A DNA stretch of 64,000 nt. Source: Escherichia phage pEC-M719-6WT.2. Shown in pieces: positions 1 to 64,000 of the stretch. Both the position numbers and the translations under genes were made by a program. The notes beneath the pieces are model-generated. The model searched no databases, was not told the DNA's origin, and saw only the letters and a list, made by a program, of their open reading frames with translations. Location: the sequence record OQ845958.1. The stretch is one strand, 5' to 3'. How positions within the stretch are numbered: position 1 is the first letter of the stretch; each line of letters opens with the position of its first letter.

Positions 1-1
1 T

Positions 2-733
2 AACTCTCTGAATGATTACTGCCGCCGCCCTGCGTTTTTGTTTGGTGCCACAGTTCGTAAGAGCATTAAGGAAATCCTGGCTGCAGGGCTTCGTATTCGC
101 AAGGCTCCGGTTAACATCAAGAACTATAATTTTAACTCCAGTAACTTGATTATCAATATCAAGAATGATGGTATACAGATTAAGTTCAAACCAACCACCA
201 AGGGCGACGTTGCTCTTTGTGATACCTTTAAAGAGGTTATGGGTATCGCACTGTTTTATATGCGCCATGCTGTTGAAGCATACACGTTTGAAGAAGATAC
301 AAATTATATCCACCAAACGGAAAAATTCCTTAAAACTATAGTCATTGATATTAAATTAACTAAAGAATATCTTTTGTCTTATGCACCTTATCAAGAGAAA
401 AAGGAACCAGAAATGGCAGAACATATCCCTACTGCGACATATAACCCAGCAGTTACAGGTCAGTTTAAATCTTACGACCAGGCTAAAATTTCACCACTGG
501 AAGTTAAAAATATGTATCAATGGAAAATCCAGCCAAACAGCTCTCTTGAAATCTTTAACCCACCAATGAAGCCTATTGAGAGCTATCATGCTGATGCTAT
601 CCAGGAATCAGTCAACCGCTTAAACGGTCTGATTGAAGATGAGAAAAAGGGTATCCAGGATGTTCTGAATCGCATCAAGAACATGGAAAAACAACGCAAT
701 AAATTGCAGGCGGCGATTTTAGCATTAAAATAA
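2..733 (+). CDS. hypothetical early protein, 5'-truncated at window edge
   Basis: Frame open from position 2; first in-window start is TTG-38; head of a tightly packed ORF chain upstream of nrdC. Confidence 0.4.
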   Translation, partial: NSLNDYCRRPAFLFGATVRKSIKEILAAGLRIRKAPVNIKNYNFNSSNLIINIKNDGIQIKFKPTTKGDVALCDTFKEVMGIALFYMRHAVEAYTFEEDTNYIHQTEKFLKTIVIDIKLTKEYLLSYAPYQEKKEPEMAEHIPTATYNPAVTGQFKSYDQAKISPLEVKNMYQWKIQPNSSLEIFNPPMKPIESYHADAIQESVNRLNGLIEDEKKGIQDVLNRIKNMEKQRNKLQAAILALK

Positions 734-791
734 TGTTTACTTCCAAGGATGGAGGGGGTATAATGAATTCCTACTTTATGAGGAGAACACT

Positions 792-1781
792 ATGACACGT
801 AATGAATATATCCAGGCCTTTAACACCACTATCGATGCAAAAGTAAAACCATTAATAGGTGAATCGGCTATCCTTTTAATTATCAATTACTGGTTAAATC
901 AGATTGACTCGACGATTGTTGCATCCGGTCGCTTCAAGAAAGACATTGCGACTATTGCGAGTCGTGCCGGTAAAGATGATATCAAGAAAACTTTTAAAGG
1001 TTCCCGAGTCCTGGCATACCTAGTTAATAAAGACCTTCTTAATAAGTTTGGTGTTGAATCCAGACGTGGTAAAGGTACAATTGGATATCATTGGTTTGGT
1101 GATGTTGAAAAATACTACCTTGATAAACAAGGCTATACTGTTTCTGAATTCGCAAATTGTTGGGCTCGTGAATTCAGAGATAACAAAATGTCTATCATAA
1201 AATCAGCGACAAAATTGATGGGCAGCGATTATCGCACTATCTCCCATTTGGCTGAGCACATGATAAATGTTAAAGAGTCTGGTGAAAACCAGGTAATTAT
1301 TACAGTTAAGTATGAATTCTTTACGCCGGTGGCTACTCCAGAAAATGTCAAAAAGTATCTTGATGCCGCGAGCACGCTTACTTCACAGCTGCAGTGTGCC
1401 CTTAATTATATGCGCACTGTTGAAAAAATTAAAGTAGACCCTATCACCAGTACTCATGGTTGGAAAGGTTGGAAAATTGTGGTGACATTACGCGAAGTTA
1501 AATGTGCAAAGCAACCAACTGTTGCAGAAATTTATAAAAAGAAAAGTGAGGAAATTATGAATGCTCCGCAAGAAACCACCCTTGAAGACCTGATTGATAA
1601 TCTGAATAATGAGCCAGTGGAACAAAAAGCGCCTGAAATTGTTGCTCTGGAAATGGCGTATAATAAAGCTCTTGCTGTTAATAAAAAGGCAACTGAAGAC
1701 TATACCAAAGCCAAGCGACTTTGGGAAGAATCAACTAATCGTCTGGATAAACTGGAACAGGCTCTGGAGCTGCTGAAATGA
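792..1781 (+). CDS. hypothetical protein (nrdC-distal early ORF)
   Basis: 329-aa ORF with ATG start; stop overlaps next start; no motif recognised. Confidence 0.55.
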   Translation: MTRNEYIQAFNTTIDAKVKPLIGESAILLIINYWLNQIDSTIVASGRFKKDIATIASRAGKDDIKKTFKGSRVLAYLVNKDLLNKFGVESRRGKGTIGYHWFGDVEKYYLDKQGYTVSEFANCWAREFRDNKMSIIKSATKLMGSDYRTISHLAEHMINVKESGENQVIITVKYEFFTPVATPENVKKYLDAASTLTSQLQCALNYMRTVEKIKVDPITSTHGWKGWKIVVTLREVKCAKQPTVAEIYKKKSEEIMNAPQETTLEDLIDNLNNEPVEQKAPEIVALEMAYNKALAVNKKATEDYTKAKRLWEESTNRLDKLEQALELLK

Positions 1782-2116
1782 AACAACGTTTAGCTGAAGA
1801 TATTGCAGAAACTGCATTTCCAGAATGGACCCCCGCAGCGGGGGTTAATAAAGGTCTTTTAAAATTTATTGAAAACGCTGAGGGTGTTGACCTTGTTCAG
1901 TTAGGAAAGATTCATGGCTGTGATGATTATAGTCAGGTTCCTGATTGGGATATGGTAATGGCTATGGTTCGTCGGCGTGAACGTGCTTCTAAACGTGTTC
2001 CAAACTGTCCAGAATGCGGAACTGAACAGGTCCAGTTAGTCCATTGGCAGACTAGTAATCTTCGTTATAAATGCAGACATTGCAAACACAAATTTGAGCG
2101 AGAAGAAAATGAATAA
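1778..2116 (+). CDS. zinc-ribbon hypothetical protein
   Basis: CPECG...CRHC paired CxxC motifs; start overlaps upstream stop. Confidence 0.5.
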   Translation: MKQRLAEDIAETAFPEWTPAAGVNKGLLKFIENAEGVDLVQLGKIHGCDDYSQVPDWDMVMAMVRRRERASKRVPNCPECGTEQVQLVHWQTSNLRYKCRHCKHKFEREENE

Positions 2117-2420
2117 TTTAAACCCATTTAAAAGTCAAAATATCATTGAGACTGATGAGATGAAAGGCTTGTTTAAAGAACTTCAGGAATTAACGACCCG
2201 AATATGTCTCCAATACGTTGAAGATTGCGGTACAACAGTTAGTATAGATTCCATCCATCGTAATATTCAATCTTCAATTGATTATGCCATTACTGTTTTT
2301 AAAATCCGGGCTAATTCGGCTTTAATAAACCAACCAAATACAAATTTACCGTTAGAAGAGTGTATTGCAATAGCGGCCTATACAGCTTATAATGAGATTG
2401 TAGATAATGACAAAGCGTAA
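2109..2420 (+). CDS. hypothetical protein
   Basis: ORF in gene chain; ATG-2109 chosen over TTG-2094. Confidence 0.4.
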
Positions 2421-2649
2421 AGAATATCTTGAGACTGCTGATAAGGCGGTCCGTGAATTAACTCTGGCCTATTATAAAGAACACGGTAAACTTCCGGATA
2501 GTTATTCAGTATTGAAATCTGCTTTAACTCGTTCATATAATAATATGCGTTCAGAAGTTTATGGTATTATGGTCAAACATAAAGAACAAACCGGTCAATA
2601 CCCCGATTATACTGAGACCTTCAAACAAGTATTAGGAATTAAGGAATAA
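2407..2649 (+). CDS. hypothetical protein
   Basis: 80-aa ORF, ATG start, overlaps neighbours. Confidence 0.45.
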
Positions 2650-2650
2650 T

Positions 2651-2914
2651 ATGTTTAAAGTATATGGTTATGATTCATCTATTCATCGCTGTGTATTCTG
2701 CGATAATGCAAAACGTTTTTTGGATGTTAAAAAACAACCTTACGAGTTCATCAACGTTATGCCAGAAAAAGGTGTGTTTGATGATGAGAAGATTGCCCAA
2801 CTCCTGGCTGCACTTGGTCGCGAATCTCAAATTGGTTTGACCATGCCGCAAGTATTTGCTCCTGACGGAAGTCATATTGGCGGATTCACTGAACTGCGAG
2901 AATATTTTAAATGA
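2651..2914 (+). CDS. nrdC: NrdC thioredoxin (glutaredoxin-like)
   Basis: 87 aa, MFKVYGYDS...CVFCDNAKR...MPQVFAPDGSHIGGF; near-identical to remembered T4 NrdC. Confidence 0.88.
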   Translation: MFKVYGYDSSIHRCVFCDNAKRFLDVKKQPYEFINVMPEKGVFDDEKIAQLLAALGRESQIGLTMPQVFAPDGSHIGGFTELREYFK

Positions 2915-3078
2915 TTGAATTATTGTTGGGTATTTTGTATCTTATCATCGGTATTGGTTATGCTAAGACCCTAGCTAAAATAGATGATTTCGGTGCGGGT
3001 GACTTTTGTTGGTGGCTGACGTCTATGATTTGTTGGCCTTTATTTCTGGTTGGTGCTTCATTCTGGAACTTTAAATGA
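2911..3078 (+). CDS. small hydrophobic membrane protein
   Basis: 55-aa ORF MIELLLGILYLIIGIGY..., ATGA overlap with nrdC stop; below ORF-track size cut-off. Confidence 0.35.
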   Translation: MIELLLGILYLIIGIGYAKTLAKIDDFGAGDFCWWLTSMICWPLFLVGASFWNFK

Positions 3079-3247
3079 CCGAATTTGATATGGCCTATAA
3101 AACCTGCGCAAGAGAGTTTGATACTCCTGCGCCTAGTAAAGAAACCGTATTGGCAAATCTCCCGGATTGGTTAAAAGAAGAAGCCAACGAATGGGGTTGG
3201 ACTGATACTTGTGTACGCGACCAGTTATTTGAATTTATGGTGGAATT

Positions 3248-3556
3248 ATGAGTGAATTAGACGGACAAACAATTTATCTGGGCGATGGCAACGAAGACGA
3301 CCTGGAATATAAACTATACGAATACATGGTCGCCCTGGCAAAGGAAGAAGGTATTGACTTTGCTGTGGCTAACCCGTATGGTGAGAACACTGTTGTAATT
3401 GGTGGCACTGCTTATGAAGTCCAATGGCAATACGTTGGGCTTGAATCTATAGAATATGAAGAAGATAAGCATGGCGATTGGCATCCGGTGGGTCCCTGGT
3501 ACTGGGACGACGGTGAGCCTGATTTTGAAGTATCAAGCTATTGGAGTGACCAATGA
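3248..3556 (+). CDS. hypothetical acidic protein
   Basis: 102-aa ORF, overlapping stop/start with next ORF. Confidence 0.45.
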   Translation: MSELDGQTIYLGDGNEDDLEYKLYEYMVALAKEEGIDFAVANPYGENTVVIGGTAYEVQWQYVGLESIEYEEDKHGDWHPVGPWYWDDGEPDFEVSSYWSDQ

Positions 3557-3873
3557 CTATTGAAAATGAATTAGATGTTGATGCTGTTTTAAGCGAAATC
3601 ATTGAAGACCATGATGCGTTTACTGAATCATACGAGTTTGAATTTTCGGACTACCTGGTTCCGGTTGAATTAGGCGAATGGACACAATCTGGCAAATACC
3701 AATATCGCCAGGCAATTTATTTCAGCAAAAAACATAATGTACATGTGGCTGTAAACGAAACTCGTACCGGCTCTTATCATACCGACTGGGACCATATGGT
3801 CCCGACTGTTGAACTGGTCAAGCTCCAAGAACGTGTCGTAACCCAAACTATCAGAGAATGGATTACGCTATAA
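3553..3873 (+). CDS. hypothetical protein
   Basis: 106-aa ORF in coupled chain. Confidence 0.45.
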   Translation: MTIENELDVDAVLSEIIEDHDAFTESYEFEFSDYLVPVELGEWTQSGKYQYRQAIYFSKKHNVHVAVNETRTGSYHTDWDHMVPTVELVKLQERVVTQTIREWITL

Positions 3874-4163
3874 AACCATGGTACACCGCTCGATGGGAAA
3901 CCGTCGAGCCAGAGGAACCTGTTTACAACGATTCCGAAATAGATTATAATGAACCTTCAAACAATGATTTAATCGATATGGAGTTTGGATATGAGTACCA
4001 AAATTGAAATTGGCCGTCATAAAGGCCGCCTGATTGAAAAATCACTTTATGAACTGTCGGATTCCCGTAAGTTACCCGATGAAGAATCTGCTTTAATTTT
4101 TGCCGCGGCGGATTATATCCATTGGCTTGAAGCTCAACTTCGCTTTGCTGATAAGGCCTTTTA

Positions 4164-4436
4164 ATGTTTTTAGAAATTGTTAATATTCATGCGGCTGCTC
4201 AATCAGGTTTTATGAAAGAGCTTCAAGACGCAGGATTTAAAAATGGTGATGTTATCCATGCGTTAAGACAACGTTTTGACCCTGACGTTGAATGTAATGT
4301 TTGGGACGTTGTTGAAACGGATGAATACCTTTTTGATACCATAGAAATTGAAGGGTCATGGACCTGTATCACTGAGTATATGATAATTGATAATGGTAAC
4401 GTTGAATGCCATTATCCTTGTTTTAGGATTGTTTAA
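4164..4436 (+). CDS. hypothetical protein
   Basis: 90-aa ORF, ATG overlapping upstream stop. Confidence 0.4.
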   Translation: MFLEIVNIHAAAQSGFMKELQDAGFKNGDVIHALRQRFDPDVECNVWDVVETDEYLFDTIEIEGSWTCITEYMIIDNGNVECHYPCFRIV

Positions 4437-4647
4437 TGAAAACTGCATTAGTCTATACCGAAAAGTTAAACGGTGACAAGGTCTGGAAACTTCTTATCAA
4501 AGGAAGCCCTACTGACCAGTTTATGGCCACCTGTGTGGGATTGTATACTCGTCCTACTAAAAAGATGATTCGTCAATTTAAACGGTTACACCGCGCGTTT
4601 TATAAGATTTAATAAATACCCTTATCTAATAATGGTAAGGGTTTATT

Positions 4648-5121
4648 ATGTTGTTGACTGGCAAATTATACAAAGAAGAAAAACAAAAACTTTATGATGC
4701 ACAAGCTGGTAAGTGTCCAATTTGCCACCGTGATTTGGACTCCGATGTTCAGGCCAACCATCTTGACCATGACCACGAATTGAACGGGCCAAAAGCCGGT
4801 AAGGTTCGCGGGTTACTATGCAATCTGTGCAATGGGACAGAAGGACAAATGAAGCATAAGTTCAGCCGTTCGGGTCTGAAAAGTCGCGATGTTGACTACC
4901 TGGAATGGTTAGAGAGTTTGCTTGTCTATCTGAAATCTGATTATACCGAAAACAATATTCACCCCAATTTTGTAACAGACAAAGCCAAAGAGTTCGGTCG
5001 TCTGGGGAAAGAAGAAATGATTCGGGAAATGCTTTTGAATGGTATGACTTATAATGAATCTGACACCAAAACACAATTAATGGCTTCATTTAAGAAGCAG
5101 CTTAGAAAGAGTTTAAAATGA
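4648..5121 (+). CDS. 49: endonuclease VII (Holliday junction resolvase)
   Basis: 157 aa, MLLTGKLYKEEKQK...HLDHDHELNGPKAGKVRGLLCNLCN; near-identical to remembered T4 gp49. Confidence 0.92.
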   Translation: MLLTGKLYKEEKQKLYDAQAGKCPICHRDLDSDVQANHLDHDHELNGPKAGKVRGLLCNLCNGTEGQMKHKFSRSGLKSRDVDYLEWLESLLVYLKSDYTENNIHPNFVTDKAKEFGRLGKEEMIREMLLNGMTYNESDTKTQLMASFKKQLRKSLK

Positions 5122-6935
5122 CAATTGAAAACGAAATTGAAGGATTGATTCATAAAACTAATAAAGACCTTTTAAACGAGAATGCTAATAAAGATTCTCG
5201 TGTTTTTCCAACTCAACGGGACCTTATGGCTGGTATTGTATCTAAACACATTGCCAAAAATATGGTTGCGCCTTTTATTATGAAAGCACATGAAAGTGGA
5301 ATTATTCATTTCCATGATATTGATTATTCCCCTGCTCTTCCATTTACTAATTGCTGTTTAGTAGATTTAAAAGGAATGCTTGAGAACGGATTTAAGCTTG
5401 GTAATGCACAGATTGAAACTCCTAAATCAATCGGTGTTGCTACTGCAATTATGGCACAAATTACTGCACAGGTTGCTTCTCACCAATATGGCGGAACGAC
5501 TTTTGCTAATGTAGACAAAGTATTTTCTCCTTATGTTAAACGTACATACGCAAAACATATTGAAGATGCAGAAAAATGGCAAATCACTGATGCATTGAAT
5601 TATGCCCAATCTAAAACAGAAAAAGACGTATACGATGCATTCCAAGCTTATGAATATGAAGTAAATACTCTCTTTAGTTCAAACGGACAAACGCCTTTTG
5701 TAACCATTACATTTGGTACGGGAACTGACTGGACTGAACGAATGATTCAGAAAGCAATTCTGAAAAATCGTATCAAAGGTCTTGGTCGCGATGGGATAAC
5801 TCCTATTTTCCCTAAACTTGTTATGTTCGTTGAAGAAGGTGTTAATCTTTATAAAGACGACCCGAACTATGATATTAAGCAGCTTGCTCTAGAGTGTGCA
5901 AGCAAAAGGATGTATCCTGATATTATTTCAGCTAAGAATAATAAAGCTATCACTGGTTCATCTATTCCTGTTTCTCCAATGGGTTGCCGTAGTTTCTTGG
6001 GCGTATGGAAAGATTCGACTGGTAATGAAATTCTTGATGGACGTAATAATCTTGGTGTTGTAACACTGAATCTTCCTCGCATTGCGTTAGATTCTTATAT
6101 TGGAACACAGTTCAATGAACAGAAATTTATCGAATTGTTCAATGAGCGAATGGATTTGTGTTTTGAAGCTTTGATGTGTAGAATTAATTCCTTAAAAGGA
6201 GTTAAAGCGACTGTTGCTCCTATTCTTTACCAAGAAGGTGCATTCGGGGTTCGTCTTAAACCTGATGATGATATAATTGAGTTATTTAAAAACGGTAGAA
6301 GTTCAGTGTCTTTGGGATACATTGGTATTCACGAATTGAATATTCTTGCCGGTCGTGATATTGGGCAAGAAATTTTAACTAAAATGAATGCTCGTCTTAA
6401 GCAGTGGACTGAAAGAACCGGTTTTGCTTTTAGTTTGTATTCTACACCTGCTGAAAACCTTTGTTATCGCTTCTGTAAACTTGATACTGAAAAATATGGA
6501 AGTGTAAAGGATGTTACTGATAAAGGCTGGTACACTAATAGTTTCCATGTTTCAGTAGAAGAAAATATCACCCCGTTTGAAAAGATTTCCCGCGAAGCTC
6601 CATATCATTTCATTGCGACAGGTGGTCACATTTCTTATGTTGAACTTCCTGATATGAAAAATAACTTAAAAGGTCTTGAGGCTGTATGGGATTATGCTGC
6701 GCAACATTTAGATTATTTTGGTGTTAACATGCCAGTAGATAAATGTTTTACGTGTGGAAGTACCCATGAAATGACTCCTACTGAAAACGGATTTGTTTGT
6801 TCTATTTGTGGAGAAACTGACCCTAAAAAGATGAACACAATAAGAAGAACTTGTGGTTATTTGGGAAATCCGAACGAACGCGGATTTAATCTCGGCAAAA
6901 ATAAAGAAATCATGCATAGGGTTAAACACCAATGA
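5118..6935 (+). CDS. nrdD: anaerobic ribonucleoside-triphosphate reductase
   Basis: 605 aa, C-terminal glycyl-radical motif RRTCGYLG and Zn-ribbon cysteines; one uninterrupted ORF. Confidence 0.92.
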   Translation: MTIENEIEGLIHKTNKDLLNENANKDSRVFPTQRDLMAGIVSKHIAKNMVAPFIMKAHESGIIHFHDIDYSPALPFTNCCLVDLKGMLENGFKLGNAQIETPKSIGVATAIMAQITAQVASHQYGGTTFANVDKVFSPYVKRTYAKHIEDAEKWQITDALNYAQSKTEKDVYDAFQAYEYEVNTLFSSNGQTPFVTITFGTGTDWTERMIQKAILKNRIKGLGRDGITPIFPKLVMFVEEGVNLYKDDPNYDIKQLALECASKRMYPDIISAKNNKAITGSSIPVSPMGCRSFLGVWKDSTGNEILDGRNNLGVVTLNLPRIALDSYIGTQFNEQKFIELFNERMDLCFEALMCRINSLKGVKATVAPILYQEGAFGVRLKPDDDIIELFKNGRSSVSLGYIGIHELNILAGRDIGQEILTKMNARLKQWTERTGFAFSLYSTPAENLCYRFCKLDTEKYGSVKDVTDKGWYTNSFHVSVEENITPFEKISREAPYHFIATGGHISYVELPDMKNNLKGLEAVWDYAAQHLDYFGVNMPVDKCFTCGSTHEMTPTENGFVCSICGETDPKKMNTIRRTCGYLGNPNERGFNLGKNKEIMHRVKHQ

Positions 6936-7402
6936 ATTATGATAGAATTTATCCTTGTGATTTTATTAATGGCCCTGGATGCAGGGTCGTTCTTTTCGTC
7001 ACAGGTTGTTTGCATAAATGCGAAGGGTGTTATAATAAATCAACATGGAATGCTAGAAATGGTGTTCCATTCACTGGTGAAACACTAGAACAATTAATTG
7101 AATGTTTGGATAATGATTATATAGAAGGATTAACTATAACTGGAGGAGACCCTCTCTATCCTGATAACCGAGATGTTATTCAATCTGTGGTTCAAACTGT
7201 TAAAAATCTTTATCCAAATAAAAGCATTTGGATGTGGACAGGATATAAGTTTGAAGATATTAAACAACTAGAAATGCTTAAATATGTTGATGTTATTATT
7301 GATGGGAAGTATGAGAAAAATCTTCCGACCAAAAAACTGTGGCGAGGGTCAGATAATCAGCGACTTTGGTCAAATACCGATGGGGTGTGGAAACATGATT
7401 AA
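6932..7402 (+). CDS. nrdG: anaerobic RNR activating enzyme (radical SAM)
   Basis: 156 aa, CLHKCEGC radical-SAM cysteine triad; ATGA overlap with nrdD. Confidence 0.9.
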   Translation: MNYDRIYPCDFINGPGCRVVLFVTGCLHKCEGCYNKSTWNARNGVPFTGETLEQLIECLDNDYIEGLTITGGDPLYPDNRDVIQSVVQTVKNLYPNKSIWMWTGYKFEDIKQLEMLKYVDVIIDGKYEKNLPTKKLWRGSDNQRLWSNTDGVWKHD

Positions 7403-7516
7403 ATTTAATTATATTATGGATACTATAAATGATATGATTTTTCATTTTGGTCCAGAATTTTATTCGCAGTATAGTTTAGTGCTTATCAATGCTTGGTTAA
7501 TCAATTAAGGGTAAAT

Positions 7517-7732
7517 ATGAATAAATTTCGTAATGCTGTTTCTGATATCCTGGCCAATATTACATTTGTCCTGTTTATTGTGTGCCTTTTAATCCTGGTT
7601 ATCCCATTTGGATTGCTGTTTGTGATGATTGGTGCCCTGAGTACTGAAAAGGGCCTCGAAGGGTCTGAGTTCGACAAACGAATCCAGGCTGTGCATAGTG
7701 TTATTGCTAAAATGATGAAGGTGAAAGAATGA
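7517..7732 (+). CDS. small membrane protein
   Basis: Hydrophobic core ITFVLFIVCLLILVIPFGLLFVMIGAL; ATG-7517 preceded by AAGGG. Confidence 0.4.
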   Translation: MNKFRNAVSDILANITFVLFIVCLLILVIPFGLLFVMIGALSTEKGLEGSEFDKRIQAVHSVIAKMMKVKE

Positions 7733-8028
7733 AACGTTTTGAAGAATATGTAGCTACTAATTGGACCGCGTGGGACAAGTTCGGTGATGAATGGTACTTC
7801 CACGACTGTGACCTGGACCCGAAATTCTTTGCTGATAAAGAAGAAGACCTTAAAGATATCTATGCTCTATCTGAGATTCATGGAATCAAACCGACGGTTT
7901 ATTTCTCTTTCGATGACACAGGTTTCCTTATTCAGATTTATGTCCCGTATGCAACCGCCAGCGATGAAGAAGTTATTAAAACCTGGAACTACCAAGGAGT
8001 GATTTCCTGTGGGCCAAAACTCGACTAA
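7729..8028 (+). CDS. hypothetical protein
   Basis: 99-aa ORF, coupled. Confidence 0.45.
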   Translation: MKRFEEYVATNWTAWDKFGDEWYFHDCDLDPKFFADKEEDLKDIYALSEIHGIKPTVYFSFDDTGFLIQIYVPYATASDEEVIKTWNYQGVISCGPKLD

Positions 8029-8326
8029 GATTGAAATCTATGGTATCCCCGAAGAAGTCGGTCGATGCCCTGGTTGTATGCACGTCAGGGGCCTTCTGGG
8101 CTCCTTAAACCTTCCTTATACATTCTATTCAGTCCTTAACAAACAAGGCTCTGAAATCGCTTATGACAGGCCTTTAATCGTGTCTTTGGCTAAGCGTGGT
8201 GGATATCCTACTCTTAACATTCGTTACCCGGTGATTTTTGTCAATGATGAAAAAATGACCAATATTCCTGCCTTTAAAACAAAACTGATATCCCTGGGGT
8301 ACGACCAGGACTTAATTGAAGATTAA
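8009..8326 (+). CDS. nrdH: glutaredoxin-like protein (NrdH-like)
   Basis: CPGC redox motif, size and position between nrdG and gp55 as in T4; non-ATG start. Confidence 0.55.
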   Translation: MGQNSTKIEIYGIPEEVGRCPGCMHVRGLLGSLNLPYTFYSVLNKQGSEIAYDRPLIVSLAKRGGYPTLNIRYPVIFVNDEKMTNIPAFKTKLISLGYDQDLIED

Positions 8327-8334
8327 AAAAGGGG

Positions 8335-8363
8335 TGTACAAGCCCCTTTGAACGGTGTATCAT
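8335..8363 (+). promoter_or_regulatory. early sigma70-type promoter (-35 TGTACA in hairpin loop, -10 TATCAT)
   Basis: Hairpin AAGGGG-tgtacaag-CCCCTT after nrdH; 17-nt spacer to TATCAT. Confidence 0.4.
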
Positions 8364-8394
8364 TATCCCATCAACTACTGATGAGGAAAACAAA

Positions 8395-8571
8395 ATGGTT
8401 ATTGAAGATAAAGAAATTAAAGTCAACCAGTATTATTCAATCAACGGCAAAGCTGTTTTAGTAACTGAAATATCTAGCCTGGATGTGTGGTATACCATAA
8501 TTGACCTTGGTATTAAAATGATTTGTGACCGTGGAGTGTTTTGTTCGATAGCTAAGGAAATTAAATTATGA
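8395..8571 (+). CDS. hypothetical small protein
   Basis: 58-aa ORF following promoter and SD-hairpin motif. Confidence 0.35.
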   Translation: MVIEDKEIKVNQYYSINGKAVLVTEISSLDVWYTIIDLGIKMICDRGVFCSIAKEIKL

Positions 8572-8822
8572 GCCTGAAATTACACTCAATGAAAAATATC
8601 ATTACCCTTAATCTGGATGATGAGCGCCTAATTTTTCTCACCGTCACTGATAAGAATATTGAAATTGCAAATGGTCCTAAGACTTATTGCTGCCCAGTGA
8701 AGAATTGGAAGCATGTAACCTTTTTGACCCTGTGCGACCGTCTGAAAGACCTTAAGTTGGATTTGGATGTCAAAGATATCCAGTACATTAAAAATCTTAT
8801 TGGATACAAACTGTTGAGGTAA
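8568..8822 (+). CDS. hypothetical protein
   Basis: 84-aa ORF. Confidence 0.4.
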   Translation: MSLKLHSMKNIITLNLDDERLIFLTVTDKNIEIANGPKTYCCPVKNWKHVTFLTLCDRLKDLKLDLDVKDIQYIKNLIGYKLLR

Positions 8823-8824
8823 CT

Positions 8825-9118
8825 ATGGGTAAAACTATCCGTCGTAAAGAATTGTCTTCTAAAGATTTTAATTGCATAGCTAGACGTAAAGCACCTGACG
8901 GTGTATCAGAAGAAACTTTGAATAAAAATATCTTCCGTTCGGACAAATGGAAACGTTTTTGTGGTGTTGATTCTGAAGTCAAGAATGAGATGAATCGTCA
9001 ACTGCGCAAAGAAGTTCGTCAGTTGAAAAAAGATGTATACGTTGAGGATGATTTGGATTATAATACTTCTCACCGTGTTGCAAAACGTAAATCAAACGAA
9101 TGCTATCGTTACAGCTGA
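8825..9118 (+). CDS. hypothetical basic protein
   Basis: 97-aa Lys/Arg-rich ORF. Confidence 0.4.
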   Translation: MGKTIRRKELSSKDFNCIARRKAPDGVSEETLNKNIFRSDKWKRFCGVDSEVKNEMNRQLRKEVRQLKKDVYVEDDLDYNTSHRVAKRKSNECYRYS

Positions 9119-9257
9119 GGAAAATATGAATATCAAACGTATGCTTTTTAAACAAGGGTTATACACTTTAAATTCTGCTCCAAAAGGCGATACAACCAAG
9201 TGGTCAGTAAATGACTGGATTGAATTTATTGATGAAAACGGTAACTGGAAAATTTAA

Positions 9258-9455
9258 ATGAACCCTGAATCTAAATTATCACAACGAATTGCTGAAGCCC
9301 GTCGCCAGTTCTTTGAAAATATGATAGCTCAAGGCATTGATGACGAAGTTTTTCTGAACTGGTTTTGGAATCACAAATATTCAAGTTGCTCAGGAGCAAT
9401 ATTGATATCAGCCGCAATGATGTATGAAGGCTGGAAAGCGGCTAAAGCGCAATAA
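9258..9455 (+). CDS. hypothetical protein
   Basis: 65-aa ORF. Confidence 0.35.
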   Translation: MNPESKLSQRIAEARRQFFENMIAQGIDDEVFLNWFWNHKYSSCSGAILISAAMMYEGWKAAKAQ

Positions 9456-9527
9456 AAATCAACGGGGTCATGGTATAATGACCCCAGGATAATAAAATTT
9501 TAATTTAATGAGACTGAGGAATATATC

Positions 9528-9854
9528 ATGACTGCATCTATCACTAACATCATCGCTAATTTCGCATTTGCTAAAGTTAACACTCTGATGAAATCTGGTT
9601 TTGTTACCCCTGAGATTCTGGACCAGTGGGAAGGCGATGTACAGAAACTGATTATTGCAGAAGGTCAGACAATGGGTAAAGCGCGTATTCGTGAAAGCCT
9701 TGTCCAGTATATCCTGAATGAATTTGATGTAGCAGCGTTTGGTCTGCCGCTTCTGCGCGAAAACAAAGAAGTTTCTGATAAAGCTATCAAGCGTATGAAG
9801 TCCCAGCGCAAGAAAGGTTTTGTTGACCTGAAAATTGTTAAGGGTGCAAAATGA
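9528..9854 (+). CDS. hypothetical protein
   Basis: 108-aa ORF with SD GAGGA; preceded by hairpin carrying extended -10 TGGTATAAT. Confidence 0.45.
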   Translation: MTASITNIIANFAFAKVNTLMKSGFVTPEILDQWEGDVQKLIIAEGQTMGKARIRESLVQYILNEFDVAAFGLPLLRENKEVSDKAIKRMKSQRKKGFVDLKIVKGAK

Positions 9855-10114
9855 TGTGCCCTGCTATTGAATTACCTGAAGGTGTTGCGGTAATAGTATC
9901 TTACAAACATACGTATGCTAATGGAATTCGCCGAGCTCATAAAATTAGTCACGGTTACTATTTACAAAGGACTTTAAATTATTTCATTTCAATGGGATAT
10001 GAATTCAGAATCTATCCTATGTGTACTAAAACCAAGTACACTAAAATCGATGCTTGGGAAGCTTGGGCGGAAGGCATGACATTAGACGAATTCCTGGACT
10101 ACTTAAATGATTAA
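9851..10114 (+). CDS. hypothetical protein
   Basis: 87-aa ORF, coupled. Confidence 0.4.
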   Translation: MMCPAIELPEGVAVIVSYKHTYANGIRRAHKISHGYYLQRTLNYFISMGYEFRIYPMCTKTKYTKIDAWEAWAEGMTLDEFLDYLND

Positions 10115-10373
10115 AATAAAACTCTCTAATTACGATAAAAACCTGGAAATGATTACTATGAAAGAAGAACTCCTGAATGATGTACGTCTGGCGGGTTATG
10201 CAGTTCAATTTAATGATGTTGGTGTTCTCCAGATTGAAGGTGACCACTTTATTATTGAATATGAATTCCATCAGTATTGGTTGTATGCCAAAGATGAAGT
10301 AGGTGGGATTGATTATGTTGACCAGTTTGATAAGCTTGACGATGTTTTAGAAGCTGCTCAGATGGTGTACTGA
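10107..10373 (+). CDS. hypothetical protein
   Basis: 88-aa ORF, coupled. Confidence 0.4.
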   Translation: MIKIKLSNYDKNLEMITMKEELLNDVRLAGYAVQFNDVGVLQIEGDHFIIEYEFHQYWLYAKDEVGGIDYVDQFDKLDDVLEAAQMVY

Positions 10374-10639
10374 TGCACATCAATCATACAATGATATCCG
10401 TCCAGGACCTGGGAACGTTTTGGGTGGATGAATTTATGAAAATAACATTCTTCCCGCACGCAGAAGGGTATGGCTCTTGGGAGTCCCATATTAGTATGCT
10501 GAATGAAGGGCAATACCGCAACAAACATGACCGCCTGATGGAATTCATTAGCGATGCCGAGGTTATCCCTTATATTGACATTCATGAATTTAAGGCAATT
10601 ATGGAGAAGGTCTTTCAGGCTTACTGTTTACTTCGCTAA
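10373..10639 (+). CDS. hypothetical protein
   Basis: 88-aa ORF, coupled. Confidence 0.4.
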   Translation: MHINHTMISVQDLGTFWVDEFMKITFFPHAEGYGSWESHISMLNEGQYRNKHDRLMEFISDAEVIPYIDIHEFKAIMEKVFQAYCLLR

Positions 10640-10664
10640 TGCTTTGTATTAAGGATGATATAAT
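10638..10664 (+). promoter_or_regulatory. MotA-dependent middle promoter (aaTGCTTTG box, 12 nt, TATAAT)
   Basis: MotA-box-like TGCTTTG about 12 nt upstream of TATAAT, just upstream of gp55. Confidence 0.4.
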
Positions 10665-10687
10665 ATTCATATACTAAGCGAGGCGAT

Positions 10688-11245
10688 ATGAACGAAATTA
10701 AATTAACCAAGAATAACTATGTAAATAATAAAGAGCTTCTGAAAGCTATTTCGGAGTGGAAACAGAAGCTGAATGCGAACACCGACCCGAATAAAATTAT
10801 TCGCCAGAACGATGTTATTGGTCTGGCAATTATGCTTATAGCCGAAGGTCTTAGCAAACGTTTCAACTTCTCCGGATATACCCAATCCTGGAAGCAAGAA
10901 ATGATTGCAGACGGAATTGAGGCCGCAATAAAAGGTCTTCATAACTTCGACGAAACAAAATACGATAATCCACATGCTTACATAACAATGGCTTGCTTCA
11001 ATGCTTTCGTTCAGCGTATCAAAAAAGAACGTAAAGAAATGGCAAAGAAATATAGCTACTTCGTTCATAACGTGTATGATTCACGTGACGACGATATGGT
11101 GGCTCTGGCTGATGAAACATTTATCCAGGACATCTATGACAAAATGACACAGTACGAATCCTCTTTAGTTAAAGCGCCAGGGTCTGATAAGAGCGCCAAA
11201 GATAAAGAAGGTGATTTGGATTTTTTATATGGAACATCAATTTGA
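10688..11245 (+). CDS. 55: late-transcription sigma factor gp55
   Basis: 185 aa; long identical runs to remembered T4 gp55 ([35 protein letters not shown]). Confidence 0.92.
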
Positions 11246-11462
11246 TATTACCGATTTTTTAGATAAAATCGAGGAAGACTTTACTGCGCTCCCATATTTC
11301 ATTAAACTTTATCTGCGAGACATAAAAGGTCTTCCAATTGATATCGACCCTTTAAACGTCCGGAATCTGGAATTTACTTCGCCGGATAATAACGTTGATT
11401 ACCGTTATCATGTGGATAATGCTAATCTATATTTTACAATTGAGTTAACTCCCAAGGATTAA
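11229..11462 (+). CDS. hypothetical protein
   Basis: ORF from internal ATG of track ORF 11211. Confidence 0.4.
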
Positions 11463-11463
11463 T

Positions 11464-11775
11464 ATGCAAGCTCCAGATATTTCTCAACTGACCGATAAGC
11501 AGATTGAAGAAGCACAGGAACGTCTCGAAGAAGCGAACGCGCTCGAAGCACAGAGTCAAGCGGCAAAGATTCTGAAAAAGAATGCTCGTGAAATTGCACG
11601 ACTGAATAAGCATGCTCAAGGGGCAGTGCTGGAAAACAATTTTGAAGCATACAAATATGCTTTAGTTAAACTGCGTGGAATTTACCGCCAACCAGTTACG
11701 GAAGACCTGATTAAGTTGATGTGGGAAACTACTCGCAAACAAATTTGGGAAATCGTAAATGGCATTAGTAAATAA
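11464..11775 (+). CDS. hypothetical protein
   Basis: 103-aa ORF. Confidence 0.45.
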   Translation: MQAPDISQLTDKQIEEAQERLEEANALEAQSQAAKILKKNAREIARLNKHAQGAVLENNFEAYKYALVKLRGIYRQPVTEDLIKLMWETTRKQIWEIVNGISK

Positions 11776-12278
11776 ACCTTTTAAACGGCTTCTTGTTGGA
11801 GCCGCTTTCAGACTTCGCTCATATGGTAATATCTGTATCAAGCAGACTGAAACCGAATATAAAATGGTTGGGCAGTATTCCGATGAAATTTTTCGGATTG
11901 AGCCTGTAGCCAAGGTTTGGGTGGATTCACATCAACTTAAGAAGTGGTGGCAACGATGATAACATGGACTGCTGGTTAATGAATGACGAATACGAAAAAG
12001 TTTAAGAGGTGTATTATGACTATTGATGATGTAGATATTCTTACTTCCGACGAATTAAAACGATTGGGTAATATATTTCAAGACGAACATCCTGATTTTT
12101 AAGAGGTCATATGAATGACGAATTCGACGGATTTTGATAAGATTAAATCTGATAAAAATGAGATGATACTTCAATTTGAAGCCGCTCGTATTAAAGCAGA
12201 AAATGAAGGTACTATTAAATATAAGCCTATCAAGTTCAGGTCTTCTCATGAACCTCTGTATGGTGTATTAATTGGAAA

Positions 12279-12302
12279 GGAAGCCTAGTGCTTCCTTTTT
12301 TG
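12279..12302 (+). terminator. intrinsic terminator hairpin GGAAGC-ctagt-GCTTCC + T-run
   Basis: Perfect 6-bp stem followed by TTTTTTT. Confidence 0.55.
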
Positions 12303-12325
12303 CTTTATATTCGGGATGATAAAAT
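12301..12325 (+). promoter_or_regulatory. MotA-dependent middle promoter (TGCTTTA box, 12 nt, TAAAAT)
   Basis: Canonical MotA box at about -30 with TAAAAT -10, directly after terminator and upstream of gp47. Confidence 0.5.
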
Positions 12326-12345
12326 GAACCAACTGAGGAGAGTAT

Positions 12346-12489
12346 ATGGTATTATTTTTAGGATATGTCGTGTTATTCATGGCATTCTACACATTCACAC
12401 GAGCTTGTTGGATAGGATTCTTTTCTACTCCCGACGGGTTCATTTCAATAATTTTATTTTGCACTGCGATAACGGCGCTTGGCTTATGA
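12346..12489 (+). CDS. small membrane protein overlapping gp47 start
   Basis: 47-aa hydrophobic ORF with SD GAGGAG, ATGA overlap with gp47 start. Confidence 0.3.
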   Translation: MVLFLGYVVLFMAFYTFTRACWIGFFSTPDGFISIILFCTAITALGL

Positions 12490-13505
12490 AAATTTTAAAT
12501 TTAGGCGATTGGCACTTGGGTGTCAAAGCTGACGACCCATGGGCTCAAAACATTCAACGTGATGGTATTTTACAGGCGATTGCATATTCCAAAGCGAATG
12601 GAATTAAAGTCTGGATTCAATATGGTGATATTTTTGACGTCCGTAAGGCCGTAACGCATAAGACAATGGAATTCAGCCGCGAGATTATGGAACTCCTTCG
12701 TGAAGCAGGAATTACTATGCACACGATAGTCGGGAACCATGACATGAATCTGAAGAATAAGATTCATCCTAATGCTATCACTGAACTCCTGAATAAGTAT
12801 GACCATGTTAAAATCTACGACAAGCCAACGACTGTTGATTTTGACGGTTGTCAGATTGATATGATTCCATGGATGTGTGACGAGAACGCGACTGACATTC
12901 ATCAACACATCAAAACTTCTGGTGCCGAATATTGCATCGGTCACTGGGAATTAACCGGGTTTTATTTCTATAAAGGATTGAAATCCCATGGGCTTGAGCC
13001 CGATTTCCTTAAGAAGTACAAGCAAGTTTGGTCTGGGCACTTCCATACCATTTCGGAAGCTGCGAACGTTAAGTACATAGGGACACCATGGACATTAACA
13101 GCAGGTGATGAGAATGACCCGCGCGGATTCTGGGAATTTGATACAGAAACCGAAGAGATGAAATTTATTCCGAATGAAACCACCTGGCATCGGAAGATTT
13201 TTTATCCAAACGAAACTATTAACTACGACGACTTCAAAGACTTATCAGTCCGTGTTATTGTAGAAAAAGTCGATAAAGACCTGACCAAGTTCGAATCTGA
13301 ATTAGAAAAGCGTGTACATGAATTGCGTGTTGTCAATAAGGTTGATAACAGTGTTGATACGACTGACTCCGAAGAAGAGTTAGACATAAAACGCTTAACT
13401 GATATGATGGCAGAATATATTGATGCATTACCTGACACCAATGAGAAAGAATCAAAAGCTCTTAAAGCATTGGCCAACAAATTATATCTTGAGGTGCAAC
13501 CGTGA
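12486..13505 (+). CDS. 47: recombination nuclease subunit gp47 (Mre11-like)
   Basis: 339 aa from MKILNLGDWHLG..., phosphoesterase motifs GDIFD, GNHD; matches remembered T4 gp47 length and N-terminus. Confidence 0.9.
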   Translation: MKILNLGDWHLGVKADDPWAQNIQRDGILQAIAYSKANGIKVWIQYGDIFDVRKAVTHKTMEFSREIMELLREAGITMHTIVGNHDMNLKNKIHPNAITELLNKYDHVKIYDKPTTVDFDGCQIDMIPWMCDENATDIHQHIKTSGAEYCIGHWELTGFYFYKGLKSHGLEPDFLKKYKQVWSGHFHTISEAANVKYIGTPWTLTAGDENDPRGFWEFDTETEEMKFIPNETTWHRKIFYPNETINYDDFKDLSVRVIVEKVDKDLTKFESELEKRVHELRVVNKVDNSVDTTDSEEELDIKRLTDMMAEYIDALPDTNEKESKALKALANKLYLEVQP

Positions 13506-13765
13506 AACTTTATGATTTTAATGAAGCGGGTCTTGAACATATCCGCGAATGTGATGTGGTCGACGACGATAATCAACCGAATACTATTAAGTATTGGTTT
13601 GAAGCTATCACTGACCGGGAAACCGGTCAACTTATCAAAGTCTATGTAGTCACCGATTGGGCCGTGGAATTTAGCTTTAATGTAATGGTAGATGATACTC
13701 CAGAAACATTAATTCATATGGCTGAATCATGCATCAAGGATGCTTATAATGATGAAAATGTATAA
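13502..13765 (+). CDS. hypothetical protein
   Basis: 87-aa ORF between gp47 and gp46. Confidence 0.45.
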   Translation: MKLYDFNEAGLEHIRECDVVDDDNQPNTIKYWFEAITDRETGQLIKVYVVTDWAVEFSFNVMVDDTPETLIHMAESCIKDAYNDENV

Positions 13766-13964
13766 ACATGATTTTCATATTGGCGATGGCTGGTTCGGTA
13801 ATGTAGAATGGGACGTGGATGGTTCTTGGTATACCGGAACTATGTATGTCACTTCTGAATATTCTGAAGGTGTTTCATGGGCCATGGAACTTGACGACGT
13901 GTTTGCTTCTTCCGAAGAAATGCTAGAATATGCTGAACAAACAATTCGTGAGAACAATACATGA
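13740..13964 (+). CDS. hypothetical acidic protein
   Basis: 74-aa ORF. Confidence 0.4.
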   Translation: MLIMMKMYKHDFHIGDGWFGNVEWDVDGSWYTGTMYVTSEYSEGVSWAMELDDVFASSEEMLEYAEQTIRENNT

Positions 13965-15643
13965 AAACGTTTAAGCTAAAGAAAGTCATCTACAAAAATA
14001 TTATGTCGGTTGGTGCTCAACCGATTACTGTTGAACTGGATAAAGTCCAAAAAACTCTGGTCACCGGCAAGAATGGTGCGGGTAAATCTACGTTCCTTGA
14101 AGCGGTTACCTTTGCTATGTTCGGTAAGCCTTTCCGTGATGTAAAGAAAGGCCAGTTGATTAACTCGAGCAACAAAAAAGATATGCTCGTTGAATTGTGG
14201 ATGGAATATGATGGAAAAGAATACTATATCAAACGCGGGCAAAAACCCAATGTTTTTGAAATCTCTTGTGGCGGTAAACGTCTTGATGAATCTGCCAGCA
14301 GTAAAGACTTCCAAGCGGAATTTGAACAGCTTATCGGAATGTCATACGCCAGTTTCAAACAAATTGTCGTACTCGGCACAGCTGGATATACCCCTTTTAT
14401 GGGCCTATCCACTCCTGCCAGAAGAAAGCTTGTCGAAGACCTTTTAGAGGTTTCTGTACTGGCCGATATGGATAAGCTGAACAAATCTCTTATCCGCGAA
14501 GTCAATAGCCAAATCCAGGTAATGGATGTGCAGCATGATGGTATCGTTCAACAGATTAAAATCTATCAGGACAACGAAGACCGTCAAAGAAAATTGTCAG
14601 GTGATAATCTGTTGCGACTGCAAACGATGTATGATGAACTTGCTACAGAAGCACGTGGAATCAAGGCAACTATCGAAGAAGCAACAACAAGACTGACCGA
14701 GATAATTTTGGGAGAAGACCCCGAGCACGAACTCACAAAGTTAAAGCAGGAATCATTCCTGATTAAATCGAAGATTGACGATTACCGAAAGGTTGTTGGT
14801 CTGTACGAGAAGGGCGGTTGTTGTCAGACTTGTGCCAGTCAGTTACATCCAGGAGACCCTATTGTCGCCAGGATTGAGTCAAAGATTGAAGAATGTAATG
14901 CATCAGCTGATAAGCATAAAGCTCGCCAGAATGCTGTTCAAGAGCAATTTGATGCGTATACCAAGGCAAGACAAAACCAGCGTACAATAGCTCAAGACAT
15001 TCAAACTAAGAAACAAACCTTAGTCCAGACTGTCGAAAAAGCTAAAAAGGTTAAAGCATTAATTGAGCAGGCCAAGTCAGAATTCATTGACCACGCAGCA
15101 GACATTAAAATGCTTCAAGACCAGCTTGATAAAATAGTCAAACAGAAATCTGACCTTGTGATGGAAAAATATCAACGTGGTATCCTAACGGATATGTTGA
15201 AAGATTCTGGTATCAAGGGCGCGATTATTAAGAAATATATTCCCATCTTTAATAAGCAGATAAACGCTTATCTTAAAGTTATGGAAGCTGATTATAGCTT
15301 TACGTTAGATGAAGAGTTCAACGAAACGATTAAATCTCGTGGGCGTGAAGACTTTAGCTATGCATCATTTAGCCAGGGTGAAAAAGCTCGTATAGATATT
15401 GCATTGCTGTTTACATGGCGCGATATTGCGGCAAAAGTATCTGGTGTTAATATTAACACATTGATTCTGGATGAAGTTTTTGACTCGGCCACAGATGTAG
15501 AGGGTGTTAAAGCAATTGCTACCATCCTGAACAAATTGGAAGACACCAACATCTTTATCATCAGTCACCGAGACCATGACCCGGAAGCATACGGACAACA
15601 TCTCCAGATGAAAAAAGTTGGTCGATTCACTGTTATGGAATAA
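13961..15643 (+). CDS. 46: recombination ATPase gp46 (Rad50/SbcC-like)
   Basis: 560 aa, Walker A GKNGAGKST, coiled-coil middle, CxxC hook (CCQTC), C-terminal signature. Confidence 0.9.
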   Translation: MKTFKLKKVIYKNIMSVGAQPITVELDKVQKTLVTGKNGAGKSTFLEAVTFAMFGKPFRDVKKGQLINSSNKKDMLVELWMEYDGKEYYIKRGQKPNVFEISCGGKRLDESASSKDFQAEFEQLIGMSYASFKQIVVLGTAGYTPFMGLSTPARRKLVEDLLEVSVLADMDKLNKSLIREVNSQIQVMDVQHDGIVQQIKIYQDNEDRQRKLSGDNLLRLQTMYDELATEARGIKATIEEATTRLTEIILGEDPEHELTKLKQESFLIKSKIDDYRKVVGLYEKGGCCQTCASQLHPGDPIVARIESKIEECNASADKHKARQNAVQEQFDAYTKARQNQRTIAQDIQTKKQTLVQTVEKAKKVKALIEQAKSEFIDHAADIKMLQDQLDKIVKQKSDLVMEKYQRGILTDMLKDSGIKGAIIKKYIPIFNKQINAYLKVMEADYSFTLDEEFNETIKSRGREDFSYASFSQGEKARIDIALLFTWRDIAAKVSGVNINTLILDEVFDSATDVEGVKAIATILNKLEDTNIFIISHRDHDPEAYGQHLQMKKVGRFTVME

Positions 15644-15678
15644 TGTTTTAAAACAAGGATGTTATAATAGAGGCTATT

Positions 15679-15870
15679 ATGGCTGACTTCTTAACCGGGC
15701 AGCATTTATTGGCTGTCCCTGAAATTAAACGGTATGTGTTAGTTAATACCTTTTCGAAAGATGAACACCTTGTCACTGAACGTGACTTGCAAAACGCTTT
15801 CGGTGAAGAATATGTTAAAATAATCGCGAACAGACACAATGCCTGGTTCGCATATGAATACTTTGATTAA
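15679..15870 (+). CDS. hypothetical protein
   Basis: 63-aa ORF. Confidence 0.4.
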   Translation: MADFLTGQHLLAVPEIKRYVLVNTFSKDEHLVTERDLQNAFGEEYVKIIANRHNAWFAYEYFD

Positions 15871-15894
15871 TTGATAATGAATAGAGAGAATATT

Positions 15895-16302
15895 ATGAAC
15901 AACGTAACTGCTAAAGATATCCAAGTTAAAACCATCCGCACCGACGCTAACCCGCATAACCAAAACCGTGTTCGTAAATCCTGGGTTCTGGCCTGTGATG
16001 AAGCATCTGCTACCCGTCTGCAGTCTCTGCCGCAAGAAATTAAATTTATGCTGTATGGTGTGATTGATACTGATGTATCTGATAAGTGGATTGAACTGAT
16101 GCGTAATCACTATAACGATTCACTGGCTGCTGGTGCTAAACTGGTTATCGACCGTGACGGTTCCGAACGTCTTGAAGATGATTATTGCGTTAACTCTGAT
16201 GACCATCTGGTGCAAGCTGGTTCTATTATTGCTGCACAACTTCCAGAGTATATTGAATCTCTTCCGGAAGCTATCCGCAAACAAATGGCAGTTGTTGCTT
16301 AA
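15895..16302 (+). CDS. RpbA-like RNA polymerase-binding protein (by position)
   Basis: 135-aa ORF between gp46 and gp45 where T4 carries rpbA; SD GAGAG before ATG. Confidence 0.4.
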   Translation: MNNVTAKDIQVKTIRTDANPHNQNRVRKSWVLACDEASATRLQSLPQEIKFMLYGVIDTDVSDKWIELMRNHYNDSLAAGAKLVIDRDGSERLEDDYCVNSDDHLVQAGSIIAAQLPEYIESLPEAIRKQMAVVA

Positions 16303-16329
16303 TTTTTGATTTGAATAAAAGGTAATTAA

Positions 16330-17025
16330 ATGAAATTCTCTAAAGACACTATCGCAGTTCTGAAAAACTTCACTTCCATTTACTCTGGCATTATGCTTAA
16401 GCCAGGTAATACCATCCTGACTCGTTCCGTAACTGGAGCGTCATATGGCGAAGCCGAAATCAATGATACAATTGACTTTGAAGCTGCAATTTATGACCTA
16501 AACGGCTTCTTAAGTATCCTGGGCCTGGTAACTGACCAAGCTGAAGTATCTCTGGCTGAAGATGCATCAAACATCATTATCAAAGACCAACGTTCAACGA
16601 TTCACTGGCCTGCTGCAGACCCGAGCACTATCGTGTTCCCTGCTAAGAAGATTCCTTTCCCGGTAGCTAAGGTTATTTTCGACCTGAAAGGTAGTGACCT
16701 GCAACAGCTTCTGCGTGTGGCTGGTGGTTTGTCTCTGGATACTTTTGCAATCACCAACAAAGACGGTAAGATTGTTATCCATGGTTATAATCAGCTCGAA
16801 GATAAAGAGTTAGCGCGTCCATTGTATTCCCTGGTGTGTGGCGATTACGAAGGTGATGCAGCGTTTAAATTTATCATTAACAAACTGAACATGAAAATGA
16901 TTCCGGCTGATTATCGTGTTATGCTTTGGGCAAAAGATGATAAATTTGCTACGAAGTTTGAAGGCACACAAGCAAGCTATGTGATTGCAATGGAACAAGG
17001 CTCTAGCCACGAATTCCAAGATTAA
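16330..17025 (+). CDS. 45: sliding clamp gp45
   Basis: 231 aa; MKFSKDTIAVLKNFTSIYSGIMLK... strongly matches remembered T4 gp45. Confidence 0.95.
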   Translation: MKFSKDTIAVLKNFTSIYSGIMLKPGNTILTRSVTGASYGEAEINDTIDFEAAIYDLNGFLSILGLVTDQAEVSLAEDASNIIIKDQRSTIHWPAADPSTIVFPAKKIPFPVAKVIFDLKGSDLQQLLRVAGGLSLDTFAITNKDGKIVIHGYNQLEDKELARPLYSLVCGDYEGDAAFKFIINKLNMKMIPADYRVMLWAKDDKFATKFEGTQASYVIAMEQGSSHEFQD

Positions 17026-17081
17026 TAAATGGGGCTTCGGCCCCATGGAGTACAAAGTAGAAACTAATATGAGGAAAATAT

Positions 17082-18041
17082 ATGTTAACGGTTAATGACA
17101 AAGAATTCATGTGGGAACAAAAATACCGTCCAGGTACATTATCAGAGTGTATTCTCCCGGCTCATGATAAAGAAACATTAGAGGCGATTGTTAAAAAAGG
17201 TTTAATTCCTAACTTGATTCTGGTCAGTAGTTCCCCTGGTACTGGTAAGACAACAGTTGCAAAAGCTATGTGCGCAGATACGAATTCTGATATGCTGTTT
17301 GTTAACGGCTCCGATTGTCGAATTGACTTTGTGCGTAATGAATTGACTCGCTTTGCATCATCTAAATCAATCGAAGGTCGCCGCAAGGTAATTGTTATCG
17401 ATGAGTTCGACCGCGCGGGTCTGGCTGAATCACAACGACACCTTCGTAGCTTTATGGAAGCTTATTCGAGCAACTGTTCAATCATTATGACCGCGAACAA
17501 TATCGATGGCATCATCACTCCGCTGCAGTCTCGTTGTCGCGTAATTAAGTTTGGTGAAGCAACTCCAGCTGACCAGACCACTATGATGAAAGAAATGATT
17601 CATCGTGCAGTCGCGATATGTAAAAACGAAGGCGTTGAAATCGAAGACCTGAAAGTTGTTGCTGCTCTGGTTAAGCATAACTTCCCGGACCTGCGTAAGA
17701 CAATTAATGAGCTTGACCGTTACTCTGCAAAGGGTGTTATCGATTCCGGTATTCTGAGCATCGTGACAAACAATCGCACGCCAATTGATGATGTGATTGA
17801 TGCCCTTAAGGACCGTAACTTTAAAGTTCTCCGTGGCCTGGCTCCTAAGCATGCAAATGATTATTCAAGCTTCATTGCAAAGCTGGCTGATGAAATGTAT
17901 GGCAAACTGACTGGTGCAAGCATCATCCGTATGTATGAGATTGTGGGTGAGAATAATCAGTACCATGGCATTGCAGCCAATACCGAAGTTCACTTGACTT
18001 ATCTGTTTGCTCAACTGGCTGGGGAAATGAAATGGCTGTAA
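17082..18041 (+). CDS. 44: clamp loader ATPase subunit gp44
   Basis: 319 aa AAA+ with Walker A SSPGTGKTT and DEFD. Confidence 0.93.
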   Translation: MLTVNDKEFMWEQKYRPGTLSECILPAHDKETLEAIVKKGLIPNLILVSSSPGTGKTTVAKAMCADTNSDMLFVNGSDCRIDFVRNELTRFASSKSIEGRRKVIVIDEFDRAGLAESQRHLRSFMEAYSSNCSIIMTANNIDGIITPLQSRCRVIKFGEATPADQTTMMKEMIHRAVAICKNEGVEIEDLKVVAALVKHNFPDLRKTINELDRYSAKGVIDSGILSIVTNNRTPIDDVIDALKDRNFKVLRGLAPKHANDYSSFIAKLADEMYGKLTGASIIRMYEIVGENNQYHGIAANTEVHLTYLFAQLAGEMKWL

Positions 18042-18610
18042 GTCTCTTTGATGATGACGTTCAATTAAACGAACATGAGGTTGCGTGGAAATCACGCGAC
18101 TTTAACAAAATTCAGGAATTGTCCGATTCATACAAAGAGAAAGCAGAAAATGAATTGTTCGCGATTCTTAATGATATAACCGTTAGTAAAAAACCACGAA
18201 ACCTGATTCAATCGGAAAACTACAATAAATTCTGGTTAGAAAACGCATTGAGCCAGCATGTCGATTGCATCATGCAGGTGAACGTGATGAACTTAATCGG
18301 TTCCGGGTTAACAGACCAACAGCATTATAATTATTTGCTGCATGCGGTTCCACAAGGCAAGCGTTATGGCAAATGGGCTAAGGCTGAGCCGGATGTAGTC
18401 AGCGTCCAGCTTGTGTTAAAGCTTTTAATGAAATATTATACAATTAATGCAGATGATGCTTTGATGTATATGGAAACATTGAAAGTCAAAGGTAGTCTTA
18501 AAGATGTTTTGAAAAAGACAAAAGGTCTGGTAACGGATGAATTCTTAAAGACCGTTACCAGTAATGTGAAAGAACAAAAAGAAATTAAAAAACAAATATT
18601 GGAATGGTAA
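18032..18610 (+). CDS. 62: clamp loader subunit gp62
   Basis: 192-aa ORF overlapping gp44 stop, before regA. Confidence 0.8.
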   Translation: MAVSLFDDDVQLNEHEVAWKSRDFNKIQELSDSYKEKAENELFAILNDITVSKKPRNLIQSENYNKFWLENALSQHVDCIMQVNVMNLIGSGLTDQQHYNYLLHAVPQGKRYGKWAKAEPDVVSVQLVLKLLMKYYTINADDALMYMETLKVKGSLKDVLKKTKGLVTDEFLKTVTSNVKEQKEIKKQILEW

Positions 18611-18611
18611 A

Positions 18612-18980
18612 ATGATTGAAATTACATTAAAGCAACCTGAAGACTTCCTGAAAGTTAAAGAAACTCTGACCCGTATGGGCATCGCAAATAATAAAGACCG
18701 TGTACTGTACCAGAGCTGCCACATCCTCCAGAAGCAAGGTCGTTACTATATTGTTCACTTCAAAGAAATGCTGCGCATGGATGGTCGCCAGGTGGATATT
18801 GATGGTGAAGACTATCAGCGCCGTGATTCCATCACTCAACTGCTCGAAGACTGGGGCTTAATCACTATCAAAGAAGAAGAGCGTAATGAATTGTTCGCAG
18901 TAACAAACAACTTCCGTGTTATCTCCTTTAAACAAAAAGACGACTGGAAGCTCGTAGCCAAATATACAATTGGTAATTAA
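18612..18980 (+). CDS. regA: translational repressor RegA
   Basis: 122 aa, MIEITLKQPEDFLKVKETLTRMGIANNKD... near-identical to remembered T4 RegA. Confidence 0.93.
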   Translation: MIEITLKQPEDFLKVKETLTRMGIANNKDRVLYQSCHILQKQGRYYIVHFKEMLRMDGRQVDIDGEDYQRRDSITQLLEDWGLITIKEEERNELFAVTNNFRVISFKQKDDWKLVAKYTIGN

Positions 18981-18990
18981 TTTAAAGCAA

Positions 18991-19009
18991 AGGGACTTCG
19001 GTCCCTTTT
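18991..19009 (+). terminator. hairpin AGGGAC-ttcg-GTCCCT with short T-run
   Basis: UUCG tetraloop hairpin after regA; only 4 T. Confidence 0.4.
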
Positions 19010-19040
19010 GTAGTATAATAGCGTCAAGTCATAAAACAAA

Positions 19041-19064
19041 AGTCAATCACTCGACTATAAAGGA
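19041..19064 (+). promoter_or_regulatory. putative gp43 translational operator (hairpin + SD)
   Basis: AGTC-aatcactc-GACT hairpin then UAUAAAGGA SD region before gp43 ATG; resembles the T4 gene 43 operator. Confidence 0.45.
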
Positions 19065-19070
19065 AACCAA

Positions 19071-21785
19071 ATGCAAGAATTTTATTTAACTATCGAACAA
19101 ATCGGTGACAATCTGCTCGAACGATACATTGACAAGAACGGTCATGAACGTGTTCGTGAAATCCCTTATGCTCCATGCTTGTTTATGCATGCTCGCGAAG
19201 ACCAGGCTGCAAAGTATACAGACATCTATAATAAAGGTTGTGTGAAAAAAGAATTCGATTCCATGCGTGATGCATCCCAGTGGATGAAGCGAATGAATGA
19301 CATGGGTCTCGAAGCTATGGGTATGGATGACTTTAAACTCGCATACTTGTCCGACCGTTACCCGCACGAAATCAAATACGATTCAAGTAAAATCCGTGTG
19401 GCTAACTTCGATATCGAGGTGACATCTCCTGATGGGTTCCCTGAGCCGTCTGAAGCACGTCACCCTATTGATGCCCTGACGCACTATGATTCGGTAGACG
19501 ATAAATTCTATGTCTTTGACCTTTTGAGCTCACCATACGCCACTGTGGAGCAATGGTCTATCGATATTGCTGCTAAGCTGCAAGAAGATGGCGGTGATGA
19601 AGTCCCTGAAGAAATCCTGGAAAAAATTGTTTATATGGCTTTCGATTCAGAAGAAGAAATGCTCCAGCAGTATTTGGTATTCTGGAACGAGAAAACTCCG
19701 GTTATGTTAACTGGTTGGAACATCGAGAAGTTTGATATTCCATATATCTACAACCGCCTTAAAAATGTATTTGGTGAAGCTACAGCAAAACGACTGAGTC
19801 CACATCGTCGTACAAAAGTTAAGGTCATTAACAATGGCTTCGGTGAAGAACAAGAAATCATTCAGATTCTGGGTATCTCTGTTCTGGATTATCTGGACCT
19901 GTACAAAAAGTTCAGCTTCACAAACCAACCGTCTTATTCGTTGGATTATGTTGCGGAATCTGAACTTGGTGTTGGTAAACTCCCGTATGATGGTCCGATT
20001 TCTAAACTGCGTGAATCAAATCACCAACGGTATATTTCTTATAACATCATTGATGTTTATCGTGTTGTGCAGATTGACCGTAAGCGGCAGTTTATTAACC
20101 TGAGTCAGTCAATGGGTTATTACGCAAAAATGCAGATTCAGTCTGTATTCAGCCCAATCAAAACTTGGGATGCGATTATCTTTAACAGCCTGAAGACTCA
20201 AAACAAAGTCATTCCGGAAACCAAATCGCATGTTCGCCAATCGTTCCCTGGTGCATTTGTTAAGGAACCGATTCCGAACGCATACAAATACGTTATGAGC
20301 TGTGACTTAACATCTCTGTATCCGAGCATCATTCGACAGATTAACATCAGTCCAGAAACGATTGCCGGGTCATTTGCACCAGCGCCGATGTACGAATACA
20401 TTGCAGGAACTGCTGACCGTCCATCTGATACATTTAGTTGTGCTCCAAACGGTATGATGTATTTTAAAGATGTTGCGGGTATTATTCCGACAGAAGTCAC
20501 CAAGGTGTTTAATCAGCGTAAAGAGCATAAAGGTTATATGCTTGCGGCTCAACGTAATGGTGAACTGATTAAGGAAGCCCTGCGTAATCCAGGAACTGGT
20601 ACAACCGAGCCTGAAGTTGATTATCGTTATGACTTTGATGACAATATGAAAACAACCTTGCATGGTCTGAATCAAACAGTTCTGAATGGTATGTTGTACA
20701 AAGCGCAAATGGAAGAAGTTGCAGGCATGACCGCACAGATTAACCGTAAACTGCTTATCAACAGTTGTTATGGCGCTCTGGGTAATATCTGGTTCCGTTA
20801 CTTTGACCTGCGAAATGCAACCGCGATTACATCTTTCGGACAACTTGCATTGCAGTGGATTGAGCGTAAAGTTAACGAATATTTTGATAGTGTTTGCGGT
20901 ACAAGTGGTGAAACATATGTATTCTATGGTGATACTGACTCCATTTATATCCAGTGCGATAACCTGATTAAAAAGGTTGGTGGTGAATCTAAATTCCGCG
21001 ATACAAACCACCTGGTTGACTTCATGGACAAGTTTGCGAAAGACCGTCTGGAACCGGCAATCGATAAAGCTTTCCGTGAGCTGGCTGAATACATGAACAA
21101 CAAACAACACCTTATGTTTATGGACCGTGAAGCGATTGCATGTCCTCCGCTGGGTTCTAAAGGTGTTGGTGGATTCTGGACAGCGAAGAAGCGTTATGCT
21201 CTGAACGTGTACGATATGGAAGGCACACGATACGCTGTTCCGAAACTGAAAATCATGGGCCTGGAAACTCAAAAGTCGAGTACACCAAAAGCATGTCAGA
21301 AAGCTCTGAAAGAATGTATCCGCCGTATGCTGCAAGAAGGTGAAGAATCTCTGCAGACATACTTCAAGGAATTCAACAAGGAATTTAATGAGCTTAACTA
21401 CATGACCATCGCAGGTGTATCATCAGTTAACAACATCCAGAAATATAATGAGGGTGGTTTCCCTGGATTTAAGTGCCCAGCTCATATCAAAGGCGTGCTC
21501 GCTTACATGCGTGCAACTAAAGGTATGAAGACTGTTCCACAAATCATGGAAGGGGAAAAGGTGTATGTACTTCCTCTTAAAGTTGGTAACCCGTTTGGCG
21601 AAACCGTGATTGCATGGCCATCAGGGATTGAACTCCCGATTGAAATCCGTGACCAGGTTCTGCAGTGGATGGACTACAACACACTGTTCCAGAAGACTTT
21701 TGTCAAACCGTTAACAGGGTTCTCTGAAGCGGCTAAGGTTGATTACGAGAAAAAAGCATCTCTTTTTGATATGTTTGATTTTTAA
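19071..21785 (+). CDS. 43: DNA polymerase gp43 (family B)
   Basis: 904 aa; exonuclease and polymerase motifs (FDIE, YGDTDS), N-terminus matches remembered T4 gp43. Confidence 0.97.
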   Translation: MQEFYLTIEQIGDNLLERYIDKNGHERVREIPYAPCLFMHAREDQAAKYTDIYNKGCVKKEFDSMRDASQWMKRMNDMGLEAMGMDDFKLAYLSDRYPHEIKYDSSKIRVANFDIEVTSPDGFPEPSEARHPIDALTHYDSVDDKFYVFDLLSSPYATVEQWSIDIAAKLQEDGGDEVPEEILEKIVYMAFDSEEEMLQQYLVFWNEKTPVMLTGWNIEKFDIPYIYNRLKNVFGEATAKRLSPHRRTKVKVINNGFGEEQEIIQILGISVLDYLDLYKKFSFTNQPSYSLDYVAESELGVGKLPYDGPISKLRESNHQRYISYNIIDVYRVVQIDRKRQFINLSQSMGYYAKMQIQSVFSPIKTWDAIIFNSLKTQNKVIPETKSHVRQSFPGAFVKEPIPNAYKYVMSCDLTSLYPSIIRQINISPETIAGSFAPAPMYEYIAGTADRPSDTFSCAPNGMMYFKDVAGIIPTEVTKVFNQRKEHKGYMLAAQRNGELIKEALRNPGTGTTEPEVDYRYDFDDNMKTTLHGLNQTVLNGMLYKAQMEEVAGMTAQINRKLLINSCYGALGNIWFRYFDLRNATAITSFGQLALQWIERKVNEYFDSVCGTSGETYVFYGDTDSIYIQCDNLIKKVGGESKFRDTNHLVDFMDKFAKDRLEPAIDKAFRELAEYMNNKQHLMFMDREAIACPPLGSKGVGGFWTAKKRYALNVYDMEGTRYAVPKLKIMGLETQKSSTPKACQKALKECIRRMLQEGEESLQTYFKEFNKEFNELNYMTIAGVSSVNNIQKYNEGGFPGFKCPAHIKGVLAYMRATKGMKTVPQIMEGEKVYVLPLKVGNPFGETVIAWPSGIELPIEIRDQVLQWMDYNTLFQKTFVKPLTGFSEAAKVDYEKKASLFDMFDF

Positions 21786-21787
21786 GT

Positions 21788-21817
21788 GTTTACAACGGCA
21801 ATGGATTGCCGTATGAT
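21788..21817 (+). promoter_or_regulatory. early promoter (-35 GTTTAC, -10 TATGAT) with embedded hairpin
   Basis: GTTTAC, 18-nt spacer containing CGGCAA-tgga-TTGCCG, then TATGAT. Confidence 0.4.
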
Positions 21818-21857
21818 TACCTCATCAACTACTGATGAATAACTTAAGGATATTAAA

Positions 21858-22100
21858 ATGGAAACATTAATTGCAGGTACTGTTGTTCTTGGTGCTGGTT
21901 CTTTCTTCCTGGCTGCACTGGCATATTTTCTGCCGTGGATTATCGCGCTACTGCGAGGAACCAAAAGTAATTGCGGAATCTTCTTTGTTAACCTCCTGTT
22001 AGGTTGGACAATGGTCGGATGGTTTATTGCATTTATTTGGGCACTCGTTGCTGAGCGTAAATCAAATGCACATGTAATTATCATCAAGGAAACCAAATGA
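21858..22100 (+). CDS. imm: superinfection-immunity-type membrane protein (Imm-like)
   Basis: 80 aa, two TM helices, LLLGWTMVGWFIAFIWAL motif; sits after gp43 as T4 imm does. Confidence 0.5.
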   Translation: METLIAGTVVLGAGSFFLAALAYFLPWIIALLRGTKSNCGIFFVNLLLGWTMVGWFIAFIWALVAERKSNAHVIIIKETK

Positions 22101-22240
22101 AGATAATTACAATTATTGTACTGATTGCATTTTTTAGTATGTCAATCTATTGGGCAATAATGACTCCGCATATGATTCCAACTTTAATTTTGGGTTGGAT
22201 ATTTTTGGGACTCCAAGCTCGCTATGAATGTTTTAATTGA
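22097..22240 (+). CDS. small membrane protein
   Basis: 47-aa hydrophobic ORF, ATGA overlap with imm-like stop. Confidence 0.3.
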   Translation: MKIITIIVLIAFFSMSIYWAIMTPHMIPTLILGWIFLGLQARYECFN

Positions 22241-22250
22241 GGAAAATACA

Positions 22251-22754
22251 ATGAAAAAGTTAGCTATCGCAGCTGTTATGCTGCTATCCGGTTGTGCTTA
22301 CCAGGGTGATGTAGTTAATGCCAGTGAGATTGGTAAAGCAAGAATTGCTGCAGACCGTCAGGTGCATAATGGTTCCTTTGATTTCAAAGGTGGTACTGGA
22401 CTTATCTACAAACGCGACAACAATCAATGTGGAAATAACTGCGCAAAATATGCTCAACAAGAAATTGAGTACAAACGCGAGCAAGCTGCAAAGCATGACG
22501 AAATCATTGCCAAGCTGGAAGCAGAAACTAAGCGACAAAATGACCTGGACACTGTTAACCAGATTTCACAGGTATGCATGTCATATATCAATATGCAGAT
22601 AAACATCATGCGTGCAGAAGCTTATCAGGCAGCGGAGACGGGTTCTCCAAAAGCCAATGAGTATCGCGATATGTATCAGCGTTCTGCTCAAAACCGTCTG
22701 AGCTATATTAATAAATGTATAGCTAAAGAGAAAGCACGCCAAGGTATTAACTGA
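22251..22754 (+). CDS. putative lipoprotein
   Basis: Signal peptide with lipobox LLSGC; SD GAGGA before ATG-22251. Confidence 0.5.
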   Translation: MKKLAIAAVMLLSGCAYQGDVVNASEIGKARIAADRQVHNGSFDFKGGTGLIYKRDNNQCGNNCAKYAQQEIEYKREQAAKHDEIIAKLEAETKRQNDLDTVNQISQVCMSYINMQINIMRAEAYQAAETGSPKANEYRDMYQRSAQNRLSYINKCIAKEKARQGIN

Positions 22755-23096
22755 TGCTATTATTACTTCTGATTGTTGGAACAGTAATTGGTTTGCTGCT
22801 ATTAGAAAAGCGTAATAAGCATTTGGCTGAAGAAAACTGGAAACGTGGAAACGTTTACTAAATTACTCTGAACTGCGAGAAAAATATTATGATTGATATG
22901 CTATTGATTAGTCTGTGGCTGTTGTCTGCATTTGGTATTGGTTTTATGTACTGGTGGGACAAACGTCAGACCCGGAAGATTGTTGAACGTGCAATTAATC
23001 GTGGATTTAATCGTTAATTGCTCTAAAAATACAGTGATATAATTATCCTATCTTAAACCTGTGAGAAAAATATAATGGTGCCTATGGAAAAAATGA

Positions 23097-24275
23097 ATGT
23101 CTATTGCAGATTTGAAATCCCGTTTGATTAAAGCTTCTACATCCAAAATGACTGCGACTCTTACCAAGTCCAAGTTCTTTAATGATAAAGATGTAGTTCG
23201 TACAAAAATCCCAATGCTGAACATTGCAATCAGCGGTGCACTAGATGGTGGTATGCAGTCAGGTTTGACTATTTTTGCTGGTCCGTCAAAACACTTTAAA
23301 TCCAATATGGGTTTAACGATGGTCTCTGCATATATGAACAAATACCCCGATGCAATCTGTTTGTTCTATGATTCAGAATTTGGTATCACAGAAGCATATC
23401 TTCGTGCAATGAAAGTTGACCCGGAACGTGTTATTCACACACCAATCCAGTCGGTTGAACAATTGAAAGTTGATATGGTTAACCAGCTTGAAGCAATTGA
23501 GCGTGGTGAAAAAGTCATTATCTTCATTGACTCAATCGGTAACATGGCGTCTAAAAAAGAAACAGAAGATGCGATGAACGAAAAAGTCGTTGGCGATATG
23601 ACTCGTGCTAAATCCCTGAAATCTCTGTTCCGTATTGTTACCCCATATTTTAGTATCAAGGATATTCCTTGTGTCGCGGTTAACCATACAATCGAGACGA
23701 TTGAGATGTATAGCAAAACCGTTATGACCGGTGGTACAGGTGTTATGTATTCTGCGGACACCGTATTCATTATCGGCAAACGCCAGATTAAAGAAACTGG
23801 TAAAGAACTTGAAGGTTTCCAATTTGTTCTGAACGCCGAAAAATCTCGTATGGTCAAAGAGAAAAGTAAATTCTTCATTGATGTAAAATTCGATGGGGGT
23901 ATTGACCCGTATTCTGGCCTGCTTGATATGGCAATGGAAATCGGATTTGTGGTGAAACCGAAAGTTGGTTGGTATAACCGCGAATATCTTGATGTTGAGA
24001 CCGGTGAAATGGTCCGCGAAGAAAAATCATGGCGTGCAAAAGATACTAACTGCACCGAATTCTGGGGACCGTTGTTCAAGCACGAACCTTTCCGTGATGC
24101 AATCAAACGCCATTACCAACTGGGTGCAATCGATAGCAATGCTGTTGTTGACGCCGAGGTTGATGCGCTTATTGCCTCCAAGGTTGAAAAATACTCTGCT
24201 CCTGAAGGTAAGGTAAAACCATCTGCAGCAGATATCGAAAATGATTTAGATATGATGGAAGACCTTGATGAATGA
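23097..24275 (+). CDS. uvsX: RecA-like recombinase UvsX
   Basis: 392 aa; Walker A GPSKHFKS; long identical runs to remembered T4 UvsX. Confidence 0.95.
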   Translation: MSIADLKSRLIKASTSKMTATLTKSKFFNDKDVVRTKIPMLNIAISGALDGGMQSGLTIFAGPSKHFKSNMGLTMVSAYMNKYPDAICLFYDSEFGITEAYLRAMKVDPERVIHTPIQSVEQLKVDMVNQLEAIERGEKVIIFIDSIGNMASKKETEDAMNEKVVGDMTRAKSLKSLFRIVTPYFSIKDIPCVAVNHTIETIEMYSKTVMTGGTGVMYSADTVFIIGKRQIKETGKELEGFQFVLNAEKSRMVKEKSKFFIDVKFDGGIDPYSGLLDMAMEIGFVVKPKVGWYNREYLDVETGEMVREEKSWRAKDTNCTEFWGPLFKHEPFRDAIKRHYQLGAIDSNAVVDAEVDALIASKVEKYSAPEGKVKPSAADIENDLDMMEDLDE

Positions 24276-24609
24276 TATCGATTTATCTGATTTAGATAAT
24301 TTCGAGAAAGATGCGGAGGGAGCTAAGGCTCCTTCTGTACCTTACTACGAAAAAAGTTTGGAGATTATCCGGCAATCCATGGGAACTGTGCGACAGGAAA
24401 TTCTGTTATCACTCCCCGATGGGTCCAATCACATCGTGTACGTAACCGGAATTAAAATTGAACCATCTGGAAAAGTTTCAGTTGATTTCGGCACCCCTTC
24501 TGAAGACCGCAAAGCGGAGCTTGCAGTGCATGTAGAAAAGTGTGTTACAATGCAAATACAAGATGAAATTGATAAGATTAAAATGAAAAAGAGGTGGTGG
24601 AAGTGGTAG
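24265..24609 (+). CDS. 40: gp40-like protein (by position)
   Basis: 114-aa ORF between uvsX and gp41 as in T4; size-compatible. Confidence 0.55.
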   Translation: MMNDIDLSDLDNFEKDAEGAKAPSVPYYEKSLEIIRQSMGTVRQEILLSLPDGSNHIVYVTGIKIEPSGKVSVDFGTPSEDRKAELAVHVEKCVTMQIQDEIDKIKMKKRWWKW

Positions 24610-26033
24610 AAACTATTTTATCCCAGCTACTCTTTAACAAGGAATATTTTGTTAAAGTCTGGCCATATCTGAATAGCACATATTTTGAAAAGGGTCCAGC
24701 GAAGACCCTTTTTAATACGATTAACGAACACGTAAAAGAATATCAGGCGGTGCCAACTAAGACTGCACTTGATATCGCGCTCGACAGTTCTGACCTTTCT
24801 GAAGTTGAATATGAAGGCACCAAGAAACTCTTAGGAGTCCTTGCTGATACTCCAGAAGACCAGGAATGGTTGGTTAGAGAAACCGAGAAGTATGTACAGA
24901 AGTCTGCGATGTTCAATGCCACATCCCGGATTATCGAAATCCAGAGTAATGCCGAACTTCCGAAAGATAAACGTGATAAACGAATCCCGGATATTGGTGC
25001 TATCCCTGATATCATGCGTGATGCATTATCTATCTGTTTTGACTCTGCACTGGGCCATGACTGGTTAAACGATTACGAAGCTCGATTCCAGACTTATCTG
25101 AACAAATCGAAGAAAGTTCCGTTCCGCATTAATATCCTGAATAAAATCACGAAGGGTGGAGTTGAGTATGGTACAGAAAACGTTTTACTGGCCGGGACCA
25201 ACGTCGGGAAATCTCTAGGACTTTGTTCGTTAGCGGCTGACTATCTTCAGACTGGTCATAACGTTCTTTATATAAGCATGGAAATGGCCGAAGAAGTATG
25301 CGCCAAACGTATTGATGCCAACTTGCTGGATGTGTCTCTGGATGATATTGATGAAGGTCATATATCATGGGCAGAATATAAAGCTAAGATGGAAAAATGG
25401 CGTGCTTCCGGGACTCTTGGGACTCTGAAGATAAAACAATATCCAACTGGTGGTGCTCATGCGGATACCTTCCGCGCGTTGCTGAATGAATACAAACTGA
25501 AGCAAGGGTTTGTGCCGGATGTGATTATTGTCGACTACCTGGCAATCTGTGCAAGCTCAAGACTGAAAACGTTTACCGAAAACAGTTACGGCCTGATTAA
25601 GATGGTTGCAGAAGAACTTCGTGGTCTGGCAGTCGAGAAAAATGTGGTCTTGTGGACTGCAGCGCAGACAACCAGGGGCGCGAACGTTGCAGCCGAGATT
25701 GATATGGCTGACATTGCAGAATCCTTTGGTATTGCTCACACGGCTGACTTTATGTTGGGTGTTGTTGAGACCGAAGAATTCGCTCAAATGGGGCTGCAGT
25801 TAATCAAACAGCTTAAGTCTCGTTATGGTGATAAGAACTACTATAATAAATTCAAGATGGGTGTTAAGAAAGGTAATCAGCGCTGGTATGAGGTTGATGA
25901 TGATTCGGCTCCTAAACAAGGCCCTACGGTTAAAGAAGCCACCGGTGAGATGAATCGCCAGGCTGAAATGAATAGACAAACCAGGGTCAACAGGAGCGAC
26001 CTGGACGACCTTGCTGCTCAAATGAAATTTTAA
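24594..26033 (+). CDS. 41: replicative DNA helicase gp41 (DnaB-like)
   Basis: 479 aa, GTG start, Walker A GTNVGKS, strong match to remembered T4 gp41. Confidence 0.95.
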   Translation: MVEVVETILSQLLFNKEYFVKVWPYLNSTYFEKGPAKTLFNTINEHVKEYQAVPTKTALDIALDSSDLSEVEYEGTKKLLGVLADTPEDQEWLVRETEKYVQKSAMFNATSRIIEIQSNAELPKDKRDKRIPDIGAIPDIMRDALSICFDSALGHDWLNDYEARFQTYLNKSKKVPFRINILNKITKGGVEYGTENVLLAGTNVGKSLGLCSLAADYLQTGHNVLYISMEMAEEVCAKRIDANLLDVSLDDIDEGHISWAEYKAKMEKWRASGTLGTLKIKQYPTGGAHADTFRALLNEYKLKQGFVPDVIIVDYLAICASSRLKTFTENSYGLIKMVAEELRGLAVEKNVVLWTAAQTTRGANVAAEIDMADIAESFGIAHTADFMLGVVETEEFAQMGLQLIKQLKSRYGDKNYYNKFKMGVKKGNQRWYEVDDDSAPKQGPTVKEATGEMNRQAEMNRQTRVNRSDLDDLAAQMKF

Positions 26034-26045
26034 AATATTTAAAAA

Positions 26046-26068
26046 GGGGCTTACAGCCCCTTTTTCTT
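26046..26068 (+). terminator. intrinsic terminator GGGGC-ttaca-GCCCC + TTTTTCTT
   Basis: GC stem plus T-run immediately after gp41 stop. Confidence 0.6.
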
Positions 26069-26078
26069 ATGTTATAAT
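26051..26078 (+). promoter_or_regulatory. early promoter overlapping terminator (-35 TTACAG in loop, extended -10 TGTTATAAT)
   Basis: 17-nt spacing between loop hexamer and TATAAT. Confidence 0.4.
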
Positions 26079-26104
26079 GACTCTATCAACTACTGGAGAA
26101 TAAA

Positions 26105-26422
26105 ATGAAAACCATTGATTGCAAGGCAGAATACAAAGTTTATTATCATGGGTCAAGCTCTAATGCTGGAATCCAAAATATGCTTTGTCCTCCTGATGCA
26201 ACTGGTGTTCTGTCAGAAGTTGGACGTAAGAAAAATTTAGGGCGTGTGTTTTTTACTGAAGATATTGGTTTGGCGCGTATCTATGCAGGAAGAGCAGCTC
26301 GCTCATATGGAGGAGAGCCCCGTCTTTATCGTGTGATTGCACCGGTTGACGTGGTTTGTTTAAATGATACTAAAGGCGCAACAGTTTATCACGCTGCCTG
26401 GGCCTTCTGCGAGGAAATCTAA
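26105..26422 (+). CDS. hypothetical protein with PARP/diphtheria-toxin-like H-G-S motif
   Basis: 105 aa; VYYHGSSSNAGIQNM then GRVFFTED; first ORF of the island after gp41; SD GGAG. Confidence 0.45.
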   Translation: MKTIDCKAEYKVYYHGSSSNAGIQNMLCPPDATGVLSEVGRKKNLGRVFFTEDIGLARIYAGRAARSYGGEPRLYRVIAPVDVVCLNDTKGATVYHAAWAFCEEI

Positions 26423-26626
26423 ATGTATAAATTAGAAAACGTAGTATTTATTGGTTGGTTTGAAAATGGTAATATGTTTACCAAAGAAACCGCGCTGGAT
26501 GTTAGTGACCAAAATATGATTGAATGGGTTACAGTGCAGTATGCAGAAGTGAATAATGCGCTGGTTAAAGCCTTTGTTAATGACAATAAAGTTTTTGAAT
26601 ATGATGCCCGCATTGAGGAAATTTAA
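26423..26626 (+). CDS. Dmd-like small protein (tentative)
   Basis: 67-aa ORF in the gp41-gp61 island where T4 has 61.5/dmd; similarity recalled from memory only. Confidence 0.4.
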   Translation: MYKLENVVFIGWFENGNMFTKETALDVSDQNMIEWVTVQYAEVNNALVKAFVNDNKVFEYDARIEEI

Positions 26627-26866
26627 ATGAATATCACATTAATGAAACCTACCCCTAGTTCTTTTTGGAATAAATCTTTTGGTAAGCATAATATGTTTAT
26701 CCAACGCACCGTAAGCAGCTGGGAACTAGTTCTTTCAGTCGGCCACAATGATTATGAACAAGAATACGTAGAGTTCTTCGAATTTCCTGTGAAACCTACC
26801 AAGCGTCAGATTCGTCAGACAAAACGCAAATTCCGCAAAATTTATCTGGAAGATGCATTAAAATAG
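26627..26866 (+). CDS. hypothetical basic protein
   Basis: 79-aa ORF. Confidence 0.4.
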   Translation: MNITLMKPTPSSFWNKSFGKHNMFIQRTVSSWELVLSVGHNDYEQEYVEFFEFPVKPTKRQIRQTKRKFRKIYLEDALK

Positions 26867-26895
26867 TGTACAACAAAGGGATAATGCTGTATATT
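26867..26895 (+). promoter_or_regulatory. early promoter (-35 TGTACA, -10 TATATT) with hairpin GGGATAAT/ATTATCCC
   Basis: 17-nt spacer; 8-bp stem encloses -10. Confidence 0.4.
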
Positions 26896-26923
26896 ATCCC
26901 TATCAACTACTGAGGAGATTGAA

Positions 26924-27217
26924 ATGAAAAAGTTATTAATCGCGGCAATTCTTACCGTAGCATCATGTGGTACAGCTCCAGTTACTGCTGGACTTGATAA
27001 AGACCTTTGTGAGTGGTCTATGACTGCTGACCAGACTGATGTTGAACATCAGATTTATGCTGATATTATGAACATAACTAAACGTGACCGCCCTGATATG
27101 GTTAAAGAAGTATCTGACAAATTGACTTCTGGTGACGTTATGCAGTATAACTATGTTCTGTATTGCGATGCTTCATTTGACAATAGCAAAATTGTTCAAT
27201 GGGTTACAGGTGAATAA
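26924..27217 (+). CDS. sp: Spackle-like periplasmic protein
   Basis: 97 aa with signal peptide MKKLLIAAILTVASC; size and position (61.3-like) fit T4 spackle. Confidence 0.55.
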   Translation: MKKLLIAAILTVASCGTAPVTAGLDKDLCEWSMTADQTDVEHQIYADIMNITKRDRPDMVKEVSDKLTSGDVMQYNYVLYCDASFDNSKIVQWVTGE

Positions 27218-27218
27218 A

Positions 27219-27656
27219 ATGATTAACAGAAATTTAGTTATCAAAAAACTTCGCTGTAAAAATCCAAATGCACAGGCATACCGGGTGTTTTGGAGCGACG
27301 AAATTCAATACCTGGGTTATTTTCTTGTTGATAGTGATGATAGAATTACGTTTGCTCATAAGCTTCTTAACAAAGAATTAAACCATTGGCAAGAACTTAT
27401 TGCAGTCAAGTCTAAATTATTTTCGCGCAATACAATGCACCAATTGGTTTATTTTTTCGCTGATGGTATTCCTGACAAGGTTGAGTTTGATGGGTTTGAA
27501 TTTAAAGACATCAATCCTAACAATGAATTGAATGACAGTATTGTTAATATGGGTATTCCTGGTAAGTACATCAAAAACAGTCTTTTGAAAATTCTGGAAA
27601 CCCCTGTATATTCAGTTGACGACCAAATTTTTAATGCCTTTATGAAGCGAGATTAA
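27219..27656 (+). CDS. hypothetical protein (paralogous C-terminus)
   Basis: Ends ...DDQIFNAFMKRD, same tail as next ORF. Confidence 0.45.
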   Translation: MINRNLVIKKLRCKNPNAQAYRVFWSDEIQYLGYFLVDSDDRITFAHKLLNKELNHWQELIAVKSKLFSRNTMHQLVYFFADGIPDKVEFDGFEFKDINPNNELNDSIVNMGIPGKYIKNSLLKILETPVYSVDDQIFNAFMKRD

Positions 27657-27657
27657 T

Positions 27658-28026
27658 ATGTATATTCAAAGCGATTTGTCTTATCTGAATTTTGAATTAG
27701 TTAAAAATAATGATGGTAATGCTCATTATGAATTCCGCGAGCCTCGTTATAATCAGGCGATTGGTTATATTATTGTTAAAGATGGCGTTATCATAAAGGC
27801 TCGCTCATTTATGGTAATGAATGGGCCTTATGAAGATACTCGTGGCTATCCATTTGATAAAAAGAATGTACGCGATTGTGCAGCGTGGATAACCGGAAAT
27901 CCTGAAATTGGGGTCATGCTATCTACTGAAGCAAATGACATTCTGGATGCTGGCTGGGTTAAATCTCAAGAACCGCCTACTGATATTGATGACCAGATTT
28001 TTAATGCTTTCATGAAGCGAGGTTAA
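27658..28026 (+). CDS. hypothetical protein (paralogous C-terminus)
   Basis: Ends ...DDQIFNAFMKRG. Confidence 0.45.
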   Translation: MYIQSDLSYLNFELVKNNDGNAHYEFREPRYNQAIGYIIVKDGVIIKARSFMVMNGPYEDTRGYPFDKKNVRDCAAWITGNPEIGVMLSTEANDILDAGWVKSQEPPTDIDDQIFNAFMKRG

Positions 28027-28027
28027 T

Positions 28028-28219
28028 ATGACTGCAATGTGTACGGGCTCTAAGATTTCGGTCTTCCAGATTTTTGAAGAATATGAAATCGTGTCGCAAG
28101 ACCAAGAAGCAATCCATGTTATCGCTGATGATGGTGTTACCTGGATTATTCCGTTGTATCATGAAGACACCTATGAAGTGACTGATGCAAATGGCGATAA
28201 AGCTATCTTCGTTGTATAA
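28028..28219 (+). CDS. hypothetical acidic protein
   Basis: 63-aa ORF. Confidence 0.35.
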   Translation: MTAMCTGSKISVFQIFEEYEIVSQDQEAIHVIADDGVTWIIPLYHEDTYEVTDANGDKAIFVV

Positions 28220-28222
28220 ATA
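28215..28222 (+). promoter_or_regulatory. late promoter TATAAATA
   Basis: Exact T4 late consensus 18 nt upstream of ATG-28240. Confidence 0.45.
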
Positions 28223-28239
28223 GCGGAAAGGGGGGTGTT

Positions 28240-28407
28240 ATGAAAACATTCAAAGATTTTATCAATGAAGATATGGTTGCCGGTGATGCAGGTGGAAACC
28301 CAACTAATATCGCAACAGGTACCACTTCCGGGGCAGTTGTCAATAAAGGTCCTGAACAAATCCCATCAAAAAAGCGTAAGAATAAAGACGATAAACCTAC
28401 AGTATAA
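28240..28407 (+). CDS. small Gly/Thr-rich protein with basic tail, late-promoter driven
   Basis: 55-aa ORF with SD AAGGGGGG; followed by hairpin ATGGTCC-tccg-GGACCAT. Confidence 0.35.
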   Translation: MKTFKDFINEDMVAGDAGGNPTNIATGTTSGAVVNKGPEQIPSKKRKNKDDKPTV

Positions 28408-28439
28408 TGGTCCTCCGGGACCATTGAAATGAGGAAACT

Positions 28440-29468
28440 ATGTCATATATTGATAGAGAATTTGCAGTCAAAGCTTTATCGTATCAACCACGTTACAGAG
28501 AAGTCACCGGGAGCACATTTAAGGCAAACTGTCGTTGTAAGGTTTGTGGTGACTCCCAGAAAGATTCGCACAAGGCTCGATTCTGGGCGTATACCAATCC
28601 ATCTGATGGTGCGGTTTACGTGAAATGTTTTAACTGTGACTACTCCACGCATATAAGCAAATACATAAAAGAGTTTGAGCCGGATTTGCACCGGGAATAT
28701 ATGGTTGAGAAGTACAAGGAAAACGCCTTCGGTCGACAACGTAATGAAGTTGCAGAAGCTCCGAAAGAACCAGAAAAAACTCCGGTTATTGAAGAGCTTG
28801 CTTTTTGTGAAAGAATTGATACTTTACCAGAAGAGCATCCGATAGTTAAGTATGTAAAAAGTCGGTGTATTCCGAGCAATGTTTGGAACCGGTTATGGTT
28901 TACAAACAAATGGCCTGCATTAGTTAACTCCGTTAATCCTGGGACGTATAAGAATGAAACGAATGAACCACGCTTGGTTATTCCTATCTTCAACGGCAAA
29001 AAAGAAATCGAATCTTTCCAAGGACGAGCTCTTCGCAAAGATGCACCACAAAAATATATCACAATCAAAGCTCACCCAGAAGCTTCCAAAGTCTATGGCG
29101 TAGACAAGATTGATGAGCGCAAGCGCGTGTGGGTAATGGAAGGTCCGATTGATAGTTTGTTTATCCCTAACAGCATTGCGATAACTGGTGGAACATTAGC
29201 ATTGGAAGCCGTTCCTTATGCTGAAACCCGAGTATGGGTAATGGACAACGAGCCAAGACATCCGGATACGATTAAACGTATGAAGAAGCTCGTTGAAGCG
29301 GGTGAAGCCGTTATGTTCTGGGACAATGCACCATGGCATACGAAAGACATAAATGAGATGGTTAAATCGGAGGGCGCAACCCCTGAACAAATCGAATCAT
29401 ATATGGCCGATAACATTGCTCAAGGGTTGATGGCGAGAATGCGACTTTCGAAGTACGCAAAAGTTTAG
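28440..29468 (+). CDS. 61: DNA primase gp61
   Basis: 342 aa; N-terminal zinc ribbon (CRCKVCGDS...CFNCDY); same length as T4 gp61. Confidence 0.92.
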   Translation: MSYIDREFAVKALSYQPRYREVTGSTFKANCRCKVCGDSQKDSHKARFWAYTNPSDGAVYVKCFNCDYSTHISKYIKEFEPDLHREYMVEKYKENAFGRQRNEVAEAPKEPEKTPVIEELAFCERIDTLPEEHPIVKYVKSRCIPSNVWNRLWFTNKWPALVNSVNPGTYKNETNEPRLVIPIFNGKKEIESFQGRALRKDAPQKYITIKAHPEASKVYGVDKIDERKRVWVMEGPIDSLFIPNSIAITGGTLALEAVPYAETRVWVMDNEPRHPDTIKRMKKLVEAGEAVMFWDNAPWHTKDINEMVKSEGATPEQIESYMADNIAQGLMARMRLSKYAKV

Positions 29469-29586
29469 GAAGGAATTCCGGTAAGTTCCGCAGAAAAACA
29501 TCAAGAGCTAAAAAGCCCATGATGTTTCTTGTCTTTCTTACTGGTTAATTTCCAAATCCGATGGAATAATATTCACATTATTCCAT

Positions 29587-29784
29587 CTATATAAGGCCGA
29601 TTAATGCCAGTAAAATATCTACAACTGATTCGAGTGCAATGACTGGTAATATAACACCATGTGTCAATGCAACAGGGGCAACAACGAAGTTCCATAGTAG
29701 AACTAAACAGAGTATCGAAAGGACCAGAATCGTTCGCTTACGACTGCCTTTGATGGCTTGAATTAGACTAGATAGTTTGAGCAT
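29587..29784 (-). CDS. small two-TM membrane protein (reverse strand)
   Basis: 65 aa from internal Met with strong SD GGAGGA 5 nt upstream; hairpin downstream of stop. Confidence 0.45.
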   Translation of the reverse strand: MLKLSSLIQAIKGSRKRTILVLSILCLVLLWNFVVAPVALTHGVILPVIALESVVDILLALIGLI

Positions 29785-29869
29785 ATATCCTCCTTCCGTG
29801 TATTTATGCTTCAAACCAATATGATATAATTAACATACAAAATAACATGAATTGATAAGGAAAAATATA

Positions 29870-30388
29870 ATGGCTCATTTTAATGAATGTTCACAACTGA
29901 TTGCCGGTGTTGATAAAGCTGCTCTGGCTTATGACAATGCAATTACAAAAGGTACTGACCCGCTGCAGATTATGCTTGATATGCAGAAATCATTGCAAGT
30001 TCGTCTGGCTACTGAAAAACCAGAATATAACTCACATCCAGATGAATTGGCTACTGCAGGTGATGTTGTTGCATGGCTTCGTAACCAGAAAGATTATATC
30101 GACGACGAATTCCGTGAACTTCTGACTTCTCTCGGTGGTATGTCTAATGGCGAGAAAGCTGCATCTAGTGTATGGAAACCATGGAAAGTCCAACATGCTG
30201 AATTCCGTAATCGTCGTATTGATGAGTTGTCTCCCGAAGACCAGCTCGAAATTAAATTTGAGATGATTGATATCCTGCACTTTGTTCTGAACATGTTCCA
30301 TGGCCTTGGACTGACTGCAGAAGAAATCTTTAAATTGTATTACCTGAAAAACGCTGAGAACTTTGCTCGTCAGGACCGGGGTTATTAA
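29870..30388 (+). CDS. 56: dCTP pyrophosphatase gp56 (MazG-like dCTPase/dUTPase)
   Basis: 172 aa, MAHFNECSQLIAGVDKA...IDDEFRELLTSLG...FARQDRGY; strong match to remembered T4 gp56. Confidence 0.88.
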   Translation: MAHFNECSQLIAGVDKAALAYDNAITKGTDPLQIMLDMQKSLQVRLATEKPEYNSHPDELATAGDVVAWLRNQKDYIDDEFRELLTSLGGMSNGEKAASSVWKPWKVQHAEFRNRRIDELSPEDQLEIKFEMIDILHFVLNMFHGLGLTAEEIFKLYYLKNAENFARQDRGY

Positions 30389-30390
30389 GT

Positions 30391-30398
30391 TATAAATA
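30391..30398 (+). promoter_or_regulatory. late promoter TATAAATA for soc
   Basis: Exact consensus 32 nt upstream of soc ATG. Confidence 0.6.
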
Positions 30399-30429
30399 CA
30401 CCCGTAATTAAACAACAAAGGAGTTAATT

Positions 30430-30663
30430 ATGGGTGGTTTCGTTAATATCAAAACCTTTACGCATCCAGCTGGTGAAGGTAAAGAAGTTAAAGGTGTTGA
30501 AGTATCTGTTCCGTTTGAAATCTATTCAAATGAGCATCGTATTGCGAATGCACACTATCAGACTTTTCCTTCCGAAAAGGCCGCTTATGTCACCGTAGCG
30601 TCTAGTGCAGCTGATTGGCGAACTAAGAACGCGGCGATGTTTACGCCTACCCCAGTAGTTTAA
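30430..30663 (+). CDS. soc: small outer capsid protein Soc
   Basis: 77 aa, FVNIKTF...AHYQTFPSEKAAY matches remembered T4 Soc; late promoter upstream, terminator downstream. Confidence 0.85.
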   Translation: MGGFVNIKTFTHPAGEGKEVKGVEVSVPFEIYSNEHRIANAHYQTFPSEKAAYVTVASSAADWRTKNAAMFTPTPVV

Positions 30664-30668
30664 TTATA

Positions 30669-30691
30669 GGGAACCTTCGGGTTCCCTTTTT
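30669..30691 (+). terminator. intrinsic terminator GGGAACC-ttcg-GGTTCCC + TTTTT
   Basis: 7-bp GC-rich stem, UUCG loop, T-run. Confidence 0.65.
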
Positions 30692-30714
30692 GCTTTTAAT
30701 AGAAGCGGTATAAT
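30691..30714 (+). promoter_or_regulatory. putative middle promoter (TGCTTTT box, TATAAT)
   Basis: MotA-box-like motif 11 nt upstream of TATAAT after soc terminator. Confidence 0.35.
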
Positions 30715-30739
30715 TATTTCAATTACAGAGGAGAATACT

Positions 30740-30937
30740 ATGTTAAACCGTTGGATTAAACCAAACAAAGCTTTAGATGAAATTATTGCTCATGATGTCC
30801 ATTTTAAGTATGGCCTGGGTGTGTTTGATGAAGTCATCGTACATTCATTCATGATGCATGACGATGACTCTTTAGAATTCAATATTGAAATCCGTTATGA
30901 TGATGGTCAAGTTGAATTTAAACGAGGTTTCCTATGA
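30740..30937 (+). CDS. hypothetical protein
   Basis: 65-aa ORF with SD GAGGAG. Confidence 0.4.
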   Translation: MLNRWIKPNKALDEIIAHDVHFKYGLGVFDEVIVHSFMMHDDDSLEFNIEIRYDDGQVEFKRGFL

Positions 30938-31287
30938 TTAGTTGGCTCAAGAATTTGTTCAAGACCAAACCAAACGAGGGTGTGGTTCCGGTTAGCCTGC
31001 CGGATGTTAAGCTAAGAGAATATGTTTACATGGGTGACGGCATGATGGAAGAAGTGGTCAAATCGAAATCAAAAGACCTATATTCTACAATGTCAGAAGA
31101 AGACTTACAAAAACGTTTAACTCGACTGCAAGAACAAAGAGCTCAAGCTCAAGCCCAAGCGCAAAGTAGTATCGATACTACTTCGATTGTGGTCACCGCC
31201 GCCGCAGTTAGTTCGTGGACCGGTGATTCGTCTTATTCCTCCTATGATTCGGGAAGCTGTGATTCGTCTTCCAGCTCGTGTGATTAA
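30934..31287 (+). CDS. hypothetical protein with Ser-rich low-complexity tail
   Basis: 117 aa; QAQAQAQ then Ser/Asp/Cys-rich C-terminus. Confidence 0.4.
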   Translation: MISWLKNLFKTKPNEGVVPVSLPDVKLREYVYMGDGMMEEVVKSKSKDLYSTMSEEDLQKRLTRLQEQRAQAQAQAQSSIDTTSIVVTAAAVSSWTGDSSYSSYDSGSCDSSSSSCD

Positions 31288-31482
31288 ATGAGAATTACAA
31301 GTTGGCTTAAAGATTGGTTGGTTACTCCAGGGATTGATGATTCCTGGGTAGCCAGGGCCGAGGAAGAAATGCAACGTGAAGCCGAAGAATGGGCCGTTAA
31401 CGGGCTTAAAGCCATGCAGGAAAAGAAGACTGAACGAGCAGCGCTTAAACTGATGCGTGATATCTACGGAGATAAATCATGA
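31288..31482 (+). CDS. hypothetical protein
   Basis: 64-aa ORF. Confidence 0.35.
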
Positions 31483-31624
31483 CACAAGAAGATGCTGAAC
31501 GCCGAGCAAAAGAAGCACTGGATTTGCTTTTGAAAATTGGCAGTAAAATGATGGAAGAAAACGAAAAGTACATCAAGGAAAATAAAGTTCCTGATGGTCC
31601 ATTAGTCGGTAAGAGGAAATCATT

Positions 31625-32107
31625 ATGAAAGTATATGAATTAGAATTCTATGTCCGTGATTCCGCTGGACAGACACGTCCTTACGATGCAACAGCCTGTC
31701 TTATCTTGCCATATAATGGCATGGATTCAGTTACTGAGTTGGAAACAAAATTAATGAACCTGACGATGCCAGAAAACGTTATGCTGAAGGTATTTCATAG
31801 AAAAAACGTTGATGTTGCCGAAGGGTGTCCGTTTACTGTTTCTGAAGCTCTGCACATCAAAGGCTATCGCCACCCGGACCTTTATGGCGAAGATACCATT
31901 TTCTATAAAGATAGAGATAAAATGGCCACTGAACGACTTAAAGGTCGCACATATCTGATTTCTGCACCTGAAGACCTTGCTGAAGTTGAACGTCAGATTT
32001 GGAAGCACTTTGATATTGGCCTACGCTTTACTTTAACAGAAGAAGCTATGCACGATACTAAAGTCCGAGCTCGTATGTATGGTTACGGCCCTATCGGTGG
32101 TTACTAA
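31625..32107 (+). CDS. hypothetical protein (Mrh-like by position and size)
   Basis: 160-aa ORF between soc and the mod genes; T4 mrh sits here. Confidence 0.35.
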
Positions 32108-32261
32108 TGGATTTATTTGAACTTTTTGAAGAGCCTAAAGCTCCTACGGAAGCCCGTGTGGACCTAGTTGACGAACTTGATGCGATTATACAGAAGCACG
32201 GTTTTAGCCTCCCAATGGAAGTTCTACGCGACCTGGCCTCATATTACGACGACCCACCTCC

Positions 32262-32531
32262 ATGGGCACCATGGGTGAAACAATGAACTGGTTAACAAAT
32301 ATTCCCACATCGGCGCTGGATATCGACCGTAAACATGCTCATAAGGAAATCGAGCAACAAAAAATTAATCGTTTACAAAGGCTTAAGACTGAATCCGAGA
32401 CAATTAAAGTCGAAACCCCGATAAAATCGAAAAGTTCTTACTCATCATATCAATCTCCATCATATCAATCTCCGATTGGTATGGCCGTAGACATTGCAGT
32501 CTTTGGCGTTCCACTTGGAGTGTTTAAGTAG
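32262..32531 (+). CDS. hypothetical protein
   Basis: 89-aa ORF with SSYSSYQSPSYQSP repeat. Confidence 0.35.
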   Translation: MGTMGETMNWLTNIPTSALDIDRKHAHKEIEQQKINRLQRLKTESETIKVETPIKSKSSYSSYQSPSYQSPIGMAVDIAVFGVPLGVFK

Positions 32532-32587
32532 TTTACTTACTCCCCTCCTAATGACATAATGGTCTTTCTTACAACAGAGAGACCATT

Positions 32588-33148
32588 ATGAACATCATCA
32601 AATCTGATACCGAACCCAACCAGTTAAAATTTAGTGAAATGGAGATAGCTTCATTATTTGAATGCCGTACATCAAAGGTTGATAAGACCTTGCATTCAAA
32701 TGTCAACTCAATCATCAAGTCAAGGTTGTCTATACCCGATACAGTCTTGTGGCGCGGGGTAACCCAGCAAGAGATTGATTTATTAGATGAAGCAAAAGAA
32801 TCAATGCAACCTTTTGAATTTGGACGGGTAACCTCCTTTACAGAAGACTATGGTATTGCCAGGGATTTTGCTGCAATGGAATATGTGACAAGGACTATCG
32901 TCAGATTGAATCAGACCAAAGCTTTTTGTTACCATGATGCGATGCGCAAAATCGCACTTGATGTTCCACTTGAATTCTTCAATACAGCTTCTGGTTCCGC
33001 CCAGGCAGCTACATTAAGGCGTGAAGAATACATGGACATGATTGATTCTGAGCTTGAATGGTTTGTTCCAGTTGACCAGAAATTCGTGGTAGTTGATGCT
33101 GGATTTATTGATGATTATTATGTTCTTGACTGTGTACAAGAGCAATAA
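32588..33148 (+). CDS. mono-ADP-ribosyltransferase, ModA/ModB family
   Basis: R-S-E ART signature: LWRG, VTSFTED, ELEW; tandem with next ORF. Confidence 0.6.
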   Translation: MNIIKSDTEPNQLKFSEMEIASLFECRTSKVDKTLHSNVNSIIKSRLSIPDTVLWRGVTQQEIDLLDEAKESMQPFEFGRVTSFTEDYGIARDFAAMEYVTRTIVRLNQTKAFCYHDAMRKIALDVPLEFFNTASGSAQAATLRREEYMDMIDSELEWFVPVDQKFVVVDAGFIDDYYVLDCVQEQ

Positions 33149-33192
33149 GACACGTTAAGATGTTCCTATCAACTACTGATGAGGATAATAAA

Positions 33193-33807
33193 ATGCTGTA
33201 CACTGATGACGTTTTGAATGGAATTATTAACACTGCCGCTTCTAGTGAGTCTTTTCGTAACCAATGTCAAGCGGAGATTGATGCTCTTTATACAGATAAT
33301 GAGCAATCAGTACTCTGGCAGTGTATGGAAAATAAACCTGACCTGATTCAAGAAGACTTGTCCAGGATTATCCGCAACAATCTGAATACTGCACCGCCGG
33401 CAGCATTGTTCCGTGGTATATCAAAGAAAACCATGGAATACCTGGAAGATTTAAGATATGTTGGTGCAACAATTGAATTCAATCGTGTAATGAGTTTTTC
33501 CAGGGACTGGCAGGTTGCAAGAAATTTCGCATCATACAGTTTCTATGGAACAAGGAACATTTTCTGTATAAACAATGCACCATATGCGTATAACTATCAG
33601 GAAGCAATCTTCAAAATGATTTGTGGTGCTCCTCCTGAAGAGTTCAATGGTGCATATCCAGAAGCAACCAGGAAGTCAAACTTGCACCTGGTTAATGATG
33701 AAGATGAGTTTATGTTTCCCGCTGGGACTACGCTCCGCGTAGACTTGATTGAAACACACCCATTGAATAACCTGTATACTGTTTGGCATTTAACTGTTTT
33801 GAACTAA
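33193..33807 (+). CDS. mono-ADP-ribosyltransferase, ModA/ModB family
   Basis: ALFRG, MSFSRD, EDEFMFP motifs; paralogue of preceding ORF. Confidence 0.6.
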   Translation: MLYTDDVLNGIINTAASSESFRNQCQAEIDALYTDNEQSVLWQCMENKPDLIQEDLSRIIRNNLNTAPPAALFRGISKKTMEYLEDLRYVGATIEFNRVMSFSRDWQVARNFASYSFYGTRNIFCINNAPYAYNYQEAIFKMICGAPPEEFNGAYPEATRKSNLHLVNDEDEFMFPAGTTLRVDLIETHPLNNLYTVWHLTVLN

Positions 33808-33859
33808 CCAAAGACCTTAGAACCATTATACACAATAAAAATAAAAGCGTTAAAGGTGA

Positions 33860-33912
33860 AAAAGTAGTGTACATAAAAGATGAATAGTATATAATGATTC
33901 CGTACTGAGTTA
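33860..33912 (+). promoter_or_regulatory. early promoter cassette (A-tract, -35 TGTACA, -10 TATAAT, conserved downstream GATTCCGTACTGAGTTA)
   Basis: One of three copies of the AAAAAGTAGTGTACA...ATAATGATTCC(A/G)TACTGAGTTA cassette. Confidence 0.5.
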
Positions 33913-33940
33913 TTCACGTCCGTAAGATGAGAAAAATATC

Positions 33941-34684
33941 ATGAATATGTCAAAAGAAGAGTTTGAATTAAAAGTTTACAAACGTCGCGAGCATACCAAA
34001 ACGTCTGCAAAACGTCGTAACAAGGATTTCAATCTGTCTAGTAAGTATATTGCCAATCTTTTGAAACAAGAATTCTGTGCGTATTCTGGTGAACGTTTTG
34101 ATGAAAATTCAACTCAAGATAAAGTTTCCTTTGAACGCTTTAACAATGATATAGGTTATATTGAAGGCAATGTTATCCCTGTCAAAACTAAGTACAACGG
34201 TTTACGTGCTGATTTATCTCTTGATGAACTTAAACGTGCACAGACTCGTTTGGCGGTGCGTATTAATGGCGGTTCTAAGATGCCCAATAGTTTTAAAGTA
34301 ACTCCCGCTGACTATTATAAAATTCGCAAAATTGTTAAAAATATTAAAGATACCGAACGTGGAATCAAGAAGCGTCAAAAACATTTAAAAGAGCTTTATA
34401 AAAGTGGCGCTAAAGATACCACCCCTTCTGTGATTGCAGTCAAGGCTCGTATCCATGGACAAATGGCTTCCATCGGAACTAGTCAACGTGGGCTGAAAAT
34501 GGTTATGGGTGGTCCTGACTGGCGTCTGAAAATGAAATCATCTGACGCTGAAACGCGTTACGATATGTATGATAAAATTATTCAAGGTCTGGAGCGTTTA
34601 GATAAGTTGTCATTCATTGACCGCCTTAAACTGAAACGTGGTCTGCCTTTGAACGCGTCAATTTTTAAACTGATTAGAGGTTAA
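33941..34684 (+). CDS. Srd-like protein (by position); carries HNH-like SFERFNNDIGYIEGNV motif
   Basis: 247-aa basic ORF between mod genes and dda where T4 has srd. Confidence 0.4.
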   Translation: MNMSKEEFELKVYKRREHTKTSAKRRNKDFNLSSKYIANLLKQEFCAYSGERFDENSTQDKVSFERFNNDIGYIEGNVIPVKTKYNGLRADLSLDELKRAQTRLAVRINGGSKMPNSFKVTPADYYKIRKIVKNIKDTERGIKKRQKHLKELYKSGAKDTTPSVIAVKARIHGQMASIGTSQRGLKMVMGGPDWRLKMKSSDAETRYDMYDKIIQGLERLDKLSFIDRLKLKRGLPLNASIFKLIRG

Positions 34685-34685
34685 T

Positions 34686-34985
34686 GTGATGTACTACGCA
34701 TATGTGCTGGTCCACAAAGATAAAGATGGTTTTGAACACCCATTGGAGTATGATGGAAAGGTTACCTTATACACCACAAAAGTGGGCGCAGAATATGAAC
34801 TTGCCAACTATTCATATACTACAAGCCGCTATTTACGCATGGGACGTATTGAAACAGTATGCACACCTAGAAAATGGTGGTTTGATAAGTGGGAAACAAA
34901 AACTGTTTTTCCTACTGAAGAACACGCACGAGAATTGAAATTAATTTTAGATACTTTATATGTTAAGCGAGTAAAATTGGCATGA
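34686..34985 (+). CDS. hypothetical protein (dda.1 position)
   Basis: 99-aa ORF overlapping dda start. Confidence 0.45.
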   Translation: MMYYAYVLVHKDKDGFEHPLEYDGKVTLYTTKVGAEYELANYSYTTSRYLRMGRIETVCTPRKWWFDKWETKTVFPTEEHARELKLILDTLYVKRVKLA

Positions 34986-36310
34986 TTAAATTTGAAGACT
35001 TGAACACAGGACAAAAAGAAGCTTTTGATTATATTACTGAAGCTATTCAGCGACGTTCAGGGGAATGTATCACTCTGAATGGTCCAGCTGGCACAGGTAA
35101 GACCACTCTGACAAAATTTGTCATTGACCACTTAGTGCGTAATGGAGTTATGGGAATTGTGCTTGCTGCACCAACTCACCAGGCGAAAAAAGTTTTATCT
35201 AAATTGTCTGGTCAAACAGCGAATACAATCCATAGTATCTTGAAGATTAACCCAACGACATATGAAGACCAAAACGTTTTTGAACAGCGCGAAATGCCTG
35301 ACATGTCAAAATGCAATGTTCTGGTTTGTGATGAAGCAAGTATGTATGACGGGTCTCTGTTTAAGATTATTCTTAACTCTGTTCCTGAATGGTGCACTAT
35401 TCTTGGAATTGGTGATATGCACCAGCTGCAGCCGGTTGACCCAGGAAGCACACAGCAAAAGATAAGCCCGTTCTTTACGCATCCTAAGTTCAAACAGATT
35501 CATCTGACTGAGGTCATGCGAAGCAATGCTCCTATCATTGAAGTGGCGACAGAAATTCGCAATGGCGGCTGGTTTCGCGACTGTATGTATGAAGGCCATG
35601 GTGTGCAAGGTTTCACCTCACAAACCGCTTTAAAGGATTTCATGGTAAACTATTTCAGTATTGTAAAAGATGCTGATATGTTGATGGAAAACAGGATGTA
35701 TGCATACACGAATAAATCAGTTGAAAAACTGAACAATATTATTCGTCGCAAGCTCTATGAAACGGATAAAGCATTTTTACCGTATGAAGTCCTGGTTATG
35801 CAAGAGCCGCACATGAAAGAGTTGGAATTTGAAGGTAAGAAATTCAGCGAAACCATTTTTAATAATGGTCAGTTGGTTCGCATCAAGGATTGCAAATACA
35901 CTTCCACCATTCTCCGTTGTAAAGGCGAATCGCACCAGTTAGTGATTAATTACTGGGACCTGGAAGTTGAGTCAATTGATGAAGATGAAGAATATCAGGT
36001 TGACCGCATCAAAGTTTTACCAGAAGACCAGCAACCAAAATTCCAGGCATATCTGGCGAAAGTTGCTGACACATACAAACAGATGAAAGCCGCTGGTAAA
36101 CGTCCAGAGTGGAAAGACTTCTGGAAAGCGCGCAGGACCTTCTTGAAAGTCCGTGCTCTTCCGGTCAGTACAATCCACAAGGCCCAAGGCGTTTCAGTGG
36201 ACAAAGCATTCATCTATACTCCATGCATCCATATGGCCGAAGCTTCATTAGCGAGCCAGTTGGCTTATGTAGGAATCACACGAGCGAGGTACGACGCATA
36301 TTATGTATAA
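34982..36310 (+). CDS. dda: DNA helicase Dda (SF1B)
   Basis: 442 aa; Walker A GPAGTGKTT, DEASM; strong match to remembered T4 Dda. Confidence 0.95.
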   Translation: MIKFEDLNTGQKEAFDYITEAIQRRSGECITLNGPAGTGKTTLTKFVIDHLVRNGVMGIVLAAPTHQAKKVLSKLSGQTANTIHSILKINPTTYEDQNVFEQREMPDMSKCNVLVCDEASMYDGSLFKIILNSVPEWCTILGIGDMHQLQPVDPGSTQQKISPFFTHPKFKQIHLTEVMRSNAPIIEVATEIRNGGWFRDCMYEGHGVQGFTSQTALKDFMVNYFSIVKDADMLMENRMYAYTNKSVEKLNNIIRRKLYETDKAFLPYEVLVMQEPHMKELEFEGKKFSETIFNNGQLVRIKDCKYTSTILRCKGESHQLVINYWDLEVESIDEDEEYQVDRIKVLPEDQQPKFQAYLAKVADTYKQMKAAGKRPEWKDFWKARRTFLKVRALPVSTIHKAQGVSVDKAFIYTPCIHMAEASLASQLAYVGITRARYDAYYV

Positions 36311-36542
36311 AGTACATAAAGAAGATTTAGATAATCTTATCTATGGTATTCAGGACGCGGTTGAATTTTTCGAAGATAATCCGACTATCGTCGTGCAGGG
36401 TAATTACGTTTTGCTGGAACTGAATCTTATTCGGAAACGTATGGCCGCGATTGAATATTTTAACAATGAAGAGCCAGGGATTTTTATCTCCGACTATGTT
36501 GCTGGTGAAATTCAAAAATTAAAAGAGATGTGCGATGATTGA
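36303..36542 (+). CDS. hypothetical protein
   Basis: 79-aa ORF coupled to dexA. Confidence 0.45.
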   Translation: MYKVHKEDLDNLIYGIQDAVEFFEDNPTIVVQGNYVLLELNLIRKRMAAIEYFNNEEPGIFISDYVAGEIQKLKEMCDD

Positions 36543-37218
36543 TGCTATTATTGACTTTGAAACTCTGGGAAACGGCTCGAAGGGAGCCGTTATTGACCTG
36601 GCTCTGATTACATTCGAATCTGACCCTGCTATTGTGGAATCATTCGAAACCCTGGTTAATCGCGGCAAACGTATCAAGTTTAGCCTTGAATACCAAAAAG
36701 GTAAGCGTCTGTTCGATACAACAACCATGGGTTGGTGGAAAAAGCAATCAGCAGAAGCCCGTGTTAACTTGGCTCCTTCTGCGCAAGATGTTGATACTCT
36801 GACCGGTATCCAACAGGCAATTGATTATCTGAATGGTAATGGAATTAACAAATACGAAAGCCTTATGTGGTGTCGTGGAATGTCTTTTGACTTCCCGTTG
36901 TTTGTTGACCTTATCCGTGACCTACAGCGCAATGAGGGTATTCCCGAGCGTGAATTGAATACCTATGGCCTGGAGCCAGTTGTATTCTGGAACCAGCGAG
37001 ATATCAGGACAGCAATCGAAGCCCTATCACTCGTCCGTAAGATGTGTGAAACTCCATTACCAAAGGGGACTTTAGATGGATTTGTGGCGCATGATTCGGT
37101 GCATGACTGCGCGAAAGATATTTTGATGCTTAAGTATGCCCAGCGCTATGCTCTTGGTTTGGATGAAGTTCCTTCCGAAGAAGATGCAGACCCGTTATCT
37201 TTACCGAAAAAACGATAA
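36535..37218 (+). CDS. dexA: exonuclease A (DnaQ-like 3'-5' exonuclease)
   Basis: 227 aa, N-terminal DFET exonuclease motif, same length as T4 DexA. Confidence 0.8.
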   Translation: MIDAIIDFETLGNGSKGAVIDLALITFESDPAIVESFETLVNRGKRIKFSLEYQKGKRLFDTTTMGWWKKQSAEARVNLAPSAQDVDTLTGIQQAIDYLNGNGINKYESLMWCRGMSFDFPLFVDLIRDLQRNEGIPERELNTYGLEPVVFWNQRDIRTAIEALSLVRKMCETPLPKGTLDGFVAHDSVHDCAKDILMLKYAQRYALGLDEVPSEEDADPLSLPKKR

Positions 37219-37225
37219 AAAGTAG

Positions 37226-37254
37226 TGTACAAGGCCAATGGAAAGAGACATAAT
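37226..37254 (+). promoter_or_regulatory. early promoter (-35 TGTACA, -10 CATAAT)
   Basis: AAAAGTAGTGTACA, 17-nt spacer, CATAAT, then SD-hairpin motif. Confidence 0.45.
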
Positions 37255-37285
37255 CATCTCATCAACTACTGATGAGGATAACAAA

Positions 37286-37543
37286 ATGATTACTTCTTTT
37301 GAAATTGGCCAACAATATGAAATGTCTGCTCTTCAAGCTGCTGAAGCAGGTCTGACTGAAGCGTTTGAATGTGCATTTACAAATATTCGTGGTAAAATCT
37401 TTACTGTCAATAAAATTGCGGTATATGATAAAGAAACAGACATGAACAAAGGCATCTACTTGAACGTGTCAAACGCAAAAGGCCGTCGTGAAATTATGGT
37501 TGTACAACCTAACCAACTGGCGATGTTCAATAAGGTTACATAA
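37286..37543 (+). CDS. hypothetical protein
   Basis: 85-aa ORF from ATG after SD GAGGA. Confidence 0.45.
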   Translation: MITSFEIGQQYEMSALQAAEAGLTEAFECAFTNIRGKIFTVNKIAVYDKETDMNKGIYLNVSNAKGRREIMVVQPNQLAMFNKVT

Positions 37544-38295
37544 TGAAACCAGAATTTATTGACTTTGATGTTGTAAGCATGTATGTTCGCCCAATTAAAC
37601 CATTAAAACTTGAGAAACAAAATATGACTATTGAAATTAACAAAACTTATCAACTGATTGAACCTATTATTCAAAACGCAGCTATGGTTTCTGGGTATAA
37701 TACTCTGACTGATGCTTTAGGCGAAGGTGAATTTATTGTTGAAACTTTTGTAAAAAGTAACTGGTTTGATAAAGCATATATTTTGCATGCACGTCGCCTT
37801 GATACAAATGAAGTAGAAAAAATTATGGTTTATGAAGCTGAGATTGAACTCTTCAAAGAAGTTGAAGAAACTCCTATCAAAGTTGACAAAACCTATCAAC
37901 TTGTTGGATATGGTGATTTTGATAATACTAATGCATTGAATGCCGGTTGGCGCGTACTGAAAGGTATTTTTGGATTTGCTCCATTTACCGTTAAAACAGT
38001 TAAGTACCACAATCACCAAAGCATCTTTGAATTTACTGCGGTCAATGAATCAGGTGACAATCTTGAAGCCATCCTTTATCCGCGTGAATCTGTACTGCTG
38101 GAAGAAGTTAGCGAACTGGGTGACCCTATTGACTTGTTATGCAAACCAGTTCAAATCAAACGCCCATTTAACAGTTCCATTTGTGGTTGGGTAACAGACC
38201 AGTGGATTGAAGATGGTGTTGAACTCCTGAACGTTGTCCATGCTGGTGAATTTACTGTTGTACCACGTTCTATGGTTGTTGAAATTTTTAATTAA
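37543..38295 (+). CDS. hypothetical protein with internal repeat; C-terminal domain shared with next ORF
   Basis: 250 aa; (N/D)KTYQL repeated twice; C-terminus GWVTDQWIEDGVELLNVVHAGEFTVVP. Confidence 0.5.
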   Translation: MKPEFIDFDVVSMYVRPIKPLKLEKQNMTIEINKTYQLIEPIIQNAAMVSGYNTLTDALGEGEFIVETFVKSNWFDKAYILHARRLDTNEVEKIMVYEAEIELFKEVEETPIKVDKTYQLVGYGDFDNTNALNAGWRVLKGIFGFAPFTVKTVKYHNHQSIFEFTAVNESGDNLEAILYPRESVLLEEVSELGDPIDLLCKPVQIKRPFNSSICGWVTDQWIEDGVELLNVVHAGEFTVVPRSMVVEIFN

Positions 38296-38300
38296 ATTTA

Positions 38301-38345
38301 AAGTGTACAAACTCTTGGGGTCAGAGTATAATGACCCCACTGGAG
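38301..38345 (+). repeat. promoter/stem-loop cassette copy A
   Basis: AGTGTACAAACTCTTGGGGTCAGAGTATAATGACCCCACTGGAG; 44/45 identical to copy at 49511. Confidence 0.7.
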
Positions 38346-38374
38346 AATAAACTTATTAACCAAGAGAGAAAATT

Positions 38375-38929
38375 ATGAAAGTTGAAGCTGGTGATATTGT
38401 ACGTGTTTCTAAAGAATCTCGTTCTAAAGCTGCTGGTCGTTTTGTTGAGGTTGCGGGTCTTCGCACTAATTTAGTAGGTGGAATTAAAGAAGTTAAAGTG
38501 CGTATCATTCCTAAAAATGGTCAGACTGAAACTCAATTGGCTTATGTGCATCCTAAATTCCTGGAATCAACCGAATTTACTGGATATATCGCTCCTGTGT
38601 CTGAGGAAGTTGAATCCCATGATGGATATGTGTGCGAAAGCAATGATATCCGTGGTGTAATTGCTCAAGACGTTGAAACCATTGACCAGTCTCATGTTGG
38701 GGTTGATTTTAAATGGAAATTGGGCAAAGGTGTCTTTTTTGTTTCACCTAAACCGTTTGAATACAATTGCATGTACGGTCCGACTTATGAAACCACTAGC
38801 ATGTCTGGTTACATCACAGACCAGTGGGTTGAAGAAGGTGTCAAACTGTATAATATCGTATTCCTTGGAACCTTTAAGGTTGTTCCTGAGAGCTTTATCG
38901 TTGAGTATGCCGATATTCATTTTGCCTAA
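38375..38929 (+). CDS. hypothetical protein; C-terminal domain paralogous to 37543 ORF
   Basis: 184 aa; C-terminus GYITDQWVEEGVKLYNIVFLGTFKVVP. Confidence 0.5.
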   Translation: MKVEAGDIVRVSKESRSKAAGRFVEVAGLRTNLVGGIKEVKVRIIPKNGQTETQLAYVHPKFLESTEFTGYIAPVSEEVESHDGYVCESNDIRGVIAQDVETIDQSHVGVDFKWKLGKGVFFVSPKPFEYNCMYGPTYETTSMSGYITDQWVEEGVKLYNIVFLGTFKVVPESFIVEYADIHFA

Positions 38930-38977
38930 ATTATAAAAATGATAGGGTAATTTTGCCCTATCAATGAGGAGAATATT

Positions 38978-39202
38978 ATGTTTAATGAAGATTGTGTGAC
39001 CACTTCCCTGACTGCTGAAGAGTTTTGGGACACTGCCGAAAGTGATAAAGTGATTGTGAAGAAAAACATCAATGAATTTCTTTGCACCACTGATATCATT
39101 TATGTGTATGCAGACAAAGACGCAGAACTACCTAGCTATGCGCTGTTCCGCGAAGAATCAGAAGATGGTACAGATTTTTGGAAGGAGATTTATAATGTCT
39201 AA
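38978..39202 (+). CDS. hypothetical acidic protein
   Basis: 74-aa ORF with SD GAGGAG. Confidence 0.4.
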   Translation: MFNEDCVTTSLTAEEFWDTAESDKVIVKKNINEFLCTTDIIYVYADKDAELPSYALFREESEDGTDFWKEIYNV

Positions 39203-39566
39203 ATTTGAAACTGATAAGTGGTATTATTTTAAAGATAATGTTGCTGAAAGCAGATTCCGTTTGTTATGCACAGATAATGATAATATAGCCAATGCTATAA
39301 TCAATGGCGAGGGATTTAGACCAGTCAGAATTGAAGATGGTGATGTGTATAAAATGGAATTATCAACTGGTGAATTTGTGAGCCTATTCATAAAGGAAGA
39401 CGAATTCCGTTTCTTTGAAGAAGAAAAAGATGACGATACTGAAGATGAATGCGAAGACGCAGCTCCATCTGAGCCAAGCGAATTCCCTTTGACTAAAATC
39501 ACCATCTCTAATAACTCCGAAGCCTGGACCGTTTACCAGATGTTGAAAGCACACTTTAAGGAATAA
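39195..39566 (+). CDS. hypothetical acidic protein
   Basis: 123-aa ORF from internal ATG. Confidence 0.4.
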   Translation: MSKFETDKWYYFKDNVAESRFRLLCTDNDNIANAIINGEGFRPVRIEDGDVYKMELSTGEFVSLFIKEDEFRFFEEEKDDDTEDECEDAAPSEPSEFPLTKITISNNSEAWTVYQMLKAHFKE

Positions 39567-39567
39567 C

Positions 39568-39744
39568 ATGCCACTTTATGATTACAAATGTCAATCCAAT
39601 GACTGCGCGAAAGAATACGAAAAAATCAAGAAAATCTCTGAAAGAGATAATGATGTTTGTCCTGATTGCCATCGGCTGGCTGTTCGGTTAGTCTCGGCCC
39701 CTAAACATGTTAATGGCGGTTTTTACGACCTGCTGACTAAGTGA
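39568..39744 (+). CDS. zinc-ribbon protein (FmdB-like)
   Basis: 58 aa, YDYKCQSNDC...CPDCH paired CxxC motifs. Confidence 0.45.
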   Translation: MPLYDYKCQSNDCAKEYEKIKKISERDNDVCPDCHRLAVRLVSAPKHVNGGFYDLLTK

Positions 39745-39750
39745 GAAATT

Positions 39751-40011
39751 ATGAAATACATTAATCGTTCTATTGCAGCGCTGGTGCTGGCGGTTTCATT
39801 AGCTGGTTGTACTGATGCAGATAACGCCATTCGTGTATTAGATGCAAACGGCTATGAGCAAATCCAAATCACCGGATATAATTGGTTCTCTTGTGGTAAA
39901 GATGATTTCCAACACACAGGCTTTACGGCCGTGGGTCCAACTGGTAAGAAAGTTGAAGGAACTGTTTGTTCTGGTTTGTTGTTCAAGAATTCAACCATCC
40001 GATTTGAATGA
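39751..40011 (+). CDS. putative lipoprotein
   Basis: Signal peptide with lipobox LAGC. Confidence 0.45.
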   Translation: MKYINRSIAALVLAVSLAGCTDADNAIRVLDANGYEQIQITGYNWFSCGKDDFQHTGFTAVGPTGKKVEGTVCSGLLFKNSTIRFE

Positions 40012-40018
40012 GGATATT

Positions 40019-40420
40019 ATGTTTAAAATTGGAAAGAGTTATTGCATTAAAGATTTAGATGGCTTCCTTAAACATGTCGGTATGCCCGGTTGCATTTTGA
40101 ACCAGCAAGGAACCTCTATCATTGATTTGATTACTACCAAAGAGTTTTCAGTCACCAAGATGGAAGCAAATGTTGTGACGGAATTTAGTACTATCGATGG
40201 AACTGGATTTTCTTTCCATAGTCGTAATGGAACCGGTCTTATTTTTGGTGATGAATTTAAATATTTTGAAGAAACCCCAAAGGAATGTGATTCTGAAATA
40301 ACCGAACAGGAATCAAAAGAGGATATTGTTGTTACCGGTGGCGATGTTATTATTACGGTTAAAACTGAAGCCGGGCGCCTACAAGCTATTAAAATGTTAG
40401 AGCAGCTTCGATTCAAATAA
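40019..40420 (+). CDS. hypothetical protein
   Basis: 133-aa ORF with SD GAGGA. Confidence 0.45.
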   Translation: MFKIGKSYCIKDLDGFLKHVGMPGCILNQQGTSIIDLITTKEFSVTKMEANVVTEFSTIDGTGFSFHSRNGTGLIFGDEFKYFEETPKECDSEITEQESKEDIVVTGGDVIITVKTEAGRLQAIKMLEQLRFK

Positions 40421-40439
40421 AAGGCCTTCGGGCCTTTTT
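40421..40439 (+). terminator. intrinsic terminator AAGGCC-ttcg-GGCCTT + TTTTT
   Basis: UUCG hairpin plus T-run. Confidence 0.6.
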
Positions 40440-40463
40440 GCTTTAAAATATGTGACTTATAAT
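40439..40463 (+). promoter_or_regulatory. MotA-dependent middle promoter (TGCTTTA box, 12 nt, TATAAT)
   Basis: Canonical MotA box upstream of gp39. Confidence 0.5.
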
Positions 40464-40485
40464 ACCTCCATACACAAGAGGAAAG

Positions 40486-42318
40486 ATGATGATTAATAAT
40501 GAAATTAAAGTACTCTCGGACGTCGAGCATATCAAAAAACGTTCCGGGATGTATATTGGTTCCAGTTCAAATGAAGCGCATGAGCGATTCTTGTTTGGTG
40601 AATATAAGTCCGTAAGCTATGTTCCTGGTATTGTAAAACTGATTGATGAAATTATCGATAACTCTGTTGATGAAGCAATTCGCACCAGTTTTAAATTTGC
40701 CAATAAAATTGATGTCCAAATTAAAGATAATCAGATTTCGGTTTCCGATAATGGCCGTGGTATTCCACAAGCAATGGTTACAGACCAAAACGGTGAACAA
40801 ATCCCTGGCCCGGTTGCAGCATGGACTATTCCAAAAGCAGGTGGTAACTTCGGTGATGATGCTGAACGTAAAACTGGTGGGATGAATGGCGTCGGGTCTT
40901 CTCTGACCAATATTTTCTCTGTATTGTTCACCGGGATTACTGCCGACGGCACAAATGAAATCACCGTTAACTGCTCCAATGGTATGGAAAACAAAGGTTG
41001 GTCTACCAAGAAATCTAAGGGTAAAGGTACAACTGTTATTTTTGTTCCGGACTTCAGTCACTTTGAAGAAAATAGCCTGTCCCAGATTTATCTGGATATT
41101 ACATTGGACCGTCTGCAGACTCTTGCGGTTGTTTATCCGGATATTCAGTTTACCTTTAATGGTAAAAAGGTTGATGGCAATTTCAAGAAGTTCGCCAAGC
41201 AATTCGGAACCGAAGTTGTTATCCAGGAAACTGATACAGTATCGATGGCCTTTACGACTAGCCCGGATGGTTTCCGCCAGTTGACTTATGTCAACAACAT
41301 TCATACAAAGAATGGTGGGCACCACGTTGAATGTGTTATGGATGATATCTGTGAACATCTTCAGCCAGCCATTAAACGCAAATATAAAGGCATTGAGGTG
41401 ACAAAGGCACGAGTTAAAGAATGCCTCACCATGCTTATGTTCATTCGCGATATGAGCAACATGCGATTTGATTCCCAGACTAAGGAGCGATTGACTTCTC
41501 CGGCTGGTGAAATTCGAAATCACATTAAGATTGATGCCAAGAAAATCGCACAAGCTATTCTGAAAAATGAACCACTGATTATGCCGATTGTTGAAGCTGC
41601 ATTAGCCCGTAAATTGGCTGCAGAGAAAGCAGCAGAGACCAAGGCGAATAAGAAAGCTTCAAAGGCCAAGGTGCAAAAGCATATCAAGGCCAACGAATGG
41701 GGCAATGATAAGCTGGAAACGACTCTATTCCTGACCGAAGGTGATTCTGCAACCGGTCCATTTATCAAGGTCCGCGACCGTGAATTACAAGGTGCTTATC
41801 CGTTACGTGGTAAGTTCAAAAACACATGGGGTCTGAAAGCTGTTGACGTTATGAAGAACGCCGAAGCCTTTGATGTGTGTGCGATTACTGGTTTAACGAT
41901 TGGACAACCGGCCGAGAATATGAATTACCGAAACATTGCTATCATGACAGATGCGGATGTGGATGGTGTCGGTAGTATCTATCCATCGTTATTGGCGTTT
42001 TTCAGTAACTGGCCAGAGCTGTTCCATGAAGGACGAATTCGCTTTGTGAAAACTCCTGTTATTATTGCGCAGCTCAAAGATAAACAAGAATGGTTCTATT
42101 CTCTTCCTGACTATGAAGAAGCTAAGGATAAACTTCCGAAGCACACCATCCGATATATCAAGGGGCTTGGTTCTCTGGAAGATGCCGAGTACAAACGCGT
42201 ATTGCTCGAACCAGTATTCGAAGTTGTTCAATTGCCCGACAACTGGAAAGAACTGTTCGAAATGCTCTTCGGTAAAGATTCCCAGCAGCGTAAAGATTGG
42301 ATGAATGCGACACTATAA
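40486..42318 (+). CDS. 39: DNA topoisomerase II large subunit gp39 (GyrB-like), fused 39+60 form
   Basis: 610 aa single ORF with GHKL ATPase and TOPRIM regions; no separate gene 60. Confidence 0.93.
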   Translation: MMINNEIKVLSDVEHIKKRSGMYIGSSSNEAHERFLFGEYKSVSYVPGIVKLIDEIIDNSVDEAIRTSFKFANKIDVQIKDNQISVSDNGRGIPQAMVTDQNGEQIPGPVAAWTIPKAGGNFGDDAERKTGGMNGVGSSLTNIFSVLFTGITADGTNEITVNCSNGMENKGWSTKKSKGKGTTVIFVPDFSHFEENSLSQIYLDITLDRLQTLAVVYPDIQFTFNGKKVDGNFKKFAKQFGTEVVIQETDTVSMAFTTSPDGFRQLTYVNNIHTKNGGHHVECVMDDICEHLQPAIKRKYKGIEVTKARVKECLTMLMFIRDMSNMRFDSQTKERLTSPAGEIRNHIKIDAKKIAQAILKNEPLIMPIVEAALARKLAAEKAAETKANKKASKAKVQKHIKANEWGNDKLETTLFLTEGDSATGPFIKVRDRELQGAYPLRGKFKNTWGLKAVDVMKNAEAFDVCAITGLTIGQPAENMNYRNIAIMTDADVDGVGSIYPSLLAFFSNWPELFHEGRIRFVKTPVIIAQLKDKQEWFYSLPDYEEAKDKLPKHTIRYIKGLGSLEDAEYKRVLLEPVFEVVQLPDNWKELFEMLFGKDSQQRKDWMNATL

Positions 42319-42321
42319 ATA
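42314..42321 (+). promoter_or_regulatory. late promoter TATAAATA overlapping gp39 stop
   Basis: Exact consensus, then palindrome ACGGGAGAAT/ATTCTCCCGT and SD AGGAGAAG. Confidence 0.45.
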
Positions 42322-42360
42322 GATACGGGAGAATATTCTCCCGTCTTATAGGAGAAGTCC

Positions 42361-42513
42361 ATGAAAAAGTGGTGGGTTACGTTGTCAAATGGCGAATACG
42401 GTTATCTGTGGGCCGATACTAAACCTCTGTTTGCATCCTTTGTCACCATTATGTGCGAGACTTGGGATGGCGAATACTATACCGCATATGGGCAAGTCTA
42501 TAAAGTTGAGTAG
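42361..42513 (+). CDS. small Trp/Tyr-rich protein, late-promoter driven
   Basis: 50-aa ORF flanked by TATAAATA and intrinsic terminator. Confidence 0.35.
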   Translation: MKKWWVTLSNGEYGYLWADTKPLFASFVTIMCETWDGEYYTAYGQVYKVE

Positions 42514-42516
42514 CCA

Positions 42517-42539
42517 AAAGGACCTTCGGGTCCTTTTTT
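42517..42539 (+). terminator. intrinsic terminator AAAGGACC-ttcg-GGTCCTTT + T-run
   Basis: 8-bp stem, UUCG loop, TTTTTT. Confidence 0.65.
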
Positions 42540-42589
42540 ATTATGTACAAGCCACAAAAATTGCGTTAAGATATCCTTGAGGTGAACAT

Positions 42590-42874
42590 ATGATTATGTC
42601 TGACGGAAGTTTAGTTAATCTGCAGAATGTTGCACGTTGTATTATGGAAGCAGGTCTGAGGAAGGTACAGGAGCTCCCAGATAGCGACAGGAAGCGAAGT
42701 TACTTGTTGGCTGTAAGAGCATCAGCCATGAGCATTAAGGCTGGCCAGAAGGTTCCTGAGGAGCGAATTGAAGCACTCCTTGCATTGATATACCATGGCC
42801 AAGAACATAAAGCTACCATGCGTAGTATGAGAAAAATATTGCAGGAGATTGGAAATGACAAACTTCAAAGTTAA
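42590..42874 (+). CDS. hypothetical protein
   Basis: 94-aa ORF with SD GAGG. Confidence 0.4.
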   Translation: MIMSDGSLVNLQNVARCIMEAGLRKVQELPDSDRKRSYLLAVRASAMSIKAGQKVPEERIEALLALIYHGQEHKATMRSMRKILQEIGNDKLQS

Positions 42875-43058
42875 TATGGAACTGTTTGATAAAGCTGTCC
42901 ATAAAGAATACCGTGTTATCCAACGATTTTTTGATATAAGAGAAGCTGAAGAGTTTAAAGAACGCTTCAAAGAAATCCGTATTAAAATAGCTTCAGACAC
43001 CGCAACAAAGGATGAACTTCTTGAAGTTGCAGAATTAATCAAACGTAACATAAAGTGA
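42855..43058 (+). CDS. hypothetical protein (rIIA.1 position)
   Basis: 67-aa ORF. Confidence 0.4.
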   Translation: MTNFKVNMELFDKAVHKEYRVIQRFFDIREAEEFKERFKEIRIKIASDTATKDELLEVAELIKRNIK

Positions 43059-43065
43059 GAAAAAC

Positions 43066-45300
43066 ATGATTTTAGAAACTGAAAAGGAAACAATCCTTGG
43101 TAATGGTGCCAAGGCATCAGCATTCACAATCCAGGCATCTCCAAAGGTGTTTAAGATTCTGACCAGCGACCTTTACACAAATAAGGTGCGTGCAGTTGTT
43201 CGTGAGCTGATTACCAATATGATTGATGCTCATATGCTCAATGGTTGTCAGGATAAATTCATTGTTCAAGCTCCTGGTGAACTGGACCCACGCTTTGTGT
43301 GTCGTGACTTTGGTCCAGGTATGAGTGATTTCCAGATTCGTGGTGATGAAAATACCCCAGGTCTGTATAACAGTTTCTTTGCATCATCCAAGGCTGAATC
43401 CAATGATTTTATTGGTGGCTTTGGTCTGGGTTCTAAATCTCCGTTCAGTTATACAGAGACGTTTAGCCTGATTTCGTATCATGATGGTCAAGTTAATGGT
43501 TATGTCGCTTATATGGATGGTGATGGTCCACAGATTAAGCCAACCTTTAGCGAACCAATGAAACCTGGCGACCGCACAGGGATTGAAGTTGTTGTCCCGG
43601 TTGATAGTAATGATTTTGGTAAGTTCCGCCACGAGATTGCATATATCATGCGTCCATTTGCTGGACTGGCTGAAGTACAAGGCGTAGGCGAAATTAATTA
43701 TTTCCCGGAATTTGATGATTATTATGCTCCAGAGCGTATTAATTATAGCAGCCCAGAACGTTATGGTCTTTATGCAATTTACGGTGGAATTGTTTATCCA
43801 ATTGCCGACGGTTATACAAAGAAAACCTGGATGACTGCCAAAAATGATGTTGTCTTTATTAAGTTCCCGATGGGTTCGTTGGATATTGCACCTTCTCGCG
43901 AAGCATTATCACTGGACAAACGTACGGTCGCAAATATCGTTGAACGTATCGAATCCCTTGATAAGAAAGTCATGGAAGATGATTGTAAGAAATGGCAGGA
44001 ATCAGAATGTATCCGCCACACGTATCGCGAATTACAGAGTCTGAGTTATGAAGCTCGTAATTTTCTGAAAGCTCGTAATGCTGAAACGAAATTTACGAAA
44101 TCGCAATTGACCTTTAACCAGATGTATGAAATGTTCGAGCTGGACAAAGACCTTATTAATGCCGGGGTTGTCTATGATATCTATAGCACTACCCGTCTGA
44201 AACGTCTGCGTAACTCAAGCTCGAACACGAATACTGCAAGCCTGACGAGCATGTTTGGTATTCAGAATAATACCTTGAACATTGTTATTGACGATGCTAA
44301 AGGGCGAATTGCGATGATTCGGGGCATCAGTTCAATGCTGTATGACACCAGCGCGAAAGCCAAAAAGCTCAAAGCATCTGGTAAAGTCCCGACTGTACAA
44401 GGTAGTAGTCTATTGTTCGTTGACCCAACCAGCGAAATTCAAACACGTCTGATGGTTCAACTTCAAGAACGATTTAAAGGCGATACAGTTAATATCTATC
44501 GTACGTCTGAACTGACCGCCCTTGTAAAAGACTGGATTCCGGTTGCTGACCCGAAAGCGCGCGTTAAGTCAAAGACTCCATCATTGATTCGTTGGACTAA
44601 AACCAATGGCAAATGGCAGTCTGTTGAAGAATTTACATGTGCAGCTGATGCAGAGGAAATCGATGGTTATGCTGTATTCATTAACCGCAGTAGCATTTCC
44701 CCGTTGAATCAGGATTATGGCGTCACGAACTTCGGGACCCAGACATTGTGTAAACTGGCAAACCTGTTGGAAATCAATGAATTCTGTGTTATTCGTCCAC
44801 AGCTTCAGAAAAAGATTACCAAGCTGGCGCAGTGTGATTGTCTGATTGAAGCTGCAGTCAATCGTTATGTGGAATTGATTGATGCGGTTGATGCGGACCA
44901 GTACATTGCCGCTTCAAGCCGTTCGCGTTATTATATTCCTATCCTGTCTGAATATGCAGAACTGAATTTTATGTTCAAGTATTTTTATGCAAAAGATGTT
45001 CAGAAAGATGTGAATACTGACTATGCCGAATTAATGCAGTTCAATAAGTTCTTTGCTTATAACGCATATAACAGTGGAACAGTTGATAAGACCATGCAGG
45101 AAACTCTGGTCCTTTGTAATAAGATTTATGACGACCTGACCAAAAACGCTTCGGTAACAAGCGATAAAATGGTTTTTGAATTTGAAAAGAATCACCCGAT
45201 TGTTTCACACTTTTTATATAACCGTAACGCCATGTCAACTGAACAAGTACAGAACGTTGCTCAAATCATGAAGGCCGTGGAAGCGGCCAATAAGGAATAA
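43066..45300 (+). CDS. rIIA: rIIA membrane-associated protein
   Basis: 744 aa, N-terminal GHKL-like motifs, adjacent to rIIB as in T-even phages. Confidence 0.88.
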   Translation: MILETEKETILGNGAKASAFTIQASPKVFKILTSDLYTNKVRAVVRELITNMIDAHMLNGCQDKFIVQAPGELDPRFVCRDFGPGMSDFQIRGDENTPGLYNSFFASSKAESNDFIGGFGLGSKSPFSYTETFSLISYHDGQVNGYVAYMDGDGPQIKPTFSEPMKPGDRTGIEVVVPVDSNDFGKFRHEIAYIMRPFAGLAEVQGVGEINYFPEFDDYYAPERINYSSPERYGLYAIYGGIVYPIADGYTKKTWMTAKNDVVFIKFPMGSLDIAPSREALSLDKRTVANIVERIESLDKKVMEDDCKKWQESECIRHTYRELQSLSYEARNFLKARNAETKFTKSQLTFNQMYEMFELDKDLINAGVVYDIYSTTRLKRLRNSSSNTNTASLTSMFGIQNNTLNIVIDDAKGRIAMIRGISSMLYDTSAKAKKLKASGKVPTVQGSSLLFVDPTSEIQTRLMVQLQERFKGDTVNIYRTSELTALVKDWIPVADPKARVKSKTPSLIRWTKTNGKWQSVEEFTCAADAEEIDGYAVFINRSSISPLNQDYGVTNFGTQTLCKLANLLEINEFCVIRPQLQKKITKLAQCDCLIEAAVNRYVELIDAVDADQYIAASSRSRYYIPILSEYAELNFMFKYFYAKDVQKDVNTDYAELMQFNKFFAYNAYNSGTVDKTMQETLVLCNKIYDDLTKNASVTSDKMVFEFEKNHPIVSHFLYNRNAMSTEQVQNVAQIMKAVEAANKE

Positions 45301-45301
45301 T

Positions 45302-46273
45302 ATGTTTAATATCAAATGTATGTCTAAAGCCGAACAAGCTGATGTGGTCCAGATGTATTCAACGGGCAATTATACCCAGCCTGAATTGGCAGAATATTTT
45401 GCTGTGTCCGTTGACACCATTCGCCGCGTTTTGAAAAATGATAAAGAATCAAAATTAGCTAAAACCATTTCTGCATCACTGAAAGCAGCTGTTGGTGTGG
45501 CGATTAATGCTCCGGTGACAGTAACGGTTGAAGTCCCGGTTGCTGATACAATCGGCGGTAGCCGCCCGGAAATCGTATGGAACGCATCAAGCAAATTCGT
45601 TTCCATCACCGAAGGTCGCACGGTCTGGAACGCAACAAAAGACCATAAACACTTTAATGATATTATTCAGGCACTCAAAGAATCTCGTTTTGACGATGCT
45701 ATCGAGTTTATCTCAATCAAAGCTGCGGTGCAAAAATATGTGAAAGGTGATGTGCGTATTGAAGGTGGTAGTCTGTTCTATCAGGGAATTGAACTGCGCT
45801 CTGGTTTGGTTACTCGTATCATTGATTCAATGCAAAATGGTGAAGATTTTGAATTCTATCTGCCGTTCCTTGAGAATCTCCTTGAGAACCCGAGTGAAAA
45901 AGCAGTACAGCGTTTGTTTGACTTCCTGGTTGCTAACGATATCGAAATCACCGAAGATGGTCATTTCATCGCCTGGAAAATGGTTCGTTCAACCTACAAA
46001 GATTGTCACTCAAACACATTCGACAACAGCCCTGGCCAATATGTTAAAATGCCACGCTCTCGTGTGAATGACAATGACGAACAAACCTGTTCAACTGGGC
46101 TGCACGTTTGTTCTAAAGGTTATATCGGAAGTGGCTTTGGTCATGGTGATGGGCGCATCGTATCCTGTAAAGTTCACCCGCGCGATGTTGTAAGTATCCC
46201 GGTGGATTATAATGATTCAAAAATGAGGGTTTGTGGTTACCTGGTTCTTGATGATGTAACTGAACAATTCTAA
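45302..46273 (+). CDS. rIIB: rIIB protein
   Basis: 323-aa ORF immediately after rIIA. Confidence 0.82.
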   Translation: MFNIKCMSKAEQADVVQMYSTGNYTQPELAEYFAVSVDTIRRVLKNDKESKLAKTISASLKAAVGVAINAPVTVTVEVPVADTIGGSRPEIVWNASSKFVSITEGRTVWNATKDHKHFNDIIQALKESRFDDAIEFISIKAAVQKYVKGDVRIEGGSLFYQGIELRSGLVTRIIDSMQNGEDFEFYLPFLENLLENPSEKAVQRLFDFLVANDIEITEDGHFIAWKMVRSTYKDCHSNTFDNSPGQYVKMPRSRVNDNDEQTCSTGLHVCSKGYIGSGFGHGDGRIVSCKVHPRDVVSIPVDYNDSKMRVCGYLVLDDVTEQF

Positions 46274-46306
46274 ATTAATCGGGGCTTCGGCCCCTAATGA
46301 GGCTTT

Positions 46307-46504
46307 ATGTTAGGTTTCCAAGCACGTGTAGTTGAAGAATATGACCAGCTGGTTTTGAAAATCAATGCTCTTGAAGAGTTTATTAAGGGTGGTGTTTTTG
46401 AAACTCTTGATATCCGTCAACAAGGTCTTTTGATTGCCCAACTGGATGCGATGGGCGCATATGCTCATGTACTGGCAATCCGTATCTCTTATTTTGGTGA
46501 ATAA
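46307..46504 (+). CDS. hypothetical protein
   Basis: 65-aa ORF after GGGGC-ttcg-GCCCC hairpin. Confidence 0.4.
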   Translation: MLGFQARVVEEYDQLVLKINALEEFIKGGVFETLDIRQQGLLIAQLDAMGAYAHVLAIRISYFGE

Positions 46505-46507
46505 ATT

Positions 46508-46828
46508 ATGATTAACTATATGAACGTTGGCGATGAATCTATTAACGAAATCCGGTTGCATGGTAATCATGTTGCGGATATTGTTTATTGTGTGGATTGT
46601 CATTATGCTTCTACAAAGTCAACTGGGCGGTTATATGCGAGGGACATCATTCTTGCAACGAAAGAAGAACTTCGTAGTCTGGACCATTCTACACTAGCCG
46701 AAAGTGCCAGAATTTATTATGGCGTCGTTCATGTGGACAAAGTTTATATTGGCAGCGATTATCAAGAGCAAGCTGAGCAAAATTCTTTAGATATTGTCGA
46801 AAAATCCGATATGTATTTTAAAGGATGA
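46508..46828 (+). CDS. hypothetical protein
   Basis: 106-aa ORF. Confidence 0.4.
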   Translation: MINYMNVGDESINEIRLHGNHVADIVYCVDCHYASTKSTGRLYARDIILATKEELRSLDHSTLAESARIYYGVVHVDKVYIGSDYQEQAEQNSLDIVEKSDMYFKG

Positions 46829-46832
46829 CATT

Positions 46833-47426
46833 ATGATTCAGAAGAGTAAAACATGGGAGCATCTGAAAAAGATGCCCTCCTTTCTTTATACAAAAGAAGA
46901 CTTAACCCCCGAATCCCTGCAAAAGATTGTAGACACTGCCAGGTATTCATTGCGTAAAGACCCTGGTCAGGACCGTGAGCAAGTCATGCAAAGATGTATG
47001 GTGGCTACAATGGCTGAACAAGCTATTGCTAAATGGACCTCCGGTTTTTTATGTGGTGGCGATGAAGATTACGATAATCCTTATTCCTTTGCATTTGATG
47101 TAGTTTCGAAGGAAGGGGTAAGAATCGAAGTCAAGACCCATCAGTCTGGTTCCAAATGGATATCCGTGCACACTGGCAGCCATGGCGATTACCCACACGG
47201 TTACGGAGTTAATCTTGGCCCTTTTATGCAGCACAAGCTTGCTGACCTTATGATTATGTTTAATGTAAAAGAGACTATCAAAGGTTATAGATTTAAACCA
47301 AAATTCCTTGCTGGGCCGGGTGCTTTCGTTCCTGAGTCTGGTCTTGTGCAGAAGTCACAAGGGGATGGCTGGTACCTCCGTTCTTGTTCAGAAGAAAAAT
47401 TTCCCTATCACCGGTTTACAAGCTGA
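46833..47426 (+). CDS. putative PD-(D/E)xK-like nuclease (DenB position)
   Basis: 198 aa; AFDVV...RIEVKT resembles D...ExK motif; lies between rIIB and ndd where T4 has denB. Confidence 0.35.
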   Translation: MIQKSKTWEHLKKMPSFLYTKEDLTPESLQKIVDTARYSLRKDPGQDREQVMQRCMVATMAEQAIAKWTSGFLCGGDEDYDNPYSFAFDVVSKEGVRIEVKTHQSGSKWISVHTGSHGDYPHGYGVNLGPFMQHKLADLMIMFNVKETIKGYRFKPKFLAGPGAFVPESGLVQKSQGDGWYLRSCSEEKFPYHRFTS

Positions 47427-47473
47427 ACCAACCATGTAATAATGTCCTCACACCAACAAATGAGGACATTATC

Positions 47474-47749
47474 ATGGAACACGTTACTACTAATAACATC
47501 AAACAAATTCTTATTCAAGCACTCAAAAACAACAACATCAATTTTCCAACCCATGAAATTTTTGATGTAGTATTCAACGAAGTCCAGGGACAAGTTGCCT
47601 ATTATGACGTTATCATTTATCTTTCAGAATTTGAAGTCTACCACCTGACTGAAATCGCTTTCTATCTCTATCGTGGAACAGCAGATTTTACTGGGGTCGT
47701 GAATGCAGTTGGTGCATATAAAGAAGTTAAAGAACAAATGCACAATTAA
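47474..47749 (+). CDS. hypothetical protein
   Basis: 91-aa ORF preceded by 9-bp hairpin ATGTCCTCA/TGAGGACAT. Confidence 0.4.
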   Translation: MEHVTTNNIKQILIQALKNNNINFPTHEIFDVVFNEVQGQVAYYDVIIYLSEFEVYHLTEIAFYLYRGTADFTGVVNAVGAYKEVKEQMHN

Positions 47750-47752
47750 TCA

Positions 47753-47806
47753 AAAAGTAGTGTACATCAGTATGGAGTCTATGTATAATGATTCCATACT
47801 GAGTTA
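47753..47806 (+). promoter_or_regulatory. early promoter cassette (-35 TGTACA, -10 TATAAT, hairpin CAGTATGGA/TCCATACTG)
   Basis: Copy of the AAAAAGTAGTGTACA...ATAATGATTCCATACTGAGTTA cassette; 17-nt spacer. Confidence 0.5.
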
Positions 47807-47991
47807 CCAAATACTGGAGAATAAAATGAAACCTGCTCAATATGCAATGACTTTATACCTTGAAGTTAATGGCGATATTACTGAATTTTTTAAATTAATG
47901 CAACAGCGTGGAAAAAGTTTTGCAGTTACTGAGCGTCAATTTTACGCATGTCGCAAAAATACATACAATCGTTATGCATGAGGAAAATAAA

Positions 47992-48258
47992 ATGGATATT
48001 AAATTATACTACGCCAAACACAAAGTTACAGGTATGGTTGTTGCTGCTATGTATGATGCATCAGGTGATGGTGATGATGTTACCACAGAATTGTCTCTTT
48101 CTGATTGTAAATTTCTTCGTCCATTGATTGCATCAAAGGAAGATTTAAAAAAGCTTATTGATGGAAAACTGGATAATGTTGATGGCATAGATATTCTTTA
48201 TGACCTTCGCACTGCATTGTACAGAGGATTGATTGAAATCAAAGAGGTGATATTTTGA
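47992..48258 (+). CDS. hypothetical acidic protein
   Basis: 89-aa ORF. Confidence 0.4.
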   Translation: MDIKLYYAKHKVTGMVVAAMYDASGDGDDVTTELSLSDCKFLRPLIASKEDLKKLIDGKLDNVDGIDILYDLRTALYRGLIEIKEVIF

Positions 48259-48349
48259 GCAGCAAAACCTGGTGCCTTATCTGGATGCTGTGTATCCCAG
48301 TAATTTGCGTTTGTTTTAGTTTATTATTAATGAAACTTGCATAAAAGAG

Positions 48350-48377
48350 TGTACATCTCCAGTGGTTGTAGTATAAT
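48350..48377 (+). promoter_or_regulatory. early promoter (-35 TGTACA, -10 TATAAT) within hairpin ATCTCCAGT/ACTGGAGAT
   Basis: 9-bp stem pairs the post -35 sequence with the SD region. Confidence 0.45.
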
Positions 48378-48530
48378 GAACCTATCAACTACTGGAGATG
48401 ATTATGAAAAAGTTACTTAAAGCCATTTGGAACATGTTTGTACTGTTTGTTGTCCTGAGCATTTTCCCAATTGTTTTTATGATTGACCATGTGCGTGTTT
48501 ACTTTAACTATTTCTTTTGAGGATAATATT

Positions 48531-48737
48531 ATGAATTACAATTCACAATTTCAGAAATCCAATCGTCGCTTTGACTTTATGTTCAAGTTTATTGTGGCGA
48601 TGATTATCCTGATTTTCATTGGTGCCATTGCAATGATTGGTTTCCAGCTCTGGATTGCTGCTGAAGTGTTCACACAAATCCAGGATAATGGTTTGAAGTC
48701 TGTTGTTGATGTAATTTGGAATGGAGCTAAGCAATGA
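48531..48737 (+). CDS. small membrane protein
   Basis: 68 aa with one TM helix; SD GAGGA. Confidence 0.4.
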   Translation: MNYNSQFQKSNRRFDFMFKFIVAMIILIFIGAIAMIGFQLWIAAEVFTQIQDNGLKSVVDVIWNGAKQ

Positions 48738-48979
48738 AACTTTTTAAAGACATTGCAGTTGGTGAAAAATTTGTCCTTGGTAATGGTCAACAACTGATTC
48801 GCATTTCGCCTTTAATGGATAACAGCGAGCGCCCTGTGCGCACTGAAAACTGTTTGGATTATCCTTTTTATCAGAAGCGTTTTGCAATTGAAAATAATAC
48901 TGAGTGCTTCACGGTTGATGAACTGATGGAATCATCAGAAGAAGTTGACTTGTGGGATGGCGCGGTAGACCCTGAATAA
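48734..48979 (+). CDS. hypothetical protein
   Basis: 81-aa ORF, coupled. Confidence 0.4.
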   Translation: MKLFKDIAVGEKFVLGNGQQLIRISPLMDNSERPVRTENCLDYPFYQKRFAIENNTECFTVDELMESSEEVDLWDGAVDPE

Positions 48980-49168
48980 ACTGAGGAAAATATTATGGAC
49001 AATAGAATTTATAAAGTAAAGCTTCATGGTAAAGTGATTAAAACTCTTAGTTTTAATGCGTATATTAGCGCAAATTGTGCGCGGGATATCCTCATTGAGG
49101 AAGGTTACAGCAAGTACATTCAGATTGAAGAAGTTCTTTAAAAAGGTTTACTTACTGGGGAAAATATT

Positions 49169-49513
49169 ATGTCTAAAGTATTTTTTGGTAATGCTAAAGT
49201 TATGTTCTTTAAACAGATTAGCCTTCAGGAGGCGTCGGAGGCATTCAATCAAAGTATGATTCCTGACGTACATCCAAAAGTTATGACGAGTGCTGATTTC
49301 GTTTTCGTCCAAGACCCGGAAACAGGCTTTTATCGGTTCATTAAATTTCGTATGAGTATGGAGCCAGGTTATCATAGTGCTTACTACGTGAGTTATGAAA
49401 ATGTTATCAAAGAATTGCGTAATACCTATAAGCGCGCTTTGACCCCGCTGAATAAGGTGTATAATGCTTCCTTTTATACGAGCGGATTTATTTTAGAACA
49501 GCTTCAAAAATAG
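49169..49513 (+). CDS. hypothetical protein
   Basis: 114-aa ORF. Confidence 0.4.
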   Translation: MSKVFFGNAKVMFFKQISLQEASEAFNQSMIPDVHPKVMTSADFVFVQDPETGFYRFIKFRMSMEPGYHSAYYVSYENVIKELRNTYKRALTPLNKVYNASFYTSGFILEQLQK

Positions 49514-49555
49514 TGTACAAACTCTTGGGGTCAGAGTATAATGACCCCACTGGAG
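49511..49555 (+). repeat. promoter/stem-loop cassette copy B
   Basis: TAGTGTACAAACTCTTGGGGTCAGAGTATAATGACCCCACTGGAG; drives ndd. Confidence 0.7.
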
Positions 49556-49586
49556 CAAAAAACTTTAACTTACTGAGGAAATTAAT

Positions 49587-50036
49587 ATGACTACTTACAT
49601 GACCCGTCGTGACGTACTGAATGCTGGTGCTACCACTGTTGCTTATATCCATAATGGTAATTATGTTGCCGGTCGCCCAACTAAAGAAGCTATCACTCAA
49701 CCAGGTTTTTATTTCGTGGTTAAAGGTGAAGGTGAATCGCGTATTGTTGCCGCACGTTTTTATGTTGGTAACCAACGTTCACAACAAGGGTTTGACACTG
49801 TATTAAGTCACATCCGCAAACAGCGTTCTCAACTGTCTCGCACAATGGCGAACAATGGGGTTATCTATGAAGTCCTGTTTGTCCCAGTTTCTAAAATGAA
49901 ACCTCTGACAACTGGTTATGGTAAAGGTCAAATTGCAATGGCGTTCACTCGCTCGCATAGTTCTGATTGCCAGACCCTTTCAGAAATGAATCGCATGCTT
50001 GCTGATAACTTTAAATTCATTCTGCAGAGCTATTAA
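49587..50036 (+). CDS. ndd: nucleoid disruption protein Ndd
   Basis: 149 aa; [23 protein letters not shown]...MKPLTTG.GKGQ...[12 protein letters not shown] matches remembered T4 Ndd. Confidence 0.85.
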
Positions 50037-50037
50037 T

Positions 50038-50118
50038 ATGAGTAATTTCCATAATGAACACGTGATGCAATGGCATCGTCATAATCTGAAATTAACTGGC
50101 GTCTTTGGACGCCCTTGA
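50038..50118 (+). CDS. stp: Stp peptide (26 aa)
   Basis: [26 protein letters not shown] closely resembles remembered T4 Stp; between ndd and ac-like ORF as in T4. Confidence 0.65.
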
Positions 50119-50125
50119 GGAAAAT

Positions 50126-50278
50126 ATGAAATTTGTTCATGGCGTAGCTTTTTTCTGTTGGTCATTTTTATTTGTTGGAACATTAATAACTGGAGAAACT
50201 TCAGTATTTCTGCAGTCAACAGCTCAAGGTGTATTAGCGACTTTAACACTATTTAAATTATTGGATAAAAATGATTAA
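50126..50278 (+). CDS. small membrane protein (Ac-like by position)
   Basis: 50-aa hydrophobic ORF with SD GAGGA, between stp and gp52. Confidence 0.4.
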   Translation: MKFVHGVAFFCWSFLFVGTLITGETSVFLQSTAQGVLATLTLFKLLDKND

Positions 50279-50419
50279 GAAAATCTTGGGCTACTCGTTA
50301 GCCCTTGCTACTTTGTTGGTGGCGCTGTATTACGGAGTTGTGTTTGCATTAGTGCAGGTTGTGCTTTTTATTTCTGATGCTATAATGGCAGTACATTCGT
50401 TAATTTGGTAAGGTGATAT

Positions 50420-51799
50420 ATGTCTGACGTTTTAAGTATGATGTCCAAACAGTTCAGTGATTCCATGGGGACCCTTAACCCACGCAGTCTAAAAGACATT
50501 ATTGATGTGGAAGCATTGTCATATGCTATCTACACTGTGGAAGGTCGTGCCATCCCAAACATGATTGATGGTTTTAAACCAGTTCACAGATTTGTTATGG
50601 CGAGAGCATTAGACCTGGCACGTGGTGATAAGAATAAATTCCATAAGGTTGCATCCATTGCAGGTGGCGTAGCTGATTATGGTTATCACCATGGTGAAGC
50701 ATCAGCTGAAGAAGCAACTTCTGGGTTGGTCGCAACATATAAAAATGAATATCCCATGTTTGATGGGCAAGGTAACTTTGGTTCCAGAATGGTGCCAGAA
50801 GCATCATCGGCTCGTTATGTATTCGCAAGGGTTTCAAAGAACTTTTACAACTTGTTTAAGGATACAGAATATGCTCCGGTCCATCCTGATGAAGAACATA
50901 AGCCTCCTGCTTTTTATCTTCCTGTTATTCCTACTGTATTACTTAACGCCACTTCTGGGATTGCTGTTGGCTTTGCTACTGATATCCTTCCTCATTCGTT
51001 CCAGGACGTCAAGGAAGCTGTTAAAGCTATCGTGGAAGGTCGTGAGCCGGTTGCTCCGAAAGTAAAATATCCAGAATTCCGTGGTAAAGTTGTTGAGCTG
51101 GAAGAGCCTGGTAAGTATGAGCTTCACGGCACATACAAAATGACCTCAAGGACTCAAATGGAAATTACTGAAATCCCGGTCCAATGGAACCTGGAAAAAT
51201 ATACAAGTAAAATCCTGGACCCACTGGAAGAGAAAGGTTTTATCACCTGGAAAGATAACTGCGGCGAGCATGGTTTTGGGTTTAAGATTAAATTCCGCAA
51301 AGAATACAAGTTGGATGGCACTGAAGAAGAGAATCATGAGAAAATCATGAAAGACTTTGGTCTGATTGAGAAACTCTCCCAGAACTTAACTGTGCTTAAT
51401 CACAAAGGCAAATTAGCTGAATACACCAACACGCTTGACCTGATTCGCGATTTCGTTGATGTCCGTAAGACTTATGTTCAAGTGCGAATTGACAGTAAGA
51501 TTAAAGAAACTGAAGCGGCATTTAAACTGGCCCGGGCAAAAGTCTTCTTTATTAAAGAAGTGATTGATGGTAAGGTTGTTATCCAGGGGAAACCTCGTAA
51601 GAAGTTGATTGAGGAGCTCCAGGCGAGTGAAATATATGGCGATTATGCAGAGAAGTTAGTGGCGATGAACATCTACCATATGACCTCTGATGAAGCTAAG
51701 AAGCTTGCGGACGAAGCTAAGGCTAAGAAAGCTGAGCATGAGTACTGGAAGACAACTGACGTTAAAACTGAGTACCTTAATGATTTGGAGGCTCTATGA
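50420..51799 (+). CDS. 52: DNA topoisomerase II medium subunit gp52 (GyrA-like)
   Basis: 459 aa with GyrA-type N-terminal region; position after ndd/stp. Confidence 0.92.
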   Translation: MSDVLSMMSKQFSDSMGTLNPRSLKDIIDVEALSYAIYTVEGRAIPNMIDGFKPVHRFVMARALDLARGDKNKFHKVASIAGGVADYGYHHGEASAEEATSGLVATYKNEYPMFDGQGNFGSRMVPEASSARYVFARVSKNFYNLFKDTEYAPVHPDEEHKPPAFYLPVIPTVLLNATSGIAVGFATDILPHSFQDVKEAVKAIVEGREPVAPKVKYPEFRGKVVELEEPGKYELHGTYKMTSRTQMEITEIPVQWNLEKYTSKILDPLEEKGFITWKDNCGEHGFGFKIKFRKEYKLDGTEEENHEKIMKDFGLIEKLSQNLTVLNHKGKLAEYTNTLDLIRDFVDVRKTYVQVRIDSKIKETEAAFKLARAKVFFIKEVIDGKVVIQGKPRKKLIEELQASEIYGDYAEKLVAMNIYHMTSDEAKKLADEAKAKKAEHEYWKTTDVKTEYLNDLEAL

Positions 51800-51893
51800 G
51801 TTTTGGAGTTGAGTTTGCATTGCTTTGTATTTTCGCGGCAATCGCAGGTGTGATTGTTGGTATGTTTATTGGTAATAAGATAGATAAAGACTA

Positions 51894-51916
51894 GGACCCT
51901 TCGGGGTCCTTTTTTA
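51894..51916 (+). terminator. intrinsic terminator GGACCC-ttcg-GGGTCC + TTTTTTT
   Basis: UUCG hairpin plus 7 T after gp52 and a 32-aa overlapping membrane peptide ORF. Confidence 0.65.
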
Positions 51917-51932
51917 TTTTAAAATATTTTAA

Positions 51933-51986
51933 AAAAGTAGTGTACATGACCCTTGACCTGATGCATAATGATTCCATACTGAGTTA
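51933..51986 (+). promoter_or_regulatory. early promoter cassette (-35 TGTACA, -10 CATAAT, conserved GATTCCATACTGAGTTA)
   Basis: Third copy of the AAAAAGTAGTGTACA cassette; 17-nt spacer. Confidence 0.5.
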
Positions 51987-52018
51987 CAAACTGAATCACA
52001 AAAACTTTGGAGAATAAA

Positions 52019-52234
52019 ATGTTTACTGCACAACAGAATGAAGGTCAAGAATACATTAACGCTAAATTCAAATCTAATAAAGAAGCTTGCTATTATTACT
52101 TTGACATGTTCAAACTGGCGAATTCTAAAGAAGAACGTAAACAAGCGATTGATGTTATTGTTTCTACTTCCCATATGAAACGTACTGTGGTACAATCATA
52201 TGCATCAAATTACATGAAATCTATTAAGGGATAA
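52019..52234 (+). CDS. hypothetical protein
   Basis: 71-aa ORF after SD GGAG. Confidence 0.4.
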   Translation: MFTAQQNEGQEYINAKFKSNKEACYYYFDMFKLANSKEERKQAIDVIVSTSHMKRTVVQSYASNYMKSIKG

Positions 52235-52236
52235 TT

Positions 52237-52845
52237 ATGAACAAGCTAAATTATATCGTTAAATGCTCCCAGAACGCTCTACATGAGACTGATGTTAATG
52301 CTCTGGTGTTTGTATACAAAAACAACTTCGTGCGTCCTGAGGTTGTTTTAGGCCAGCAGAACACGTCAATTGATAGCGTGCAGACATTGTTGAATAACAA
52401 CTATGTTGAAGCTTCTGGTGATGGTTTGATGGTTACAGAAAAAGGTGTTGACCTTATTCTGGATGCAGCTGAACTGTGGGCGAATGAAAATAATCCTGAC
52501 CTTCTGGAAGTGAAGAAGACAAGAACAAAACGCGGTGTGACTGATGAAATGGAAGCGACTGCAGAATATATCAAAGAGCAATTATTGTCTATTGGTATTG
52601 ACTTTAAGAGCATTTCAGAAGACCGCAGCAATCTGATTGTGAAGTTCAAGCGTATCAAGACATTAAAACAGATTGATGTACGTCGTGATGGTCAGATTCG
52701 TGTGCATGCGTATAATACTGAACAAAAGATAGTAAAACAGTTTACAGACGTGGGATTTAGCGTTAAAGTAGGTGGATTGAATACCTACATTGACAATCAT
52801 ATGTCAACTGAAAACATTCAACATGTTATTAACATCTTAAAGTGA
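52237..52845 (+). CDS. motA: middle-transcription activator MotA
   Basis: 202 aa; segments (ASGDGLMVTEKG, VKQFTDVGFSVKV) match remembered T4 MotA; position after gp52. Confidence 0.78.
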   Translation: MNKLNYIVKCSQNALHETDVNALVFVYKNNFVRPEVVLGQQNTSIDSVQTLLNNNYVEASGDGLMVTEKGVDLILDAAELWANENNPDLLEVKKTRTKRGVTDEMEATAEYIKEQLLSIGIDFKSISEDRSNLIVKFKRIKTLKQIDVRRDGQIRVHAYNTEQKIVKQFTDVGFSVKVGGLNTYIDNHMSTENIQHVINILK

Positions 52846-52852
52846 GGAAATT

Positions 52853-53182
52853 ATGAATAAGCTGAATATTGTTAATGAATTGCGTGCTTGTGTAGAACCC
52901 ACTCAAGAGGGTTGGGATGTTTGGTATCATGGCGCTTACCTTGGAACTATTGTCAAGGTCAAAGCTGGTCAGTATCTTATCCATCGCCAAGATGATACAG
53001 CACCATTTGGTGCTCGCAAGAACTTCATGGCAGCGATTGGCGCCTTTGTTCCAGCAGCATATGAAGTCTATAAAGCTGACTATAAAGAATACCTGGAATC
53101 ACAACCAGTTATTCGCTCAATTGGTGTTAATAAAGCTCAACAGAAAAGTCTGTGGCAACGTGTTAAAGGTTGGTTCAAATGA
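52853..53182 (+). CDS. hypothetical protein
   Basis: 109-aa ORF. Confidence 0.4.
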   Translation: MNKLNIVNELRACVEPTQEGWDVWYHGAYLGTIVKVKAGQYLIHRQDDTAPFGARKNFMAAIGAFVPAAYEVYKADYKEYLESQPVIRSIGVNKAQQKSLWQRVKGWFK

Positions 53183-53517
53183 TTCCTATGGAACTAAACT
53201 GGGATGGCGAAGGTCATTCCCTTAAATTGATTGAAGAACAACGTAACGCTTGGGATGAGCGCTGTGCCCTGGTGAATGGTATTAAGAAAACTTATCAACT
53301 TAACCTCCAGATTGATAATGTTACTCTTGAATTTGGTATGCAGCTATTGCGATTTCTTGAGCTTATTTTTACGGAAAAAGTGAATATAACTTCGTATGGC
53401 GAAGGCAAAACAGTTGATATTAAATTATCATCCTATTATAAAGGTGATTTAATTGAAACCGCCGCTAAAATTCAAGAATTCGCTAAAGATAACGGTTATA
53501 AGGTGATTTTCAAATGA
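53170..53517 (+). CDS. hypothetical protein
   Basis: 115-aa ORF. Confidence 0.4.
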
Positions 53518-54125
53518 ATCCATTAAAAGGTAAAGCGTTATCCTTTAAAGACCGTATGGCCTTGTTAGATAAAGCTCTTTCTCGGGAGACTCCTGAAAGT
53601 CTCGCTGCTAAATTACATGCATACGGTGATTACACCGAATATAATGAAGAAGGTAATTGTGAAATGAATCCGTTTATCACTCGTTTAGAAATGTTACCAG
53701 CACCAGAATCGCGTGAAACCCCCAAAAGCCTCGCTGAAAAATTTAAAGCACATGGATACACATGCGATGAAAAAGATATTCTGGAAGAAGTCCCGGAAAT
53801 CTGTTGGCAGATTGCGCATTGGAATAACAATGAAAAATATCAGCGACGGATTGTATGTGCCGCCAACCGATTTAAGTTAAAAGATGGTGGGACTCTGGTT
53901 ATTCCTGGTGCCAGACATTATTCCAAGGATATGGCAGAAGTGCTTGACCAAGTAAGTGATAAACTTGTGTCAGACCATGTTTGTGGTGATAATCAAGGAT
54001 TCATTGACCAGTACAGCAATTACTGGACCCGCGAAGAAGCAATGATTATTGCGACTTATGCAAATCAAGTGCGTATTGAACGTGGCGGTAGTGAAAAAGA
54101 ACTTTATTCAGAGGACCTTTATTAA
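53514..54125 (+). CDS. hypothetical protein with internal tandem repeat
   Basis: 203 aa; [16 protein letters not shown] and [16 protein letters not shown] repeats; C-terminal CAAN...GARH motif. Confidence 0.45.
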
Positions 54126-54403
54126 TGAACCTTAAACAACTCCAGATTGATGCAATCGAAACCCATATCAATCATATCAAACGTCTGAACACTATGATGG
54201 AAGACAACTGGGGAACTTATGTTAACCAGCCGGCTTGGGATGCTTTAGACCATGAATATATAAAGGATATTAGTGATAACACGTATAGAGTTAGAGAAGG
54301 TCTGAAACCCTTCCTACGTGATATGTATATTGCAACTAATAAAGAAATTATCAGTTCTCTTGAATATCAATTAAGGAAATTGCATGAACAATCTGGTAGC
54401 TAA
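54125..54403 (+). CDS. hypothetical protein (T4 arn position)
   Basis: 92-aa ORF upstream of asiA; size equals T4 Arn but no sequence recognised. Confidence 0.4.
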   Translation: MNLKQLQIDAIETHINHIKRLNTMMEDNWGTYVNQPAWDALDHEYIKDISDNTYRVREGLKPFLRDMYIATNKEIISSLEYQLRKLHEQSGS

Positions 54404-54715
54404 GCACGATTTCAATAAGGCGTCTGTCCATAAGGACAAGAAGAAAACCAAAATGCAGTCCAAACGTAAGCAGAAGCACAAAGGGAATCATTATGAGTCA
54501 TAACTTAGAGAACACCATCACCGGTCAACGTACGCACGAGCAGGCTTGCTTTGAGGAATTCCTTGGAGCTGATTTTAAGTTCCAGGAACCAGTTGAACAG
54601 ATGTATCAGGAATATGTTGTACAGATGGAAAATCATGTGTACAACCCAGAGGAATAATAGTATAATACCCTTACTGAATAATTGAATGTCTTATTGAATA
54701 CTTGAGTAAATTAAA

Positions 54716-54991
54716 ATGACTAAATTTGAAATCGTTTCTGAAATTGTTACTATAACTTCAATTTTGATTAAAACCGACCGGGAAGATATTACGATGAAGC
54801 GCGATGTGTTTATCGCGTTTTTGAATGAGTTGGGATTGAGAAATGAGAATGGGAATGAGTTAAACAATGTATCGTTTAACAAATTGTTTAAAAGTTTATC
54901 TGAAGATGAAATTGAACAAATCATTGAACAATTTAACGAAGGATTCGAAGATATACACCGTTATCTTATGATGTATACCTCCGGATTCTAA
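54716..54991 (+). CDS. asiA: anti-sigma70 factor AsiA
   Basis: 91 aa; EIVTITSILIK...FIAFLNE...EQFNEGFE..HRYL.MYT matches remembered T4 AsiA. Confidence 0.85.
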   Translation: MTKFEIVSEIVTITSILIKTDREDITMKRDVFIAFLNELGLRNENGNELNNVSFNKLFKSLSEDEIEQIIEQFNEGFEDIHRYLMMYTSGF

Positions 54992-55641
54992 CGTGTACGC
55001 CCGAGCGTACGACCTGCTTGTCCACACATAGAAGAAAGCCTATCAAAACCAAGGTCGGGTTTTTGCTTATACCAGTACAGTGAGACTGTGCCTGCATAAA
55101 CGTTTTCCAAATTAAAGAATGGGCAGCTGAACATATATGTGAAGCTGCTTTTTTTCTTTGTTGGTAAGAATACAGATTCCACACTGGATTCAAAATAATT
55201 ACCATTAACCCCCGCCAAATATTCCGCTGAAGTCTTATCTATTGGAAACCCACCTAAATTTTTTTCGTCGACTGTATCAGGCAATATCCCCTCGTAACCC
55301 ACCATATCCACAAAGTAGTTAAGGTTAGTTGGTCTAAAAGAATATATTGCTGTAAAGTCTGCCCCACTTGACGAGTGGACTATCTGGATTTGCTCGATAG
55401 CTGCAATTTTAAATCTGTTATCCTGGTCTTGCCTTATCATTTCAGTGTATGAGGCATATGAAGCATCCCTGTACGCATCTAAAAGTGCATCACCTTTATA
55501 CCAGATTACCGCCATTAAAAATAATAGAACAATAACTAGTACCCGGGAAAAAACAACTTTCCCGGTCGCATTATCTTTAAAAATTCTATCAAGAAGTCCA
55601 AAAAGTAGGTCAGGTATTGATATTCCTACTTTTGGTTCCAT
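54988..55641 (-). CDS. t: holin T
   Basis: 217 aa; LDR.FKDNATGKV..SRV, HSSSGADFTAIYSFRP.NLNYFVD matches remembered T4 holin; late promoter and SD upstream. Confidence 0.92.
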   Translation of the reverse strand: MEPKVGISIPDLLFGLLDRIFKDNATGKVVFSRVLVIVLLFLMAVIWYKGDALLDAYRDASYASYTEMIRQDQDNRFKIAAIEQIQIVHSSSGADFTAIYSFRPTNLNYFVDMVGYEGILPDTVDEKNLGGFPIDKTSAEYLAGVNGNYFESSVESVFLPTKKKSSFTYMFSCPFFNLENVYAGTVSLYWYKQKPDLGFDRLSSMCGQAGRTLGRTR

Positions 55642-55659
55642 ACTTTTCTCCTTTAAAGA

Positions 55660-55667
55660 TATTTATA
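55660..55667 (-). promoter_or_regulatory. late promoter TATAAATA for t
   Basis: Reverse complement of TATTTATA on + strand; SD AAGGAG follows. Confidence 0.6.
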
Positions 55668-55678
55668 GCGCTTATGTA

Positions 55679-56458
55679 CTATAACCATGAGCCGTAAATT
55701 GTGCCTGTAGCACCCCATGATGGAGAGGAACCGAATACTGCTCTACCAGGAGCACCACCACCCGACCTGGATAAGTTATTACCCCATCCAGCGCCACCAG
55801 CGCCACCAGCATCACCGCCATTGCCACCGCCAAATTGGTTTGCATTACCACCGCCACCTGGACCATCATAACTAGCATTGCCGCCTGGCCAATTAACACC
55901 ACCGCCGCCGAGACCAAATGGTCTGCCGCCGCCGCCACCTGCTGTAGCATTTGCAGGCCAACTATTCTGTAATGATGCGGCACCGCCGCCACCACCACCG
56001 GAGGCTATCACACCATAATTCCAAATGCGAAGTCGTCCACCAATATCATTTTGGATTACGTCACCACCATTAGTGCCTGGGCTTCCATTTACTGTACCGT
56101 TGCCACCTCGGCCCCACATATGAACACCACCATGAATATTCAAAGTAACATATTCGTTAGGGGTATCACCGTACATAAAGAACAACGGAACATCTTTAGT
56201 ATATGATACTAAGTTGCCTGTGATATTAAACACTATAGGAGCACCGCCGGCTTCAAAGCAACGGTCTCTAAACCATTGTCCGTTAAAGTTGTGGTCTGCT
56301 CCAAGTGTGTGAATAATTTCTCTTGAGCGGCCCGCGAATTGGGACATCCAAGATGGGTTCCCTAGACGTAATTCTCTAGAGGCCGCTGTCATCCAACGTT
56401 GACCTGTTTCAGCCACCGCTGATGTTCCAATCCAACCAGGAATTCCTACTACTGCCAT
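55679..56458 (-). CDS. 38: long tail fibre adhesin gp38 (T2-type, glycine-rich motifs)
   Basis: 259 aa; N-terminus [11 protein letters not shown]...[31 protein letters not shown] matches remembered T2 gp38; poly-Gly motifs. Confidence 0.9.
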
Positions 56459-56487
56459 AAAAACCTCCAGGGCCCGAAGGCCCTTTC

Positions 56488-59400
56488 TTATAATAATGAT
56501 TTAATTAATGCCTTCAACTCAGCAATTTCAGATTTCAATTCCTTGATTTCGTCAGTATGCTCGTTGATAGTAGCAGTATTTAAACCGATAATACCGTTAT
56601 AGTTCAAACGAAGTAAGCCAGTCTCTTTATCTTCAGTCACAAGTTCAGGCAATACCTCTTGAACTTCCTGGGCAATTAAACCGGCAGACGGTTTAACTTC
56701 ATCTGTGACAGAGTTTTTAAGCAGATAAGTATAACCACCTAAGAGTTTAGATTTCTCTTGGGCATTCTCGATAAGCTTAATTTCCGACTTACAACGAATA
56801 TCGGAACGAATATAAACGTCGTTAACATCAATGTTATCACGAACATACATACCTGCATTACAGTGTAAGTTAACACCACCGAATGTCTGAGCAAGTCCGG
56901 CTCGAATACTGAATACACCTTGCCCGTTAGCATACATGTTGTATATGCCATCGCTTTCCCAGACCAATCCGGTGTCATTGTCACCAATAGCAATACACGG
57001 CGTAGTCCAGGCGGGTTCAACACCTACACCCATACCTGCCCATCCTGAAACAATTCTTCCCGGGGAAGTAAACTGCCCGTTGGCCAAAAATTGATAAACC
57101 GCTGCAGGATGTCCTTGTTCTGGTGTATTTTCAGCTGAACGAACAATTATACAACCGGTGGCCCAGGCTGCGGTACCTGAACGTAAAGTACCTAGCTCTA
57201 CGGAGGACGTGTATCCAAACCCTGTAGAAGAACTTCGGCCTTTAACAATCGGGTAATAAACGTTACCATTCAGGTCGCCGTGTTCTACAAATAAAGGAGC
57301 CTCAAGTGCGAATTGTCCGCTAATAGCGCCTGGATTTGTAGCAACCCATCTTGTTCCATTAATCCACAGGCGGTTTTCACTCATTTGAGCTAAATTAAAT
57401 GATTTAGGACTAAATGAAATTACTCCATTATCACTCAAATCTAGACCGGTTGTTGTTTTGTAGTTATAAAAAGATACCGTATCACTTTCACCGCCTTTAC
57501 CAACAAACCAGCTATTAGCACCAGCGACTTCTGAACGGATATGAGAACTATTATTGGCATTTGGGGCTTTAATCAATAAAGCATCATCCGCAGCGGCAAT
57601 AGTCAATTTTCCAGTCATCGTGTCGCCTTCTTTAGCCACACGGGAGGCAATAGCATCATGGATGTTGGTTATATCACCGGCAGAGGTAAATACTTTCCAA
57701 ATATCAGAGAAGATGTTACCATTGCGGGCAATAGTAGCTTCACCGCCACCAACCTGCACGTTATCCGGGAAGTTAACTGTACCGTCAGCATTAAATCTTG
57801 AGGTATGGCCCTGGGTCCCGTCTTCTTTTAAATGGTGTAAAACAAAAGTACCTGAATTAATTTCAGTACCTAAAGACCAAACAGCTTTTCCTTGTAAGAA
57901 TTTCTGCTTAACAATAGGATAATATTTGCTTACAGCGTCATCATCAATTTCCTGAAAAATAGGAGCGGCTTGTGAATATTGAATATCATAACCGCCTGCA
58001 CCAGCACCATGACCACCAAATTTAATAAAACCATTTGCTGCAAAAGTGGTATGGGATAAATCTAAGTCAGGAATAACCACCTTACCTGTATCTAAAGCTA
58101 AACTAAATGGACGAAGGGGTCCGATATCACCGTTCTGTCCTTCGCCAAAAGCAGTAGGAATAATATGAAGACTTCCTTCTGAACGGCGGAAAATAGCACC
58201 GTAATCGTTATTCCAGATGCGGAGCCCATTAACGGCATTTGTAGTAATTTCACCTAATGTATGGACCGCTCTATCAACCCGAATATCTTTTTTAACAATA
58301 AGATTTTCATTAATAGTTTGCTGGCCATTTAATACGGCCTCAATGGTATTATCTGAATTACGCTGAATATATTGCATCCAGCTAATGGCATCAGAAATTT
58401 CCATAATGTTTTTACGGATACCTCCGCTTGGATCAACAAACGTATTACCCCAAACTTTAATATCCATATTATCAACCGAGCTGTATCCTGTTGTGTTGCC
58501 TCTAAACAAAAGAGTCGAAGCGTTGTTGCGGCCATCAATATTAACTGAACCACCAACAACATCAATATTACCAGGAGTAACTAACAAACCGCCAGCGGTG
58601 TTAACGTTTGTAGTGCCCTTACCACGGAAATAGTGGTGATAATTACCGCCTTGATAATACCCTAAAAGAGTTTGACCGTCACCGTACGCGTTATTATCAT
58701 GGTAAGTAACAACAGTGGCTAATGCGTAGTTTTCTGCCGGTGGCGTTGTCATAAGAACTCCGTCCGGAGAATAGCCCATAACCATTTTTCTAAGGCTTTG
58801 CGTTTCTTCTGGTCCGTAGATGAAAGTTCTCGTGCCGTTGTTTACTGTATGGAAATATCCATCCTGATGCCATTTTAACCCGGTGTCATTATCTCCAAGA
58901 GCAATTGAAGCTGTTCCTAATTCAGAATATCCTTTAGAGCCACCTGGAAGACCTACAGAAATAGAATGACCGGCTTTCAATCCACCTGACCATGTAAATG
59001 ACCAAAGATAAGCGTCCAATCCATCTCCAGCATACCAGGTTAACCCGTCATTATCTTTAACTTCATGGAATACACCAGCACCTACGGCATTTCGCATAAC
59101 ACGAAGGTGGTTAATAGCTGTTTCGCTTTCAGACAATGGGCTATTATCAGCCATTGAATAGATATCATAATCGCCGGCCTTCTTCCCGTTTGTAATAACT
59201 TTATCGGTCAAAATTTGTGGGGACGAAATAGATTTCCATGCTGATACTTCAGGTGAAGTGAACAAACCATTGCCTGAAAATGCATAAGTGCTTTCGCTTG
59301 CAGTAGAATAATCTTGTACGCGAATATTAACTACTTGGTTGGTTGCTCCTGCGTTATTAGGAGAAAAGATAATACCACGTTCACGGTCATTGCCATCAAA

Positions 59401-59769
59401 GAAACGAAGGTGAGAAGTTGAGGCACTCTTAGAAATAAGTTCGCCACCGTGGGTCATTATCTGCCCGGCTGCAATGATGTCACGAGTTACACGAGCAATG
59501 CCATTGAGATTGAAATCACCAATTTGAGTAAATACACCGTTAAGAGTATAATCACCAGTTTGATTGTAATTACCGTTATGAATAACATTACCATCAATAT
59601 TACCGCCTTTGGCAAAACCAAGGTCGATAATGGCGCCGGTGTCATCTTTAGTAAAAAGTAAGCGGTCTTTCAGGTTGATAGCCAGTTCACCTTCAGCAAG
59701 AACTGTTGGCGCCGGACGAACGCCGGCAACCTTACTTCTTTTAAATTGTATTTGTTTTAAAGTAGCCAT
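56488..59769 (-). CDS. 37: long tail fibre distal subunit gp37
   Basis: 1093 aa, Gly/Thr/Asn-rich fibre repeats; C-terminal SDIRCK...GGYTY...[15 protein letters not shown] chaperone-like domain. Confidence 0.88.
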
Positions 59770-59777
59770 AATGCCTC

Positions 59778-60425
59778 TTAATAATATCCAAAATCTTGTA
59801 CGGAGTCTTTAAGAACGATTTGGTCAAAACGAGGCACATGGGCCGGGTCTGATGCTGGGTTCCTAGAGAAGAAATTAGGTGCTGACAAGTTACCTGTCAT
59901 TGTTTGCAATGTACTATTATTTAGTTCTACCTGTTGCTGGTTAGTTACATTACCAAGACCAACTTGAGCTTTTGACGGAGTATTCCCTGGAGAAAATACA
60001 CGACCTGTTTCATCATAAATTTGTCGAGCTAACGTATCACCCATAACAGTAAGACGTTTTGCTCCCGTCGTAGTGTCAGGGTCAAAAATAACGAATGGTG
60101 TTCCTGTTTCAGTCTCAAATCCGAATGGTCCTTTAATACGGAAAGATGCGGTAAATGGTGCACCGCCTGTTCTCGCTCCTAACTTAATCCCGTAACCATT
60201 TGAATCGTTAAATGTCAGGCCTTGTTCGAAATATACATTTGCTTTATAATTACCACCAAGAGCTTTAGAAACAAAATCGTTATCGACTGCTTGTGGCTTG
60301 TTATATTCGGAATAAATTTTATAAGTTTTGAAATATAAGTCATTACTGACTGGTGTTAATGGGAAATTACCCTGGTGCCAGAGGACCGAACCTCCGGCTG
60401 TTGAGCCTAGTTTTAAATCTGCCAT
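59778..60425 (-). CDS. 36: long tail fibre subunit gp36
   Basis: 215-aa ORF between gp35 and gp37 with own late promoter. Confidence 0.8.
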   Translation of the reverse strand: MADLKLGSTAGGSVLWHQGNFPLTPVSNDLYFKTYKIYSEYNKPQAVDNDFVSKALGGNYKANVYFEQGLTFNDSNGYGIKLGARTGGAPFTASFRIKGPFGFETETGTPFVIFDPDTTTGAKRLTVMGDTLARQIYDETGRVFSPGNTPSKAQVGLGNVTNQQQVELNNSTLQTMTGNLSAPNFFSRNPASDPAHVPRFDQIVLKDSVQDFGYY

Positions 60426-60462
60426 TTCTTCAAGTCCTCTTCAACCGGCATATGATATTTTG

Positions 60463-60470
60463 TATTTATA
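60463..60470 (-). promoter_or_regulatory. late promoter TATAAATA for gene 36
   Basis: TATTTATA on + strand 38 nt upstream (minus sense) of gp36 ATG; SD AGAGGA. Confidence 0.55.
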
Positions 60471-60473
60471 ACG

Positions 60474-60495
60474 AAAAAAGGACTCCGAAGAGTCC
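60474..60495 (-). terminator. intrinsic terminator (minus sense AGGACTC-ttcg-GAGTCCT + TTTTTT)
   Basis: Hairpin abuts gp35 stop, followed on minus strand by T-run and the gene 36 late promoter. Confidence 0.55.
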
Positions 60496-61625
60496 TATTG
60501 TTTTTCTCGTAGTTCGGCTGCATATATCTTGCCGGCTCTCGGAGCTTGCGCATCCGGGAATGTTACAATTGTATTGCCTGTATTTGTTGTATCGTTTGCA
60601 TATGACATCCTTATGCCGTTGACACCAAATTCAGCTGGTTTGAATGCCGAGTCACCTCTGGTTATCTCACCAATAACAATATTACGTATTGACCCAGTTC
60701 CCACAGCTACAGTCCTTGATGTTACTACTGTAAAGCCATCGGCTCCCGCCGGAATCTCAACATATCTTTCGAAACTCGCCCATGCACCAGCTGGAACGTT
60801 TGCTGCAATATCGATGTTCGTATTTGATATTGGAGCAGTGCTAGGACTTTTAAAGAATCGAATCGAAGTCCTTACGGTCCCCGCGGCTTTCAGTGCAGCG
60901 TCAAATGACATCTGAAACTTCAAGTAAAGCACATCCAAAGGTAAAAGGTTATAGGTGTCCATAGGAGTCACCAGGTCCTCTGTGGGGAACCTTTTAATTG
61001 TGGTTGGTGTTCCATCACCTGTTGATGAATACGTGCTCTCGTCTTCCGTTATGCGCACAGGATAGCCTGTTGCTCCTATATCACTAAAGGTATCATAAAC
61101 GACTTCAAGCGGAGTCGAAACATCCTCAACTAACTTCCCGTCATTATACTTAACATGCTCCGAAACAATTACATTCCGGCCGGTTATGTAAAAAGCCGAG
61201 TACGATGTATCAACTTTATCAATCAGCCATTTCTCTGGGAATGCTCTTGAACCACATTTACGGAACCAATCAATTAATGTCTGTGATGCGTTTAGTTTCC
61301 CTGAAGAAATAAAAGCAATCAATCTTCCGGCTGGAACAGATTCCACAAAGGTGATTAATGCCTGACTGATTGCATCATGTGTGCTAGTTAATGAATAGTT
61401 TTTCGTGTTAACAATTTTATTCGTAGTTGTATCAATTTCCAATAGAGTCAGACCATTACCAAAAGTAGTTGGTCCAATTCGTTCATCCTGAAATTTGATA
61501 TACGATTTCACCGTGGAAAGAGTACAGCTCCCTGCTATACTCATTTTAAATTTAACGGCATTATTTTCTGATATAACTGGCGTTTGGACGTATCCTTGTC
61601 CAAACTCTGCCATAAATTTTTCCAT
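60495..61625 (-). CDS. 35: long tail fibre hinge subunit gp35
   Basis: 376-aa ORF in 34-35-36-37-38 order. Confidence 0.8.
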   Translation of the reverse strand: MEKFMAEFGQGYVQTPVISENNAVKFKMSIAGSCTLSTVKSYIKFQDERIGPTTFGNGLTLLEIDTTTNKIVNTKNYSLTSTHDAISQALITFVESVPAGRLIAFISSGKLNASQTLIDWFRKCGSRAFPEKWLIDKVDTSYSAFYITGRNVIVSEHVKYNDGKLVEDVSTPLEVVYDTFSDIGATGYPVRITEDESTYSSTGDGTPTTIKRFPTEDLVTPMDTYNLLPLDVLYLKFQMSFDAALKAAGTVRTSIRFFKSPSTAPISNTNIDIAANVPAGAWASFERYVEIPAGADGFTVVTSRTVAVGTGSIRNIVIGEITRGDSAFKPAEFGVNGIRMSYANDTTNTGNTIVTFPDAQAPRAGKIYAAELREKQ

Positions 61626-61633
61626 ATTACCTC

Positions 61634-64000
61634 TTATTCAATCCATTCAAACTTAACGGATTTAGTGGTCGGGTCTGGGATGATACGTACGTTACCGATA
61701 CGTAACCAATCAAGAATGGTTAAGTTCCCCATCGTTGTGTTGTCAGCCGGTAATGCGCCAACATCCTCTGCAGACGGAGGGTTATCCGCGGTGTAAACCA
61801 TTGCGAAAGTCGTCCATGCAGATTTATTTTTCTGCCACGTACGAGTATAACGAATAGTACCACCGTTCAATCCAGTTGGATAGCAAACCCAATCTTGATA
61901 GCACGAATCCAGCGTATTACCAAACTGAGTCAATGTACCAGGATATTTAATTTGTTTATCACGAACTGAATAGTCAAACCAGGTTCCACGCAGTTTCTGC
62001 CCAGAGCTACCTAATACTTCATCACCAAGTGTACCATCATCATTACGATAACGAATAGCGGGCGAGGCAAAAGTTCCGTTTTCAGTTAACCAACCAGAAG
62101 CATTCCAAACTTCATCAGTTACACCAGCAGGTTTAGTTTGAACCGTATCAATGTTTACTTGACGTTTTAACTTCATTGTCCAATAACCAGGGAACTGGCT
62201 ATAAGTCGGTTCATCATTGATATCGACAGACCAGAAGCCAACAGTATCTGCAGTCGGAGCTTGCGCGATAAGACTTGGTTTCGTACCAAATACACGGACC
62301 GGAGCATTCACACGGAGCACACCAGACATTGTATCACCGGCTTGGTTAACAAAGTTTCTATCAACAATTTCTATTGCGTTTTTCTCGGTCAGAACTTTAA
62401 ATGCACCGCCACCATTTGCTATGATATTGCCAGCATCAAGAGTTTTGAGCACTAAATTCTGTGAGTTATCACCCAGAGACAAAGTTGCACCAGAAACTTC
62501 ACCCGTCGTGGTTGCGATAGTACGACCATTTAGAACATAATTATTTTTGGCTTGAACATCGTTTCCGGCGCTGAGGTTGTTCAATACAGCAGCATTACCC
62601 GAGGCGGTGTTTAATGTCAATACGTTAGTCGTATCACCAATAGTCATTGTCGTTCCGGTGGAAGGAGCAGTGATTTTCCACTTGTTAGTTCCGTTAACAA
62701 CATTCACAGTTCCGAACGTCGAAGTACCAGCCGTTACATCAGTAAACACCGCAGTGCTCGTCGATACAACCGGAGCAGAGATATTTGTCTGCTTAGTAAG
62801 GGATAATACACCTTCAACAGTCTGAGCAATATCACGACGAATAAACTGGGTCGAATCGAGGTTATCCAGTTTTTCAGCATTAACAGCCATCGCATTTATC
62901 GGTAAGAAGTTTTGCAATACGCGGTTTAATTCGTAAGGCGAAACTGCATATCCAGATTTCGCATAGCTAACCAGTTTACTTGGGTCCGGGGTATACACAC
63001 CATTTTCATATGTAAATCCCGCGCCCGTCGTTGTAGTTGCGGCCGAAGTAGCTGCACCGGAAGATAAACGAACAAATCCACGCAGTGTTTCAGATGCTTC
63101 CCAAGTTGTTTCCGTTTGGGCAATATATTTCAGCGCAGACGGACTAATGGCCAAGACTTTTGATGTGCCTGCTGTTGCTTCTGTGTTTGTCGCGATGCGA
63201 ACAATACCTTCGGCGTTTTCAGTGGCTTTTTTCGACATCAATTTAAGCGGGGTAACGATTGTTTTATCGTCAGTGCCGGTATTGACTTCACCCTGAGTCG
63301 CTAATCTTGCTGTACCACGTTGAGTCTCATTTGCTTCAAGAATATTCAGGCTATAATGGTCCCAGAGCGTCCCTGTTTCTACTAAACCACTTAATGCATT
63401 AACAGAAGTACGAGCAGTATTATTAAATCTATTTTTAATTTTTAATGGAGTTGAGATACGAGTATCATCAGTTCCAGTATCAAATTCTGATTGCGTAGCA
63501 ATCTCGGCTATGCCGGTCAACGTTTCTGATGCTTTACGGTCATTTAACGTTTTAGGAGTCACAGCTCTGGTATAATCGGTTCCTGCATCTGTTTCAACCT
63601 GAGTCGCAATCTCGATTAAACCGATACGAGAATCAAGAGCAGTTTTGCGATGCAACATTTCTGGGGTAACGACTGCGTTTGCCCAGCCAGATTGAGAAGT
63701 ACCAGCGATTACTTCACTTTCAACCGCAAGAATAACCGCGCCTTGCTGGGTGTAAGTAGCTTTGTACTGGTCAAGAGCTTTCGGAGAAACAACCAGATTA
63801 ACCGTATTTTTATTATAAACGTTTGTACCATTTAATTCACGCGAAGCAGCAGGAGTTGCACCAGTCGTTGAAACGTAAGTTACAATACCGGATAGCGATT
63901 CTGAGCCCTGGCGAGCTTGCAGTTTCTTTGGAGTTATAATTGTGGTATCATCTACACCCGCATTGGTTTCTTGCTGTGTGGCGAGTTCTGCGAGCCCACG
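61634..64000 (-). CDS. 34: long tail fibre proximal subunit gp34, C-terminal part (N-terminus beyond window)
   Basis: Frame hand-checked open from 61634 to the window edge; repeated ATQ/GTDD fibre motifs. Confidence 0.85.
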   Translation of the reverse strand, partial: RGLAELATQQETNAGVDDTTIITPKKLQARQGSESLSGIVTYVSTTGATPAASRELNGTNVYNKNTVNLVVSPKALDQYKATYTQQGAVILAVESEVIAGTSQSGWANAVVTPEMLHRKTALDSRIGLIEIATQVETDAGTDYTRAVTPKTLNDRKASETLTGIAEIATQSEFDTGTDDTRISTPLKIKNRFNNTARTSVNALSGLVETGTLWDHYSLNILEANETQRGTARLATQGEVNTGTDDKTIVTPLKLMSKKATENAEGIVRIATNTEATAGTSKVLAISPSALKYIAQTETTWEASETLRGFVRLSSGAATSAATTTTGAGFTYENGVYTPDPSKLVSYAKSGYAVSPYELNRVLQNFLPINAMAVNAEKLDNLDSTQFIRRDIAQTVEGVLSLTKQTNISAPVVSTSTAVFTDVTAGTSTFGTVNVVNGTNKWKITAPSTGTTMTIGDTTNVLTLNTASGNAAVLNNLSAGNDVQAKNNYVLNGRTIATTTGEVSGATLSLGDNSQNLVLKTLDAGNIIANGGGAFKVLTEKNAIEIVDRNFVNQAGDTMSGVLRVNAPVRVFGTKPSLIAQAPTADTVGFWSVDINDEPTYSQFPGYWTMKLKRQVNIDTVQTKPAGVTDEVWNASGWLTENGTFASPAIRYRNDDGTLGDEVLGSSGQKLRGTWFDYSVRDKQIKYPGTLTQFGNTLDSCYQDWVCYPTGLNGGTIRYTRTWQKNKSAWTTFAMVYTADNPPSAEDVGALPADNTTMGNLTILDWLRIGNVRIIPDPTTKSVKFEWIE

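Follow-up and report, generated by a model that had tools for sequence, protein, structure and literature searches.

The gp37-gp38 locus of Escherichia phage pEC-M719-6WT.2 very probably encodes a distal long-tail-fibre tip of the T2 type, with OmpF as its most likely receptor

The 64,000-nucleotide stretch of Escherichia phage pEC-M719-6WT.2 analysed here (record OQ845958.1, called the window below) contains, at positions 55679-56900, a locus that a first-pass annotation made from the letters alone had assigned to a T2-type receptor-binding tip. Based on the analyses below, the region very probably encodes a T2-type tip for the distal end of the long tail fibre, in which a self-cleaved gp37 is capped by gp38 and the loops of gp38 bind a receptor, most likely OmpF; nothing that we found contradicts a T2-type architecture. 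The tip is not a discovery, because genetic studies of T2-type adhesins since the 1980s (work of 1986-89 by Drexler, Riede and Henning, cited by both PMC3157838 and PMC12892980) and gp38 crystal structures from 2018 (Dunne 2018, as described in PMC6851490) and 2026 (PMC12892980) established it: the architecture of the tip, its chaperone that cleaves itself, the polyglycine fold and what the hypervariable loops do are all already known. The gp37/gp38 tip raises no new biological question and its relevance is practical only, in that this locus determines the host range of a therapeutic-type E. coli phage and the gp38 sequence allows its receptor (probably OmpF) to be predicted.

Both proteins lie where the first-pass annotation had placed them, on the minus strand, with a 259-aa open reading frame at 55679-56458 and, at 56488-56900, part of a 1093-aa frame that spans 56488-59769. 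The former is gene 38 (55679..56458, 259 aa plus stop), whose product, the T2-type long-tail-fibre adhesin gp38, matches Pfam GP38 (PF05268) over residues 47-259 (273.2 bits, 2.3e-81, cut-off 25) and Pfam Gp38_N (PF21721) over residues 1-42 (74.1 bits, 8.8e-21, cut-off 25). These scores, and the 46.9 bits (cut-off 22) obtained for gp37 as described below, are far beyond chance level. In addition, gp38 matches PHROG 2056 ("tail fiber protein; host specificity", 4.7e-108) and the solved adhesin structures of phage PP01 (9V85, residues 39-257, 2.5e-73) and phage S16 (6F45_D, 1.6e-50). The exact match in GenBank, WMU95942.1 from Escherichia phage pEC-M719-6WT.2, is labelled "hypothetical protein", a label that could be corrected to adhesin.

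The attachment domain at the gp38 N-terminus (residues 1-42, 56333..56458, minus strand) contains the Trp prongs W9, W22, and W37. In an alignment of 11 adhesins that includes S16, T2, T6, M1, and AR1, these three residues and the glycine columns are invariant; in the S16 structure (6F45), three Trp residues dock gp38 into gp37 (PMC6851490). The receptor-binding part (residues 47-259, 55682..56320, minus strand) holds the glycine-rich motifs and the hypervariable loops. Glycine makes up 26% of gp38 overall, 38% of residues 116-250, and 12% of residues 1-115, with runs of six (154-159), five (174-178), and four (184-187 and 201-204) glycines. Among 27 distinct homologues, the mean column entropy across residues 116-240 is 0.7 bits where the residue is glycine and 1.7 bits where it is not, and glycine columns 154-158 and 174-178 are invariant. 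The description of gp38 as a conserved attachment region followed by glycine-rich motifs with variable spacers is thus borne out by both the Pfam matches and the entropy values; it can be refined in that a beta-helix domain occupies the stretch that separates the attachment domain from the glycine motifs. The full-length alignment of gp38 to 9V85 and 6F45_D argues for a fold that combines this beta-helix with a polyglycine-II sandwich.

The closest solved structure is the gp38 receptor-binding domain (RBD) of the E. coli O157 phage PP01 (9V85; PMC12892980), whose loops A-E correspond one-to-one to segments of the protein studied here. By transferring the PP01 loops via the AR1 row of the alignment, we placed (all on the minus strand) loop A at residues 122-126 (TVNGS, 56081..56095; PP01 W119-I124), loop B at residues 163-172 (55943..55972; PP01 Q161-V170), where entropy is high, loop C at residues 186-190 (GGVNW, 55889..55903; PP01 N184-W189), loop D at residues 205-209 (NANQF, 55832..55846; PP01 N204-Y209), and loop E at residues 225-231 (WGNNLSR, 55766..55786; PP01 N225-S231). 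In PP01, contact of loops A-E with the receptor was shown by experiment and specificity is governed by loop E (PMC12892980). The segments of variable sequence that separate the glycine motifs, which had been proposed as the specificity-encoding part, correspond to these recognition loops and probably have that role. PP01 itself binds loops 5 and 7 of OmpC; its gp38 loops differ in sequence from those described here, and its RBD is ∼50% identical, as judged via the near-identical AR1 protein.

When RBD identity was computed over gp38 residues 116-259, the highest values were found with adhesins of OmpF-dependent phages: 91% with Bas47 AlbertHofmann, 90% with fPS-2, 89% with FL33, and about 90% with RB51, the last counted from listed substitutions. 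FL33 depends on OmpF/TolC; Bas47 AlbertHofmann depends on OmpF as confirmed by complementation (PMC8594841), fPS-2 needs OmpF plus the LPS core (PMC7917993), and RB51 needs OmpF, FhuA, and the LPS core (PMC3157838). In contrast, RBD identity is 57% to T2 (FadL/OmpF), 50% to AR1, 49% to M1, 49% to S16, and 48% to T6, a range of 48-57% that covers the receptor types FadL/OmpF (T2), OmpC, OmpA, and Tsx. Since identity is 89-91% to OmpF-dependent phages and 48-57% to the other types, gp38 most likely recognizes the porin OmpF, possibly with LPS core. Lutz et al. reported that the receptor is predictable from gp38 phylogeny.

The gp38 protein is not identical to any of these OmpF-group adhesins. 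The adhesins of Bas47, the Yersinia phages fPS-2 and fPS-90, FL31/FL33, and RB51 have the same GRMs and the same loop C, which is identical across all aligned OmpF-group adhesins, and RB51 and FL31 gp38 fall in the same 90% cluster as the protein studied here. Within residues 116-259, OmpF-group adhesins differ from it by 9-14 substitutions, most of which fall in loops A, B, D, and E or at residues 220 and 223. Typed OmpF binders have Y/T/S where gp38 has N205/A206/N207 in loop D; where gp38 has A220 and A223 between loops D and E they have R or W and D, respectively; and in loop E they have H where gp38 has N228. Among ∼38 compared relatives, N207 and A223 are each present in none, and N228 is found in only two (L012 and L013).

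These differences bear on an alternative in which the architecture is the same and the receptor is another porin, FadL, or LPS alone, the loop changes of this allele having switched specificity. One- or two-residue changes in hypervariable segments can alter receptor use, as seen when single-residue changes switch receptors between SV76 and T2 and between PST and T6 (PMC3157838), and pEC-M719-6WT.2 is said to have a wide lytic range (PMC11769469). Against a switch to another receptor, gp38 shares all of loop C and most of loops A and B with the OmpF group, and the RBD is 89-91% identical to those of four independently typed OmpF-dependent phages and at most 57% identical to those of other classes. 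We therefore consider a non-OmpF receptor unlikely and OmpF the probable one. A further proposal, that N205-A206-N207, A220/A223, and N228 shift or broaden recognition beyond that of typed OmpF-binding adhesins, is a speculative one to which we give little weight; if it were true, these residues could change the range of OmpF alleles that is recognized or add a second receptor, and altered recognition might contribute to the reported wide lytic range.

The attachment domain of gp38 and the shaft of gp37 are JS98/NC-G-like and belong to another lineage than those of the OmpF-group phages, and the joining of these parts to an OmpF-type RBD shows module shuffling.

Gene 37 (56488..59769, minus strand, 1093 aa plus stop) encodes the distal long-tail-fibre subunit gp37, which matches PHROG 1699 (E=0), is 94% identical to gp37 of phage NC-G, and is matched exactly by GenBank WMU95943.1 from pEC-M719-6WT.2. 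Positions 56488-56900 encode its last ∼137 residues. The proposal that this C-terminus is an S74-peptidase-like chaperone agrees with several results. Pfam Peptidase_S74 (PF13884) matches residues 989-1045 (core at 56635-56805, minus strand; 46.9 bits, 3.3e-12), and the motifs quoted in the first-pass annotation are found at residues 989-994 (SDIRCK), 1011-1015 (GGYTY), and 1030-1044 (the 15-residue motif). S16 gp37 (6F45_A) also aligns with the C-terminus (1.8e-30). S989 (56803-56805) and K994 (56788-56790), a Ser at the cleavage site and a Lys five residues on, line up with the position at which S16 gp37 is cut, S^SDRRIK. The spacing of Ser and Lys at the start of the domain is the same in endosialidase-type Peptidase_S74 domains, including that of human MYRF; the MYRF auto-processing domain (7DC3) aligned ADLRAK to SDIRCK and GVIAQEVKEILPE to a 13-residue stretch of the gp37 C-terminus, both in one weak alignment (E 0.029). 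The S-D-x-R-x-K pattern is invariant in 11 gp37 proteins, including those of T2, T6, M1, AR1, S16, JS98, NC-G, Bas47, FL33, and fPS-2.

S16 gp37 is cleaved between DLNVS and SDRRIKK, with release of 113 residues (PMC7917993), and C-terminal cleavage of T2 and T6 gp37 has been reported (PMC3157838). By comparison, the DVYIR-SDIRCK motif predicts that gp37 sheds its final 105 residues (989-1093, 56491..56805, minus strand), an intramolecular chaperone fragment on the basis of PF13884 and the S16 alignment, and that a docking face for gp38 is thereby exposed. Residues 984-988 (DVYIR, 56806..56820, minus strand) would become the C-terminus and docking strand, a role that we infer from S16 and the fPS phages (PMC7917993). 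DVYIR is conserved in gp37 of T2, T6, M1, fPS-2, FL33, Bas47, JS98, and NC-G, and is replaced by DVYVR in AR1 and DLNVS in S16. Removal of the S74 domain from this T-even tail fibre would make a docking site for a second protein, the adhesin, whereas elsewhere it simply matures a tailspike.

The domains of gp37 and gp38 allow two further alternatives to be weighed. It has been stated that T2-type gp38 serves first as a chaperone (PMC7917993), and the name "distal long tail fiber assembly catalyst" or "chaperone" is still given to close homologues in several database records, so gp38 could be a T4-type assembly chaperone only, outside the virion, with the gp37 tip itself binding the receptor. 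This is highly improbable: gp38 matches adhesin Pfam families and solved adhesin structures over its full length, its docking tryptophans are invariant, and gp37 ends in a removable S74 domain without the receptor-binding needle of the T4 type. The matches of both Pfam domains above threshold, PHROG 2056, 9V85, and 6F45_D instead support the assignment of gp38 as a T2-type adhesin, and its 26% glycine content and the S74-ended gp37 do not fit a T4-type pair of gp38 chaperone and gp37 needle tip. Equally remote is the notion, which the moderate Pfam score of 46.9 bits might encourage, that the gp37 C-terminus is a decayed, uncleaved relic with gp38 attached elsewhere or not at all, as the end-to-end alignment is with S16 gp37, a known auto-cleaver (PMC7917993), the cleavage-site Ser and Lys are invariant in 11 divergent gp37 proteins, and over its last ∼140 residues gp37 has 100% identity with the NC-G protein, beside a mosaic shaft with windows down to 74% identity to NC-G and 28% to JS98, a contrast that indicates purifying selection on the C-terminus.

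By analogy with relatives, a T2-type tip that is assembled from these parts would form as follows. The gp37 chains (1093 aa) would trimerise, aided by their own C-terminal Peptidase_S74 intramolecular chaperone domain, and each folded chain would then cut its own R988-S989 bond by means of S989 and K994. Departure of the last 105 residues would expose a flat trimeric face ending in DVYIR. One gp38 monomer (259 aa) would then cap the face of the gp37 trimer in a 3:1 arrangement, with W9, W22, and W37 of the three-helix attachment domain entering three symmetry-related pockets. From the beta-helix, ten glycine-rich stretches would pack as polyglycine-II helices, and the short hypervariable loops A-E that link them would point outward from the fibre to bind the receptor in the outer membrane.

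This predicted assembly follows that of S16 gp37(3)-gp38 (6F45; Dunne et al. 2018, as described in PMC6851490), in which the gene order is the same, gp38 has the same three domains (one for attachment with Trp prongs, then a beta-helix, and lastly a polyglycine-II sandwich), and gp37 has the same C-terminal intramolecular chaperone with the S-D-x-R-x-K cleavage motif. The two systems differ in that S16 gp38 is only 51% identical to the protein studied here, the docking strand is DLNVS in S16 and DVYIR here, the released fragment is 113 aa in S16 and a predicted 105 aa here, and the S16 receptor is Salmonella OmpC. The prototype T2 likewise has an adhesin-capped fibre, a gp37 C-terminus that is proteolytically removed (PMC3157838), and a nearly identical 11-residue gp37 motif, whereas its gp38 is only 53% identical, its gp37 is 1341 aa compared with 1093 aa, and it uses FadL/OmpF.

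The genes around the tip are in the canonical order 34-35-36-37-38-t/asiA...motA. Gene 38 lies directly downstream of gene 37 and upstream of the holin gene t, with asiA convergent, and the order 36-37-38-t is the same in NC-G, JS98, T2, T6, and S16. The frame at 61634-63658 was considered as a truncated gene 34 and rejected as a listing artefact, as it is open to the window edge. Antisense frames within gene 38 (55672-55998, 55701-55871, and 55717-55875) were judged to be by-products of a GGN-rich coding strand. Scans of the whole window for tRNA genes and Rfam families found nothing.

The T4-type late-promoter consensus TATAAATA is found at 60463..60470 (minus strand), 38 nt upstream of gene 36, and likely drives transcription of genes 36-37-38. 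This call is made from position only, because the motif is not enriched in the whole window (5 observed, 5.4 expected). Only two copies of the motif are noteworthy, those just upstream of genes 36 and t. Between the stop codon of gene 37 and the Shine-Dalgarno sequence of gene 38 (GGAGG), the intercistronic region contains a hairpin, AGGGCC-UUCG-GGCCCU (56469..56484, minus strand). It recurs in relatives, where 3 of 5 pairs show compensatory changes and 90.7% of cells are paired.

The canonical T-even long-tail-fibre block lies on the minus strand at 54988-61625, where we located gene 35 (60495-61625), gene 36 (59778-60425), gene 37 (56488-59769, 1093 aa), gene 38 (55679-56458, 259 aa) and the holin gene t (54988-55641). 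Gene 34 extends past the end of the window, asiA is convergent on the plus strand, and motA and the topoisomerase gene 52 are found farther along. The interval 55679-56900, which the first-pass annotation had read as a T2-type receptor-binding tip, is precisely gene 38 plus the final ∼137 codons of gene 37. That observation is confirmed and had been interpreted correctly. It concerns a textbook system that was already known (Henning-lab genetics, 1986-89; Trojet 2011; the S16 structure, 2018; the BASEL collection, 2021; Lutz 2025; PP01, 2026), and the exact sequences are already public, as gp38 and gp37 are exact matches to WMU95942.1 and WMU95943.1 of pEC-M719-6WT.2 (170,441 bp), labeled "hypothetical protein" and "tail fiber", respectively, in GenBank. 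Two papers refer to the phage by the accession OQ845958.1. Many close gp38 homologues are mislabeled "assembly catalyst/chaperone" or "tail protein and peptidase".

The gp38 protein matches the Pfam families Gp38_N (residues 1-42, 8.8e-21) and GP38 (residues 47-259, 2.3e-81), PHROG 2056, "tail fiber protein; host specificity" (4.7e-108), and the structures of the PP01 gp38 receptor-binding domain (9V85, residues 39-257, 2.5e-73) and of S16 gp38 (6F45_D, residues 8-259, 1.6e-50). When it was aligned with ten adhesins (NC-G, Bas47, FL33, fPS-2, T2, T6, M1, JS98, AR1, and S16), W9, W22, and W37, the glycine runs at residues 154-158 and 174-178, and the GGGGGRP motif were invariant. The authors of the S16 structure describe the three gp38 tryptophans as prongs that enter three equivalent pockets of the gp37 trimer (PMC6851490). 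Glycine accounts for 38% of residues 116-250 versus 12% of residues 1-115, and across 27 different full-length homologues, taken from references and IMG/VR loci, the mean column entropy within residues 116-240 was 0.7 bits at glycine positions compared with 1.7 bits elsewhere. The variable stretches fall on the receptor-recognition loops A-E of PP01 gp38, here residues 122-126 (TVNGS), 163-172 (10 residues), 186-190 (GGVNW), 205-209 (NANQF), and 225-231 (WGNNLSR). In PP01, OmpC was cross-linked to loops D and E, and specificity is governed by loop E (PMC12892980). The proposed layout, an attachment domain followed by glycine motifs with variable segments between them, is borne out, the suggested alignment with T2 and S16 places the tryptophans and glycine runs among the invariant positions, and the segments named as the likely specificity-encoding part coincide with known receptor loops.

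To predict a receptor, the receptor-binding half of gp38 (RBD, residues 116-259) was compared with that of adhesins from receptor-typed phages. Its identity was 91% to Bas47 AlbertHofmann (OmpF, complemented; PMC8594841), 90% to fPS-2 (OmpF plus LPS core), and 89% to FL33 (OmpF/TolC; PMC12032242), versus 57% to T2 (FadL/OmpF), 50% to AR1 (OmpC), 49% to both M1 (OmpA) and S16 (OmpC), and 48% to T6 (Tsx). RB51, which requires OmpF, FhuA, and LPS core, shares one 90% cluster with the window gp38, and its RBD is ∼90% identical as counted from a substitution list. Because Lutz et al. found that the receptor is predictable from gp38 phylogeny, the 89-91% RBD identity to OmpF-dependent phages makes OmpF the most likely receptor. 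We hold this assignment to be probable and place it no higher, since receptor use can change by one or two substitutions in the hypervariable segments between glycine motifs. The residues that set the window gp38 apart from the typed binders are S126, A161, P168/A169, G199, G203, N205/A206/N207, A220, A223, and N228; N207 and A223 were absent from all ∼38 relatives compared, and N228 was shared with just two relatives, L012 and L013, both from IMG/VR. It is possible, though improbable, that these few allele-specific loop residues change the receptor or allele range.

The gp37 C-terminus contains the motifs quoted by the first-pass annotation (SDIRCK at residues 989-994, GGYTY at 1011-1015, and a 15-residue motif at 1030-1044), and the S74-peptidase-like chaperone signature that it had assigned there is recovered as a Pfam Peptidase_S74 match (residues 989-1045, 3.3e-12) and as an alignment of residues 923-1092 with the crystallized S16 gp37 fragment (1.8e-30). 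Within SDIRCK, the residues S, D, R, and K do not vary among 11 aligned gp37 C-termini. The auto-processing domain of human MYRF (7DC3), a weak match (E 0.029), has ADLRAK opposite SDIRCK and GVIAQEVKEILPE opposite a 13-residue gp37 stretch. This agrees with the relationship known for that domain family. In S16 gp37, the intramolecular chaperone cleaves itself between DLNVS and SDRRIKK, which releases 113 residues and exposes the gp38 docking surface, and the cleavage sequence in the fPS phages is DVYIR^SDGRLKI (PMC7917993). The window gp37 has DVYIR (residues 984-988) followed by S989-D-I-R-C-K994, and cleavage at the predicted site would yield a mature protein of 988 aa and 105 released residues, encoded at 56491-56805.

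Over its final ∼140 residues, gp37 has 100% identity to NC-G and 92-100% to JS98. Its shaft is a mosaic (residues 401-600 and 701-950), with 50-residue windows ranging from 100% down to 74% identity versus NC-G and down to 28% versus JS98, and the N-terminus and last ∼140 residues keep 92-100%. Given this combination of a conserved end and a mosaic shaft, the chaperone and docking module is under strong constraint. For gp38, JS98 is 98% identical over the N-terminal half and only 72% over the RBD, while L012 and L013 are 94-96% identical over the RBD and only 78-81% over the N-terminal half; 174-aa proteins of the RB16/RB43 type have only the first ∼64 residues in common with it. These alignments indicate that attachment and receptor-binding modules are shuffled among phages, and shuffling of these kinds was already described by Trojet et al. 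(2011). Among the phages of the local collection, MN01, vB_YenM_P8, and EAWsc9 match the backbone at 94-98% identity, and the closest fibre module is that of phage NC-G (DNA 88%, gp37 94% aa, gp38 98.5% aa), a difference that is the usual tail-fibre mosaicism.

Local GC content peaks over 55500-56500 (0.46-0.49 versus ∼0.40 in the flanks) and GC skew is strongly negative across gene 38, both of which we attribute to GGN glycine codons, as we do the spurious antisense or out-of-frame ORFs of 52-108 aa over this gene. At 53514-54125, a plus-strand ORF of 203 aa and unknown function matches PHROG 839 from residue 48; its N-terminus holds an internal near-repeat of two 16-residue copies, suggestive of a short tandem duplication when compared with the family profile.

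On the minus strand, the stop codon of gene 37 and the Shine-Dalgarno sequence of gene 38 (GGAGG) are separated by a stable, GC-rich hairpin with a UUCG loop (AGGGCC-UUCG-GGCCCU, 56469-56484). Equivalent hairpins occupy the same place in T2, T6, M1, S16, JS98, RB16-type phages, and IMG/VR relatives; their stems vary in sequence, with compensatory changes in three of five pairs and 90.7% of cells paired. In a shuffle control, 0/500 shuffles attained the observed values for percentage of paired cells, cells altered on both sides, or covariation score, and 15/500 attained that for pairs altered on both sides; further pair types were no more numerous than in the shuffles. Like the CUUCGG hairpins between T4 cistrons, the gene 37/38 hairpin may serve to stabilize mRNA or to insulate translation. 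A second UUCG hairpin (AGGACUC-UUCG-GAGUCCU plus a U-run, 60479-60496, minus strand) begins within the stop codon of gene 35, at its final two bases, and is followed, upstream of gene 36, by the putative late-promoter motif TATAAATA (60463-60470, minus strand), so that 60463-60496 looks like a terminator-like element and then a late promoter. Gene 38 and t are separated by 37 nt, and this spacer contains another putative late-promoter motif, TATAAATA (55660-55667, minus strand), which precedes the t start codon by 18 nt; in fPS-2, a late promoter is annotated at this same position.
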